A stretch of DNA of 64,000 bases from the NCBI GenBank assembly GCA_965113315.1, contig OZ220368.1. The stretch is one strand, 5' to 3'. A program made the position numbers and the translations under genes. This DNA is from Podarcis vaucheri (lineage: Eukaryota). This document shows, one piece after another, positions 1 to 64,000 of the stretch. A model generated the notes under the pieces. That model made no database searches. It was not told the origin of the DNA and worked only from the letters and a program-made list of their open reading frames with translations. Numbering within the stretch: position 1 is the stretch's first letter; each line of letters starts with the position of its first letter.

Positions 1-59
1 TGTTTTGCTGAAACCTCCATCACAATCTCATCTGAGTAGGGGCTGGCTGCATACTTCTT
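1..59 (-). CDS. PTPRF: PTPRF membrane-proximal exon, truncated by the window edge (KKYAASPYSDEIVMEVSAK...)
   Basis: Acceptor ctcctctctctcaaactcaccag|AAGAAGTATGCA, phase 0; resembles human KRYASSPYSDEIVVQV. Confidence 0.93.
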
Positions 60-2200
60 CTGGTGAGTTTGAGAGAGAGGAGAGCAGACAAAGATCACTG
101 ATCAGGCCTCTTCCTTGCTTAATTCTGAGTTGTCCCTTGGTACAATAGCCCCAAGCTGCCCACCTGCAATTTTCCTCATGAGCACCCAGGGAATTAACAG
201 ACATCGTGAAAACAAACCTCCTCTCCACAGCAATGGAACATTCAGAACCACATCAGCTAGAAAGTGGCCTCCCTCAGTGCCAGAAAGGAATGGTCCAGCT
301 GAGAACAAGTTGCCAGCCTCAGACACACGAAGAGCCAAATTATAGGCTTTGGAGATGCAGCCAATTGAGCATCAGGCCTGGCGGGTAGTGACTAAGTGGT
401 TTATAATACCTATTATGCCGTTATAAACACATCACCCTAGGGGGTTATATGTCAAGGAACACCCACTGGGCATTATGTTCCACACTGAACAGCAGACTAA
501 CTCATGGCTGTCCTTGAAGCTCTAGCATAAGCCCTGAATACAGCAGGATTCACATGGGGCTTCTAACATGCAAAGACTTCCAAGTCATACAAGGGACTGG
601 CAAGTTACAACCAAAAAAGCAATACAAAATTGGCTGGCTCTGTTCCAATACATGCTATGCTTATATCTTTTTTTAAATGCCTGCCAGAAGACGTATGTTC
701 AGGCAGGACCATGTTCTCTGTTCTAGTGGAGGCTTCCTGTTGCCTTGCTCAAGGTAGAGGCGTACACTGGCCTCACTTTTAGCCCCTGCGGAGATGCCTG
801 TTGACCAAATTCTGCCAGTCTGAAAGCGGAGATCTTAAATAGCCTCTTCTCTGAAACACAGAGAAAACGTGCCCATAGCAGCTGCTTTTGTGGATGCTCA
901 GCAGGAAACACCTGCCTGGCTTAATTTGAGCCACATTTTGTCTCTGGAACCTGGTTCAGTGGCAGGGCTAAGTCCTAGAACATGCAGAATAGTAAAAAAT
1001 AATATTCTAGAGCCCATTTTCACATTACTGAGAAATAACTACATGTTCCCCAAGTTCTAAGATTAGAACTAAATTTCTGACACTTCTTGGGGAAACAAAA
1101 CAATAAATGTTGAATTCCAGGGGGCAGCAAAAACAAGGGAGGTATTTGCGGTGCCTTAAAGACTAATAAATTCACTGTGGCATAGCTTTTGTGAACTACA
1201 GCCCATTAGATGCATGATGTGTTACTCTGAATTACAGGTATATGTATATATACACATGCCTGGGGACATGGAGGGGGCTGTAACCAATGAAGTCACAGGG
1301 AAATGAAATGCAGAATAATGCAGTGATAAATGAAACAAGACTGATAAAGTGCTAAATGACAAAGTAATCTGTGGCTCTGCAATCGTTCTTTCAGCAACAG
1401 CCATTTATGATATTGTGGCTTCATTCCTCTAGTTTAAGAACACGACGACTGAGTTGAGTGCCAAGCTGGAGCTCACAACCTGGCACAGGTTTCAGAAAGA
1501 ACTGGCAGAGAACTTTGTGAGGGCAGCAGATCTTATGCAGAGGGCAGCTGCAGTTGCACCACAAAATAAAACCAGTTGCTTGGAGAGTTTGCTCTGCTAG
1601 CCAAAGTGCTCTTGTGCACATTCACTCTTGTACATGCAGTACCCAACCTTGTGGCACAAGGGCACCTTCTCCGCCTGCTCTGCGGACTCTATTCTCCTGC
1701 CTGCATGTTTGCTATGTCCGCCACACAAGTGCTCAGACCAGAAGAGTAATGAAGCATTTGACCAGCTCTAATGAGCCATTACAAGTAAATGAGGCTGAAA
1801 GTGAGAGACCCAGCATGGGACGGAGCAGAAGGGCTTGAGTATCTTCATTATGGGTGGACATTATTTACACATTTGCAGAAGCAATGGCACTATCCACCAT
1901 TTCCCCTCCCTTATTCATTCTGGCTTGGAACAATGGATAATCCTAAAGATTACAGGGGTGTGGAAAGTGAAGAAGCACAGAGAGTGGGGCAGATAATCTA
2001 TTTTCTTCCTATGGACTGCAAGGCACCCGGCAAGAGAGGCATGGAGAAGGGGAAGGAGATTCTGAGTTGTTTTATACATCTGATTTTATTAGCTTAAGCT
2101 TTGCAGAGCAAAGTTCCACTGTGACAAAGCTTCCCTAATGCCATCTCTGGAATGGCTGTCTTAGGCAGCACACAGTCCCTTCGCTTCTCGTGGTCCTTAC

Positions 2201-2413
2201 CGTATCCCCATCCTCCAGTGAAGCCAGCACAAAACAACGGTAGCTCAAGTCTTCTGAAAGGGGCTTATTGTAAAAGCCTTGATAGCTCTTCTGGTCCCCC
2301 AAGACAAAGGTCTCTGGCAGATCATCCATTTGGGCAGCAATATAAGGCTTGAGCCGCTCTGCTTGACGTCGCTGGCGCCTGCTTGGGTCCCCTTGGTTCA
2401 TGGCCTCAAGTAG
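2201..2413 (-). CDS. PTPRF: PTPRF exon containing the furin cleavage site (LLEAMNQGDPSRRQRRQAERLKPY...LEDGDT)
   Basis: 213 nt, phase 0-0; ccag|CTACTT ... GATACG|gtaagg; overlaps ORF 2135..2401. Confidence 0.96.
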
Positions 2414-4234
2414 CTGGGTGGCAAAAGGAAGCTAGTGTGAGAGAGAGCAATGCTATTTACCAAGGTAACTCTACATTTCCATGAGGAAAACCTGTAAGCC
2501 AGGTGACAAAAAACACCAGGGAGGTCCAGGTATTCATTACTCTAGTGCATTCCCGAAGGCTTTCTCTAGAACTCAATGAATGTACATCTACTTCCTTAAC
2601 AGAACAGTTAATTAAGTTGCTGGGGGTAAAACTGGAACCAAGTGTTGTCCTGGGTTTATGGTGGATGACTGTGAAAACAGGAAGCAGGACACGATGGACC
2701 CCTGGTCTGACCCAGCAGGCCTCTGATCACATTCTTATGCATGTTTTGTTTGTATTCATCATAACCTACACTGGGCACAGTTTTGTGAAAAATAGTGTAC
2801 CATTTTTATAAAGTTTATACCCCTCAACATCTCAAGGGAAATCATTTTAAAATACGTGTTTCTCTTTGATGGTAGAGCAGCAGGAGCAGCAGAGAACAGG
2901 CCACACAGTCCACATATGCATCTTTAGATGCTCAGCAATTTGAACTTTTGGAGATAGGCAAAAATTCCACAGGCTTTGACACATATTTCTGCCGCTCTGC
3001 AAACATACTTTGTAGCTTACACTAAAACGGACAAAATCTGTACGCAGAGCTCACCACCCCCACCACATCCTGCTGGGCTGCAGCAAGACTTTGTATAAAT
3101 CACACACAGTGCTAACATGGAATGTTCAGAGAGAGGAAAAAATGGCAAATTTCATAGTCATCCACAAACTCAAGAAAAAAGGACATAAACACACCAAAAT
3201 TCAATTACATTGCTCAGAAAAGCTCTCAGATGTTTAAAGATGTTTTTCTAATGAATAAAAATGAATGCTAGGCTCTGAACAGAAATTCTAATTTAAAATG
3301 AAGGAGGAGGCATGAAATACATTTCACACAAAAATGTGTTAGGGCAGAGATGAAGCATTAGAGCAATGGTGGTGCCAGGAAGAAAACAGAGACCACACAG
3401 AACCATGCCATTATTTCAGGGAAGGAGGGTGCTGGCTTGTGACCTTAACAAAATGGCATCCCTGCCCTCCAACCACAGCTTCTCTGCATCCTAACTAATG
3501 TGTGCAACACAAAGATGTGTGTGTGCACACAGTCTTATCCAAGCTTCAGTTTTTACCAGTGGAAACTGATCTATTGGGGCACTGCTCCCCTTGGTAAGCC
3601 CCCACTTGCCTGGCTTCTTATTTACATCCAGTGTAGGGGGTGGCACTGACTGCCAGTTTTCTCTTTTTAAGTCTCAGTGTTTCCCTTGCAAAACTCAGCA
3701 GGGAGAATTAAGTGACTCTGCCTGTCACTGGCTCTGACTCCAAGTACAGTTTGGGCTCCCTGCCTTCTGCCTTACCAATCCCAATGGGGACCTCTGCTTC
3801 CTACATCTTGTTTTGCATATAAATTATACAACAGAACCTGAGGGCAGAAGGAGGCATGGTGTGATCCATACATGCAACAAGTCCATGGGCAATCACACTT
3901 CAGTGACCTCTTTCACTGGACCAATAAGCTTCACAGGCAATTTTGAGAGCTGGCTAAAGATGAATATGGCTATCATGGGTATTTGAGGAACTTGATGACT
4001 TCAGGATGGCAGAAGATGGCACCTCCAAATTAAGCTATCAAATGTGGGAATTATCCCACATAGGCAAAGTTTCCGAAACCCCAGGTCCTTTGCCATTATC
4101 TCCAGTATGACAGGATGGTTAACGCTGCTCATATACTCTCCCAAATTATTTCATATGTGTGGGCTAGTTTCTTGAACATCTGTTTCCCTTACCCCCTTTA
4201 AAACAAGTGGAAACAAGTTTTGGCCTTCTCCTAC

Positions 4235-4325
4235 CTGGTCTAGTCCCATATCATCTGGGCTCTTCAATCTGGAGCCAACTAGGTTGCTTGTGTGGTCTAT
4301 CGGCACAACCACGATGTAGTACCAC
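4235..4325 (-). CDS. PTPRF: PTPRF exon (WYYIVVVPIDHTSNLVGSRLKSPDDMGLDQ)
   Basis: 91 nt, phase 2-0; ccag|GTGGTAC ... GACCAG|gtagga. Confidence 0.95.
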
Positions 4326-5135
4326 CTGGGGAACAAGAGAGGGGAATAAGTGAGCTCTACTTCAAACAGAGGGATGCTCTCCATGAAAGCCCTGCAACTC
4401 CCTCCTTTGAACTTCCCAGAGACACGGGCTGTAGCCTGCTGGCATGTATTAGGTTAATAAAAGTCACCAGGCCAGCTTCTAAGTGATAGTGTCCGAAACT
4501 GGGAAAGCACAGCTCTATAATCTGGTTCCTTTTTCAGTGGTGGGAGATCAAAAACACAAATGAGACTTCCACAAGCCTCCTATTAGGATTTACATACATT
4601 ATTTAAAGTAACTGTGCAGCAGTGTGGAAAGTACATCCTGGGCCCTTTCAGATGAATGATGGGGATTATGACTCCCTATTTTTCATATAATGATAGGTGA
4701 CTGAGAGGAGCAGGTTATAATATGTAAAAATGGTAGCCCAGATCCAGAACCCTGATCACATCCTGCACATCGCCCTTGCCCAACCTAGTGCCTTCTAGAT
4801 GTTTTGGGCTACAGCTCTGATACCTTTGTCCATCGACCATGCCAGCTGGGAGTTGTAGTTCAAACCATCAGATCAGGTAAGGCTGCTGCACAGAGTGCTC
4901 TCATATTTTTAGTAACCTCTTGCTATTGGGAACCATTTTTAACATGTTGTAGGTGGATTTACACCATCATCATGATCTATGAAATCCAATACAGTTCCCT
5001 ATAATACCACCCTTATTACATGTGCAAAACCACCAAAACTCTGCAGGGATTCAGGAGACCCTTCCACAACTATACAACACCATGTTTTCCTATGATAGCA
5101 TCATAAATAAAAAAATAAATAAAGTAGAAACGTAC

Positions 5136-5389
5136 CTGACTGGCACAGAGGTCTGCACTTTGGGAAGAGTCAGAGTGAACTGCCCATTATGGATGTATTT
5201 GTATGTGGAAATGGGCTTGCTCTGGATGACATCAGGTGCTGTCCGGATGAAGACTCGGTGCTGCAAGGCTCCTGCGCTACTTCCCCGGTTTGTGAGTGCA
5301 AAGGAATAATTTGTGTCTGGCTGCAGGTTATTAATCAGCTTCCTCATGGAGTGGCCATCCACCTCCACAGTCTGGCCATTGTACAGAAT
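5136..5389 (-). CDS. PTPRF: PTPRF exon, FNIII-8 C-terminal half (ILYNGQTVEVDGHSMRKLI...VQTSVPVR)
   Basis: 254 nt, phase 0-2; ttacag|ATTCTG ... GTCAG|gtacgt. Confidence 0.96.
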
Positions 5390-7490
5390 CTGTAAGCAGA
5401 GGGAAACAGTTGATTCAGCCCAAACTGATAGGAAAAGGGTTGGATGAAGTTCTTTCCAAAACTCCTCTTCCTGGTTTGGGTCTTTTTTTCCCTTTGTGTA
5501 AGGTACCAAACAAGCTGACCTGTTGATAAGCGTGACTATACCAAATCTGAGAGAACATGAACCCCCGTGTAGAAATAAGAGTTGGTGCTGCCTTCTCCCA
5601 GCTCTGTTGGTCTGCACATGTGGGTAGGGAGAAAGATAAGGTCCCTAGCTCCCATAACTATTGCAACTTTTTCTGTCGTCCATTCGGGAGTAAGGAGTGC
5701 TAGGGTAGAGATGGCTGCTTGGCTCCTCCTCACTTGCTGGGCCTTCTGGAGTTAGGCAACAATGATGTAAGTTACTGTGTCAGAGAAGCTAAAGTAGCCT
5801 GCAAGATGAATCTGTTACTAAAAATCTGTCAAGGTACAATATTAGGAGGTGGAAGCCAGGGCTACTAGTCTGAAAACATTCTGCCTATGCCCTCATGAAA
5901 ATGTCTCATGATCAGTTCTCATTCCCCAACACAGCGTTCATTTAAAATCCATTTCTAGCATCAAACACAGGCAGGGAAGCAGCTCTCTTAGATCAGGGAC
6001 AGTGTCAGGTTCTGATTGCAGCAGGAATCTCACCATAACATCACTTCTCACTCACTTCACAGGACCAGTCATCTCTTTGCAGGGAGTTTTATCTCCTGGA
6101 CCAGATGAAGCAACGGCTCTTCTCTGAGGAGAACTGAAAGCCCTGTTGTTGATTTTTCAGTGAAGGAATTTCAGAGGTCTCAGTTCATTCCCAATAAAAA
6201 ATACCATGATATTTAGCCTGCGCCTCAGTGTTCACAAATCATAACAATATCTGCCTTAATTAAATCTGTTAAAGAGAAAGAGGACACCCTTTGGGATGTA
6301 GATTTAGTGCAAGACTGTTTATCAAGTGTAGATAATGCTAATTGTTCCCATGGAGACTTATCAGTGGTGCTCGTTAGATTATTAGGCTTTGGCCTGGCAT
6401 CCTGTACACTTGAATTAAGCAGCTCAGCACAGGTGGGTGGGGGGGAGTGTCCTGTTTGCAAAGTTGCTGCTGCTCCTGGGCCAGCTGCTCCTGGGCCAGC
6501 TAGTCTGTTGGCACTTGTGCATGGCCTGGACATCTAATACTGTCTACAGGAAGAAGAAAGCTCATTTACACCCGTTGCGTTTGCATGGCTGCTCCTCAGC
6601 TAGTGAGCCGCTAACACCATCTGCTCCTGTGCCTCATCATGGCAAACCCATGGCAGCAACTGCTGTCAACTCTCTGCTTACGTCAGCAAAATCTGGCAAC
6701 TATGTTTTGAAGCCCACACTATGCAACCGTTTTGATGATGGTTCCAAGGCAGCTCTGACCATACAGCATTAGGAACGAGTCCAAAGAACTAGCCTTTTAT
6801 GAACAAATTCCCTGCATAGAATCCTCCTGCTGTCACGAGTGCTTACTTATCTCTGTCATGTTGCTAGCGACCACAGGCAGAGCAGCACACTATGGTGCCC
6901 TGTTGGGTTCTAGAGGTATCTCTATCCTGCCCTAAGTGTAATTCTGCCTGTGTTCTGAACAAAAATGCTTCATGATCAGCAGTAGGATCAAACCATTTTG
7001 CCTGGAATGCAGGGGGTTTGGGCTCCTAATTGTAGTCTGTTCTGAGCAGAAGATTGTGCCAGTGCCCAGAATGAATTCCTCACTCCACCGTGCAGAACTC
7101 ATGGGAAACCAATTCCCATACAGCTAGAGTAACATTTAAAGGGCATATATGAGTCTCCAAAATCGTCAAGGGAATCAAGAGGTTTGGTCTGGAAATGTAC
7201 CAGTTTTTAACTCATTTCTAAAGACTTGCCTGCTGATTTACCTTGCTTGGTGATCTAGACTAAAGTAAACAAGTGTCAGGACTCGAGGGTACCCAGGACA
7301 AGGGGGTGTCCACACTTCTTACATCCTGACTCAAGCCCCCTGGTGTTTCTCCGGATTTGGTTGCTCAGCTTACATAACTGGGTTGATGAAAGCAAGACTC
7401 TTGGTCTGAAGGTCCCTGAGACAGACTTTCTAATTTCTTCCTTACTGCACATTAATCGGGTCCCCATACGTGACAGACATATTCCCTTAC

Positions 7491-7588
7491 CTTGAAAGGA
7501 ACTGCAGATTTGTAAGAGTCTGGAACCTCCCAGCTAAGTAGCACTGATGTTTTCATCACAGCACTGACACGAAAGTTCTTTGCAAACA
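7491..7588 (-). CDS. PTPRF: PTPRF exon, FNIII-8 N-terminal half ([33 protein letters not shown])
   Basis: 98 nt, phase 1-0; ttgcag|TGTTTG ... TTCAAG|gtaagg. Confidence 0.96.
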
Positions 7589-7779
7589 CTGCAATTAGAA
7601 AGAATCCTTTTGAGTGGCCCCCGTGAGGCAACATTGGACAACTAACCCTTTCCCTTCCACTCTTCTCAGTAGCAGCAAAATTTGGTGTTTTCCTGTAGAT
7701 TCAATTAGCCTTCTCGCACTTTAGGACACTTAAGCTTTTTGACCAAACTGTGTTGCCACCTTCCCCTCTTTGTCACAGA

Positions 7780-7955
7780 CTGTGTACAAACTATATATTT
7801 AAAGCACGTTCAAAGTATATTCTCTCTCTGGGCCCTGTAGTTTGTTATGGGTTGCTAGGATTTTTAACACTGCAAGAGGTAAACTACAGGGCCCTGAATT
7901 CTTTGAGGAAAATAATGTGTTCCGATTGTACTTTAAAGGTATAGTGTGTACACAG
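7780..7955. mobile_element. MITE with terminal inverted repeats
   Basis: CTGTGTACAAACTATATATTTAAAGCAC at the left end versus GTACTTTAAAGGTATAGTGTGTACACAG at the right; inner IR GGGCCCTGTAGTTT / AAACTACAGGGCCC. Related copy at about 18120-18272. Confidence 0.7.
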
Positions 7956-8209
7956 CAATCTTCAAAAGGTAGCAGTTATGAGGCACTGTTTCTTCACAGA
8001 AGCTGCCTGTTCAGTTTGCACCAAAGCAACAATTCTTATCTGGAAACAGAAAATGGGGTATGTGTTTGAAAAAACAAATGCAGTCATGCAACCTCTATGC
8101 CCCCCCCATCCAAAAAATTATAAGCTCAGGAAGGTAAGACTGACCAGGTCATCTCTGACCTGTTTTCTGCCATAGAGGTTCATTAACTGATCACAGGGGA
8201 GGCGCTTAC

Positions 8210-8788
8210 CTTGTTCCATCGGCATCGTCCTAGACTGAATGCTGGGGCTGAGAGGGCCAGCTCCCTTGTTAGTGTGGGCTCTAACTTTGATGTCATAGGT
8301 TGTGTCAGGTTTGAGGTTGGTCAGAGTGATGCTCGTTTCCCTCGTAACATTGGTCAGGTTCTGCTGGCTGTTAATGTCTCTGTACACAACTGTGTAGTTG
8401 GTCATTTTCCCATTCCTCTCTGCCAGAAGTGGAGGCTCCCAAGTCACTTTAGTGGTGGAGGTGGTCAGCCCCACCACGTGCAGGTTCTGGGGGAAACCGC
8501 TTGGCGCCTCCTCTGCGGTAGTGATTTCTTTTTCAAACTCCTCCCCAAGACCAACCCTATTCTTGGCAGCCAGCTTGAAGATGTAGGTGGCACCCTTGTA
8601 AAGGTCAGTCACGGTGAAGTGATCCACGTTCTTCTCAAAATTCATAATCCTCATCTTCTCCTCCTCAGCATGTTTGAACTGCAGCTGGTAGCCCAGCAGC
8701 TCCCCAACCATCTCTTTAGGTGGGTGCCAATTGATCAGAGCTGTATTCATGGCTGTGGTGCTGATCATCATGGTAGGCTTGCCTGGGA
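8210..8788 (-). CDS. PTPRF: PTPRF exon, FNIII-6 and FNIII-7 (VPGKPTMMISTTAMN...SIQSRTMPMEQ)
   Basis: 579 nt, phase 1-1; ccacag|TCCCAG ... GAACAAG|gtaagc; inside ORF 8118..8852. Confidence 0.97.
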
Positions 8789-10764
8789 CTGTGGAACAAA
8801 AACAGGGTGATATGCTGTAAGTGGGAGGGAGACAGAGTTCTGGCCTTTTCACTGCTGGAGTTGCTCACTCGGGAAATTTATCTACCTGCTAAGGAATATC
8901 AGCTAGCACAGCACTCCCTATCAATTTGGCGACAGATTACAGATGAAAGATCAATATGTTTGAATGCTTCCCCACATTAAAATTAGCTGCACACAAAAAA
9001 GCAGCATATCTGGGATAAGACTTTTGCTTTGCATGCTTTCCACAGGCAGGGAGTTTACAGGGGCAATGTCCAAAAAGGCAAACCACCTGCAATTTGAAGT
9101 GGTTCAGTCCAGAAACAACTGCACTGTATTTATGAACATATCAGTGTTTACTCTTCCAGGTCCTCCAAATTCCACAATTAAACAACAGCAACAAAACAAA
9201 ATCCAAATTTTATAATTGAAAAAAACTAATTTCTACATGGCTACATTTCACAAATATCCTTAACCTATATGTTTGTCTGTAAAATGTGCCTAACTTGATC
9301 ATAAGATCTGATTTCTTTTGGGGAGGGGAGTTGAGAACCCTATGGTGGAAGCTATAGGATCTTAAAGGAATAGGGATGAATAAGATTATCACAAATGCCA
9401 CACTTTGTGCAAGCTTCTGAAGGAATTTTGTCAGCTGCTATATTTTGTGAAAACCTTTGTGCCTGTAGTTTGCAAACACTGATAATGCAGGATGTCAGTA
9501 GGTGATGGACTGAAATTCAGATGGAACCAAACCCTGGGGCAAATTATTTAAACAGCTAATCCCTAACTTCTATAGTGTAAATTATTCCAAATGTAACTAT
9601 TTCCAAAATTGCAATGAAAAATAACACTGTGATGGATACTGTCTTCAAAACTTCCTTGTATCTGACTCTTAAATCTCATCATACTTCCACAACCACTCCT
9701 TGAATCTTGCCATTTGCAGAAGCAAGCCTAGAGAAAGTAGATTTGGGACAGTATGATAAAGAAAGTGAAAGGTAATGCCATAAGATAAGAAATCAGGGCT
9801 TTAATATAAGATGTTGCAGAGAAGCCCAGACTCAAAACTGGAATCTCCGCTAGTTTGATGCTGGCAATTTTCATAGCAATCTTTATAATTTCACCACCTG
9901 TGCGAGCTGTTGAGAGCATAGCATGCTGTTTGCAATCAAAATGTGCTGTGTTTGAGCTGATGAACTGGTTCCTGCTAGGAATGTTGATGTGATGGCTGAG
10001 CAGCAACAGGATTCCAAATCTCATATATGTAGCACAAATTAAGGGCTGCTCCCTTCAAAGCTTAACACCTGCTGTATAAAATGGATGGTTTCATATCTCC
10101 GTTCCACCCACAACAGAGACACATCCTTCCCCCAAATCAGGAGAGATTGACGTGTAAATCCATCAACAACAAAACTATTCAGTATCAGCACAGTGCCAAG
10201 ATAACCATTATCCTGTGCCAGACTGTGGCACTCAGAGCAAATTTACAATAGCATAGTGGTATTCTGGATTTGGGGTGAGCTGATTTGACTAAGCTGTGAT
10301 GAAGCTGCCATGTGAATGTCATGGTATTTTGCCAATTCAAGGCAGAGGCATTTCCCAGCAACTATTAGCCATGGTAACTATGAGCAGAAGCGGTACAGTT
10401 CCAAATGTCAGATACTTGGGATGAACAGGAGATGGTCATTGTTCTCCTGCTCTGCTTGTGGCTCCCCAGAGACATGTAACTGACTGCTGTTAACATGGCA
10501 TACCAGAATGCCTGCAAATTATCTCCATTGTAGTAAAATTGTAATGTGTGAAGCGGTTCTTAAAGAGAGGAAGTTTCCATTCTTCTACTTGCTTCTCCAT
10601 CACCTGCAGTTCAGTCTGCAAAACAAGGGGTTTGAGCGTACAGGTGCTTTTTTCACCTTCCTAACACTTCTTAAGATTAAAATTTCTGTCATCTTTGATT
10701 CTGGAGCTCAAAATATTAGAGTAGATTTGCCTATCAAAGATGTGTTTTAGTACTATTGGCTCAC

Positions 10765-10882
10765 CTGCTCCACTTGTAGTAACCACCTTGTCCCTGCTGC
10801 GGGCCCCATCCCCTTTGGTGGTATAGGCTGCGATGCTGATAGAATAGGTTGTTTCGGGTAAAAGGCCTCCAATGAGGGTTTC
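10765..10882 (-). CDS. PTPRF: PTPRF exon, FNIII-5 C-terminal half ([39 protein letters not shown])
   Basis: 118 nt, phase 0-1; cccacag|GAAACC ... GGAGCAG|gtgagc; translated by hand (absent from ORF track). Confidence 0.96.
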
Positions 10883-11656
10883 CTGTGGGAAACAGACACT
10901 TTTAGTTCATTATCAAATTAAGGAAGGCAGGAATATAAGAGCATTTCTGTACTTTGGATATTTGACCCATTTAGTTTCAAAACACACAAGAAGGAAAACT
11001 GACCCTGAAGTTTTATTAACTTTTTAATGACATTACTTTGGATACAGGGCCTCCATCTCTCGCATCACTGATGACAAGTGAAAGCTGTATTGAGAAAACA
11101 TGTTCCTAGGTTGGTTGATGCAATCCAGTGTTTTCTGGCCTTTGTGAAATAAACCAGGGTATGTTTTGTCATAGGCTACTTTTGTTGTGTTTCCTGTGCA
11201 CCTCCCTTTGCCAGAAAGCACCCATTTTCACTAAATCACGTGAACAAATCCACACATTTTTTCCTATTTCCAACATGGGATGAAAGGGTTGGTTTGTCTG
11301 GAGCAGCTTGTCAAACTCAACACTTGCAACTGCCAATGCAACTGCAGCAGGTGTTAGTTGCAGCCCAATTTCTAGACAAATTGTGCAGCATATAATTCTG
11401 GATAGCCAAGGAAGTTCACTGCAAGAAACAGGGACCCAACAAAATACAGCAAACTGAAGTGGGAAGGGAAGAACAACTTTCCCACAACTTCTACCACAAG
11501 TGAACTTGTTACTGGTCAAAGGACAACCAAGGGCTACTCAGTAGTTTCATCATTTCCATCCCGGCAAGACTGCCAGAAAGGGAAGATTAAGCTGGTGCTA
11601 ACTGGAAGTAAATGTCTGTTAACAATTAATCTCTTTTTGTTCTGGTACTGACAGAC

Positions 11657-11694
<38 letters not shown>
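11657..11694. repeat. (AAT)n microsatellite
   Basis: Direct inspection. Confidence 0.95.
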
Positions 11695-11695
<1 letters not shown>

Positions 11696-13763
11696 CCCAT
11701 CCATCTCTAAATGGCTTACAGCATATATAAAAATCAAACATTTAAAACTTCCCTCCACTTGCCTTCCCTTGTTGTCTTGTATTTTAGTCTCTGAGCCTGG
11801 CAAGGTTCTGTGTCTTATTTTCACTTATGAACAGCACCTTCCAGCAGCATCATATATTGAATTTTAATTGTCATGAGATGCTTATCGGAGACAAAGTGCT
11901 TCCTCATATCAACAGGCCACAAACAAGCACATTCTTTTGCTATACCTGGCAGGGCAAACTGCTACGCAGCCATGCAATAAGGGCATGAAGCAGTCTTCTC
12001 TGTTCATAGTGCTGTCATTTACCCCACAGATACATGGGCAAAAGATGAAAAGGACTGGTTGGAAATCTATTGTAACAAGAAAGTAGCAGCCCTTCCATCA
12101 CAGTTAAAGTGTTAACTTCAGTACATAGAACAGAACAGAAGCAGACCACTACTCACTTGTCTCTTCCAGCAGAAGGCCCTGGGATGAGCAACAATATAGC
12201 TAGTGGATCTGCCACTTGCCATAACATGCTCACCAACCACAGTATTCAAGAGTCTTGCTTCTTAAAAATAAACTACCCATGCTACATACATCAGGAAACA
12301 TGTAAGGCGAGAGAGCAAGCATAAAATTCTACACAAACAAAGGCCACAGGATCTATAGGCCACAGGATCTGTTACCTTCTCAATGGTATTGTCCCCAGCT
12401 GTGCAGGCTAGAGACACCAGCAGGGGCAAGTAGCAGTAGGACCTTGAACTATCTCACTGGATCATTTGACGGGATTGGCTTTGTAACCATAAGCCTACTC
12501 CAGCTCTCTAAAACCTTCTACATTCTATTGGCAAATATGGACCCTTGTGGAGGACTCCACAGAGAAAGACCTGCTCAAAGACAATCTCTAGCAGTTTGCT
12601 AGTAGAATTTCAACCATTAACCCTATGCATGAAGGAATGACTGTTGATGCACAAAAATCAAAATGTGATATAACCAGGAATAAATCTGTATTGTGATGGA
12701 TAGATAGAGCACAATCTCTTCCTAGAACCTTGGTTTGTCAGGGTGCTTTGCTTTTGGCTGTCATGTAATTGTTAATTACTTGAATAAAACAAACAAATAA
12801 ATGTGAATAGGCTTTTTCTCATTGGCAGCCCAGGTAAGTTACAGGATTCAGCCACCTAACCCAGATTATTCCTTCATTGCTTTCATTTGCAAACCCAAAT
12901 TAGCAAACAGAAATCAGAATGACACCAAAATCAGAGTTCAAGTAAGATTTCCTTTTCCCCCTGGAGTTCTATGAGAGAGCAAAATCAATCAATGGCAATA
13001 AATTGATATAGAGGGAGATACTCAAACACACAACACGAAGGCTACGAAAAGATGTAGTCATCACCACAGTCCACACAGGAGAGTAATTCTCACACAGGGA
13101 AGAGCATGCCACTAGAACAAAGCAAGTTAGGGGGAGAGAGGAAAGAAAGAAGGTGGAATGAGAGATACCATACATAGGGCTGTCGCTGCAAACCCCTTCT
13201 AAGCCAAAGTCCTTCTGCTAAGAGACGAGGGAAGCCACAGCAGGGTATGTAACTTAATCTCTCTTTCTCCAAAGGTAATTTTCAAGCTTGTTCCTCCAAA
13301 TTTATATCTCAAAATTACTTGGAAAAATTGAATTTAACTGTTTGAATGTGATTGTGTTCTTATTACAGCTTCTGTTTCAACCAAAGGTCACAGCTGAGAG
13401 AACAGGGTATTTTTCACGACTGGGATCAATAAGGTTTAAAGATTACAGATCTGACTCTGCCATGTAACGAGCTGGACCAAAGACTGTAGAAAGTGGGCTG
13501 CTCCCCCCCGCATCTGCCTGAAATTGCATTGCAACAAGCTGGAAATACAGATTATGAAAAATGTCAATTGCTTTTCTGCATTTAGCAGCAATCTAAATGC
13601 CAATTTGCTCAGGATTTGTGGCTGGTGGAAGCTCTACAGAGCAACTCCCTAGAAATATCTGAGGATTGACAGGGGTGTTTTGACAGCACTATGCACACAG
13701 ATTTCACAAAATGATCCTCAAACCCATCTGATCCAAGCAAACACTCTAACAAATGGTACTTAC

Positions 13764-13790
13764 GTGGTCAATAGCGTCCTTAAACCTTAA
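13764..13790 (-). CDS. PTPRF: PTPRF mini-exon C (meC/LASE-c), 27 nt, LRFKDAIDH
   Basis: Long pyrimidine tract ...ccttcctgtccccccatcag|TTAAGG...GACCAC|gtaagt. Phase 0-0 between the two FNIII-5 exons; same length and position as the known 9-aa meC. Confidence 0.85.
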
Positions 13791-15942
13791 CTGATGGGGG
13801 GACAGGAAGGAGGAAAGAGTAAGGGAACTGTGATGACAAACTATGGATTATTAACACATGCAAGCACACACACAAGATTTGGCACTATCTGGACCCCCAA
13901 GTGTATCTACTGCTTTCTTCCAAAACACCTCTCTCACGCAAAGAACTGTTGCTCTCTTTCTATCCGCCCCCCCCCCGAGAACTACAGAAACAACTCCCCT
14001 CTTCAAACTGCAGACTATTTAAGGCTTCAATCCTATACACACTAACCTGGGAGTTTGATATGTTACATCATGCAGGTACATAGGCTAGCTCTGGACACCA
14101 GCTTTAGAAACAACATATTGCTACTGCTAGCAATAAAGGAATTAACAGTAACAAGGAGAAACACATGTGAAAATAGTATGTTCCTCCTGTAGTGAATGAT
14201 CCTAGTGGAAATAGGACATAGAAATGTCTTTGTGAAATGCTGTGGCTGGACTCCAGAGCCTCTGATGAGACAGCACAAGCCTAGAGACTCAAACCAAACC
14301 AGGAAAAATGACCTACCAAAGCTTCAGGGCAATACTTGCCCTCCCCCCTTCCACCAGCTGAACCCTTTCAACCATAATTCTCAGACTCCTGTAACCCTCC
14401 CTGTTAAGATAAGCAATAGCTGTGTACTGAGATAAGCTTCCTCAAAAACCAGCCAGAGAAGCAGCATGATCATCAGTGTAATCAATTTCTAAGTTTCTTG
14501 CATCAAGCAGAGTTACTTCAATTCTTGCAAAGAGTGCATTTACCTAAAGTGCATCTTACAAGGCAAGCAGATTTATGGTGCACGTCTCATTTACTCATCT
14601 CTTTGCCTTCCAAAGCAACATGCTCGGGTTCTGAAGGAAGGCTCACAAGGATTCGCATCCACCCCACCCCACCCCACCCTGGGCAGGCAAGTGATCTCAT
14701 ACTACTGAACTGTCTGGCCAGAGGAGCTCTTTGCTACAACTTGCTCTGTAGAAAATGAGTTTGGCAGTGACACATATGTTTTCACTGGCAGCAAAACTCA
14801 GAAGCAAGCTCTTCAAAACAAGTGAGATCCACAGCTACTAAGGCACCTGCCAGCAGCAAAAGCTGTTGTAGGAAGAAATACCTGAAACTGCTGCAAAGGC
14901 AAGATGTCCCATAGAAATAATCAAGTGAGCCACAGGTTTGTACATGTCCATAGCCCTGCTTTGGAAACTCCCCCTCCCCTCAATTCTGCTTCCTCCACTT
15001 CACAAAATGTACTGCCACTATCTCAATCACTGCCCACTTCCATTCCCAACAATGGCATTTTTAAAATGTGTGTAATTGTGTTTTATGAACTTCAGTTTTT
15101 CTTGGTATGTATTAAGATTGTAATAATGTTGTCACACTGCAGTTGGTGTGACCAACTGCAGAGTGATGATGGAACAGCAGGCAGGCAGCCCAGACAGGCA
15201 GGTGAGTGACACGGGTGGCAGGTGGTCCGGGCAAGTGGTGTGGGTTGTGGACAGCACAGCTAGTCACAGAGAAACAGCCAGGGCAGGGCAGTTCCCCACA
15301 ACCACAGTTTTGGTGTCAGCAGCACTGGAGGACAATGAGGCAGGAAGCAGCAGCAGAGCCAAATGTCCAACACTGACCTTTCTGATGTTGTGCGGCTCAC
15401 CTGGGCCACCCATGCTGCTTGCCTGGTCTGCCTTCCCCTCTTGCCTGCCTGCTGTTCTGTTGGGAGGCTGTTGCTGTGGGAAGGAGAGAAAAAGCCTGCA
15501 TATTAAAATGCAATTTCTTTTTCTCTCTTTGAGTGACAGTGGTGGGACAATTAAAAGGAAACTTGCAGCAGAGCAGGAGTGCAAAGGTGAGAAAAGACTT
15601 TCTCCTCTTCATTTACTTCATTTCACCCTACCAGTGGTGAAGTGTAAACGGGAGAGGCTTTGGGTGAGGGTCGGGGGGTTGAGGTGTAAAGTGGAAGAGG
15701 GCTGGGGATTTGGAGGGGTGACATGTAGACAAGGCTGGCAAGCAGTGAAAGCAGGGGCGCAGGCCCAAGTAAAGTAATAGAATCAAACCATGTTTTATAA
15801 ATGCTTAGGCAACACCTATGCAAAGGGGGATTCAGAGGATGGAGAATTAATAAAAGAAAGGAGGAGATAGGGAAGAACACACACTGAATATCAAACAGAA
15901 AAATCAGTGGTATGTTTCAATTCCAGCCCACATTGGAGCTAG

Positions 15943-16077
<135 letters not shown>

Positions 16078-16679
16078 TGCAAAGGAGAAGCCATTCTCCT
16101 AGGATGAACGAGACACAAAATGGCACAATTATTCAAGACAATGATATGAACATCTATCCTGTCTGTTCACAAAAACATGAAAATATGCACAGCTGATCAC
16201 TGCTCAAGAATGTTGCAACCTATGAGGTTACAGTGTGCTACATCAAAGGCTGGTTTCTTGCTCAGCCATCTGCAGGTGAGACTGCAAAGGTGCCTTAACT
16301 TGCTCTGTGTATATCAGAATGTGAGCTTCTCTATCTGTATTAAACTTGCTTTCTCTCAAGCTAATTAATAATTACATTTCTCAGCTGCCTGCTCAGAACT
16401 ATTCTATCAATATGAATGTTTGTTTTCACCCCACTCTGGGATCCATTGTGATGAAGAGTGGGTTAGAAATATTATAAACAAAAGCAGTAGACTACATCCA
16501 AGCCTGCGTGCATTCGATTGATTTCCCTCATGCTTTGAAGTTGTACAGAATTTGGTACTAGAAAGAGATTTCTGCCTTCCAAGCGTTTTAAGCTTTTATT
16601 GAAAAAGGAAAAACGCACACACAATATTTTGTATCTAATGGCTGCCAGCCCACTACATTCTTCATTCAAAGCCCTGCTC

Positions 16680-16960
16680 CGTATCCTGCTGTTTGGCGAC
16701 ATCCAACTGACCGGGACATGGGACAGTGGCTTCTTGGTTGTGGTGCCCAAGCTGTACAATTCCTTCCCCAAGAAGCCTGAATAGAGTTTTCAAGAGTTAC
16801 ATTTTTTTTTTTTGCTTCACCAAGCTTTTAGCTTGATTTGAGGTTTTTATCCCTGCTGTTCTATATTCTGTTTTATTATTCATCAGTGCTTGTATTTTTT
16901 ATTATGTCCAGGGGCCCTTTGTGAAGCTTAAAAATGGGGTATAAATTGTTTAAATAAAGG
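16680..16960 (+). mobile_element. Degenerate L2-type 3' end
   Basis: GFLVVVPKLYNSFP resembles the L2 C-terminal AFSVxAPxLWNSLP; T-rich UTR; ggggtataaat...aataaa end similar to 30044-30060. Confidence 0.5.
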
Positions 16961-18119
16961 AAGAAATATCTGTTTCTCCTAGAGCCTTTATGGACTGCTG
17001 TTGTTTAATTCCTATGTTTTATTCCTGCTATTTTTAATATTTTATGTATTTATTTTGGATTGCATTTTATTTTACTACTTATTTTTGTAAGCTACATCTA
17101 ATGTTTCCTGAAAAGTGAGGGGATAACGATAACAATGATCATTATAACAGAATGATGATAGATTTTGCATATATAAAATGTATTGAAAATATGACATCCA
17201 AGCCAATATCAATAAGCAGACCGTGAAAGCAGACTGTGCAAATGAGCAAAATGCTCCAAACTGCAGGAGAACTCCACAATTTCCCTGAAGGGCAAAGCAG
17301 AAATATGTGAAGCAGACCAGCATCCTGGTGGCACCCATTCAATCTTAACAGTTTATTTAAATGTAGTGTTTACCCTGACATCTTCACCAGACTCTAATCT
17401 CCTCACAGATCAGAGGGACCTCCACAGAAGGAGCATCTCTCTGAAATCTGCTCCAGCCAAATGTCTGAATTTATGAAACAGTCACCTGCAGATAAAAACA
17501 TTTCTCTGCTAAACCAGCCCAATTGCTTCTTAAGTATTTAGCGTTGCTGAGTAAGATAAATGGGTTTTAGGAAGGCAGTGGCCTTAATAAAAAAGATTCA
17601 GCTGCTGCCACTGCTTGGGAGCACCAGAACCAATACAAGCAGAGCTAACACTGGCAGCTGGTATTTATGCTGGCTGCAATGCCCTTACAGCATTTCATTT
17701 TAGTCTTCATCATGACTCTCTATAGCCACTGTCTCTCTGACCATGTCTGCAGTTCTGGGGGAGAGAGCTGTGAAATGGATTACATGGACTAGCCCTACCC
17801 TGACATTTATTTCCCCTGCGTGTGAACTGTCACTGTAGTGAAGATTTGCCCTAGAAGCACATACACATGCCTGCTGAAAGCACAATAATTCTTCACTTCA
17901 GGTGTCGGTTTTTGTTTTTGTTTACCAATGGATATCATGTGGGTTTTGCTAATAAAGCCAACTTAAGTGGTTACAGAATCCTCGTCTCAGAGGAGAGGTT
18001 GCTATTCTTCTTGTTCTTTGGTGTGGAGATGGCTAGTTCTAAAGACATATTTATGTGCTTGTGCTATCTCAAGCTGCTGTCAGGGACTGCTGAGCTAGAT
18101 GGACCACTGGATTTGACTC

Positions 18120-18272
18120 ACCCACAGCATGCATTTAAAGCACAGGGCTTCCCCCAAAGAATCCTGGGAATTGTAGTTTATCCCTCATAGAGCAAAAATT
18201 CAAACTACAGTTCCCAGAATTCTTTTTTTTTTGGGGGGGGAGACACCATGTGCTTTAAACATACAGTGTGGG
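18120..18272. mobile_element. MITE related to 7780-7955
   Basis: TTTAAAGCACA / TGTGCTTTAAA and CTGGGAATTGTAGTTT / AAACTACAGTTCCCAG inverted pairs. Confidence 0.65.
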
Positions 18273-18339
18273 TGTGATATAAGTATAATACAGCTGCCCA
18301 TGCTCTTATTCTATTCTGAAGACTTGCAGCTTTTTAACA

Positions 18340-18716
18340 TGGCTCATCTAGACCAGCACCCTGTTCTTATAGTGGCCAACCAGATGCCTGTGGGAAGCCT
18401 CCAAGCAGGACCTGAGTGCAAGAGCACTCTGCCCTCCTGTGATTCCCAGCAACTGGTATTCAGAGGCATCCTGCCTCTGACAGTGGAGGTAGAACACAGT
18501 CCTCATGGCTAGTAGCCATTGACAGCATTGTCCTCCATGAATTTGTCTAAACCTCTTTTAAAGCCACACAAGTTGGTGGCTGCCACTGCTGTCTGTGGGA
18601 GCAAGTTCCATAGTTCAACTATGTGCTGCATGAAGAAGTACTTTCTTTTCTGTCCTGAATCTTCATATGTTCAGCTTCATGGCATGTCCACAAGTTCTAG
18701 CATTATGAGAGAGGAG
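18340..18716 (-). mobile_element. Older CR1-type LINE 3' region, left part (interrupted by the young CR1)
   Basis: Aligns by eye with the copy at 62700-62948 plus 63313-63450 (e.g. gtggccaa.cagatgcct, tgaagaagtactttctt, tgtcctgaatc). Confidence 0.7.
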
Positions 18717-19733
18717 GAAAACCGAACCCAAAGGGTGCTCATCAATGGTTCCTCTTCATCCTGGAGAAGAGTGACTAGTGGGGTGCCACAGGGTTCTGTC
18801 TTGGGCCCGGTCTTATTCAACATCTTTATCAACGACTTGGATGATGGACTGAAGGGCATCCTGATCAAATTTGCAGATGACACCAAACTGGGAGGGGTGG
18901 CTAACACCCCAGAGGACAGGATCACACTTCAAAACGACCTTGACAGATTAGAGAACTGGGCAAAAACAAACAAGATGAATTTTAACAGGGAGAAATGTAA
19001 AGTATTGCACTTGGGCAAAAAAAATGAGAGGCACAAATACAAGATGGGTGATACCTGGCTTGAGAGCAGTACATGTGAAAAGGATCTAGGAGTCTTGGTT
19101 GACCACAAACTTGACATGAGCCAACAGTGTGACGCGGCAGCTAAAAAAGCCAATGCAATTCTGGGCTGCATCAATAGGAGTATAGCATCTAGATCAAGGG
19201 AAGTAATAGTGCCACTGTATTCTGCTCTGGTCAGACCTCATCTGGAGTACTGTGTCCAGTTCTGGGCACCACAGTTCAAGAAGGACACTGACAAACTGGA
19301 ACGTGTCCAGAGGAGGGCAACCAAAATGGTCAAAGGCCTGGAAACGATGCCTTATGAGGAACGGCTAAGGGAGCTGGGCATGTTTAGCCTGGAGAAGAGG
19401 AGGTTAAGGGGTGATGTTCAAATATATAAAAGGATGTCACATAGAGGAGGGAGAAAGGTTGTTTTCTGCTGCTCCAGAGAAGCGGACACGGAGCAATGGA
19501 TCCAAACTACAAGAAAGAAGATTCCACCTAAACATTAGGAAGAACTTCCTGACAGTAAGAGCTGTTCGACAGTGGAATTTGCTGCCAAGGAGTGTGGTGG
19601 AGTCTCCTTCTTTGGAGGTCTTTAAGCAGAGGCTTGACATCCATATGTCAGGAGTGCTCTGATGGTGTTTCCTGCTTGGCAGGGGGTTGGACTCGATGGC
19701 CCTTGTGGTCTCTTCCAACTCTATGATTCTATG
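18717..19733 (+). mobile_element. Young 5'-truncated CR1 LINE (RT C-terminal part of ORF2 plus 3' UTR)
   Basis: Motifs [31 protein letters not shown] and [15 protein letters not shown]; one frameshift near 19410; ORF2 stop at 19660-19662; ends in CTATGATTCTATG, the CR1 octamer tail. Confidence 0.97.
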
Positions 19734-19900
19734 AAAATGTTTCTCTGTCCACTTTCTCAATGCCATGCATAAGTGTATCGACTTCTATCGTTTCGCCTCT
19801 TACTCACCCTTTCTCTAAGTCCCAAATGCTGCAACTGCTCTTCACAGGGGAGTTGCCCTTTTCTGAGCCTTTTCCAACTCTACAACATCCCGTTTGCGTA
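19734..19900 (-). mobile_element. Older CR1-type LINE, right part resuming after the insertion
   Basis: aatgtttctctgtccactttctc continues the alignment to 63465 onward (aatgtctccctatccaatttctc). Confidence 0.65.
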
Positions 19901-21349
19901 TTCCTGTGAATACTAAATATGGAGCTAGATAAACTAAAGACATAGTAACACCCAACTGAATTTTGTACCAAATTATTGTGCTTTGATAACCTAGATTATT
20001 CTTGTGGTTTAAATTAATTGTGAGATGCTAAACACAATAGGGAGGAGGGTGTAATCTGACTTCAAAACAGTAACTCTAAGTACTGGAAGACAAATCCACC
20101 CTTTTCTAACTGATGGGTCAATTTCAGATGCTTCCCACACATTCATATTTCTCCTTACCTACATATACGAGGGCTAGGAAATCTTGTTCATTTTTGTTCT
20201 CTGAACTGATTATTGCTTCCTGAAAGCTCCCATATGTAATTTTAATACATAATCTTAAGTATGTATGGGATTGTAAGAAATGGCAGACATTAGCTTCATT
20301 TTCTTATAGTCATCTGAATAAACTGACCAAGTTTATTTGTTCCATCTATATAGTCTTTGTCTCTATGCCTCTATGTGTGAACATTTCCATAAGGAGGGAA
20401 GCCTGTGGCTGCAAATCAGACAGTCTGAGAAGAGACTCTACCGTTAGATGCCTTATTTGATACCACACAGTATCAAAGTACAAGGTGTGAAAACAGCCCA
20501 GATCCAATCCAAGGATGAACTGAGCCAGGATTGGCCTAAGGCATGAGCTCTACAAAATACTGTGAAGTATCTCAGCCGGAAACTGGATGATCACATAAGA
20601 AATAAATGAAGCATGGCATCAGGAAGTAAATCAGAATGAAGCAATGCCAGGGCTAGAGGCAAGCAGGGAAGCAGGAATGGTCAAATCCAACTTGGTCTGC
20701 ATCTGAGCAATGAGTTACTCAGATTGTGTAGCTAAGCTAAGAGACAGCAGGTTTATTTGGCTTTTGTGTTAGGTAATTCCAGGAAGTAGGAAAGTGTGTA
20801 CATGGTAAGGCAGCCCTCCTGGTGCCAACTAATATGATTGATGGATGGATGGGCAGTTGAAGGGGGAAGGGGAGGAGTGGGAAAGGGCATTCTTTGCCCA
20901 AAACAGCCTGGCAAGCAAACCTCCCAGGTGGGCTGAAGATTCCCTGCCTCTGTCTCCAAGGTCCAAGTGGAAGACAGTGGTGGAGGGGAATGAGGTGGCA
21001 GTCTAACCTGCCAGGCTCAGAAATATTACATAATTGGTTCTTAACTCTGTTGGGACTCGCTCCCAGTCACATGGCTGAGGAATATCAGAGTCAACAAAAT
21101 GTGCATGATAAAAGCACTTAGCACTGTAGCCATAGGTAGGGAACAAAAGAGGTACCGGGGGGGGGGACACAAGGAAATGTTTCCCCATCATAGGGCCTCA
21201 GTTCCCACCTTCAACAAGGTCAACTGAACCTATGGAACCCCTTTCTATATAAATTTACCCTGGAAGGGAAGTAGGATAGGAAGAATCTAGGAACTCAGCA
21301 AGATATGGCAGCAGACTACTATAATGCATTTCTACCTTTCAAAGGAGAA

Positions 21350-21493
21350 GGGACGCGGGTGGCACTGTGGGTAAAACCTCAGCGCCTAGGACTTGCCGAT
21401 CGTATGGTCGGCGGTTCGAATCCCCGTGGCGGGGTGCACTCCCGTTGCTCGGTCCCAGCGCCTGCCAACCTAGCAGTTCGAAAGCACCCTCGG
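21350..21493 (+). mobile_element. Sauria (Squam1-type) SINE, 5' part
   Basis: GGGACGCGGGTGGCACTGTGG head, B-box GGTTCGAATCC and CCTGCCAACCTAGCAGTTCGAAAGCA core. TSD TACCTTTCAAAGGA at 21333-21346 and 23567-23580. Confidence 0.9.
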
Positions 21494-22290
21494 TACTTCC
21501 GGGTTAGCGCAATCAGCAAATGGCGGATTCCCTCTGAGCTTCGGAGGGAATCGGCTTGGTGGAAGAGGGGTCCTGCCGCGGCGATGACGCGGGGACCCTC
21601 AGAAACCACAGGCGCTGAAGCCTGTGGACTTGGTGACTCGGCGGGCACCATTTGCGCCCCCCCTTTTTAAAGGCTTCGGAGCGGGTGGCAGAGAGCGGCG
21701 TGGTGCTGTGAGTAGACTGCTTCTTCCACGGAGTGAAGCCGCAAGCCATGGCTGGAGAGCGCTGACTTCTTTCCTTGACCATTTGGACTTCAAAAAGTAA
21801 CAACCCGTGAGTAATACGGAAATTGGAATTAAAAATTTCTTTTAATTGAATTCGGTACGACCGGGGGAGGTGCCAAAAGGAAGTCCGCCTCCCCCCCTCA
21901 CAGACAATTTAAAGCAAGAATTAGATAACTAATGTTGAGAGACTGTCTTCCTCTCTTCGAGACAGAAATTTTTAATTTCACGACTTGGACATACAAGTTT
22001 ATTACTGGAGGATTAGAACTGAACGTTAGAGTTGAAGTGTAACCCTCCCCCCCGGATCCGGGAGCGATCCGCGAGAGAGCCTGTAGAAGATATTTACAGA
22101 GTTTGACAGCTGTCAAATGAGCTGTCAAAGTCAGGAAATTCTGTTTTTTGCTACTTGTGCCGGTTATTTTTGTTACATTGGACTTTAAGTGTTTGAAAAT
22201 AGAGAGGAAATAAGAACAAAATAACCTGATTGTTGGAGAAAGAACACTTAGTAACCAGAATCCCTCTAGAGGGGGTTCTGAGATATTACA

Positions 22291-22896
22291 ATGGTTGCAG
22301 ATGGAAAAATACAGGCAGAGTTGGACAGAGTGTTTGATTTCCTGGGAAAGCTGCAAGAGCAGAGTGATGTTATGGTTACAAATCTTGCAACCTTGATCCT
22401 TAAAATAAACAAATCTGCTGAAGCGGTTAAGGACTTGACTCAAGAAAAATCTGCAGCTGGAAAGGAAGATACATGTGCCGTTTTGGAGGAATGCGAAGGA
22501 GGAGCTGAAACGCTGCAAGTGAAAAAGGACAACCAGAGGCCTGTTAAGTTGGAATATAAGGAAAGCAAGGTTTGGAAGACGAAAATTTGGTTTGAAATGG
22601 AGAATGAAGATTGGGGATTTTTCCCTATGGGGAGTCCGGAAGACCCATGGATTACAAATTTGATCAAGGCGAAAACTGGAATGTTTGGGACATTTGGGAC
22701 ACTTGGACTTAAAAAGAGTAAGAAGCAGGACCTAGACTCTTTCTTTGAATATGGAGGCCTGGTTAGAAAAAACATAGACCCTACTGGGTCAAAGATGCTC
22801 CGAGATCTGATGTTCAACATAAAGGACTGTCAACAAAACCAGCTGAAAGGGACTGAGAGAGATTTAAGGGCCTCGGACGTGATAGATCCAGGCTGA
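22291..22896 (+). CDS. Intact 201-aa ORF of the inserted element; N-terminal coiled-coil-like region, function unknown
   Basis: Strong Kozak context (acaATGG), uninterrupted frame, heptad-like hydrophobic spacing over roughly residues 7-50. Confidence 0.55.
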   Translation: MVADGKIQAELDRVFDFLGKLQEQSDVMVTNLATLILKINKSAEAVKDLTQEKSAAGKEDTCAVLEECEGGAETLQVKKDNQRPVKLEYKESKVWKTKIWFEMENEDWGFFPMGSPEDPWITNLIKAKTGMFGTFGTLGLKKSKKQDLDSFFEYGGLVRKNIDPTGSKMLRDLMFNIKDCQQNQLKGTERDLRASDVIDPG

Positions 22897-23312
22897 GAAC
22901 TGACAGACTGAAGGATAATTTCTGGGGATCGAAACGGGGGGGGGGGGAAAGCTTTGGAATCCAAAGGGGTACAATTATATGTTTTCATTTGTTAGGTTGT
23001 TCTGTAATTATTTTAATAATTGGGAATCTCGTGAAAGGGAACTTGGGTCGACCTTAGAAAAAGGGGTTAATGTCGAGTATTAAAATGAGGTTTAGAAGTT
23101 TAAAATTGGCTAACTAAGACGGATAAAGTAAAATATTAATAAAAAGAACTTGCTGAGCTAAATTTTGGAATTGGGATGCAAGAAGGGAGGTGGGGGAAGT
23201 CCGGGAAAGTGGTTATGAAAATAAGGTTTTAAAATTATACGTGTTATTTGTGTGTAGTGTCGAAGTGTATGTTTATGTTTTTGTGACTGTCTAAAAAAAA
23301 AGAGAAAATCCT

Positions 23313-23317
<5 letters not shown>

Positions 23318-23364
<47 letters not shown>
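23318..23364. repeat. (TA)n microsatellite forming the tail of the 1.87-kb element
   Basis: Direct inspection; abuts the right TSD. Confidence 0.95.
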
Positions 23365-23368
<4 letters not shown>

Positions 23369-23573
23369 CCTCGGGTGCAAGTAGATAAATAGCGGGAAGG
23401 TAAATGGCGTTTCCGTGTGCGGCTCTGGCTCACCAGAGCAGCTTCGTCACGCTGGCCACGTGACCCAGAAGTGTCTGCGGACAGCGCTGGCTCCTGGCCT
23501 CTAGAGTGAGATGAGCGCACAACCCTAGAGTCTGTCAAGACTGGCCCATACGGGCAGGGGTACCTTTACCTTT
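23365..23573 (+). mobile_element. Sauria SINE, 3' part
   Basis: GTGCAAGTAGATAAATAG...GGGAAGGTAAATGGCGTTTCCG...GAGATGAGCGC, ending in the ACCTTT-repeat tail. Confidence 0.9.
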
Positions 23574-24567
23574 CAAAGGACAGATGTGAAGGGACATTAG
23601 CTAGCCTCTGATCTCTGCCATATGGGGAAACACTAATGCAGAGACATGCCCATGAAGGACAGGAGACCATGGAACATGCACTTGCAAACTTAGTGTTCTA
23701 AAAGAACAGTGTTGAAATCTGTTCTTAATGCCCAGGAAGGTTCATTTTCTCTCTAACAGAGGACACCCCCCCCCCAGTTCAAAAAGCAAATGCAATCAAG
23801 TTATTTCATTTAGAGGAGATTAACAGCATAGTTTACTTGGGACCAAATCTTTAACCCCAAAGACCAAAAGAACACGGCAGCAAGTTGATGATTAATTTCA
23901 CCAGCCTAAAGGTCAACTTTGAGGAAATTGGAAGAGGCATTGGGCTGCTTCACAAATACAAAAATTCGACAAAGTCTGTAGGAATCATGATGGTCTAAGC
24001 TGAGCAGTGAAGTCTGGAGCTAGCAAGTCTTGGTCTCACTTTATTCCCCCCCCCACTCATTGTTGGGGTGGGTTTGGGTTGTATGTGGGGTGGGTAGTGG
24101 TTGTATGTTTGTTTGGGGGGGTTGGCTGTGCTTTACTCCCTGCTGAGAAAGATGCAAATGAATCAAGTGTTGTATTAATGAGATTTATTAATTAGTCAAC
24201 ATAGCTCTCCAGTAATCCTATTGGGTGCCATTCAAATAGTCTAGCTCACAAATGATCACACCTAGACTGCAACTGTAGAAGTCCCAGAAACGTCTGCCTT
24301 GTCCTGCTCCCTGATACTCCCAGTTCATTCCATCTCAACCCTTTCCACATCGTTCTCTCCCAAAATTTGTTTTAGGCTCTCAACTACAGTAAGGAAGTCT
24401 GTAACAAAGAAAATGCATGTTCATTGCCATAATATAGCTCTCTTTCTCTCTAACCATATAAAGTGAAAAAGCCCATGACAAAGCAAATACAGACCCTTCT
24501 TCAAAATATATTATTTCTCTGTCTGTCCATGCATGCATCCATCCATCCCACTCATACCAGGATATAC

Positions 24568-24761
24568 CTGGGACTCTGCTACCATGACGTCTTTCATGAT
24601 AGGCAACCCAACTGGCTCATTATTCTCCAGCTTCACACAGATGACTTGGTAGCCCCGGATCTGGCCATGCTGCTTGTTAGAGATAGGTGACTTCCAGGTA
24701 ACACGAATGGTTGTGGAGTTCATTGATTCTACCTCCACTTTCCGAGGTGGAGCACTGGGCA
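24568..24761 (-). CDS. PTPRF: PTPRF exon, FNIII-5 N-terminal half ([12 protein letters not shown]...[11 protein letters not shown])
   Basis: 194 nt, phase 1-0; ttccag|TGCCCA ... TCCCAG|gtatat. Confidence 0.95.
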
Positions 24762-25209
24762 CTGGAAGGCACATGAAAAAATTTCATCAGAGACAACAGC
24801 ATTGCTTCTGGGGTGGAGGAGACACACATTTTGTTGCACACATCACTCCAGATTACAAAGCAGAATTCACAGTAGAGTGAATGGCAAATATCCATGATTG
24901 TACTGCTGGACTAAGCTGTCCTGCTATTCAAGGTGTGGCATAAGGAGATGCAAAGCTCTGTGTAGATTACTAGTACCCACACAACCCAATACATACATAT
25001 CAATGAGTGGACATATTACAGGCACAATGGGAACATAGTTAATGATTTACCATGAATATGCCAGGAGCGTCCACTTCATACCTCCTTATTAGTGAATGGA
25101 AAAACAAACCACAACCCCTAGCTATGGGGATCTTTAATTATTTATTCGATTCCATGATGAGAGCTATACAATGGAAGTGCTAGACACAATCTAGTGAAAA
25201 GGGAATTAC

Positions 25210-25960
25210 ACAGAGGCAGCCACGAAGAAGACTCTCACCAAGGTCACTAATAAGTCCAAATTTCTGAGAGTGGTGGAACTACCAAGAGGGCCCCCATGCT
25301 GATCTTAGCACCTGAGATGGTGTGTAGGGAAATCAGTCTTTCAGTTAATTGGGGCCCATCATTTAGGGCCTTAGACACTAATATGAGCACCTTGTCCCTG
25401 GAAATGAACTGGCAACTGTTTTAAAACAGGGATTATGTTTCGAAATGGAACCCCATCTGGCTGCTGCATTTGAAGTTTCTAAGTACTCTTCAAGGGCAGC
25501 CCAGCATTGCAATAATCCAATCTGGAAATCACCAGAGCATAGAGTACAGTAGCCAAGTAATCTCTGCGCAAAAGGGGCTGTAGCTGGCAAACCAAATATA
25601 GTTGGAAATAGGTCTTCCTAGCCACTAATGACACCTGAGCTTCCATTGACTATCTTGGATCCAAGAGTACTCCCAGCCTGCTCCTTCCAGGAGCTCCCAT
25701 GATGCAGAGCAATAGCTACCACATAACTACTTTTTGGAAACAGCTCCAAGGGTAGACGTGGAACTACTGTAATACAGTGCCTCCAAACCCTGGAGTTGCT
25801 CCAGAAGAATACCACGGTCAAAGATATCAAAAGCCACCAAAAGATCAAGGAGAACAAGCAGGGTTACACTCCCCTCATCTGTTTCCCAACAAATTTCATC
25901 AACCAGGGGGACTAAGGTGCTTTTTGGTGTAAAGTCTGGGCCTGAAACTGGACTGAAATC
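25210..25960 (-). mobile_element. Degenerate L2 LINE fragment
   Basis: Minus-strand frames give FQSSFRP, GSVTLLVLLDLLVAFDIFDRGILL and RLDYCNA-GLPLK-NAAAR, typical of L2 ORF2; multiple indels. Confidence 0.8.
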
Positions 25961-27583
25961 AATGATTTACTGTGTCCAAATGCTGCCACTGATGAAAATT
26001 TATTAAATTTATCAAAATTGCTCTATGGTCAGCTGCTCTATAGCCTAAAGTGGGCGGCTGGTAATGAGGGAGGAAGGCAGTCCTAGGAGACTCTTATTCT
26101 TGGCTGGCCATTCAGCTTACAGAATGATTTCCGAGAGCAGTGTTCCTTCCAGAGAGTATCCTTGCTCTATTGCTACTTAGAATTTGCTTGAAAAAAATAA
26201 GACCAGAATTCTGTTATTGCAGGGCAAATCCGCAGCCCCTGTAAACACACTGTGTCCCATTTGCTAGTGCAGAACAAGGTTAATTGGGGGCAGAGAACTG
26301 GATGGAACCTGTAAGGACTGTTCTATGCAGACACTCGGCAGGCAGGCAGGCAAGGCAGCCGCTCACCCTCTGGCAACTGGTTGTTTCCACAGATCTCACT
26401 CTTAATTGCAGATAATTATTTGAAGAGGAGCACAGAGGGGAAAGATACATATATTAGCAGGGGGAGGAGGCAAGCCTAATCGGTGAATGAGAAAGGGGAT
26501 CATGGACCTCATTCCATCTTTCTCCATAAACTGCAAAATGGGGTGTCTTTCCCTGATGGTTATTCCTCATCCGAAAAATGAGTGGAAAGCAAACTACATT
26601 GCAGTGTAGTAACTGGACAACACCCCCCTTCTGCTCCAACAGTTAGACATGGCTGGGAAAGTGCTTGTGACGGTTCTGTCAAGGCACAGCAATCATGAGA
26701 CTTACCTATACCTGCCGATAAAGGGCAGAGTCTTAAGCTAACAGCAGCTGCCAAGGGACTGAATTGTTGGGTCAGTGGAGGTCACCCCAATTATGAGGAG
26801 GGTATATTAGCTACCAGTAATATTTCAAGATTCAAAAAGCACTCTCACCCCCTTTTTGTGCTACCACCTATGAAAAATGAGTGCATCAGAAGGTTTTAAA
26901 ACCACTCCTGACAGAGAGCTTAGCTGGAAGAGCCAACTGTACGGCCCTCAAACTTATGCAGAGAGCTTGCTGCGACATTTCTAGGGTAGCAGTGTCCCTC
27001 CGGCTAAGGCTTTGCTAAATGAGAACTGAAGCAAGCAATTCAGGCAGCAGGACATACAGATGTGCAAGCAAGCTTCAGAAGTAGGCAATGAACATTGCTA
27101 TGCAAGGCTTTACAGGGTTGCAGTGGTGCAAGCAACAGCACAGCATGGGTGGTACAACTGAAGTATGCCTGCCCTCAGTTTACTGAGTGGCTCCTTTTTT
27201 CTATTTGCCTCTCTGTGCACTTTCTGGTCTCTGAGGCAAGGATGCAGCCTGGGAAGTGCCTTCTGACAGTGCAAGGACTGGCACTTTCTACAGAAGAGAT
27301 TTAAGCTGGCATGACATATCTGACAGACTAGCCATAACAATGCAATTTTTGCTTCAGAATGTCCTTGATAGAGAGCTGCTTTGCCCATGTGATAGAGAAG
27401 AGGAACAGATTCATGTAGGAAGCAGGCATTTTGATTATATTTCATACATATTAACCCCTTAATTCTTATTGACTACATTTAGACCCCCCTTTCTGTAGAG
27501 CCGAGAACAGCACTACAAATGCTATTCCTTTGGCAGGACCCAAAAGAGCCCTTGTTACCTTCAGTCACGGGTCGGGAACCTAC

Positions 27584-27889
27584 CGTCTTCATCAGTGCGA
27601 ACCCAGACCGGGATGCTCTCTGGCCCAGGACCCACGTCTGTGTGAGCCCTCACCCACACTTTGTACTCTGTCCATTTCTCCAGGCTGTTGATCTCCCAGC
27701 TTGAATGCTCGTGTCCAATGCCCTCAACCACACGCTTGCTGTTGTCCTCTCCTTCCACCGCTTGGTATGCGATAGAATACTGTGTGATGACTCCATTGCG
27801 GCTCTGAGCCGGTGGTGGTACCCAACTTACCCGGATAGAGGTGGAGCTGGTGCTTACACACACGACCTCTTGGGGTGGGGCAGAAGGGG
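27584..27889 (-). CDS. PTPRF: PTPRF exon, FNIII-4 (TPSAPPQEVVCVS...VWVRTDED)
   Basis: 306 nt, phase 1-1; ccctag|CCCCTT ... GAAGACG|gtaggt. Confidence 0.96.
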
Positions 27890-29110
27890 CTAGGGATAAA
27901 TAAAATGAAGCAAGTGGGGAGATGAGGGGAAATGATTGGGCAAAATACATAATTTACAGGGAGCTCTTACCCAGCCAACAGAGCCTCAATAAACATAGAA
28001 CAAAACCCACTAGGCCCAATTCAATTGAATAGTCGTCTGGCTATTCCCTCTCATTACCTGTGCACCCCACCAACTACTCTGGGGGATTGGGTGAACCCCC
28101 AGAACTGGGTGCAGTGGGGGGGAGTAGAAGTGATATTATTCCATCTGGCAAGCAGATATGCTATTCCGCCTGGCCTTTAATTTGAACTGAGCTTGATCTA
28201 TTATTTCCTTCTGTTCCCTCCCCATCCCCTTTCATGAAGATTACCCGCTCTGAGACCCCACAGCTAATTTTCCCCTAGCCTCCTCTGTAGAGGTTGCCTA
28301 AAAAGAAGAGAGAACTAGAAAGTACAAGACTTAGACAGATGTGAGATCAATAGGATAAGTAACAGATGAGAATAGGAGAGCAGGAATCAAGAAGGAAGAA
28401 TCTGAAGTATGAAAATTATTGAAACCAAGAAGAAAAGTAAGGACAGTGTTGTTTTGTTCCTTGAATAACCTGATGATGCTCAAGTTGAGGAAGGCTATTG
28501 GAATATACATCTTCTGAGGACAGTCTGACTGTACACTAACTGGCAAGCAAGCAATCCTGGAGAATTGGATTCTTTGCACCTGACATATTGCTCCAAACCT
28601 GGGAGCAGGGCACAGAACTGGAGGCTCCTAAGGCTATGAGGAAGGTTCCTAAAGAGGTAAAAAAAGTACTACAAACAACACTGCTGAGGTGGACCTGAAA
28701 GGTAGAGAGTAAAGAAAGAAAGCCAAGGCAATGCAGGAAAGTAGACAAAGTGAATGTAGGTATAACCCAAGAAGGATACATGGGGTATGAGAAGCAGACA
28801 AGAAGAGAGCCTAAATTAACTGGAAAAAATCCTTTTACTAATGAATTTGGAGATTTTGGAGAACAGGCCTCACTTGACAAAGCTCTCAGCAACTAGAAGC
28901 AGAAGAACTATCAGCAAGCATAATAAATGGATCAACACATGAGACATAGTGATTTCCCACATCTACTGATGGCTGGGTAAGAGTCACACCTGAATAGTGC
29001 CAATAATAAGCTGCAGCTTAACATCAGAGGACAAAATAAAACACAGCAACACAAGCAAAATACATGGGAAAAGTACATGAGAAAGAAATGCACACCAATA
29101 TGCACGTGCG

Positions 29111-29113
<3 letters not shown>

Positions 29114-29138
<25 letters not shown>
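29114..29138. repeat. (AC)n microsatellite
   Basis: Direct inspection. Confidence 0.9.
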
Positions 29139-29141
<3 letters not shown>

Positions 29142-29755
29142 CACACATTTTGAACCATGACACACACAAATATTCTCAGAGGCAAAATTAACCCATTCAC
29201 TATTCTCAGGTTATGCCCTCCCTGGAAATGTAAGTGCCTCTAAATCATGCTTATGAGAATGACTACTTGTGTGATGAGCACTGGGTAACCTAATTTCAAT
29301 GTTTCTGTGTTTAGTACCAGATGAGTGATCTTCTCAACATGATATTATCCTCAAGAAAAATGCTAGGAGTGGCAGCATTTTCCCCAGAGATAATGTATCA
29401 AAGGACATAGATCCTATGTGTGATTAGAGGAGCATCTTATTTGGGCTGTTCAACAATTAAGGTCAGGATTCCCCATATCTGCCTTTGCAAACTATTCTTC
29501 TAAAACAGAAAAAAAATGGCTTCAAGTTTTCATTTGAGCCAGGGTGCAGCCTTGGATCCCAAGTTCTAAAAATCATGCCCTGCCTGAGTTGCTTAATCCT
29601 TCCCTTGTTAGCTGCCTTTCCTTCAAACTCCACGCCACCGTTTTCATCTTGTCTGTTTCACTGAATCTGTTTACCTTGCAAGCACAAACCTTGAACTCCA
29701 TTGGGGTTGAGTGGGGAAAACAACTTGAAAGATAAAGCACTGTTGTCCTATACCA

Positions 29756-29856
29756 CAGGGGTAACCAATGTGGTCTCCTCTATGTTGTGGACTACAACTC
29801 CGATAATCCCTGACCATTGGTCATGCTGGCTGGGGTTGATGTGAGTTTGGGCCCAA
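29756..29856. mobile_element. Squamate MITE-like repeat (ggactacaactc...gaccattggtcatgctggctggg family), interrupted
   Basis: Semi-palindromic core; related degenerate copies near 4790-4880 and 53810-53860. Confidence 0.55.
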
Positions 29857-29870
29857 TTATTATTATTATT

Positions 29871-30048
29871 GGTAGTGGCGCCCACCCTGTGGAACACCCT
29901 CCCTTCAGATGTCAAGGAAATAAGTAGCTATCCTATCTTTAAAAGACATCTGAAGGGAAGTTTTTAATATTTAACGCTGTATTGTTTTTAATACTTGGTT
30001 GGGAGCCGCCCAGAGTGGCTGGGGAAACTCAGCCAGATGGGCCGGGTA

Positions 30049-30080
<32 letters not shown>

Positions 30081-30083
30081 AAT
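29871..30083 (+). mobile_element. L2-type LINE 3' end with (AAAT)n tail, inserted in a MITE-like repeat
   Basis: GCGCCCACCCTGTGGAACACCCTCCC (APTLWNTLP), then CCGCCCAGAGTGGCTGGGGAAACTCAGCCAGATGG and (AAAT)n; AATTATT occurs on both flanks. Confidence 0.7.
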
Positions 30084-32323
30084 TATTGGCTTCTCCTACT
30101 CTATCCATTTCCCACTGCTAAGCTGTTCTTCCATGAGGAAGGGACTAATGGCTAACATTACACATGGGTGAATATGACTAGTGTAATTGTGTAGTTTAGC
30201 CTGGAGTATACGCAGTTATATTCCCTCATAAAAGCTAAAGCACAGACACCTGGAACTAGGAGATATAGCCAGGGATGGAACCAGAGCACCTATCTTTTTA
30301 TAGTATGAAACATTGCCGAGGAGGATCAGTATCACAGGACTTCTGTGTCAGAGAGATCTCCCTTGCTTCTGTCCCCAGAGACCATTTAGTATGCTACTGG
30401 GAACACTTTAGAAATATAGCTTGGTAGTTTGCTAAATCAGCATATGGCCCTATGTTAAACTCAGATGCTTCACCACCTCCACATGCAATCTGTGATGGCA
30501 AAAAAAGCAAGACTAGATGAGAAAAATGTTCAACAGAAATTGGTCTTGAGGCATGCAATCCCCTTAACTTTTCTATCAATTAGCAGAAACTTGGATTCTA
30601 CAGGTTTCTCACAACACATCAGGTCTGCAAAAAGCTGTTTTCAGACATTGTTCAAGGAAAGGTAAGCTTTAGAATTCCTACTGATGGGCTCTTTAGAACA
30701 GGTTTCCCAGTGATCATAGCCACTTAATTCATGCTCCAAATGTTACATTTCATAGGGAAATGTGCTTTGGCACTACATGCCTTCACCCCTCACCTGGGAG
30801 GTGTGAAGAGAGGTTTCTTCCTTTACCTGTGGACTAGAATCCATGAATGGCTAAAATGGCACAACATCAGGATTAGCCTTCCTTTAATTGCTGGACTTTA
30901 AATTCTTTGCACAGACTCCTAACATGGCCCAGCCACACAGAGCTATGCATGAGTCACAGGTTGGAGATATCTGCATTACTATTTGCTTTGGATATTTGTC
31001 TGTTATGCCTTGTTAGTATGATGGCTGGGCAAGTGCCCAGTCATGGCCTATCAATACACATGCTCCATGAGTAGCTGCTAACAGAACAATTAATAGTCTC
31101 CACATTCAGTTTGTGTCCCCCAATGTAAAATATTTATGATGCCTCCCTCTGAATATTGTTTCATATATTTTTGTCCAATCGTCCTGGCACTAAGATCCCA
31201 TTAGCTAAAGAGCAAGTTAAACAGGACTGTTGGAATTCTTATGATGGATGTGCTAATGAAAGGAGGAAAGGTCATTCCAATCATAAGTGGAGCAGTTCTT
31301 CCCCACCCTGATTCATCCCAGGCACTCTCTGGCTCCACACAGAGAGGGCGGCTGCTGCCTCCTCTATTGCTTGCCCCACACAGCCACTAAATCCTTGACA
31401 GATGGCACAAATGAAAATGTCTCACTTTTCCCCTTTAATGCTTTTTGCATAAAAGCAAGCCCCAAAATCGTTAGTGAAAACAAGCTTATCTCAGAGCTCT
31501 TTGATAGCTTTAATCTGCTTATGTGCAGCACTTTGAGCTGCCAATAAAGGTGCATTGGTCTCCTACTCCACCAGCACATGGGCTCAGAAGAGAATGAAAG
31601 TGATCAGCTTGGGTCACCTCTTTATCTGGCCTTCTGACTTACTTCACTGTTTGCCTCAAGCCTTCAAAGCCTTGGAGCAAAACCCACACAGCAGTCTTCT
31701 TCCTCCTTCCACTCCATAAAAGTCAAGCATCCACATGCACCACACACCTCACTCAGCACACATCCCCTTAAGAAGCTATTAATCATTCAATCTACTTGCA
31801 AAGATCCCACCACCCCCTCAAGTTAATTCTTCCAGGCTTGCAAATGCCTGCGGTGTAGCAGTAATGCAATGTGTGCATCGCTCCTCTTGTACAGAGATGA
31901 TTGTCTGGAAGGGGCAGGGAAAAGGCGAGCAATGGTGTCTCTGACTGGGGTATGAGCACATGCACAGTAGGAAGGTGCATGCACGAGGTGCAGATATCAA
32001 ACACCCACTACAACTGAATTGCATGGGGAAGAGGATGTGCCAGTAAACTCACAGAGATACAGGGAATAAATCTCATCAGCTTCTCCCACCTATTCCCTTT
32101 GCCCAGCATATCTGTGAGTCCACCTGTTGAAAGGGGAAAGCATGGACTGAAGGACAATGGGACAAGACTTACCCTGGGCAAATGGCCCCTGCATCAGAGC
32201 CACAGCTGGCCTGTCCTCTCCACATTTCTCTTGCTACTGGTTCCAACCTCTCCATTAACTCTCATACAAAAGTGCAATAAGATTTTGTCCCTCACTCAAT
32301 CTCAACCAAACAGAGACACTTAC

Positions 32324-32468
32324 TGGACTGTGCTGTTCGAGCTTCCAAAACTGGGGTATAGACCCCTAGGCCCAGCTCAGAGCGGGCTGCCAGCTGGAAC
32401 TTGTAGAGTGTGTCCGGCTTGAGCCCTTCAAGTGCATATGATGAGGTCTGGTCAAAGTCCACCTTATG
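32324..32468 (-). CDS. PTPRF: PTPRF exon, FNIII-3 C-terminal half (HKVDFDQTSSYALEGLKPDTLYKFQLAARSELGLGVYTPVLEARTAQS)
   Basis: 145 nt, phase 0-1; ttctag|CATAAG ... CAGTCCA|gtaagt; translated by hand. Confidence 0.96.
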
Positions 32469-33164
32469 CTAGAAAAGGCAAGAGGCAAGTTTTTCTTTTA
32501 CTCAGATTGGGGGGGAAGGAGGGAATAACATAGCTATTGACACCTGACTATTGGACTCTTGGCCGTAGATGCCTACCAGTACTGCATACTAGGAATCATG
32601 CAATAGAGCAATCTATGCTCATCCTATGTAACCCTGAAAGCCACTATTTAAAGGAGATGATTTCACTTCCCCACAGATGTTGTGAATTCTCATTATAACC
32701 ATGAGAAAAGAATCACTTTCAGTTCCCAGACACTGGAAACTTTTGGCTAATGAAGTATGTGTTGATGTAAGTGCGAGTAAGTTAGCATTTATAGAAGACA
32801 AGCTGTGATAGGTCCTCACTTCAGAGCCACCACCTAATGGTTCAAAGGCCAGATAACTTCTGAGGCCTGATCCAACTATTATGTGGCAATATGATTGCCA
32901 ACAAAACTGCTGCTCTTGCAGGAGCAGGAGCAGGAGCTCTTGCAGCTATCATAGGGAGGTGAAACTCTGGTATAGGTTCATAATCCAATGGGATGTGGAT
33001 TGCAGTATTCTCACAGATGCACAAATATATCTAGTCATGCAAATGCCATTTTCCACAACAATCATACTGGGCCTAACTCTAACAGATATAAAAATAAGTG
33101 CCCCATACCCATAGGCTACTTTGGTATAGGTCTTTAACCATCAATGGGTCATGTTGTCCCTCAC

Positions 33165-33298
33165 CTGGATCCCATCTGTCTCTTCCCAATACACCAACTC
33201 ATACTTGGTGACACGTTCTTGAGGTGCTGGCTGCCAGGTCAGCATGATCCGTGTGTCAGACTCTGCCTCAGCTTGGAAGTCAGCTGGCTGAGATGGAA
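33165..33298 (-). CDS. PTPRF: PTPRF exon, FNIII-3 N-terminal half (VPSQPADFQAEAESDTRIMLTWQPAPQERVTKYELVYWEETDGIQ)
   Basis: 134 nt, phase 1-0; ctccag|TTCCAT ... ATCCAG|gtgagg; translated by hand. Confidence 0.96.
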
Positions 33299-33686
33299 CT
33301 GGAGACCAATACAACAAGAGTCAGTTGTGGGAGGGGACTCCAGAGCAGCTTTAGAAAATTTCAAGGTGCAAGCCCTATCATCAACGCACTTCAACAATAG
33401 CATTGTCATAAACACAATCTTAACACATTCTCCTAAGCTCCAGGTTCAAACAATGACAACTATGTTCTTTCTCAAACTAGTGATTAACCAAAGTATCCAC
33501 AACTATGCTTAAGTCAACTGTTAACTATGCTGGCAACAGAGTGCTGCTGGAACACCTATTTGAAAAGGACAAATTGCCTACCAAATCCCTAAAGTCTCTG
33601 GATCACACCTCAACCTTAGCTCAAAATATTAGCTCTTGGAAACAGTAGGACAGAGAAGGAATAGAGCTCACACAAAACATACATAC

Positions 33687-34268
33687 CACCCTGTTGGGCC
33701 TTTATCTGGATGGCATCAGAAGGGGGTCCATCTCCTACTGAGGTGAAAGCCAAGACACGAATACTATAGGTGGCCCCATTTATCAAACTTCCTACAGTGG
33801 TGAGATGATGATCATCAGTGTTGTGTTTCTGCCACTTGCTGAGTGGTAGGTGGGGGTCAATGGTGTAGTACACTCGATAGCCACGGATCATCCCATTGGG
33901 CTCTTCAGGTTGTTCCCATTGGACCAGCATGGTGCTGGAACTCAGCATCCGTGCCTTCACTTTGAGGGGTGGGCTTGATGGAGCTTGCTCTCCTGTCCGT
34001 GCATCCACCAACTCACTAGGGGGACTCCTGCCAATGTTATTTACAGCAATAATGCGGAACTCATATTCTGAGAAGGGGCTTAGGCCACCAATGCTATAGC
34101 GGGTGGTTGCCACACCATCTACTTCTCGGAAAGTGCCCTCTAATGACTTGGACTTATATTGGATGACATAGTAGGAGATAGGGTCAGCATTTCCTGAGTC
34201 CCAGGTGAGAGTCACACTGGTAGCTGTCGTCTCCGTTACTAATGGCTCCATTGGAGGTTTTGGAAGAG
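33687..34268 (-). CDS. PTPRF: PTPRF exon, FNIII-1 and FNIII-2 ([18 protein letters not shown]...IQIKAQQG)
   Basis: 582 nt, phase 1-1; tttcag|CTCTTC ... CAGGGTG|gtatgt; inside ORF 33616..34287. Confidence 0.97.
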
Positions 34269-35552
34269 CTGAAAGCAAAAAGCACAATGTCAGTAATTTG
34301 ATTAGTGCAAATGCTGTAATGTGCAGAGCTATAAAGGAGGCTTAGATGCTTGCTAACGTTTTCCTTTAAAGGCAGAAATCATTTCATAGTCAAGAACGTA
34401 CATTTTTATATTACACATTACCATATATTGCTTGAAGTGCTTCTTAATGGAAGAGTAAACACAGCAATCATGTTATTAGATGTGCTCAAAGCACTTGCTG
34501 GCAGCTGGCTAAATAAAGGTAATTTAAACAAGGAACCAAGTCAGGTTTTCTAAAGCAGAAAGGGTTATTCAGCTGAGGTACGCTTTAGGAAGCCAGGTTC
34601 ATGGCCTTTTCGGAAAGTATACCGGGGCAAAAGTAGTTCCATGTCTACTGTTGCTGCAAGAGCAAGAATATGTGGACTGCAGGGACTTGTGGCAAGCATA
34701 TTTTTGTGGTGGGATGTTAAGGAAGCCAATCCTGTTACGAAAGTTCCGAGCATTAACAAGAAAGCAGAACTACTCTAGCACAACTGATCACATCAGCCAT
34801 TTATCCAAAAAAGATAAATTTGTGGTCAGTACTGCGTTCTACTATCTTGGGATCCTTCTATGTACTGGCTAGGCACAAGGAAAACATTTATGATCATGAA
34901 GAAAAGACTGAGAGACTCCCTGACTCCCATAATGATCACCCTCTGGAGCTGTATTAATGTAAATACTGAAATCACAGTAGGTTATAGGATGTTTAGTAAG
35001 GTAACAGAACTGAAAGACAGGTGCTTCCACAAAGCTTTTTCAAGTGACCTGACAGAGATGTGCTGTCCTGGATGCCATTTCACACCATCCAGATACATGC
35101 ACAAAACAAACAAATATTAGCTCTTGGGCAGGGCTCTTGAATGACAGCGGAGAGGCCTTATTATTTCTCCCAGAGACTTGCTCTATAATTCTGATGTTTG
35201 GCCATTCCATTTATGCACTGTAAGTAAACCTCTATTTTACAAGAAAACAAATGAGAAAACTCTGGGAGATACATGTTGGGTAACAAAGATCGGGAGGCGG
35301 GGGGATGCACACGCGATGTGTCTTAAAAGTCTACACAAGTACAGCAGACTCCCTGCTACAGATGTTTGCCGTGAACATGCAAGAAGCTAGAAAGACCTGT
35401 GCAACAATGGCGACAGGGCTAATGGTGAGGCTCCACAGCATCTTTGTACTCAGGTTCCCCATTCACACTAATAATGACTGAGTCACAAGTGCACCCCATT
35501 CTGCTACCTGGTACCATGCAGAGGTATAGGATACCATGGAGCAGCTTCTTAC

Positions 35553-35822
35553 CTTTGACAGTGATCTGAGCTGTTGCATGGATTACCCCCAGTGAGGACA
35601 TGGCTTCGCAGGTGTAGTTGGCCGACTGCGTGATGTTGGTCAACTCCAAAACATTCCTGCCCATTGGCATGTCATCTTCTTTCGTCAGCTCCACGTCTCC
35701 GACAATCCACTTCACGTAGGGCATGGGGGACCCCACTGCTACACATGTGAGATTCACGCTCCCTCCAGGCATCACCTCATGGTTACTTGGAGGGATTGAA
35801 AATCGAGGGGACACTCGCCGCA
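35553..35822 (-). CDS. PTPRF: PTPRF exon, Ig3 ([12 protein letters not shown]...ATAQITVK)
   Basis: 270 nt, phase 1-1; tttcag|TGCGGC ... GTCAAAG|gtaaga; both Ig cysteines present. Confidence 0.97.
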
Positions 35823-38800
35823 CTGAAACAAGGAATAGACAACTAGTAGGGTCACAGCCTAGACAATTGATATTCACTTGCTGCATACCCAAGGGGTGGG
35901 GGAAGGATCAACATTTCTCCTAAGTAGTAGCAAATCAATCCAGAAAAGAAGAAAAGAAAAAAAAGAATTCTGAACAACAGCTGTTCACTGCTCTGCCAAA
36001 TTTCATACCCAAGTTCTCCCTTTGACCCACTGGTGTTTTCAGCAGGAGCTCAACGATAGGACTGCCACCATTATTGTTCTCTCAGCTAAGTTACATTATG
36101 GACACTAAAATGTCTCTTTATTTCAAATCTACCCACTAATTAGAAAATAAGTTCACGCCCTGTCCATAGGGTGTGCAGAACCTCTGCAAGGTGGAATAAG
36201 CTACTAAACTGGTTGGTTCCACAGCAAAGCAACCTGCAGGACAAACCTATCTTGCAGGGGCAGCTACAGGGTTTTATTTTTAAATTACTGCATGCATTAC
36301 TGCTAGCTAAAAGAGTGTTCCTGTGCAGGATTCAGCAGTGAGCCTGGGGCACCGCACAGCCGGATCAGAACACCTTGTTGGGTAGGAGCTTCATCTTAAT
36401 AGACAGGAGATCAGATCTGAGCTGACAGCAGAGGACCTGGGTGACAGGATCCTCTCTCCCATTGGGAATGTGTTCCAGGAGAAAGAACACTCCTTATTTC
36501 ATCACACAGCATCTATTCATATAAAAGTCTCACTTGGGTTATTTTGTAGACAAACCATTAGATCGGCTAAAGTGCCCCAGCTGTTTGCTGTACACACATC
36601 AGTCAGGGAAATGACACTGAGAGATGAGGACCCTTCTTTAGGGCCAGTATTATGGGCCAATTTAAGGAGGGATACAGGAACACAACTGAACATAGTAAAT
36701 CTTTGTCTCCTCTGGGCAAACTCATTTCAAATACATACAATAAAATAAAAAATTAAAAATGTGGGAGGGAGGGTGCAATGTGTTTCTTCTGGGAAGCCTG
36801 CTTTTCTGTAATGGAGATGTCACTACACATTTAATATCACAGCCTCTCCAGTCCACAGAGTCAGGGCTGGCAGAATAGTGAAGAGCTGCAATGCACAGGG
36901 ATAGGGTTAGCTGGAAAGCAGTGGGGTGGACTATTTCTTAGCAAGATGGGAGAGACCTGCTCAGGGGCTAAAGCCCACTGGGACTGCCTCATGCTGGGCT
37001 TCCTCCTGCGTCATCTCCAACACCACAAAATCTCGTTAGAATAGGGGCAGCTGCTGACAGACAGGCTGACAAGACTCGGCTCAGCCTGACACTTCCCCTA
37101 ATCAAATTTCGCTTGAGCTCTCTTTGATGATTCATTCCCAAACCAGCAGACTCACAGAAATAGACTGAACACAGAAGCCCCCACATTAGAATGTACAACA
37201 GAGTGAGGGTTTGGGGATAAATTAGACAATGCTGTCAACAGTGACAAAGCAGAGCTCATCAGCTCCTCACCAGCTTTTTTAAAGGGGCCCTCCCATAATG
37301 ATAATGTGCATGTTATCAAATGTCTCAATCTATAATCTAGTGGGTTGTTCCTTTTAATCAATTGTTCAATCTCAGGTCAATAATTGTGTGCATGGTCACC
37401 AGTGAAAGGCTTGCTCCCTGCCTGACAGGGGAGTGCACCCCCAAACAAGACAGAAATTAAAGCAAATCAGCGCTCTAACAGAGTTATGAGAATACCCTGG
37501 TATTTAATGGACATGGCAATGGATCAACATGATGGGGTGGTTGTCCAACGCAGCCTGGTTCTGATCGGCAAGAGGCAGGACTCGTTCTCCCCCCCACAAT
37601 GAACATGGTATTGAGCCAGTACATGAAGAGGTTTGTTCATTTGTTGTGTTTTATTCCAGGGACCAACCAACTTCCCACCCGCTCACCAACCAAACTGGTC
37701 TCAAAGAAAAGCAAGCTTGAGTAGTAACACAACAGGCTCGTGCACGGCAATAATTAATTGACTTGACATGCGCCAGACAGGAAAGAGGCCAGGTATGGGA
37801 ATGAAGCTGCTACATAAAATCTTGACAAAAAACAAGGGTGGGAAGGTTGAAATGCACAGATAGGCAAGCACGAGGCACAGGAATGAGACTGGAAGGAATT
37901 CATGCAGAAGGGCTGAAAGAATTCAGTAGCATGCAGAAACCACCTCTGCCATCCACTCCAGTGAGAACCAAGCAAGATAGCTCCTACAACTACCTCCGAT
38001 TACCTAAGTCACCTTCAAATGCATGCATGAGCAGTGGTTAGAATTAGAGTGAATCTCCACCAGAACAGCATTCCCTGACATATCTCTCAGACATCAGTCC
38101 CCAACTGACTCCTTTGTGGCCGTAAAAAGACCTGTCAAGACCATGCTTGGGAAGAAAGAACACGGCTTGTGAATCTGCCGATAAGCGCTTTAGTTCATTC
38201 AGCAAAGAGCTATCGAGAAAACCTCTCGCCCTTTTTGAAAGCTGCTGTTTACTATTCTAGCGGCAGGGGAAGAGAAAAGGTTACTTGACAATGTATCAGA
38301 GAGGGGTCTCTTCTAGCCTAGCTACAGGATGAATGGCAATGAAAATCTCTCCCCCCCTCCAATCCCCACACAAAACCAAGCCGATTTAAAGAAAGGCTGT
38401 AGGCAAGCCCCTTCCCCAGGGGTAGGTTACTCAAAAAGAGGATCGGAAATCAGAGCACTTCTGATTCCACAAGACGACTCAGCCAAATGTCACTCTTATG
38501 ACTGAGCAGAGATATGCATCTCCCTAAGGCCAACACAGACACTAAGCTGATGAACCTTTTCTTTCCTACTGGTACGTTGATGCAGCGACAGTTCGAGATT
38601 GGTTACAGGGCATAAAGGTGCAGAAGTGAGGCTGCTGCCTTAGTTCTTCACTCAGTTTCCACTGTTTCATTTCCAAAAAAATGCTTGCCTTCTTCCTGCC
38701 CTAGGTTGCCCTATTAATGACCTAGCCTCAACAGATTGTCCTCCAGCCACAATACGTTGCCTAAGTACTGCACCGTGCAAGCAGGATAGATTGTTTCTGT

Positions 38801-40343
38801 TGGTCAGAAGGGGTGGTGGCAGGAACAGCTTCCACACTAAGGCTGTGGAGACTCCGACAGTATCCAGTGTTTGTTGACCTCATGCTGTGCCTGCCTCTGT
38901 AGCATCACTTTGGTAGTTTCTCTCTTCCAGTCTGGTTGCAAATACTCTTCAGATGTGCTGCAAATCAAACTGTAGTTCTCATTATGTAGAGGGGAAGAAC
39001 AGAGGCAAGGTGATCAATGGAGGCTCAGTTGTGTGCCTTACTAGCGAGTGGGAGGCAACCTCCCTTCTATCTAGTCTTTCCTTGGCTATTAAACTACACA
39101 TTGAGATCTTAAAATGTCAATAAAACAGGAACAGATGGGCTTAGAGATGCTACCGTCAATCCAGGCTGGATTATAATCTAGAAAGAATGCCTGGGAAGGT
39201 TAGAAAGGAGGTGGATTTCAACCTAACACCAGTATAGCATTCCTGGGTAATTGGCAGCTTCTTTGTGGGCAGAGTCCAGTGGGATGTGAAGCACAGCTGT
39301 CAATCAGCATTAGAACACTCTGGCAGAGCAGAACTAGTGAAGGTTGCTTACACAGCATCCCCAAGCATGCATACGGTTCTAGCTTCCACTAGGCCCCAAT
39401 CTTTCTCCTGCCTCTGGCATGACAATCAGTAATTAAGGCAGCTCCTTTCCCACCAATTGCAGGAATCTGCAGAAACCCTCTTCCAATTTACAAAGCAAAT
39501 CACAAGGACCAAACGAGAGTAGATGCCTCCCAAATATTTCCAGTATCATTCACACTATCATGACTTCTTTTCTCAGTAGAATTTGTCAGTTTTTTTGTTT
39601 TGTTTTCTGTAAACTCCTTTTAGATAAAGCAGAAGTGAGAAACTTGGTGATTTTGGAAGAAACCACATGGGGAAAACTATTGTAAAGGTCTATGGGTAAT
39701 GGTGTTCAAGGTTTATTTCAGCAGACTATCGAACATGAAATTCACTGTTATTCATCCCAGAGCATGGCATCCTATATGACTCACAAAAGAGGAAAATCCC
39801 CCAGGCTTCCCTACGGAATGGAGCATGCAGGGCAATCATTTGGCAGTTAAGGTGGAAAGTAAGTGACATATCCTGAGCCATCTCACAGCAGTGGAGGTGA
39901 TAAGAACACACCAGTAGAGACCAGCTCCACATTCTGGAAGGTGGGGAGGGGAGACGCAGGCAATACAACAAAGGGAGGTGGAGAAGTGTTAATAATTTAG
40001 CATGCATTAGCGTGCACCTTCCTTGCATCCAGAATAAATGTGCATGGATCAATCAACCTGCTTAGCTCAGATTAGAGCAGCTGCTTCTCGGATTTCATAA
40101 AAACACTCAGGTCATCTCACTAAAAGTCCTCCTCCCATCACTTTTCTACTTCCATCCTGGGAAACTCCAGGCACTAAGCAATTGCTAAAAGCTGGGCAGT
40201 TTTAACAACTATTAATTGATTACTGCACCAGAGCTAAGAAAAGTAAGGCCACTGGAAAATAGAAACAGAAGGAGTGCTAGAGTCACACTCAAAGTGAAAG
40301 GCACCAGCCAGCCAAAATTAATTTACAGTAAAAGATGAATTCC

Positions 40344-40374
<31 letters not shown>
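40344..40374. repeat. (TGT)n microsatellite
   Basis: Direct inspection. Confidence 0.95.
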
Positions 40375-41929
40375 AGCACTTTTGGACAGTAGGATCAATG
40401 GTGTGTTATTTTTAAAAATTCCTTAATAAGCAATTTGCTTTTGTCACTCGCAAAGCTTCAACTCTTTTCATAGTCTGACTTTAAAATCTCATACACAAAC
40501 CCCACTTCATCTTCTGCAAGTATTGCATCTGACCATGACGTGCTTAGGGATTTTAATCTGTGTCAAAAGTTGTTTCCAGATTCTGGAGTATTAATTAAAG
40601 TTCAACATTGTGAGTTTTGATTTTAGCTTTTAGCACTCTTAGTTGTGACAAAATGCCAGAACCGCCCAGAAACAAAGCCAAGGTAGTAACCATCATTGCA
40701 ATATAATTTTGACTTTCACAAAACATTTTATTCAAGATATCTTAATTTTGAGCAGGAGACTATGCAAATTGATCCCCTCCTTCAGGTAGCGAAACTGCTT
40801 TAATAAGCTATTCATGCCATAGACAAATGCCTTCTCTCTCAATTCTTTCATAATATAAATCTCATTTTCCTGACACCTGCACAAGTTTGCTACCTGGGTC
40901 AGCTTACATGTATGGTTTTGTTTCTGGCTTTGTGGGAACGCTGGGGTAAAAGCAATGCTGTTGGGAAACTAAACAATCCTTCCTCCTGTATTGTCCAGTG
41001 TCCATGGCTCTATCTTACTCTGCTTTATCACAACTGCTTCTGGAAGGTGGGCAAAAAATTATCAGATCTGAATAGCTCCTCCACCCCTTCTCATACTTGT
41101 CATTAGTGTTTTAAACAATATCTCCTGATGGAAAGGTAGTTCCTAGGGCCTCACAATCTACTGACAGAATCACTAGCAGGAGGGAGAAGACTGGAAGGGG
41201 AAAAAAGATGCATTTAGAGTCTAAACTCCTGTTCAAACAATGCCTCACTATTTATGTTCCCAATACATCCCTGAGTGCTGACATTTTATAGACAATTTCC
41301 AAAACAGGGCCTAGCCATTTTTGGATTATATTTCAGCTATAACTTTTAGAGCTAATTATTTGCGCTGACAACCCCATATAAAAGAGGATCTATCATTACA
41401 GCAGAGCAATGCCAAAGACCTATCACGGTTCGGCCTGGTGACACGCTAATAGCAAAGCAAGGGAGAGGCAGACTCTGCAGCTCTGGAATTTGCATTCATT
41501 CACTTCTGAAAATAACACAGCATTAAGGGGGGGAGAGAAAAGAGCTGCTATATCAAGATAAAACAACTCCTTAATAAATAACCTGGTAGCAATCGCAGAG
41601 CAATAATTAAATGCATGGGTGAACAGTACACAGTTGTAAGTAAAGCTGGGGGGGGGGGGGACGGACAAAAACTAAGATGCAATTATCAGTGCCAAACAAA
41701 TTATAAGGCTTGGAACATCCCACTGGAATATTTAGCATCTAACATATCTCTCCCCATTAAATGTTTGAGCTTTGGGACATTTCTGGTGGGCTGGGACCAA
41801 GCAACATCCTGGTCAAGGGCTGTTCCACATATGCCTTTTTCTCACAAGGGTGTTGGGAAACATGTACATCTGGGAATATAGTGTAAAAATAGTGCCTGTT
41901 TTCCACAGGCTAGTGGCTGTGGCTTTGAA

Positions 41930-42245
41930 ACAATAAAGAAAGAAAGACAACTGAAAAGCAGTTTGCTAGATGAAGTATTCTGATAGATTTTTAAACAGCA
42001 AAGTTTTATGGAAGCTTAACTGGATGGAATTGAAACCTAAAGGAATTAGAAATTTTATTTATTGATGCAGAATATGATATATTTTAATGAAACTGGAACA
42101 AAAAGTTGGATTTAAAATGAATTTTGAGCATATAAGTTGAGATATCATGCTGAATTATAGAGAAGTGTGTACATAACACTTGTGAATAACATTAATGATG
42201 TTTATGTATGGTTTGTAAAGTGTAACTAATAATAAAAATAAAACA
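41930..42245 (+). mobile_element. Probable L1 3' remnant
   Basis: AT-rich, decayed ORF2-end-like peptide (KQFAR*SILIDF*), GT-rich stretch, then AATAAA and an A-rich tail. Confidence 0.4.
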
Positions 42246-44069
42246 CACCCATTTGTGCACTGGAGAAAATGGAAGTCACACTCATGATTTTAATATGTGA
42301 TGGTGTAAGCATAATGCATGAAACAGCCCTAAGCGTATATCTGTCAATCAAGGCTACTTTTGCTATTGATATATGCTGGTGGTTCCACTGGAAGAAGGGA
42401 TTTAATTTGTTCAGGTTACTTGACCTTGGACATGAAAGTGCCAGGCAAACAGAATCTGTGCAGCTTCAGAACGTTTCACTATCTCTCAGCTTCAATTCCT
42501 GCCAGGATCACATGCAATGTTGCCCTAAACAAGCTTTGGTTTATGTCTGAAAACAAGAAAACTTTCTCCCCTTGTTAAGGGGAGCATATTCAGAGAACTA
42601 AAATGAAAACAAAAGCAACAGCTCTGGGACAACTGCAATGACAGCTCATGAAACAAGTTCTAATTCAAATTCTAATGAAGTTCACTTAGTATGGCTGTGT
42701 AGCAGTTCGAGGAGTCTTGGTTTAAGGGAATGTCTAAATAGCAGTGTCTCAGGCTTCATGTACTTTAGTGCTATTGTGCTAAACAAGAAGCACAAACAAC
42801 AGAAGAGTAACTTGGAAAAGTAGGTGCTTTTAAAGTACAGACTCCAACCAGAAGTCCTGGCATGCAGAATAGGGTAGTCACTGTCCTGTGATCATTACAG
42901 GTACACAGGAAAAAGTGTGGGAACATAAGGGATGCAATAGCGGAGCATCTGGACTGAGGGATGAACATTATCCCCCTTCAGAACGAATGCATAGACATTT
43001 CCTAACTCTCAATATCTACCATTCTCTATTAATTGGTCATTTTAGGGCCTATAAAGATATGGATTCTGGTTTTTTCATCAAAGGAATACTACCTTGGGTC
43101 AGAGAAAGTTGTTGATATATCTATAGGAATTGCTTCAGGTTATGGCACTGTGAAGTCCAGGCAACATCCTCCCTTAATTTCAATACTCAGCACCATTTTG
43201 AAAATACCTGACTTAGAACAGAAGTTGAACTTCAATGGAAATATTGGAGTAGCTTAAGCCACCTGCTAATTTTGATGTCTACCAATCACCTTTTGTCTAA
43301 TATCTTGGTGCAACACAGCACTGTCAATAAGAGAAAGGCAGGTAAGATAACGGCACACCTTCCTTTCTCTAGTACAATTGTTGCCCTTGCTGAGTGAGTC
43401 CTTGTCCAGGGAAGAATCAAGTCCCTGGGTTTCAGGTATACAGGTAACAATCCTATAAACAAAAATGATCCAGCATGAGAAAACGCTGCTTTTTCAATTA
43501 CGTCAGTGGTGCTTTGCGTGTATCATAAACACAGCATCTCAAATGCAAGTGTGATGTGGAATGAATTCAATGTGTTAAAAAGGCGGCTATGGTGCCTCTA
43601 TCAGTTGCTCCTTCCTCTTCCTACTCTATACCAAGCAGCTTACACTGTGAGCGAGGGGTGTCCACCCCGACCGAAACTTCAAATCAGTACTTTGCATTCC
43701 TCAACAAAAGGGAAACAGGAGTCAAAACAAAGTAACAGATTAAGGCAAAACCCACTCTGCTGCCTACTCTCTATGTACATGCACCCCATTCCCATCTCAA
43801 AACACGGAAATCTTTGGGATGGACTGCATGCAGATAAGGGTCTGTGCATTTTAAACATCAAGCGACAAAAGGCATGCAAGCAGTGTGGTCAATGCTGTCA
43901 GCAAGGACATAGCAATTAGGAAGCAGATTCAGGCCTGCTATGGCAGTGCCTGGCAGAGAGCCAGGGGCCATCAGACCCTCCCCTTGCAGGGCTGGCTCTC
44001 CATCCCCTACTGGAAAAGTCTCATCAGAGGTGGCATACTGTAGATGGATAAGAAGTGAAAAGGACCAAC

Positions 44070-44081
44070 CTTCTCGCGGAT
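44070..44081 (-). CDS. PTPRF: PTPRF mini-exon B (meB), 12 nt, DPRE, in the Ig2-Ig3 linker
   Basis: ctttcatctctcag|ATCCGCGAGAAG|gttggt, phase 1-1; gives YVR-DPRE-VRRV, matching the 4-aa xxRE meB of LAR-family phosphatases. Confidence 0.9.
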
Positions 44082-47000
44082 CTGAGAGATGAAAGTTTGT
44101 TTTGTTTGATGACATTGTGCGATGAAGATGAGAAGGGAATAAAAAAAGACAAGGAAAAACACAGAGAGTAAAAACAGGCCAAGCTGCATGTGTCTGCACA
44201 GCACTGAAACAACAAGACATGATGGTAGAGACCGGCCAGGACTACCCACTGTGCAACTGCGCACGCACACACACACAAACATTCCTGCCACAGAACACTG
44301 GATTCAGCTTCTCTTCCTCATCCAAATGCACACAACCAGACCCTCAGTATATAGGAGCACATGTCCCAGGAACACCAAGAGCCAAGTTGATTTTGGTAGG
44401 CTGCCCCCACTTCTGGCCAAGTATAGGCAAGAACAAGTGTGCACACACTCATGGACATACCCACCACATTTCAGACACCACAGGATTTTCAGTCAAGTGC
44501 CAAGCTCCGTTCCAACTGTACAGACAGTAGCGGAGGAACTTTAACCCCCATCTGCCTCTCTCACACAGCTCAGTATCTGCACACACGCCCCATCACTCCT
44601 CAACACAGAGGAAGCAGTCCTGGTGAACAATGGAAATTCTTTAAGCATGAAGAGCCTCTTTCTCCCTCTTTCCAAACAGAGCTAAAAGCAGCAGAGAAAC
44701 ATTAGTGCAGTGTAAACCAGTTGCTGTGTCAGGACCCCTGATGCACTGAACTGGGAAAGAAAGGAGGGCAAGAAGTCAAAGCAACGATCACCCCAAATCA
44801 GCAGGGCAATCCAGTACATTCCTGTTTTTGTTCCTGCAGGAGAGACAGTAAGAGGTTAGTTGTGTTTCCCTGAAGGGCATGGAAGACCTCGTTTCCTTTG
44901 CAGGAATGACCTTATAGCAGCTAATATCTGTGGTGAATCGCCTGAAATTGAACCCTTGCTGAGAGAATGCAGAGACTGTTCTGGTGGTTAGAAACTGCTT
45001 ATGAGTCACATTTTAAGGGTGGGAAAAGGCACGGCGGGTGTGTGGGGAGGACATTGCCTGTCAGCAGAACACACTCTCAATTAAAACCCTTAATGGGAAA
45101 GATATGCACTGTATGGTTGGTTCCATCAGTAATTCATTTGCAAGGATGAGAGAGGATGGGATTTCAGCTAGTTTTCATGATGTGCAGCCACCTACCTGCT
45201 CCTTAAACAGACTGCACCAAGAAGTACCATGGAAGCTAAGATATACTCCACAGTGCATATTCTCAGCACTGATACACAATAGATGTGGGGGAGGAAGGGG
45301 AAAGGAAGCACTGTACTCCTCTCTTTGCATAGAATCGAAGAGTATGTGCTCACTTGCTCAAGGACCAGAGTGAAGTGTGTTGCAGTAGCCATTAAGTACA
45401 GAAAGTGGAAATATAGTTTTAGTTCTGCTTACTCCTTTGTCACCACCCAGGAGTGAATGGAAAAAGTACTTTGTCTTTTCTGAGTGTGACAGGAGGATTG
45501 TACCACATTTGTAGTTCCACAGTTGTTTCAGGGGATGATGGGAAGATGGCAAAGGTTCCGCCTTTGGATATATAGTCAAATGATTGTTCATAAGATTCTA
45601 TTATTTGAACCTAATCTGTTGTATGAAGAGATTAGAATCCCAGCTATATAACCTTCCTATTAAAAAAAGGTTCAAATCTTCAGCAATTTGGGTGGGTTTG
45701 AATTTTGGCTCAGTTCCCCAGTGCAGACCTACATTTCTCAGTGAGGTGAGCAGACCTGTGTCTGGGGCTGTACCGCTTCAGAGTAGAGATAGGAGGATTA
45801 CATAAAGATTCACCAATAAGGAGCCAAAATATTAAGAATAATTCCTGTATGTTAGTAAATTAGTATTCTCTGAGAGAAGGCTAGGCTAGAATCTTTCCCT
45901 TTGACATTTAGTTTTCTAGGTGGAGGTGATATTTTTATAGGAAAAAGAGCATTGAATCATGCGAACCCCACTAGCGGTCTGAAATGTATCAGCCCAGATA
46001 CAGTTTTACTACCCCAGTGAAAAGTAGTTGCATAGAGGCAACTACTTTGCAAAATTACCAGCATTCCACAAAAAAGGAACTAACACTGAGGTAGGCAATA
46101 TGAAAAGAAGACTGTGCTATCTGAGGTGCACAGCAATGCTATACAATTCATCAGTACAAAGCCCAGGCCAGGCAAGCTGTAATGGTTTGCCCACATGTGT
46201 TTGTACTTTAGATTATAGTAAGCAAGGTTCACTTATGAAGCACACTAATACAAACAGATAACTTTCTAGCCCGTCAGTCAAGAATGATCTTGGGGCCTGT
46301 AATTTGTTACTAATTGCTGGATTATCTCTTAATCACTTCTTATACTAATGGATTATAGGAAATGAACATCTGCAGCTGAGTCTGCTCTGGAAAGACCCTG
46401 GATGGAAGCAGCTACACCTCATCTCATGTTGAAATTGTGCCTACTTTATCAGTAAATATGCCAACACCTAGTGAATTGGAACGCTCACTTTCTCCCCAGA
46501 GCCCTTCTCTTCATCCCTTATCTCTGGCACTGCAGGAAGCAAGTCCTCCTGCTCTTTTCCGAACACTGGGACTTAAAGGCATGACAGTAAGAAGTGCAGT
46601 AGTTTACATCTTCCATGGAAAGAGCAATATATGCAAAATATAACTGACACCACAACCTCAAGTTCTGCTATCACCTACAGGAGCCAAGAGAGGCCTTAAG
46701 TGTTCCATGTTTCATGGCCCCATCTGTCAGTAGTCTGACAGCAACTGCTAGTCTCACTTGATGAGGGGCAACAGCATCAAAATAACAAATGTGATATTGG
46801 ACAAGCAATCAGAAGGCACAATGCTGTTCCCAGTATTCCACAGAGAAACAGAAAGTAAATGAAGAGGTTGAGAAACTCCTACTAACCCTGATTACTTTGA
46901 TAATTTATGTAGAAACCTTATAGCACATTCTCCTATCCGCTGCAGAAGAGCCAAAGTGGTAACAGTTAGGGTGACTACTTGCACAATAACCCCCACCCAA

Positions 47001-47258
47001 AACAAGAAAATCCATCACCCCAAAAGAGGACAAGAGGGTACTGGTTTGCCTAAAAATTGTATATGCCAATTTGTAGGTATTGATGCCCATTTAGAAATAG
47101 CTGTTATAATTTAACTAACAATACAATGCATTTCATCATACTGGAGAAGTCTGTGACAAAGAAACTGGTGTGCTTGCTTAATATTTATTTTTAAGCACTC
47201 CTATTTAAAATATTTACATGTTAACTCTTACCAGCTAGTTGTGTATAGAACTGTAGCC

Positions 47259-47313
<55 letters not shown>
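47259..47313. repeat. (TTA)n microsatellite
   Basis: Direct inspection. Confidence 0.95.
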
Positions 47314-47484
47314 CCAGTTACACTTCTAACTTCTTTTTCCAGAAAAAGGGCAAGACATGCCTTATCACAGTGTAAAGTTGGTGTTTTTTTATCATAGCAC
47401 CTTTCTGCATAAGACTTATGAAGATTAACATTTTTTAAAAAGTCACAATGTGATCAGCTTTCTCGTACAGAAAGGTAGTAACAG

Positions 47485-47570
47485 TTCCATCTATTTGCTC
47501 AGAAGCAACTCCCACTGAATTCAGTGGGTCTTACTCCCATGTAAATAAGTGGGTACAGGATTGCAGCCTA
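47485..47570. repeat. Short interspersed repeat of about 90 bp (ctcagaag...ccact/gaattca/gtggg...ggattgcagcc)
   Basis: Related copies visible at about 54090-54170 and 61030-61117. Confidence 0.55.
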
Positions 47571-49749
47571 ACCAATCTCTGGTTTTGTGGGTCAACATTT
47601 TACTTTAATAGTTGATTCAATTAGCAATTTTATTGTTCATAAAAATAATTCCTTCAAAATTGCATTACTAACTGGGCTGACATAATCTGGATGACACAGT
47701 GATGGGTAACTCCTAGCTGATGCTCAATTTATTTTGGTTTTACAGCACTCAAGAACTCTTAAGCGATGGAAGCATATGTGGCTCAGAGAGCAAACTTTTT
47801 TATGTGCAGGAGGAGTATAACTAAACCAAATTATCCACCCTGGAGTTTATATCCACTGAAGCTGGTTGGGGAAAAACTGACGGAAAATGCAGAAGAGGCC
47901 AAGTGACAACCATTTCAACTTATAAGGTTGCTAGGAGAAAAAAACATTTTGGTAGGATGCCACAAGAGCTAATCCAACCATCTGAGATCCACAAGCCACA
48001 TTCAGCCTATGTACACCTACTCAGACCATTCCCCTGCTCACATGCATGCTATATTTTATTCATGGAAAGAATTATCTCCTTTTCTCACTGACTGTTTTTC
48101 CCCCATGTACACAAGATTAGTTGATGTAGGGAAGTGGTTAAAGGTGTGGTCTAAGAGAGAGGAAGTACCCAGTTCAAAGAGCTCAGCTAGGATTTGCTCC
48201 CAACAAGCAGGTCTCTCTCAGTTTCACATCCTAATTTGCAGTATGTGGATACTGATAGTGGTCTATTTTACAGAGTGTAAGGATTATTGAGAGGAGTTAT
48301 GAAAATGATATGAGCACTAAGGAAAAGTGCTCGGTTATTATACTTGCAGGTTATATTATAAACACAGAAAACTATATGGCATTGGAGGCGCCAGCTACAC
48401 AGATTACTGTGGCTTGCCATTTACTCTTCTCAGAGCTACACAGAGACCACACACTGTAGGATGCTTCTAACTCTTTGGATGCACATCTGAACAAGGGTAA
48501 GGGACAAGCTACATGTTATGTTGCAGCTATGGGTAACAAATCCCTGAATGGTTCCTCCTCCTCCCTTGCAAAGTGCTGATGCAAGGGGATGGAGTGCAAG
48601 GAGGGAGGAGGAGGAGTAAAGGGGAAGGAGTAAAAGTGATTCTTAACCTTCCTTTACCAGCCACTTTCCCTTGAAACTGCAACCCTCATCTTTTCGTTTA
48701 TGAGGTCCAAACCTGTGATTTCAAGGTTACCAGGAATCCAGAACCTTGGTTGGGATAAAAGCAGCTGTGTGTGTGCACACGCGCGCACACACACACATAT
48801 ACACCCCCACACAGGAACAGCAGTGGGAAAACTGAATACTCCATCCCCTGATGCAAACCAACCCTACCTCAGGACAGTTTGCAAGCAAGAAGGGGTCATC
48901 ATGGCTACAGTATTCCTTGCCTCTAGTGACATGAAACTTGTATGGTTTCAATAATATAACATGGGGATAATATTTGTGCATACATCCTGTTCTGTTTTCT
49001 CAAACAAGGGAAGTAGCCTCCTGCTTTGGCAATGGATTGGGAGCCAAAGGAATTGTGAAAGTCTTTCACTGGGCTGGTTAGGGTGTCTATTTTGTTCTAT
49101 AAAACGAAGCCGCCTGGACAAATATAGTCCGAGAAACAGTACATATGGCAAACCTCCACAGGGGACAATTTATGTAGTAACCTGTCTTTTATATACTATG
49201 GGGCTTTATCTCAATCCTGCAGCTTGGAGTCCAACCTTGTAAAGATTATACGCAATAAAAAGAGGCTTGTTTTGAAATTTATGCCTGAGAAATACAACAG
49301 TTAATAGAAAATGAGCCACACACACAGGGCTAGAAACATATCCTTACTAGAAGCTTGGCTTGTGTCACCTTATCTCCAGAGAGAGCCAGCCAGCCAGCCA
49401 GCTAGCTGAACAACCTGCTCTTCGCATCAAACCTGAGGTCACAGTTTACTGCACTCCTTAGAATCTAAGGGGAGTTCTCTAGCTAAATAAAGGAAGTCTC
49501 AACAAACAGGGAATCAGGCAGGTTTAAAGGTGAGGTTTCTTTGCCTTGGCAAGCTGTGTATTCAGGTGAAACATTAGCCTTCCTAAGCTTTTTCGGAAAG
49601 GCTTGACACAGAGAAAGATACTTGAAATAAAATGTGAAAGTGATTAAGAATGTCCAAAAATTTACACAACAATGTAAACATGAAATATGTTCAAACAAAC
49701 ACCCTCCCTTTACTCTGGGGAGATATGACATTATTTTTACTAGAGCTGA

Positions 49750-49751
<2 letters not shown>

Positions 49752-49786
<35 letters not shown>
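49752..49786. repeat. (AC)n microsatellite
   Basis: Direct inspection. Confidence 0.95.
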
Positions 49787-49789
<3 letters not shown>

Positions 49790-51119
49790 CAGGGTATATA
49801 AGGTCAATAATAAGCACATTATGTTTGAGAAATGGGCATTTCTGCTGCACAGATAAAGAGTTCAGAGACTATCTGAAACTTCAGCATCGTACAGATTTGT
49901 ATGTTGAAATTGTTCTGCAAGATGAAACGGCACCTGTAGAAAATGAGTGCTGAACACAATGAGAGTAACCGAGAGACCTAGAAGCAATCACACAGTAAGT
50001 CATTTTGGCTTCTCCTGGGAATAACTCTTCCTCAGCTTGGTTAAGGCAGCTCCCCTCCACCCCACAAATAAAAGGCGTGTGCATGAGTATTAGGAAGCAA
50101 TGATCAAGTGGGGAGACAGAGAGAGAGAAAAAAGAGAAAAGACAGAGGAAGGAATGAAGATGGAAACAGTATTTCTAAATGGGTAGTTATTGAGATCCAG
50201 GACCTAAGAAGGAATAAAATATGAGTTTAACTGCCAACCAGTCAAAGGCACCAAATTGACACTCTTCTTCTTTCCCACTGTTATGTAAGTAACAAACCAC
50301 ACCTCCAAGGGGTGTCTTACATTAATATCCCTGGCTAATACAAGGTCTGGCCAAGGAGAACACACATTGTCCCCATGTAAAACAGAACAGAAAACTCATC
50401 AGCTTTTAATGAAGTACCAAACTCTTTGCTCTCCAAACACAAAATTCTGTATCAAATTTAACGCAGTGAGTGAAAAGACTTTGAGATCTAGGAATAATAA
50501 CAAGTTAAGAAAACAGTCTGGCAAAGTGGCTTCGTGCAACAAACTGAAGCTGATTCTCAGAAGGAATGGAAGCTATTGTAATAGCTTCTGCAATAATCCC
50601 CGTTGCTGACAAGGTGTTGACCAAGAGAGCTTATGGAAACTAACATGCTATTCCAGAGTCAACATGATGCACCAACTCACCTGCAAGAGAACAAGTCAAG
50701 CTTATGAAATGAATGCTCAAAGCTTTATCTCATTAAAATAAATAAATAAATCCTCCCCAAAAAGGGTGGTGGTGAGAAAAAGAGAGACCCACTAATTTCA
50801 CAAAGCCCCCAAACACGCTTTTGTTTAACAAAATATACAAATAATTAAACATGAACTTCTGCCCCCTTTATGACAGTGTTTTAACCAGTCTGACCATTAA
50901 AGAAGCTCTGGCGAAAAAAATGAAATAAAGAAAAAATATTGTGGCAAGAATTGACTTTCCAAGGCTTGAACTCAATGACTGGTTGGGCATTTAGGTTTCA
51001 TCATTTACAATGCATCATAAAGGTAACCTCTCACTGCAACGTCTCATGGGTCATTAGAGAAGGTGTAGACATGGAAGAGAAGGTAGAAAGGGATGGAAGT
51101 TTGCCTTCTCCAACTTTAC

Positions 51120-51230
51120 CTCGCACATAAAGGTTGGCTGGAGCAGAGTAACGGGTCCCAGCACTGTTCGTGGCGACACATTCATATTTGCCTTGGTCTG
51201 ACTCTTCACTGTTCTCAATCTGTAGAGCTC
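51120..51230 (-). CDS. PTPRF: PTPRF exon, Ig2 C-terminal half ([37 protein letters not shown])
   Basis: 111 nt, phase 1-1; cacatag|GAGCTC ... GTGCGAG|gtaaag; translated by hand. Confidence 0.97.
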
Positions 51231-52679
51231 CTATGTGGAAAATAGAACACAGACAATATTGGTTATAATAATATATTTACAAAACATGTAAATTTTTGCT
51301 CTGTGTCCCTAACTTAGGACACAAAGGGTTTCTGGTAAATGTGTGGCATGGCACTTCTCAGAGGGTCCACCAAACACCACTTCCACTTGGTTGTTGCTAA
51401 AAAGCACCTGCTGTGTCCAGTTTTTATAGCTGCACAGGCAAACAGTTACTGACACCTTTTCAATTCACTTCTTATGGAACACATCCATTTCTACCAAGCA
51501 AAGAATTCAGGTTTATCCGTTGAAATATCACAACAAATACAATCTTCACACAACCAATTTGCATCTTGATGCACTACTCTCCTTCCTTTAATTATCAATT
51601 CGATTCTCTAAAATTAAACTTTCACTTCCCCATAAAGTATGAATAACAGAATCTTAGAAACCTACAAACCAAAAGGATTACAAGATTGTACCCTGAGAAG
51701 TCCTTTGCGTTTCTGCTTCTGAAGACTACTCCTTTCATTTATGATAAAGTCCTCAATACAGTCACCAATACAATTAATAAGTCAGCATCAGAAAATGGTA
51801 CAACTTGTGTTAAATCCAATTTAAACCTGAAATCAGCCCAACCAACATTAGGGACAAATACGGCTTGAATGGAATTCTTGTTCCTTATCTCGTCCATCAT
51901 AGATGAGTGCTGAACCCTGTCCAGTTGTTTCCTCTGGAAATCATTTAAAATGGGCTGCATCTAGCTTGTGGAGGAAGTAAGGATGACAATAGTGAAGGGG
52001 AAAATAAGCAAAGGGTGAATGTAGAAGTAGCCTTGATGCCACTTTGCCAGATCAGAACCTCCATACTTCCTGAGTAGCAAAGATTTTCTTGGTTCTTCCA
52101 GAAGTTGAGATTCCAGAGATGGCAGAAGAGGGCATTTGCTCAGAAACACATACACACCTGAACCAAGAGAAAAAGCATTAACCTGTCTGCTTGTCAGAGT
52201 CTGAACCCATTTCCATTTGCCAGAGAAAACAGCACTGTGAACAGAAGCCAAAATTGCTGTCTCCGCTCTTCCCACTTCAAGGAACGGAGGTCAAATTCAG
52301 TTTTCATATCATTGCAACAGAAGGAAAACTAATGTGAATCAACTGCTGCCACCTACATTATTTAGAAGGATAAATTGAGACTGTAGCCTAAGTCTATATG
52401 TCAGGGAGAGAAAAAATGAACCTCACTGAGCTTTGCTATGTAATAAAAATGATGTAGGGAGCCCTTCCTATTGTTATACTGGGGCTGGCAAGGGGCAGCC
52501 AGAAAAGCCTTCCTTCTGCCACTCTTAAGGTGTTTTCACATATAATACTAATAAGTTGGCTGTTCTTTAATACAGCAGCAGCAGCATTATCAGGTTTGTT
52601 TTTAATGTTTTGTAACCCAGACCAGGAAAACTTCATCTACTACTACTGCTGCTGCTACGTTGCTGCTGTTGTTAAATTT

Positions 52680-53590
52680 ATTACCCACCCTTCATCAGCA
52701 GGTGCCAGGGCTGGTTACTATGATTTAAATTCAGTATTAAAAACAGTTAAAACTAATTTCAGGTGGGTCCTGAAAACACACATCTGAAAACACCAGGATA
52801 AAAAGATGCGTCTTCAGCAACTGACAAAGGCTATATAGCAAAGGTGCCACTATTTATAAGCTGCTGCAAAGAATGTCCTCTCCTGAGCCATCACCTTGAA
52901 TTTCTGAGGGCGGCAGAGCCACCCAAAGGGCGTCTCTGCTGATCTTAATATCTGAGAGGGTCTGTAGAGAAGGCAGCAGTGTCTCAGATATTTGGGGCTT
53001 AAATAATTTAGAGCTTTAAAAACTAGCATGAGCAGCTTGAATTGGCAGAAAATGTAGCTGTTTTAGAACATGAGTTGCATAGGGGATAGCTCAGTTGGTT
53101 AGAGCATGGTGCTGATAATGCCAAGGTTGCAGGTTCAATCCCCGTATGGGACAGATGCCTATTCCTGCATTGCAGGGGGTTGGACTAGATGACCCTTGTG
53201 GTCCCTTCCAGCTCTACAGTTATATGATTCTATAAGTGCTAAAGGCAAACCCAGCCAGCGATCTGACCATTGAATTTTGAACCAGTTTAAGTTTCCAAGT
53301 CATCTTCATGTAGAGTAGTCCAATCTGGAAGTTACCAGAGCATGCAGCACTGTGGCGAAGTCACCTCTGTCCATAAGGGGTTGTAGCTGGCAAACCAGCC
53401 ATAGCAGGAAATTAGCCACCAAAAGTGACAATGCTGGACAACACCCTCAAGCTATGAACCTGCTTCTTCCAGGGGATTGCAACCCTGCTCAGAAGAGGCT
53501 GCTCTCCCAGCTCCTGGATTTTCAGGATTCATTTCTAATTTGTTGGCCCACATCCAGTCCATCACTGCCTTCAAATATAACAAAATATAG
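52680..53590 (-). mobile_element. Degenerate L2 LINE fragment hosting a tRNA-SINE insertion
   Basis: LKAVMDWMWANKLEMNP (L2-like WMRANKLKLNP) and SRLDY motifs; similar by eye to 25330-25600. Confidence 0.7.
53080..53233 (+). mobile_element. tRNA-Ile-derived SINE with CR1 3' tail
   Basis: Head TAGCTCAGTTGGTTAGAGCATGGTGCTGATAATGCCAAGGTTGCAGGTTCAATCCCCGTA (A and B boxes, GAT at 53114-53116). Tail GCAGGGGGTTGGACTAGATGACCCTTGTGGTCCCTTCCA...ATGATTCTAT closely matches the CR1 end at 19679-19733. Confidence 0.88.
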
Positions 53591-56500
53591 TAACAGCAAG
53601 CAATGATGACCTGCATCATGGCTGACAGGAGGCAGAGGGAACCCCCAAGAACGGGGATCCAAACTCCTAGCCTCCTGTTCCTTGACCCTGGATATTTCCA
53701 AACATTATGTATGTGCGTTTCCCTACATTGCTCCTCTCTACTTGTGAGGCGCATGCATATGCTTTATATCGCCTTCCCCAACCCCAAAATGTTTTGTACT
53801 AGAATTCTCATCATTCCTCACTATTGGCTTTGCTAGCTGGGGCTGATGGGAATTGGGGAAGGCTACTCTCTACTGACTTGTAATTGCAAGTGAAAATAGG
53901 TTGTGGGGGTTGGTGGGCTTCATAAGCATGGTCAGAGATGGCTAAAATAAATAAATCCACAGATACCTTCTCACCATACATTTCTGAAGGTATGTCTAAT
54001 CTATGGAACATAGAAGTGTTCTGGTTTTGGCAGGACCTGCCTTGCTTTGCCAGCAAAGTTAATGAAAAATGTTGACTGTCTCATTAACAGAGCAATCCTA
54101 TGAATGTTTACTCAGAAGCTTCACTTGTATTCAGTTAAATTTATGTTCATATAAGTCCACAAGAGTGAAACCTTTTTGAGGATTTGATGAGGAAGGCAAA
54201 AGCCTACTTTCACAATCTCACACTGGGTTCTTGCAGCTCTGCAGTTGCCAGTAGAGTAAAATGGTGCACAACATTTTCTGGATCATGATTTATATATCAA
54301 TACTCTACTTAACATGCCGCTTAGATTTTCAGCTCTAATAATCCTAGGTGCTACCTGGAACGGCAGCCAAATGCCCCCATCTCAAATTTATTTATTTTTT
54401 ACGGCCAAATAAGCTAAATAAATAAAAACAAAACTACCACAGTGATGTTATTACTGATGCTCATTATGTTCCTGTTCAGCTGTGCCTCTTCTTCCTGAGC
54501 ATGATGATTGGCATGGCTGGGACCTGGAATGAAGCTGGGTTTCTGTGATATATACAAGTGAGGCAGTCACTGACGGAGAGCTATGAAACTGAGCAGCACA
54601 CAAGGGCAAATGCAGGAATACAGCTCAATCACTGATTCCCCTTCCTTTTGTGTATCATGCATCTGGCATTCATGCACTTTCCTCTTGTACTCCAGATACA
54701 GAAAAAGAGAGATTGAGATATGCAGATCCCAAGAGAAGCAGCACTACAAGGCTGCCAAAGAGGGTGCTAAGGGCAAAACAGCGTGAAATTTGGGCAACAG
54801 TAAAAGTATTAGATAAAAAGTTTCTCAGCCCTTCTCTGCCAATTATCAGATCTTTCTGTTTCAAAGTAATTGTCCTTCTGCTTTGCAGTGGTGAAACTCA
54901 CACTGGAGGAAAGTCTATCCAGTCAACGGGTACGAACGCTTTCCAATTGATTCCAATTTATTTTGTGAAGAAAAGGACCATTTAAAATGCTGTCTTCCCT
55001 TTAACACTTCCACTGCTTCTCATGTACCTGCAATGGCAAAATCTGAAGCATCAGAGGTCCATGACATGCCAGCATTTTCTGCTTCCAGGAGAAATATTTC
55101 TCATAATATTTAATTGCATTCTATAACAACATAGAAAACTTGATTTGAACTTTGAGAAAGGGGACATGTGTCAAGTCACTTCCCCTAAAGCAGCTTTTAT
55201 TTTTGCTTACTAGCCATCCTTCAAAATACACATCCATTCATCCATCCTCTTGTCTAACCTGCCAGTCACCAACTAGACCCATGCATCTCTGAACAGTCTA
55301 TCAAAACTCACCCTGACCTTTCAGCCTGGGTCTCACCTGAAAGGCAAAGGGGGAATGTTAAAAGTGACAACATGCCTTGTGAACACAGAGCTCTCAGTTA
55401 GAAAAATGACAGCACCTCTGGACAGCAAGAGTAGAACTGCGGCTGCAGGGCCCAAAGGAAAGGTTAGTTTCAGAAATAAAATTTTATCCTGCTTCTCCAG
55501 CCTGACTTCCATAACACTTCCATTCAATAGGCAGAAAGTATGATTGGCCCTTCAATGCATTCACATAGAATCCACCTCTCAACATGAACCACTGAAAACT
55601 TTACATCCAACTAGCCGTGCAAACAAAAAAATAATTTAGTTTTATTTCCACATCAAATTGATCCCAGAAGTGCAACAAACTTACCTTAGTGAGAACCACA
55701 GTACAGACCACTATGTGAGTATAACCTCCCTTTCACAAAAGTGCCTTTACCTACCACATCTGGTAATCTTTAGAGACTCAATAGCCTGTGTGTTTAACAA
55801 AAGGTGTAAGTCTGACACAAATCCTGTATGAGATGCTAAGAGGTGGCTTTTTGGCACGTACAGAAATGTCATATTTGACATTCAAACGGGACACATACAT
55901 TTTAAATAATGTCAGACACATTCTTAAAATACCTCATTAGGACTCAAGATAGGGAGATTTATGTTTTATGAGATGGATGATTCTCATTATAAAGATATGT
56001 CCACTTTCCTCAAAAAGGATGTACGGAACATCCAGGCGGTTCTGGTGCTGAGTCATCAATGCCCTCGCTTGTTGATACAGAGGAAATACATAGCAGTTTG
56101 TGCTGGGAAAGGCCCAACCTGATATGGGCAAAGATAGGGCCTGCTTGGTTACTTAGCATTCAGTCTGTCATTTTGCTTTCAGAGTTGTGATAGAAGCAGA
56201 GAAAAGGTTTTAAAAATGTGTGGCATCACAGCTGTCAATCTTGCAGCATTCCAGAGACATGACAGAGAAACCCATTCATATCAAAATGAGGTTTACAGTT
56301 TTTCCCCTGACCCAGATTTTTCACAGAAGCAACTTGATGCAAATACACTTGAAACAGCAACCCCCATTTGCTCCAAAATCACTTAACAAGAACTGAAAAC
56401 ATTAACCCCCAGCAACAGAACCAGTTCCAAAGACTTGGATTATTAACTTCTAGCAGTGATTCAGTGGAGAGAGAAGGGGAGGAAAGAAGGGGAGCATTGG

Positions 56501-56902
56501 ACAAATGAGATAGTGTAATTTAGTGGTGCTAAAAAGTTTATCAGGAAATTCAGGGGTCAGTCAACAGCAGTAACTGAAATCACAAGAGATCAGAGTCACA
56601 CTATATAGTACTGATTACAACCTTAAAATTAATTCAAGGGACTACTTTGAGTGTGTAGGCTAGAAATGTTACTAGCACATATAGGCAGTGAAACTAGCAA
56701 GGTCTGGGAATGCAGAGCTGTCAGACTGGAGGTGGATTGAACAATTGAAGACTTAATGCAGCCAGATGTGTGTCTGATTCATTTACTCACAACAAATCTT
56801 TATGCTACAGTGCACCATGAATCCTTGTCAGGCTTCAGAAGGGGTGGAGCTGGCATCTTAGATCTCCTCCCTTCACCTTCATATCAGAGAAGGGCCAGCA
56901 AA

Positions 56903-56905
<3 letters not shown>

Positions 56906-56939
<34 letters not shown>
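56906..56939. repeat. (TAA)n microsatellite
   Basis: Direct inspection. Confidence 0.95.
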
Positions 56940-56940
<1 letters not shown>

Positions 56941-57488
56941 TTATTTATTAAATTTATGAAAAGGTGCACCTTCAGCTCTCAAAGAAAGTCCTCCAGTCTT
57001 ATTCCTCAAGTTAGATTTGCCTGGCATTTTAAGAATTTATTTCCTTTGTATTAGTTCAATTCCTGTCAGCAATAATGCAGAAGGAAGGGCTTCACTGTTC
57101 TCTTGTGAAAGTGTTACATCCTTCAAAACACGCCACAGCAGCTATTTCAGACCTGCCAGGACGTGGTGCCCCAGAGGGTGACTGAATCTGAAAGATTCAA
57201 GACCTCAGAGCCCTCTGTGGCATGAATGGGGATAGCGTTCTCCCTCTGAAAACCTCCCGTTGAATAACCCCTTTTGACCTGTGCACACCTGCGATGGATG
57301 ATTCTACAAGGCGCCACACTAAAAATAAACAAAAACAAGCACACACAGGAAGGAACAGCAGATGCGCAAGTGAGCTGACAAGAGTTTGGAGTGAAAGAAT
57401 AGCTGGAGATGATATACTGTTGGAGACGGGCATGGCAGAAAGGATATGGAGTGACATGACAATTAGAGGCACAGTTCAGCATTCTTAC

Positions 57489-57506
57489 CTCTGATTGGTG
57501 TACCAC
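57489..57506 (-). CDS. PTPRF: PTPRF mini-exon A6 (meA6), 18 nt, GGTPIR, within Ig2
   Basis: ctcaccag|GTGGTACACCAATCAGAG|gtaaga, phase 1-1. The peptide matches the family meA6. A UGC lies about 20 nt upstream, with a CTAAT branch-like motif further upstream. Confidence 0.92.
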
Positions 57507-58570
57507 CTGGTGAGGTAATTTGAATGCAAATAAGATTAGAGAGAAGCGTTAGTACAAAGAGGAAAGGAAGAAAATTGTAACTAAAAAAGTAGAAAGTTTC
57601 TCAAAGCTAGAATCTGTATTAGCGCAACAGGAACAAACAAAAATAAATAAATAAAAAGAAATAAAGGATGTGCAGTAACAAGTCAGAGTGATGCCCTCAG
57701 GTGGTTAGTAAAGCTCTCTGCTACCAAGAACACAGAGTCTGGCCCCATTTTACCCAATTAATATATTGCTGGTCCTACACAAAGGAGGGCTCTGACTCCT
57801 AAGCAAAACCACTAGCATTCATTGTCACAACTGAGATGGAGAAGCCACTGGGATATGGGTGCTGCGCCCTTTTATTCTGCCAGAAGATGGGGCTGTGGGA
57901 GTACCAGAGTGAGGGTTGTGAGAGAGTGTGTGTGGGGAGAAAAATTAAGCATATGGTGTTGGTGAGACACACATTCTTGGTTTAAGATTACATGGACCGT
58001 TGGGGACAAAATCTGATTATGTAATTGAAACTTAAAAACTGAGTGATGAATTCAGGGGTAACTTTAATAAAACCTACACCAGGCTCCCCCTGGCCAGAAA
58101 TTGGTATTCTACACAACAGATTTTTCAAATAAAAATCTAAAGCACTTTCTTCTAGTTTTTATTTGGACCAATGGAGCACCAGACTCGCTCTGCGTAATTT
58201 ATACAGTAGGCAGAGGAAAGGGATTCCAACCCTCCTTATAAGGGAGCAGAAAATAAGTTCACATGCTATGAGTGCATCTTATAAGGAGGGCTTGGTTACA
58301 AAGCTAACTGCTCCAAAACCTCAAGCAAAAGTGCAGTTTGCTCAGTCATGGGCTTTATTGTTAGCATGGCCCAGATGTGCAGAGGGAGACCCGTGTATGT
58401 AAACTGACAGCAAACTCCTCTGATCCCCAGTTTTGTCCCCTTGGTCTTATTTTGTGCAAATGAAGGCTGTTAGTAAGGTGAGGGAGATTCATGCAGATCT
58501 AATTTGTAGGCAGTTCATGGTATGTGTTGGTTTGATGCAAATTTTGCACATCTGAACACCAAGCACTTAC

Positions 58571-58579
58571 CAAAGAAAA
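58571..58579 (-). CDS. PTPRF: Candidate PTPRF 9-nt mini-exon A3-like (VFF)
   Basis: ccctctctttctatctgtttaaactccccag|TTTTCTTTG|gtaagt, phase 1-1, about 1.06 kb upstream of meA6, where meA3 lies in PTPRD. Confidence 0.7.
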
Positions 58580-61500
58580 CTGGGGAGTTTAAACAGATAG
58601 AAAGAGAGGGTTAAACAGGACACAGAGCGTCAAATCATGTTCCGTGTATTGATCAATAAATACCAGTAAGCATATGAGTGCTGTGTATCTGAGATTAACC
58701 GCTCCCCACATTCCATTATCCACAGCACTGATCACCCAATGGGAAACAAAGAAAGACACTCAAAGATTTCTGTAAATACAAAGAAGGCAGATTTTAAGCA
58801 TGTTTAACTTGCCTCTTAAAGAGTAATTAAAATATTTACACTTGTTATCTCTTTCCCTCCCACTCTCCTAGTGCATGTTCCTTCAGGCAGTAGCCCTAGC
58901 TTTTAATCAGAGGAAGCAGTTCCAGCTGCTTCGTTTAGCATTCTCCACAGCCGAGATGACATTACTCCATTTTCGCTTTATGGCTGGTTTATACTTGCTG
59001 ATGCTTTTGTCCACAGATGAGTGAAGCATCAGGAAGGCTAATGTCGTTTGCAGAAGTTGCGGGTAATCTCTACCATAATAAATCTGCTGCCTATTTATCT
59101 GCTTTTCTAACTACCATTCCATCCCCCTTGACAGAACCATTCTCATCACGGAAGCTTGCATGGCTCACAAGCTGTACTGACAGGAAGAAGAGGGTTATTG
59201 GTTCATGTCCCAAAGAAAAATTTGCCGAGTGCTTACTTGCCCCTGCACCATCTCCAAATTATCGCTGTAAATAAAGAGTCTTTATCCCCTTCCCCCACTC
59301 TAAGAGACAAGAAGCATCTCTTACAACAGAGTCCAGAAATGATTCCTGGCTAACTGAAGCAGCATCTGTTTTATGTTGCTGCCAAACAGATCTGGAGCTG
59401 TTCTGTATCCACCTAGTCACTGAAAATTCTGTATGGATGCAAAGCTAAGGAATCCCAACACACACTCAAAATGGATTCCCTAAAGTTTAGCTGGTATGTT
59501 ATTAAAACCCAGTCTCCAGATCTCAGTGTAAGATAGCCCTTGCCAGAGCTGTATAATGACTTTGAAGCAATGAAACAAGATCTCTTTGGACTAGTATGCA
59601 CTAATATATGTTAGAGAATATGGCAATAAAAGACATAAAATAAAAATTATTCAGAACTCCCATGATAGTGGTCAGGATCACCAAATGAAGATGTAAGTCA
59701 TATGCTACAAAATAAAAATTTGGACAACATCCTAAGTTTTAACTCCAATGGAGTACGTTTTCAGCATGAACAAGAATGCAGAAGCTGCCAGTTTATCCAA
59801 TTCCTGTCATCTCTCCTGCTTGAAACCTGGAGACCAACTGCTAGTCATTATAGACTATATTCAGCTAGATGCACCAATGGACTGACTTTGCATGCAGCTT
59901 CCACTGTTCTTATAAGACATCCACCCAACCTAAATAATTAATGACACTTATTATTGTGCTGCCTTAGGGTGCTTCCAGGAGGGGGCTTATATTGCAAACA
60001 TAATGCTCAGATCAGATATTTCAGTGTGCACATTTGGCATGTTAGCTTCCACATATTTCTGTTCCCCACCTCTCTCCCAGTCATGGATATCATTGATATT
60101 CTGCCAGTTGCTGTCCACATTAGAGGACCTCAACAGAGTGTATATGAAAATGGTTTTGTTGTCCCTCCTGTCCAACACTCCACCACCACCCTCCATTGCC
60201 TTCTGCTCTGTGCATGTATGCAGGTATTTCTATACCTGTGTACAGACTGTCGCATTAGGGCCATCCACTGAAATGTCACCACATGTGACAAACTGCCACC
60301 ATCACCACACAAAAAAGTGCTAATGCACTAACTAGCTTCCACACCCGCAGTGACTTTAGGCTTATAAGTTATTTTTACTTATCTATTTTTCGCAGTAAGG
60401 GGTATGGAAATTAAATGTAAAAAAATATATTGCTTGGCATTTTGGTGACAACAACTTCATGCGGACACTTCAAGAAAAAATTGCATGGTTCAGCAGCAAT
60501 TCCACAATAAACTTCTGTCTGGAAGCACCCTTAGTAAGCAGAGACAAGAGCAGGAATTTGGCTGTGCATACAGTCCTTTCATTCCTCACTTCAAGCAAAA
60601 CAAACCATTAACGATAGTTTCCCATTTCATCTGAACTAGGAAACCATGGTTACCAGTTAATTAAACTTTGAAAAACTGTTTAATATCTTGGTTTGTTCTG
60701 AAGATGTTAACCAAAATTTCCTGGTTTGGATGAAAACAGGAAATTATAGTTAAGGAATGACATCTTCATTTGCTCACTTTCTAGCACAAAGGAGCTTTGA
60801 ATGTGATCAAAAGGCTTGTCCATATCACTGATAATCTACATTAGAAACATTCAGGTCTGAATGACCATTTAAACCGAATCCAAACAATTTGAGGTATATG
60901 GCACTTTGCACAGCCTTGAATGCATAACTACAGATATAGCAGACCTGAGGATCTGACTTTCCCAATGAGGTAACTAGGCCAATAATATTTGAAAAGAATG
61001 TTGGTATGCGAGTGCTACTCTGAGTAAAAGCTCAATCCTAACCATGTCTACTCAAAAGTAAGTCTGACTAGAGTCAATGGGGCTTTCTTCCAGGAAAGTT
61101 AGCTAGGACTGCAGCCCAAGCCACCCTAATTCTAAAACCTTTCCACACTTCTGCTGTTCCTTATACTGGATGCTCTGGGTGTTAAGTAATGCAGATCCCA
61201 CCAATGTGTATAAAATGCCTTCCATCCTACAATGCCTCCTAGTAACATTCCCAGGGTTGGCTTTACTGAGAATTCTGTTGTTCAAAATTTTGTAGTTTTT
61301 GGTTGCTTCAATATTAAAAAAATTATAAACCATTTTGGTTGCCTTGGCAGAATGGCAGTCACATAAATACGTTTAATGGATGAATGACTATGCCCACACT
61401 AAATCCATTTCATTACTACTTTTAATTTATGACCAGCCACATTTTCTATTAATGCCTGGCCCAAGCAGCAAGAGCAACTTTGCTGGCCACTTTCTTGATC

Positions 61501-62699
61501 TGGTACTGTAGGAGTATCTTTTAATCATAACCTTGCCAATTATACAATCTCGCCTCCCATTTCAGCTTTGGCTTGTGTGTTTCCTCTCATTTTTACACAA
61601 ATTTTTCAGCAAAGTGTAAATGCCTTCTCCTTAGCCTACATCTTTACTGCCACGCCTTCCTCCACTCTACATAAGTCAATGTTTAATATGCCCTTATTTT
61701 ATTTTACAACATTATTTTATTTAATAGTACCTTGAGCAGCAAGTGCAGGAGGGGTGTGATAGAAAGAAAAACAATTAACAACAGCAAATCTTTACATCAC
61801 TCATCAGCCAGGACCATTAGAGGAACTGTGTTGCCAAACCTCTATGTTGCAGATCTGTCTTCCTTTGCTTGGGGAGCAAGTGATGAAGTGGGAAACTAGG
61901 CCTCTAACATAATCATTCTATGGCTATGTTCCATTTTGAAAGCAATGTCCTAAACACTTGAGGTAAAAACCTAACACATTTTGACTGCTTTTTAATCTTG
62001 TTCATCTTTAAACAAACTCAGATTGAATGTCACAACCTGAATCTTACACAAGTAAGTCAACTGCCTCTCTTAGATTGTATCATGTAAAGGCACAGTTTAG
62101 TTTTTATGATCAAACATTTATTACTATTTACTTCATTTTGGGATGCCACGTTTAGTTGCACCTGGAGGAAAAGCCCACAAATTGCCCTGTCCAGCCTCGG
62201 TACAATCAATAGCGAGGAGGAGCTGCAAGCCACTGTCTAGACTTCGCATTAGTTTTCTTCCACAGTAAATGTAGGAAATATGACTATAACCTTTAAATAC
62301 TTGTTTTCTTTTTTAATAAGTAAGAAAGTTAATCAGAATATGAGAGTGGGGCATGTGAGAGATTATCTGCTGCAGGTTCTATAAAATATGCTTGCCTTTT
62401 ATTGCACATAGCACTGGTTATATTATTTGTTAATGCATGATTATACTGGAAGGCTTTCTCATATCTGGCTTTGGCTTACCTATTTAATATAAATAATATC
62501 AGCTGATAAGATTTAATGACTTATATTGTCTATTTTATATAAACATTATAACGTTCGTTTTATCGAAATGAATGATTTATTCAAATTTTGTTATATTTTG
62601 TAATGAATTGGTTTTGGACTATTTAGTGTAGTGATGTATTCATATGTTTTTGCTGTTTTGTTGTGAGTCGCTTTAAGGCATGCTTATAGTGGTAAGTGG

Positions 62700-64000
62700 C
62701 ATACATTAGAAGAACCCTGCTGGCTCAGAAACTGTCTACAGTGGCCAAACAGATGCCTATTGGAAGTTCAGAAGCAAGACCTGAGAGCAACAGCACCCTT
62801 TCCACTGATGATTCCCAGTAACCTCAATACTGCCTCTGACAGCAGAGATAGTACATAGACATCAAGGCACTAGTAGCCACTGATAAATTTATTCCTAATC
62901 CTCTTTTTAAAGCCACCCACACCAGTAACTACAACTACATTTTGGTGGTGTAGATTGTTGAATGGTCACTTTAAAATGTGAAGGTTCATTATTGCTTCAC
63001 AAGTTGTGCATGTCTTTAAGGGCCAGGGCCAAGGCAAATAACGAGACCCAGTCTTACAGCTGTGAAACATAGCAGGTGCTGCTAGGTTGTGTTAATTAAG
63101 CTGTGTCAGCATTTGGGCATAGTATATAAGGAACAGCACCTAGCTCCCTCATTACCCTGGGGGATGGGTTGGTGGTTGGGTCTGGTTTGTTGTTGATGTA
63201 TTTAGTGTATAAGGAGTTTTTGTTTTTGTTATTAAAACCTTGTTTAAGTTATTTTTGAGTCCCTTTTTAATGCATGGTCTCCCCAGCAAGCTCTCTGCAG
63301 CGCTACTAAACTGCAAATAGCCATAGTTAATAATAAATTAGTTAATTTTATTTCAGCTGATTATATACCTGTGTGAAGAAGTACTTTCTTTTATATGTCT
63401 GTCCTGAATCCTCCAACGTTTAGCTTCATTGGATGGGCCCAAATTAGTATGAAAGTGGGAGAAGAATGTCTCCCTATCCAATTTCTCCACACTATGAATA
63501 ATCTTACACACCTTTACCATGTCCCTGTCACTCAACTTGTATTGTAAACTTCTCATGGGGGAGTTGCTGAAACCTCTTGATCATTTTGGCTTTCCCTTTC
63601 TGAACCTTTTTGAACTCCACAATATCCTTTTAGAGGTGAGTCAACCACAAGTGTACACAGTATTCCGAATGAAGTTGCACCATAGATTTGTATAACAGCA
63701 TTATGATATCAGCAGTTTTATTTTCAATTCCTTTCCTAATGATCCCTAGCATGGAATCTGCACTTTCAGTTGCTGATCACTGGGTCAACAACTTCAAGTT
63801 ATCTGCTGTGACCCCAAAATCTCATTTCTAGTGAGTCAGCACCAATTCACAATTTTTTTTGCCTCAGTGTGCATCACTTAACACTTCCTTACATTGAATT
63901 CTATTTGCCATTTTATGCACACTCACCCAATTTGGAGAGATCCTTCTGGAGCACCTTACAATCCAATTTTTGTTTTAAACACACTGAACGATTTGGTATC
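62700..64000 (-). mobile_element. Old CR1-type LINE, interrupted at about 62949-63312, running off the window
   Basis: Minus frame RDMVKVCKIIHSVEKLDRETFF matches the CR1 ORF2 C-terminus; further decayed motifs toward 64000; homologous to 18340-18716. Confidence 0.8.
62949..63312 (+). mobile_element. Possible solo LTR nested in the old CR1
   Basis: About 360-bp block absent from the sister copy. Starts TGTAG, contains TATATAAG (63123) then ATTAAA (63231), and ends near GCGCTAC. No clean TSD. Confidence 0.4.

Follow-up and report, generated by a model that had tools for sequence, protein, structure and literature searches.

A protein-coding retroposon without a reverse transcriptase of its own, nested in a lizard SINE

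We analysed a 64,000-nt stretch of lizard DNA (the window) in which one mobile element lies inside another. An insert of 1871 bp, its limits read from the window sequence, lies between two copies of the 10-bp sequence GCACCCTCGG and divides a Sauria-type tRNA SINE into two parts (Table 1). The SINE has a tRNA-type B box (GGTTCGAATCC) and bears its own flanking repeat, CCTTTCAAAGGA. Its family ends at 21349/21350 on one side, as seen from loose ends in thousands of reads and contigs, and at 23573 on the other. An (ACCTTT)n tail has been described for Sauria SINEs (PMC13295347), and the 3' part of the host copy ends in such a repeat. Intact SINE copies run from GCACCCTCGG directly into GTGCAAGTAGATAAATAG, which in the window stands immediately after the right-hand duplicate. 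This joint was recovered in 45 contigs (agreement 0.97) and 17 contigs (agreement 1.0) from two DNA runs. The flanks of the insert rebuild one SINE precisely and carry the signature of an insertion. An earlier reading of this DNA, made from its letters alone (the sequence-only reading), had described an insert that splits a SINE with a perfect 10-bp target site duplication; the exact GCACCCTCGG pair and the rebuilt SINE bear it out. The joints that skip the insert derive from other intact SINE copies, and we rejected their reading as an empty site at the 21494-23364 locus.

Exons coding for fn3 and Ig domains are found on the minus strand on both sides of the nest, at 8.1-8.9 kb and at 33.6-35.9 kb. 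The SINE and its insert therefore sit in an intron of an Ig/FN3 receptor gene, with the element antisense to the gene.

Table 1. Features of the insert and of the SINE that it interrupts (window positions).
Feature	Position	Strand	Remark
Host Sauria-type tRNA SINE, 5' part	21349..21493	+	family boundary 21349/21350
Left target site duplication, 10 bp, GCACCCTCGG	21484..21493	.	
Whole retroposon copy, without reverse transcriptase	21494..23364	+	
5' leader, 797 nt	21494..22290	+	five upstream ORFs of 5-36 codons
ETS-type motif ACTTCCGG, +2 of the element	21495..21502	+	motif scan
YY1-type core AAATGGCGG, +25 to +33	21518..21526	+	sequence
Palindrome TGACAGCTGTCA, with AGCTGTCAAAG repeated just downstream	22104..22115	.	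sequence
ORF, 201 aa (stop included)	22291..22896	+	heptad helix, variable middle, C-terminal motif
3' UTR, 396 nt	22897..23292	+	
Tail: A9GAGA4TCCTAATAA, then (TA)24 (23317-23364)	23293..23364	+	
Right target site duplication, 10 bp, GCACCCTCGG	23365..23374	.	
Host SINE, 3' part, ends in (ACCTTT)2	23375..23573	+	

The insert is organised as a long leader, one ORF, a 3' UTR and a tail. Its first bases read T-ACTTCCGG, and this ETS-type motif is a possible part of an internal promoter. A short way downstream, AAATGGCGG is a putative YY1-type site, and it is placed much like the YY1 site close to the 5' end of L1. A motif scan found two GTGAGT motifs in the leader, at 21708 and 21807, and each of the five leader ATGs opens one of the short upstream frames. 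The CpG observed/expected ratio is 0.85-0.93 in the first 600 nt of the leader (21494-22093) versus 0.19 for the whole window, falls to 0.16 in the last 200 nt just before the ORF, and is 0.69 for the insert as a whole. The CpG-rich leader of about 800 nt that had been noted from the sequence is thus right in length and right for its first 600 nt, but CpG richness does not extend over the last 200 nt.

At the other end, AATAAA (23138) and ATTAAA (23079) lie 155 and 214 nt upstream of the tail, but in the last 30 nt before it the motif scan found no canonical poly(A) signal. The tail itself reads as the A-rich/(TA)n tail that the sequence-only reading had reported. The TA tail is the sole internal repeat of the insert, in which no other terminal direct or inverted repeats were found. 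No VNTR, SINE or LTR module is present in the element, and the window holds neither a second copy of the insert nor an L1 similar to it. Rfam searches of the insert region returned TA-repeat artefacts only.

The single ORF of 201 aa on the sense strand starts in a strong Kozak context, with A at -3 and G at +4, just as had been read from the sequence. In the predicted protein a heptad helix spans residues 7-49; the middle is acidic, variable and rich in Trp and Phe, and the C-terminal motif, which is basic, ends in RASDVIDPG. We searched every stop-free stretch of at least 54 aa in the six frames of the insert against Pfam. None of the frames gave a match, and hence the insert has no reverse transcriptase or endonuclease domain. 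As a positive control, a LINE fragment 3 kb away (18519-19535) matched RVT_1 at 3.4e-16. The lack of reverse transcriptase and endonuclease motifs, which had been part of the sequence-only reading, is upheld by this search. The minus strand contains an open stretch of 277 codons (21901-22731); it has no ATG start and no family match, and we judged it a by-product.

We estimated abundance from Logan contigs of two DNA runs, which carry two species labels, aligned over positions 20900-24000 at an identity of at least 82%. The unique flanks had summed depths of 35-100; one run matched the flanks without differences and the other differed at 7 of the 267 flank positions. Over the insert, summed depth was 2.7e3-1.1e5 in run X1 and 8.8e3-2.1e5 in run X3. 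In two species, then, the insert lies at ~60 to 4000 times the depth of the single-copy flanks, a ratio that gives a rough copy number only. Such a ratio is impossible for a single-copy sequence: the insert belongs to a repeat family and is not a single-copy retrocopy, in line with the repeated family suspected from the sequence. Between 10 and 45% of the 31-mers of the insert are present in runs from eight studies with eight species labels. With many copies, a target duplication and neither LTRs nor terminal inverted repeats, this is a non-LTR retroposon family.

Parts of the insert differ in depth. Its first ~340 nt exceed the remainder in abundance by a factor of 5-10, with depths of 7e4-2e5 over 21524-21835 versus 1e4-4e4 elsewhere in the insert. 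The leader has a second family-depth peak at 22044-22147, in which the palindrome TGACAGCTGTCA lies. Family DNA depth also peaks over exactly those two bins that encode the N- and C-termini of the protein, its conserved parts. The 3' UTR has a depth similar to that of the ORF. This absence of a 3' excess argues that no abundant LINE has the same 3' end at an identity of at least 82%.

The family is also represented in RNA. Reads cover the leader and the ORF in two RNA runs from a third species; in one of them, a 12% sample gave up to 73x depth. Coverage was biased 3- to 30-fold towards one of the two strands, in libraries of unstated orientation. The bias speaks against DNA contamination.

We then turned to the protein. 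A word-based search returned two relatives only, 201-202 aa long (identity 73% and 69%); four more came from a second search of this kind. A profile of three sequences, compared with 1.84 billion representatives, found eleven true clusters of 129-215 aa; among these representatives, of any length, none that matched was longer or contained a further domain. Two further profile matches were discounted as repeat proteins aligned over short stretches. All relatives lie on Logan contigs of 0.9-1.9 kb, save one on a chromosome-scale record from Podarcis lilfordi. Only one relative bears a name: a protein of 129 aa from Podarcis lilfordi, entered as 'hypothetical predicted protein', and this places the family in lacertid lizards. 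The window protein is thus a member of an orphan family of ~15 distinct proteins of 171-215 aa.

The fifteen distinct sequences have a common Met start (MAxxGK...) and a common end (...GTERDLRASDVxxPG-stop), and pairwise identity falls as low as 20-30%. Averaged over alignment columns, conservation is 0.44 in residues 1-50, 0.24 in residues 51-160 and 0.50 in residues 161-201 (p = 9e-11), and the middle is rich in insertions and deletions across the family. The heptad positions 7, 11, 14, 18 ... 49 keep an unbroken 3-4 spacing, and the a/d positions are hydrophobic in 74% of cases versus 19% at other positions (p = 2e-5). The C-terminal third has a basic pI of 8.9. The pLDDT of the AlphaFold model was 36 with 3 sequences and 49 with 20 sequences. 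With 20 sequences the model is confident for a helix at residues 3-55 only (pLDDT 72-91 over residues 1-40); it contains no folded domain after this helix, and most of the protein is predicted to be disordered.

Comparisons with known proteins and folds gave little. For the window protein and 20 relatives, Pfam returned nothing above noise. Searches of the PDB by sequence and by profile gave only chance coiled-coil matches (E of at least 0.3), and Foldseek found no match in the PDB with a model that is reliable for one helix only. In the ESM Atlas the best score, 0.77, was lower than shuffled controls reach, and we discounted faint gag-like neighbours there. A scan of viral and JGI metagenome contigs with the C-terminal motif found no relative.

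Could the insert be a processed pseudogene, the retrocopy of a cellular mRNA, possibly from a multi-copy or highly expressed gene? The duplication and the tail are those of any LINE-mediated retrocopy, and a single ORF in a strong start context fits as well. The CpG-rich start resembles a transcription start, and ETS and YY1 motifs are typical of housekeeping genes. However, the depth in two species is hundreds to thousands of times that of a single-copy sequence, the protein lineages are deeply divergent yet uniformly compact, and the retro-inserted copy retains an intact ORF. Moreover, searches of 5.8 billion and of 1.84 billion sequences brought up no annotated lizard host protein of this kind, save one partial 'hypothetical' model. 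We regard the pseudogene explanation as very improbable and favour a retroposon family with a protein of its own.

We asked whether this protein has been under selection. About 5% of random substitutions in the ORF create a stop. At identities of 20-30%, open frames with the same boundaries are therefore not expected by chance, a pattern that is evidence, at the level of sequence, for long-term purifying selection on the protein in the lineages from which the copies stem. Very divergent relatives retain an open frame with a common start and end, and a conserved ORF was among the observations that the sequence-only reading had named as support for its proposal. Selection is not visible in the copy itself: among twenty listed differences between its ORF and the family majority, 5 are synonymous and 15 are not, close to the random expectation of 20% synonymous.

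This missing synonymous excess would be expected if the element were a non-coding, SVA-like retroposon that does not need its ORF for movement, the ORF being incidental or serving the host; the largely disordered prediction for the protein would fit too. Yet neutral decay cannot yield a start, a stop and two terminal motifs that are kept at 20-30% identity when about one random substitution in twenty creates a stop, and the heptad pattern is conserved as well. Of the explanations weighed here we give this one the least credence, and we retain the view that the protein belongs to the element's way of life.

The copy looks young, because its duplication is exact, its ORF intact and its CpGs retained, and the recent activity proposed from the sequence is supported on these three points. 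The rejoined host SINE has a CpG observed/expected ratio of 0.83. The insert is probably a young copy within a young SINE. At least three CpGs kept by the family majority have been lost in it (at 21535, 21557 and 21585). Private or subfamily-level changes are present too, for example V2 where the family has A.

The sequence-only reading had compared the element with HAL1, an L1 derivative that encodes ORF1p and is presumed to be mobilised in trans, and that originated several times in mammals by loss of ORF2 (PMC5753468). The two are alike in being non-autonomous non-LTR retroposons of ~2 kb with a leader, one ORF, a 3' UTR, a tail and no ORF2. However, the ORF of HAL1 is L1 ORF1p, whereas the lizard protein matches neither Transposase_22 (E cut-offs of 10 for the window protein and of 1 for 20 family members) nor any ORF1p in the PDB. 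No ORF1p-like protein was found by sequence or profile in the PDB, or by profile among the 1.84 billion representatives. An RRM or CTD was likewise absent by sequence (Pfam, PDB and profile) and in the AlphaFold model, as had been noted from the sequence. HAL1 has mammalian hosts, whereas the host here is a lizard. The element is HAL1-like in architecture, and this part of the comparison stands; membership in HAL1 fails on ORF1p homology, which was tested for and not found.

The lizard protein nevertheless resembles L1 ORF1p in layout. In both, an N-terminal coiled coil of some six heptads precedes a C-terminal part that is more basic, and both are encoded by the first ORF after a long leader with a YY1-type site. 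The lizard protein differs in being ~130 residues shorter, in having no RRM or CTD, and in its acidic, indel-rich middle that is predicted to be disordered.

The element might then be a half-LINE, that is, an internal deletion of a living or recently extinct autonomous lizard LINE, in which case the protein would be its fast-evolving ORF1 and the UTRs would be common to both. In several LINE clades there are ORF1 proteins that lack recognisable domains, which we count in favour of this origin. A leader, a coiled-coil ORF, a 3' UTR and an A-rich tail are what a LINE minus ORF2 would leave, and the 5- to 10-fold excess of the first 340 nt looks as if this part were common to other families. HAL1 arose in this way several times in mammals (PMC5753468). 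The contrary observations each carry little weight: no longer or multi-domain protein among the 1.84 billion representatives and no Transposase_22 match in 20 members, both in databases poor in lizard repeats; contigs of only 0.9-1.9 kb around the relatives, the chromosome-scale Podarcis lilfordi record excepted; and no 3' depth excess. On balance we think such an origin unlikely, though it is the alternative that we take most seriously, and we continue with a family whose protein is its own.

HeT-A, at the telomeres of Drosophila, is a LINE-like element that encodes a Gag/ORF1-type protein only and uses the reverse transcriptase of another element. Its protein evolves fast outside short motifs. 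The lizard element is similar as a protein-only element that would depend on a borrowed reverse transcriptase. The differences are that HeT-A targets chromosome ends whereas the lizard element is dispersed, with an intronic copy, and that HeT-A Gag has zinc knuckles and an MHR-like region whereas the lizard protein has no recognisable domain. By analogy, HAL1 and Drosophila HeT-A appear to be its functionally nearest counterparts. To our knowledge, protein-coding LINE parasites are known from very few cases, namely HAL1 in mammals and HeT-A in flies. SVA, composite L1-dependent retroposons and processed retrogenes also resemble the lizard element in having a target duplication and an A-rich tail, and presumably in their Pol II transcript and borrowed LINE enzyme. 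Unlike SVA, the lizard element has no VNTR, SINE or LTR modules and has a selected protein-coding gene of its own. Literature searches found no described reptile family of this kind and searches by protein name were blank; by these two kinds of search the family seems to be undescribed.

The element probably spreads using the enzymes of another element. In the one copy studied, the first nick, on the bottom strand, would have been at GGGTGC/TTTCGA, which is not the L1 consensus TTTT/AA and, as far as a single copy goes, counts against L1. The target of this copy is GAAA/GCAC, not TT/AAAA; the 10-bp duplication and an A-rich tail are present, and the tail is mostly (TA)24, which cannot pair with the inferred nick site. 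Mobilisation by Bov-B/RTE would be marked by a 3' end in common with Bov-B, a (CAA)n or (ACCTTT)n tail and a Tn-TA target signature (tail and target as in PMC13295347). We rejected Bov-B/RTE as the mobiliser: tail and target of the insert differ from those described, and (ACCTTT)2 occurs in the host SINE only. The A-rich tail and the exclusion of Bov-B are our sole grounds for inferring that L1 is the most likely supplier of the enzymes.

Taken together, these results make it likely that the insert is a complete and probably young member of an abundant lacertid non-LTR retroposon family that has no reverse transcriptase or endonuclease and codes for its own protein. Transcription would start at the first base of the element, driven by the ETS-type (+2) and YY1-type (+25) motifs of the leader. 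The RNA of ~1.9 kb would be translated into a protein of ~200 residues whose N-terminal heptad helix may oligomerise. By analogy with LINE ORF1 proteins, the basic C-terminal motif could bind and coat the RNA from which it was made. The resulting particle would capture, in trans, the endonuclease and reverse transcriptase of an autonomous LINE, L1 being the likeliest. Target-primed reverse transcription into a staggered chromosomal break would then produce the 10-bp duplication, which is the part of this scheme directly visible at the locus.

A bolder proposal, which we find doubtful yet worth stating, is that the family is large and still active, a lacertid 'half' retroposon whose coiled-coil protein of ~200 residues shows no detectable relationship to any LINE ORF1p, evolved independently to package RNA or to hijack an enzyme, and has been kept by selection in subfamilies with no more than 20-30% identity. 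If so, split, two-component retrotransposition is possible, with ORF1-like and ORF2 functions on separate elements. It would also become testable which ORF1 function wins a LINE reverse transcriptase: oligomerisation, RNA binding in cis or recruitment of the ORF2 protein.

Annotations of lacertid genomes are likely to label such elements 'unknown' or to mis-annotate them as genes, and one relative has already been deposited as a hypothetical protein of Podarcis lilfordi. Intronic insertions of this element family may be polymorphic markers.

The 5' part of the retroposon copy stands out by its abundance. We summed contig depth along the insert, at ≥82% identity, for two DNA runs carrying two species labels. 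In both runs, the leader's first ~340 nt (21524-21835) reached 5-10 times the depth of the ORF and 3' UTR. Elements copied by LINEs are expected to show a depth excess at their 3' end; the leader shows the opposite. This abundant 5' module may be common to other retroposon families or to a LINE 5' UTR. Alternatively, it may simply be the best-conserved portion of the insert.

Further into the leader, a perfect palindrome, TGACAGCTGTCA, which we take to be a paired TGACAG-type homeodomain half-site, is followed by a second AGCTGTCAAAG. Both lie within a local peak of family depth, and the leader around them is less conserved. The CpG-rich leader also carries two splice-donor-like GTGAGT motifs, and no joint from either was found among those listed for RNA reads of a third species mapped over the insert.

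Features in and around the insert (window coordinates)
Feature	Position	Strand	Basis or remark
Exons for two pairs of fn3 domains and one I-set Ig domain	8118-8852, 33616-34287, 35419-35892	-	Domain matches
Open stretch of 339 aa with RT domain	18519-19538	+	Pfam match (RVT_1, 3.4e-16); motifs
GTGAGT, splice-donor-like, two copies	21708 and 21807	+ (sense)	Motif scan
Stop-free stretch of 277 codons	21901-22731	-	Opposite to ORF; extends 390 nt into leader
Perfect 12-bp palindrome, then second AGCTGTCAAAG	22104-22130		Sequence

Four relatives of the ORF protein (P0008, P0011, P0023, and P0024) form one branch of the orphan family, with 12 extra N-terminal residues before the shared MAAEGK start. 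The extension reads MAIPLGxTxDIT or METPLEGTxDIA; this subfamily therefore uses an in-frame upstream ATG, or at the least keeps one open. On the opposite strand, the long stop-free stretch has TTG as its sole start codon and no Pfam match; it is probably a side effect of the composition of the sense frame.

The intron that holds the SINE nest also contains, 2 kb further upstream, the RT-encoding open stretch, which has CR1/L2-style motifs (FADDTKL) and is a LINE fragment. Sequence comparison within the window detected no similarity between this fragment and the insert. The retroposon itself is inserted antisense to the fn3/I-set Ig gene.

Follow-up and report, generated by a model that had tools for sequence, protein, structure and literature searches.

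A candidate 9-nt meA3-type microexon in the PTPRF (LAR) gene of the lizard Podarcis vaucheri, with an identical predicted peptide in bird gene models

Does the receptor phosphatase LAR, encoded by PTPRF, possess a two-exon meA insert like its paralogues? In PTPRD (PTPdelta), meA3 is a 9-nt, phase 1-1 exon upstream of the 18-nt GGTPIR exon (meA6) and serves the same Ig2 loop; it reads ESI in mammals and Xenopus and ESF in teleosts. The MicroExonator supplements (PMC7821500) list 9-nt exons for mouse Ptprd and Ptprs; that of Ptprs has 48 reads, the class "Excluded" and an ESF reading in phase 1. In the corresponding introns of mouse Ptprf and of the two zebrafish ptprf genes, the same supplements list the 18-nt exon alone. 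Mouse targeted RNA-seq presents the Ptprf meA as one exon (PMC10883964), a length of 18 nt is given for zebrafish and mouse (PMC12626420), and six residues are assigned to the LAR meA in a review (GGSPIR; PMC6078854) and in PMC8711739. A single 18-nt exon is thus all that is reported at this site of mammalian (GGSPIR) and zebrafish (GGTPIR) LAR in these sources, and the statement of the preliminary description that mammalian LAR has only the six-residue meA is borne out by PMC6078854 and PMC10883964. A possible exception was raised by a 9-nt segment in a 64,000-nt stretch of the Podarcis vaucheri genome, hereafter called the window (Table 1).

The exons in the window are 85–100% identical to those of PTPRF from P. 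muralis and L. agilis, with 99% identity of the Ig3 exon to Podarcis/Lacerta PTPRF, and by this sequence comparison the host gene is lacertid PTPRF. An assignment to PTPRD, taken from the best PDB matches of Ig3, was rejected by protein and exon comparison with lacertid PTPRF; the PDB matches listed included no LAR Ig3 chain.

Table 1. Positions of the candidate microexon, its predicted splice elements and neighbouring PTPRF exons in the window.
Feature	Position	Strand	Description
Candidate meA3-type microexon	58571..58579	minus	9 nt, phase 1-1, VFF; same peptide in Catharus PTPRF; aligns with the 9-nt exon of fish locus L001
Candidate 3' splice region	58580..58680	minus	CU-rich tract and CAG; AG-free zone of 99 nt; final ~26 nt align with L001
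Candidate 5' splice site	58561..58570	minus	GTAAGT plus 4 nt; 10/10 nt identical in L001
TGCATG (RBFOX-type motif)	58490..58495	minus	+76 from candidate; L001 equivalent at +70; motif identity from PMC12064062
TACTAAC (QKI-type motif or branchpoint-like)	58469..58475	minus	+96; ACTAAC at +97; L001 ACTAAC at +87, within common 10-nt block
meA6 microexon (GGTPIR)	57489..57506	minus	18 nt; UGC at -22; letter-identical to zebrafish ptprfa meA
Downstream Ig2 exon (GALQIE...NLYVR)	51120..51230	minus	
Likely meB microexon (DPRE)	44070..44081	minus	12 nt; 100-nt AG-free zone; DQRE in mammalian and fish LAR

Direct reading of the minus strand confirmed the splice layout first described, a phase 1-1 exon of 9 nt about 1.06 kb from meA6. 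The segment is preceded by CAG (58582-58580) and a tract of 77% C/T over 30 nt, ends in G, and is followed by the GTAAGT donor (58570-58565); it lies 1,064 nt upstream of meA6. Being frame-preserving and AG/GT-bounded, it has the structure of meA3, and in phase 1 it translates as VFF. The V, which had been assumed from the family, is right because fish upstream exons end in S+G and the bird protein described below reads S-VFF-G. The TGCATG motif said to lie about 75 nt downstream is found at 76 nt (58495-58490). A location after the first Ig2 exon and before meA6 is indicated by the meA6 spacing and by the insertion point after KQLRS in the bird protein; the upstream Ig2 exon itself falls outside the 64,000-nt window.

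A simple splice filter for exons of 3–30 nt passes 13 minus-strand and 10 plus-strand sites in the window, so that splice signals alone are no proof of an exon, and TGCATG occurs 43 times on the minus strand. Several features in combination single out the candidate. Among 27 AG-9nt-GT sites in the upstream intron, of which 6.5 kb lie within the window, no other has a GTAAGT donor, and among the 454 such sites of the whole window no other reads VFF followed by G. Its AG-free zone measures 99 nt, and values of at least 98 are reached by 0.24% of 4521 AGs. TGCATG and TACTAAC meet within 150 nt at a single minus-strand locus, that of the candidate (124 overlapping 150-nt spans).

Protein records supplied independent evidence. 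A first protein search with cluster look-up returned no 3- or 9-residue meA insert in PTPRF (0/195 proteins), a result overturned by an insert-aware profile in which the three insert columns were match states (8000 candidates scored, best 120 taken) and which, when tried locally, raised the score of a VFF form by about 9 bits. VFF was present in three PTPRF RefSeq isoforms of the thrush Catharus ustulatus, X13, X15 and X16 (XP_032923274.1, XP_032923276.1 and XP_032923277.1), which read KQLRS-VFF-GGTPIR-GALQIE, exactly as predicted from the lizard DNA, and whose exons match those of the window at 71–100%. These records are automatic gene models, examined here as proteins, in which the insert is unnamed; the evidence for splicing into mRNA accordingly consists of the gene models of one bird, and the lacertid and other squamate records retrieved are without the insert.

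The VFF form is seldom annotated, in contrast to the ESF/ESI forms of PTPRD, which are commonly annotated and functionally studied. Among 307 parsable junctions (of 570 proteins), 3 carry VFF, 146 GGTPIR and 145 no insert, and VFF species number 1 of about 52 among the matches listed for the insert-aware profile. No squamate VFF form occurred among the representatives listed (best 120 of 8000), where one would be expected to rank first (313.5 versus 304.1 bits in the local test); the profile scored cluster representatives only, and unlisted members may carry VFF. Further PTPRF proteins with the insert were absent from the best 120 of 304 matches in a short-protein search, and a 50%-cluster search, of whose 150 matches 16 were inspected, returned mostly multi-Ig proteins. 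Two fish PTPRF-like records (Scomber and Melanotaenia) score as if the Ig2 region were present twice, reflecting either duplication or an assembly artefact. The LAR meA3, or VFF form, was not found in the literature searched, which was mainly open-access, and earlier notice is possible. The form is already auto-annotated in one bird, Catharus, so that the case described at the outset as real but not novel, an orthologue with the exon annotated, applies to that species.

A second line of evidence came from fish DNA. When metagenome contigs were scanned for a degenerate meA6 motif, two vertebrate-like loci emerged, L001 and L002, both from one assembly. Besides meA6, L001 has a 9-nt exon that encodes ESF and lies 758 nt upstream of it. 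Compared by blastn with positions 51000-64000 of the window, it gave two matches at E <0.01, one at meA6 (86% over 87 nt) and the other covering the candidate and its two splice sites (80% over 45 nt, E 1.7e-4). A 53-nt block score reached 20 at the candidate, against 3 at the next best site and a background of -14.3 +/- 5.1 (454 AG-9-GT sites). Both loci have TGCATG and ACTAAC downstream (+76 and +97 in the lizard, +70 and +87 in L001), and the three differences between the 9-nt exons are all changes to T in the lizard that lengthen the pyrimidine run. By this alignment of exon, flanks, donor and downstream motifs with one fish locus, the candidate is almost certainly homologous to meA3.

L001 is most likely fish ptprd, because annotated PTPRD of a teleost (Poecilia) includes ESF-GGTPIR and the mouse Ptprd meA3-meA6 spacing is 720 nt by the coordinates in PMC7821500; this identity derives from its two microexons only, the contig having no large exon. 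An assignment of L001 to PTPRF is supported by meA6 flanks closer to the lizard than those of L002 (86% versus 79%) and disfavoured by the annotated ESF-GGTPIR of PTPRD and by the presence of a ptprfa-like locus in the same assembly. That locus, L002, comprises an Ig2 exon of fish ptprfa type, meA6 and the complete intron between them, which contains no counterpart of the candidate (best block score at most 4). A 9-mer reading DTF, 591 nt upstream of the L002 meA6, was rejected for its weak donor and flanks without a match. The flanks of meA6 (57440-57560, with a branchpoint-like TACTAA, TTTGCAT and the donor) are common to lizard PTPRF, L002 and L001, suggesting conservation that spans the paralogues.

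The exact Catharus peptide and the homology, flanks included, to a fish PTPRD-type meA3 support the original proposal of a meA3-type exon giving VFF-GGTPIR in PTPRF. Because the VFF-GGTPIR isoforms of Catharus and the fish match agree, the candidate very likely represents the PTPRF paralogue of meA3, retained in sauropsids. The proposal that lizard LAR keeps an ancestral meA3 gains from the same two observations in its ancestral part, and the bird isoforms show that the exon is not specific to lizards. We consider it probable, on comparative grounds, that the 9 nt are a protein-coding cassette microexon under selection. LAR of reptiles and birds would then have a splice choice undescribed for that of mammals, and its synaptic splice code might be expanded, as first proposed. 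The lizard exon differs from PTPRD meA3 in its host gene, in the VFF peptide with loss of the acidic first residue, and in the absence of a nearby UGC. It resembles PTPRS (PTPsigma) meA3 (ETF in human, ESF in mouse) as a 9-nt exon ending in TTTG with F as third residue; this comparison covers the exon, and the partner exon of PTPRS is ESTPIR, as against GGTPIR in lizard PTPRF.

Other segments of the window also deserve mention. DQRE is the LAR meB peptide (PMC8711739) and occurs in Alosa proteins as well, and the squamate, bird and turtle proteins retrieved contain no meB insert; given the likely meB at 44081-44070, an A9/B+ combination may be possible in lizard PTPRF. Between meA6 and the GALQIE exon lie two AG/GT-bounded minus-strand segments, 55312-55336 (25 nt) and 52183-52274 (92 nt, its end taken from a 95-nt trial), which together add 117 nt in frame and would encode a 39-residue, three-cysteine insert near-identical to that of five Hemicordylus capensis RefSeq isoforms. 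A Phrynosoma model has the same two segments out of frame, and the 25-nt segment alone shifts the frame to a stop; the two could represent a poison or paired cassette conserved in squamates. An intronic open frame of 340 aa (18516-19538, plus strand) resembles a CR1/LINE reverse-transcriptase fragment, and the overlapping intronic frames at 21898-22896 (204 aa plus, 277 aa minus) are probably a retroelement ORF1-like fragment.

Regarding splicing control, SRRM3/4-dependent microexons are marked by a UGC shortly before the 3' splice site (PMC12626420). The nearest UGC lies at -93 for the candidate, compared with -22 for meA6 and -37 for the L001 meA3; of the features of an SRRM3/4-type neural microexon, the candidate therefore has the CU-rich tract and lacks the close UGC. 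RBFOX and QKI bound downstream promote exon inclusion (PMC12064062), and these factors, acting on the downstream intron motifs, would promote inclusion of the 9-nt exon instead of an SRRM3/4 UGC element. Considering that VFF appears in 1 of about 52 species listed, that the squamate records retrieved are without it, that the upstream UGC is missing and that the mouse and zebrafish tables give only 18 nt, inclusion is probably low or cell-restricted; mouse PTPRS meA3, retained yet rarely included, is a precedent for a meA3 that is kept and little used.

As to its history, the candidate would descend from a two-exon meA in the common ancestor of PTPRF, PTPRD and PTPRS, probably ESF-like, since ESF is found in both teleost PTPRD and mouse Ptprs. 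The change to VFF would have preceded the lizard-bird split, on the sauropsid stem or earlier, and PTPRF of teleosts and mammals would have lost or silenced its meA3.

The 9-nt exon is predicted to extend the ligand-contact loop of LAR Ig2 from six to nine residues. PTPdelta binds IL1RAPL1 with a Kd of 0.15 uM as meA9/B+ and 0.81 uM as meA6/B+, and binding of the A3 form is not detectable; the meA9 loop lies between two strands that contact the ligand, and Glu188 binds via its main-chain nitrogen (PMC4423211; PMC12598525). Contact residues are mostly conserved among type IIa RPTPs (PMC4423211). By analogy, a LAR meA9 would act like that of PTPdelta, with higher affinity for IL1RAPL1-type partners, and the E-to-V change should be tolerated because meA3 of PTPdelta makes its contact through a backbone nitrogen. 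A review places the meA3 Glu among residues in extensive contact with IL1RAPL1 (PMC6078854), which implies some side-chain role, so that V may weaken binding. Mouse LAR is mostly without meB (PMC4423211), a point that also weighs against the proposed role. The notion that the PTPRD meA tunes binding to both IL1RAPL1 and IL-1RAcP stands for IL1RAPL1 (PMC4423211) and hardly for IL-1RAcP, since the meA variant has little effect on binding of the latter (PMC4423211; PMC12598525). An AlphaFold2 model of the bird Ig1-3 from an 18-row alignment keeps the fold (mean pLDDT 84.6), matches PTPdelta, PTPsigma and LAR structures, and gives its lowest values in the insert block (55); it fits an exposed loop and is silent on binding.

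Three alternatives have to be weighed against a coding meA3. The 23 filter-passing sites, together with the absence of the insert from the squamate records retrieved, would suit a splice-like pair that arose by chance in an intron rich in pyrimidines, the bird models then being an annotation artefact. This is very improbable, because the exact peptide was recovered in a bird orthologue by an independent search, VFF is read at a single one of the 454 sites, and the homology to fish meA3 takes in both splice sites and two motifs. A homologous relic with a regulatory role, whose meA3 splice sites and RBFOX/QKI block tune meA6 inclusion by decoy or stepwise splicing and leave the VFF protein a negligible by-product, agrees with the rarity of VFF in annotations, the missing UGC, the three changes to T that extend the pyrimidine run and the near-constant skipping of mouse Ptprs meA3. 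It is nevertheless unlikely: the lizard and bird peptides are identical with the frame kept, the bird gene models carry VFF together with meA6, and every paralogue has a hydrophobic residue in third place (ESI, ETF, ESF and VFF).

The remaining alternative accepts the exon and changes its role: instead of copying the PTPdelta code, an exposed V-F-F would offer a hydrophobic patch to a partner not bound by PTPdelta meA9, or would block IL1RAPL1. Two of the three residues differ from ESF, ESI and ETF, lizard and bird share the change as a fixed one, and the insert is modelled as an exposed, low-confidence loop; against this, the known meA3 contact is backbone-mediated, and the side-chain changes may by analogy be neutral. 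A new function is somewhat less likely still than the regulatory relic. IL1RAPL1/IL-1RAcP signalling through PTPdelta and not LAR is explained largely by splice inserts (PMC4423211). A wider reading of the coding exon, which we put forward tentatively, is that sauropsid LAR keeps the full ancestral code (meA3 VFF, meA6 GGTPIR and meB), cut down independently in mammals and teleosts, and that some neuron class would make an A9 isoform under RBFOX/QKI and not SRRM4, as a second IL1RAPL-type receptor or, through VFF, for a new partner.

The locus concerns one small exon of a well-known type, already in one automatic annotation, and its significance is moderate and its novelty modest. A conserved sauropsid LAR meA3 would mean that all three paralogues once had a two-exon meA and that the one-exon LAR of mammals is likely derived. 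VFF versus ESI/ESF would moreover offer a natural test of whether meA3 acts by loop length and backbone or by its side chains.
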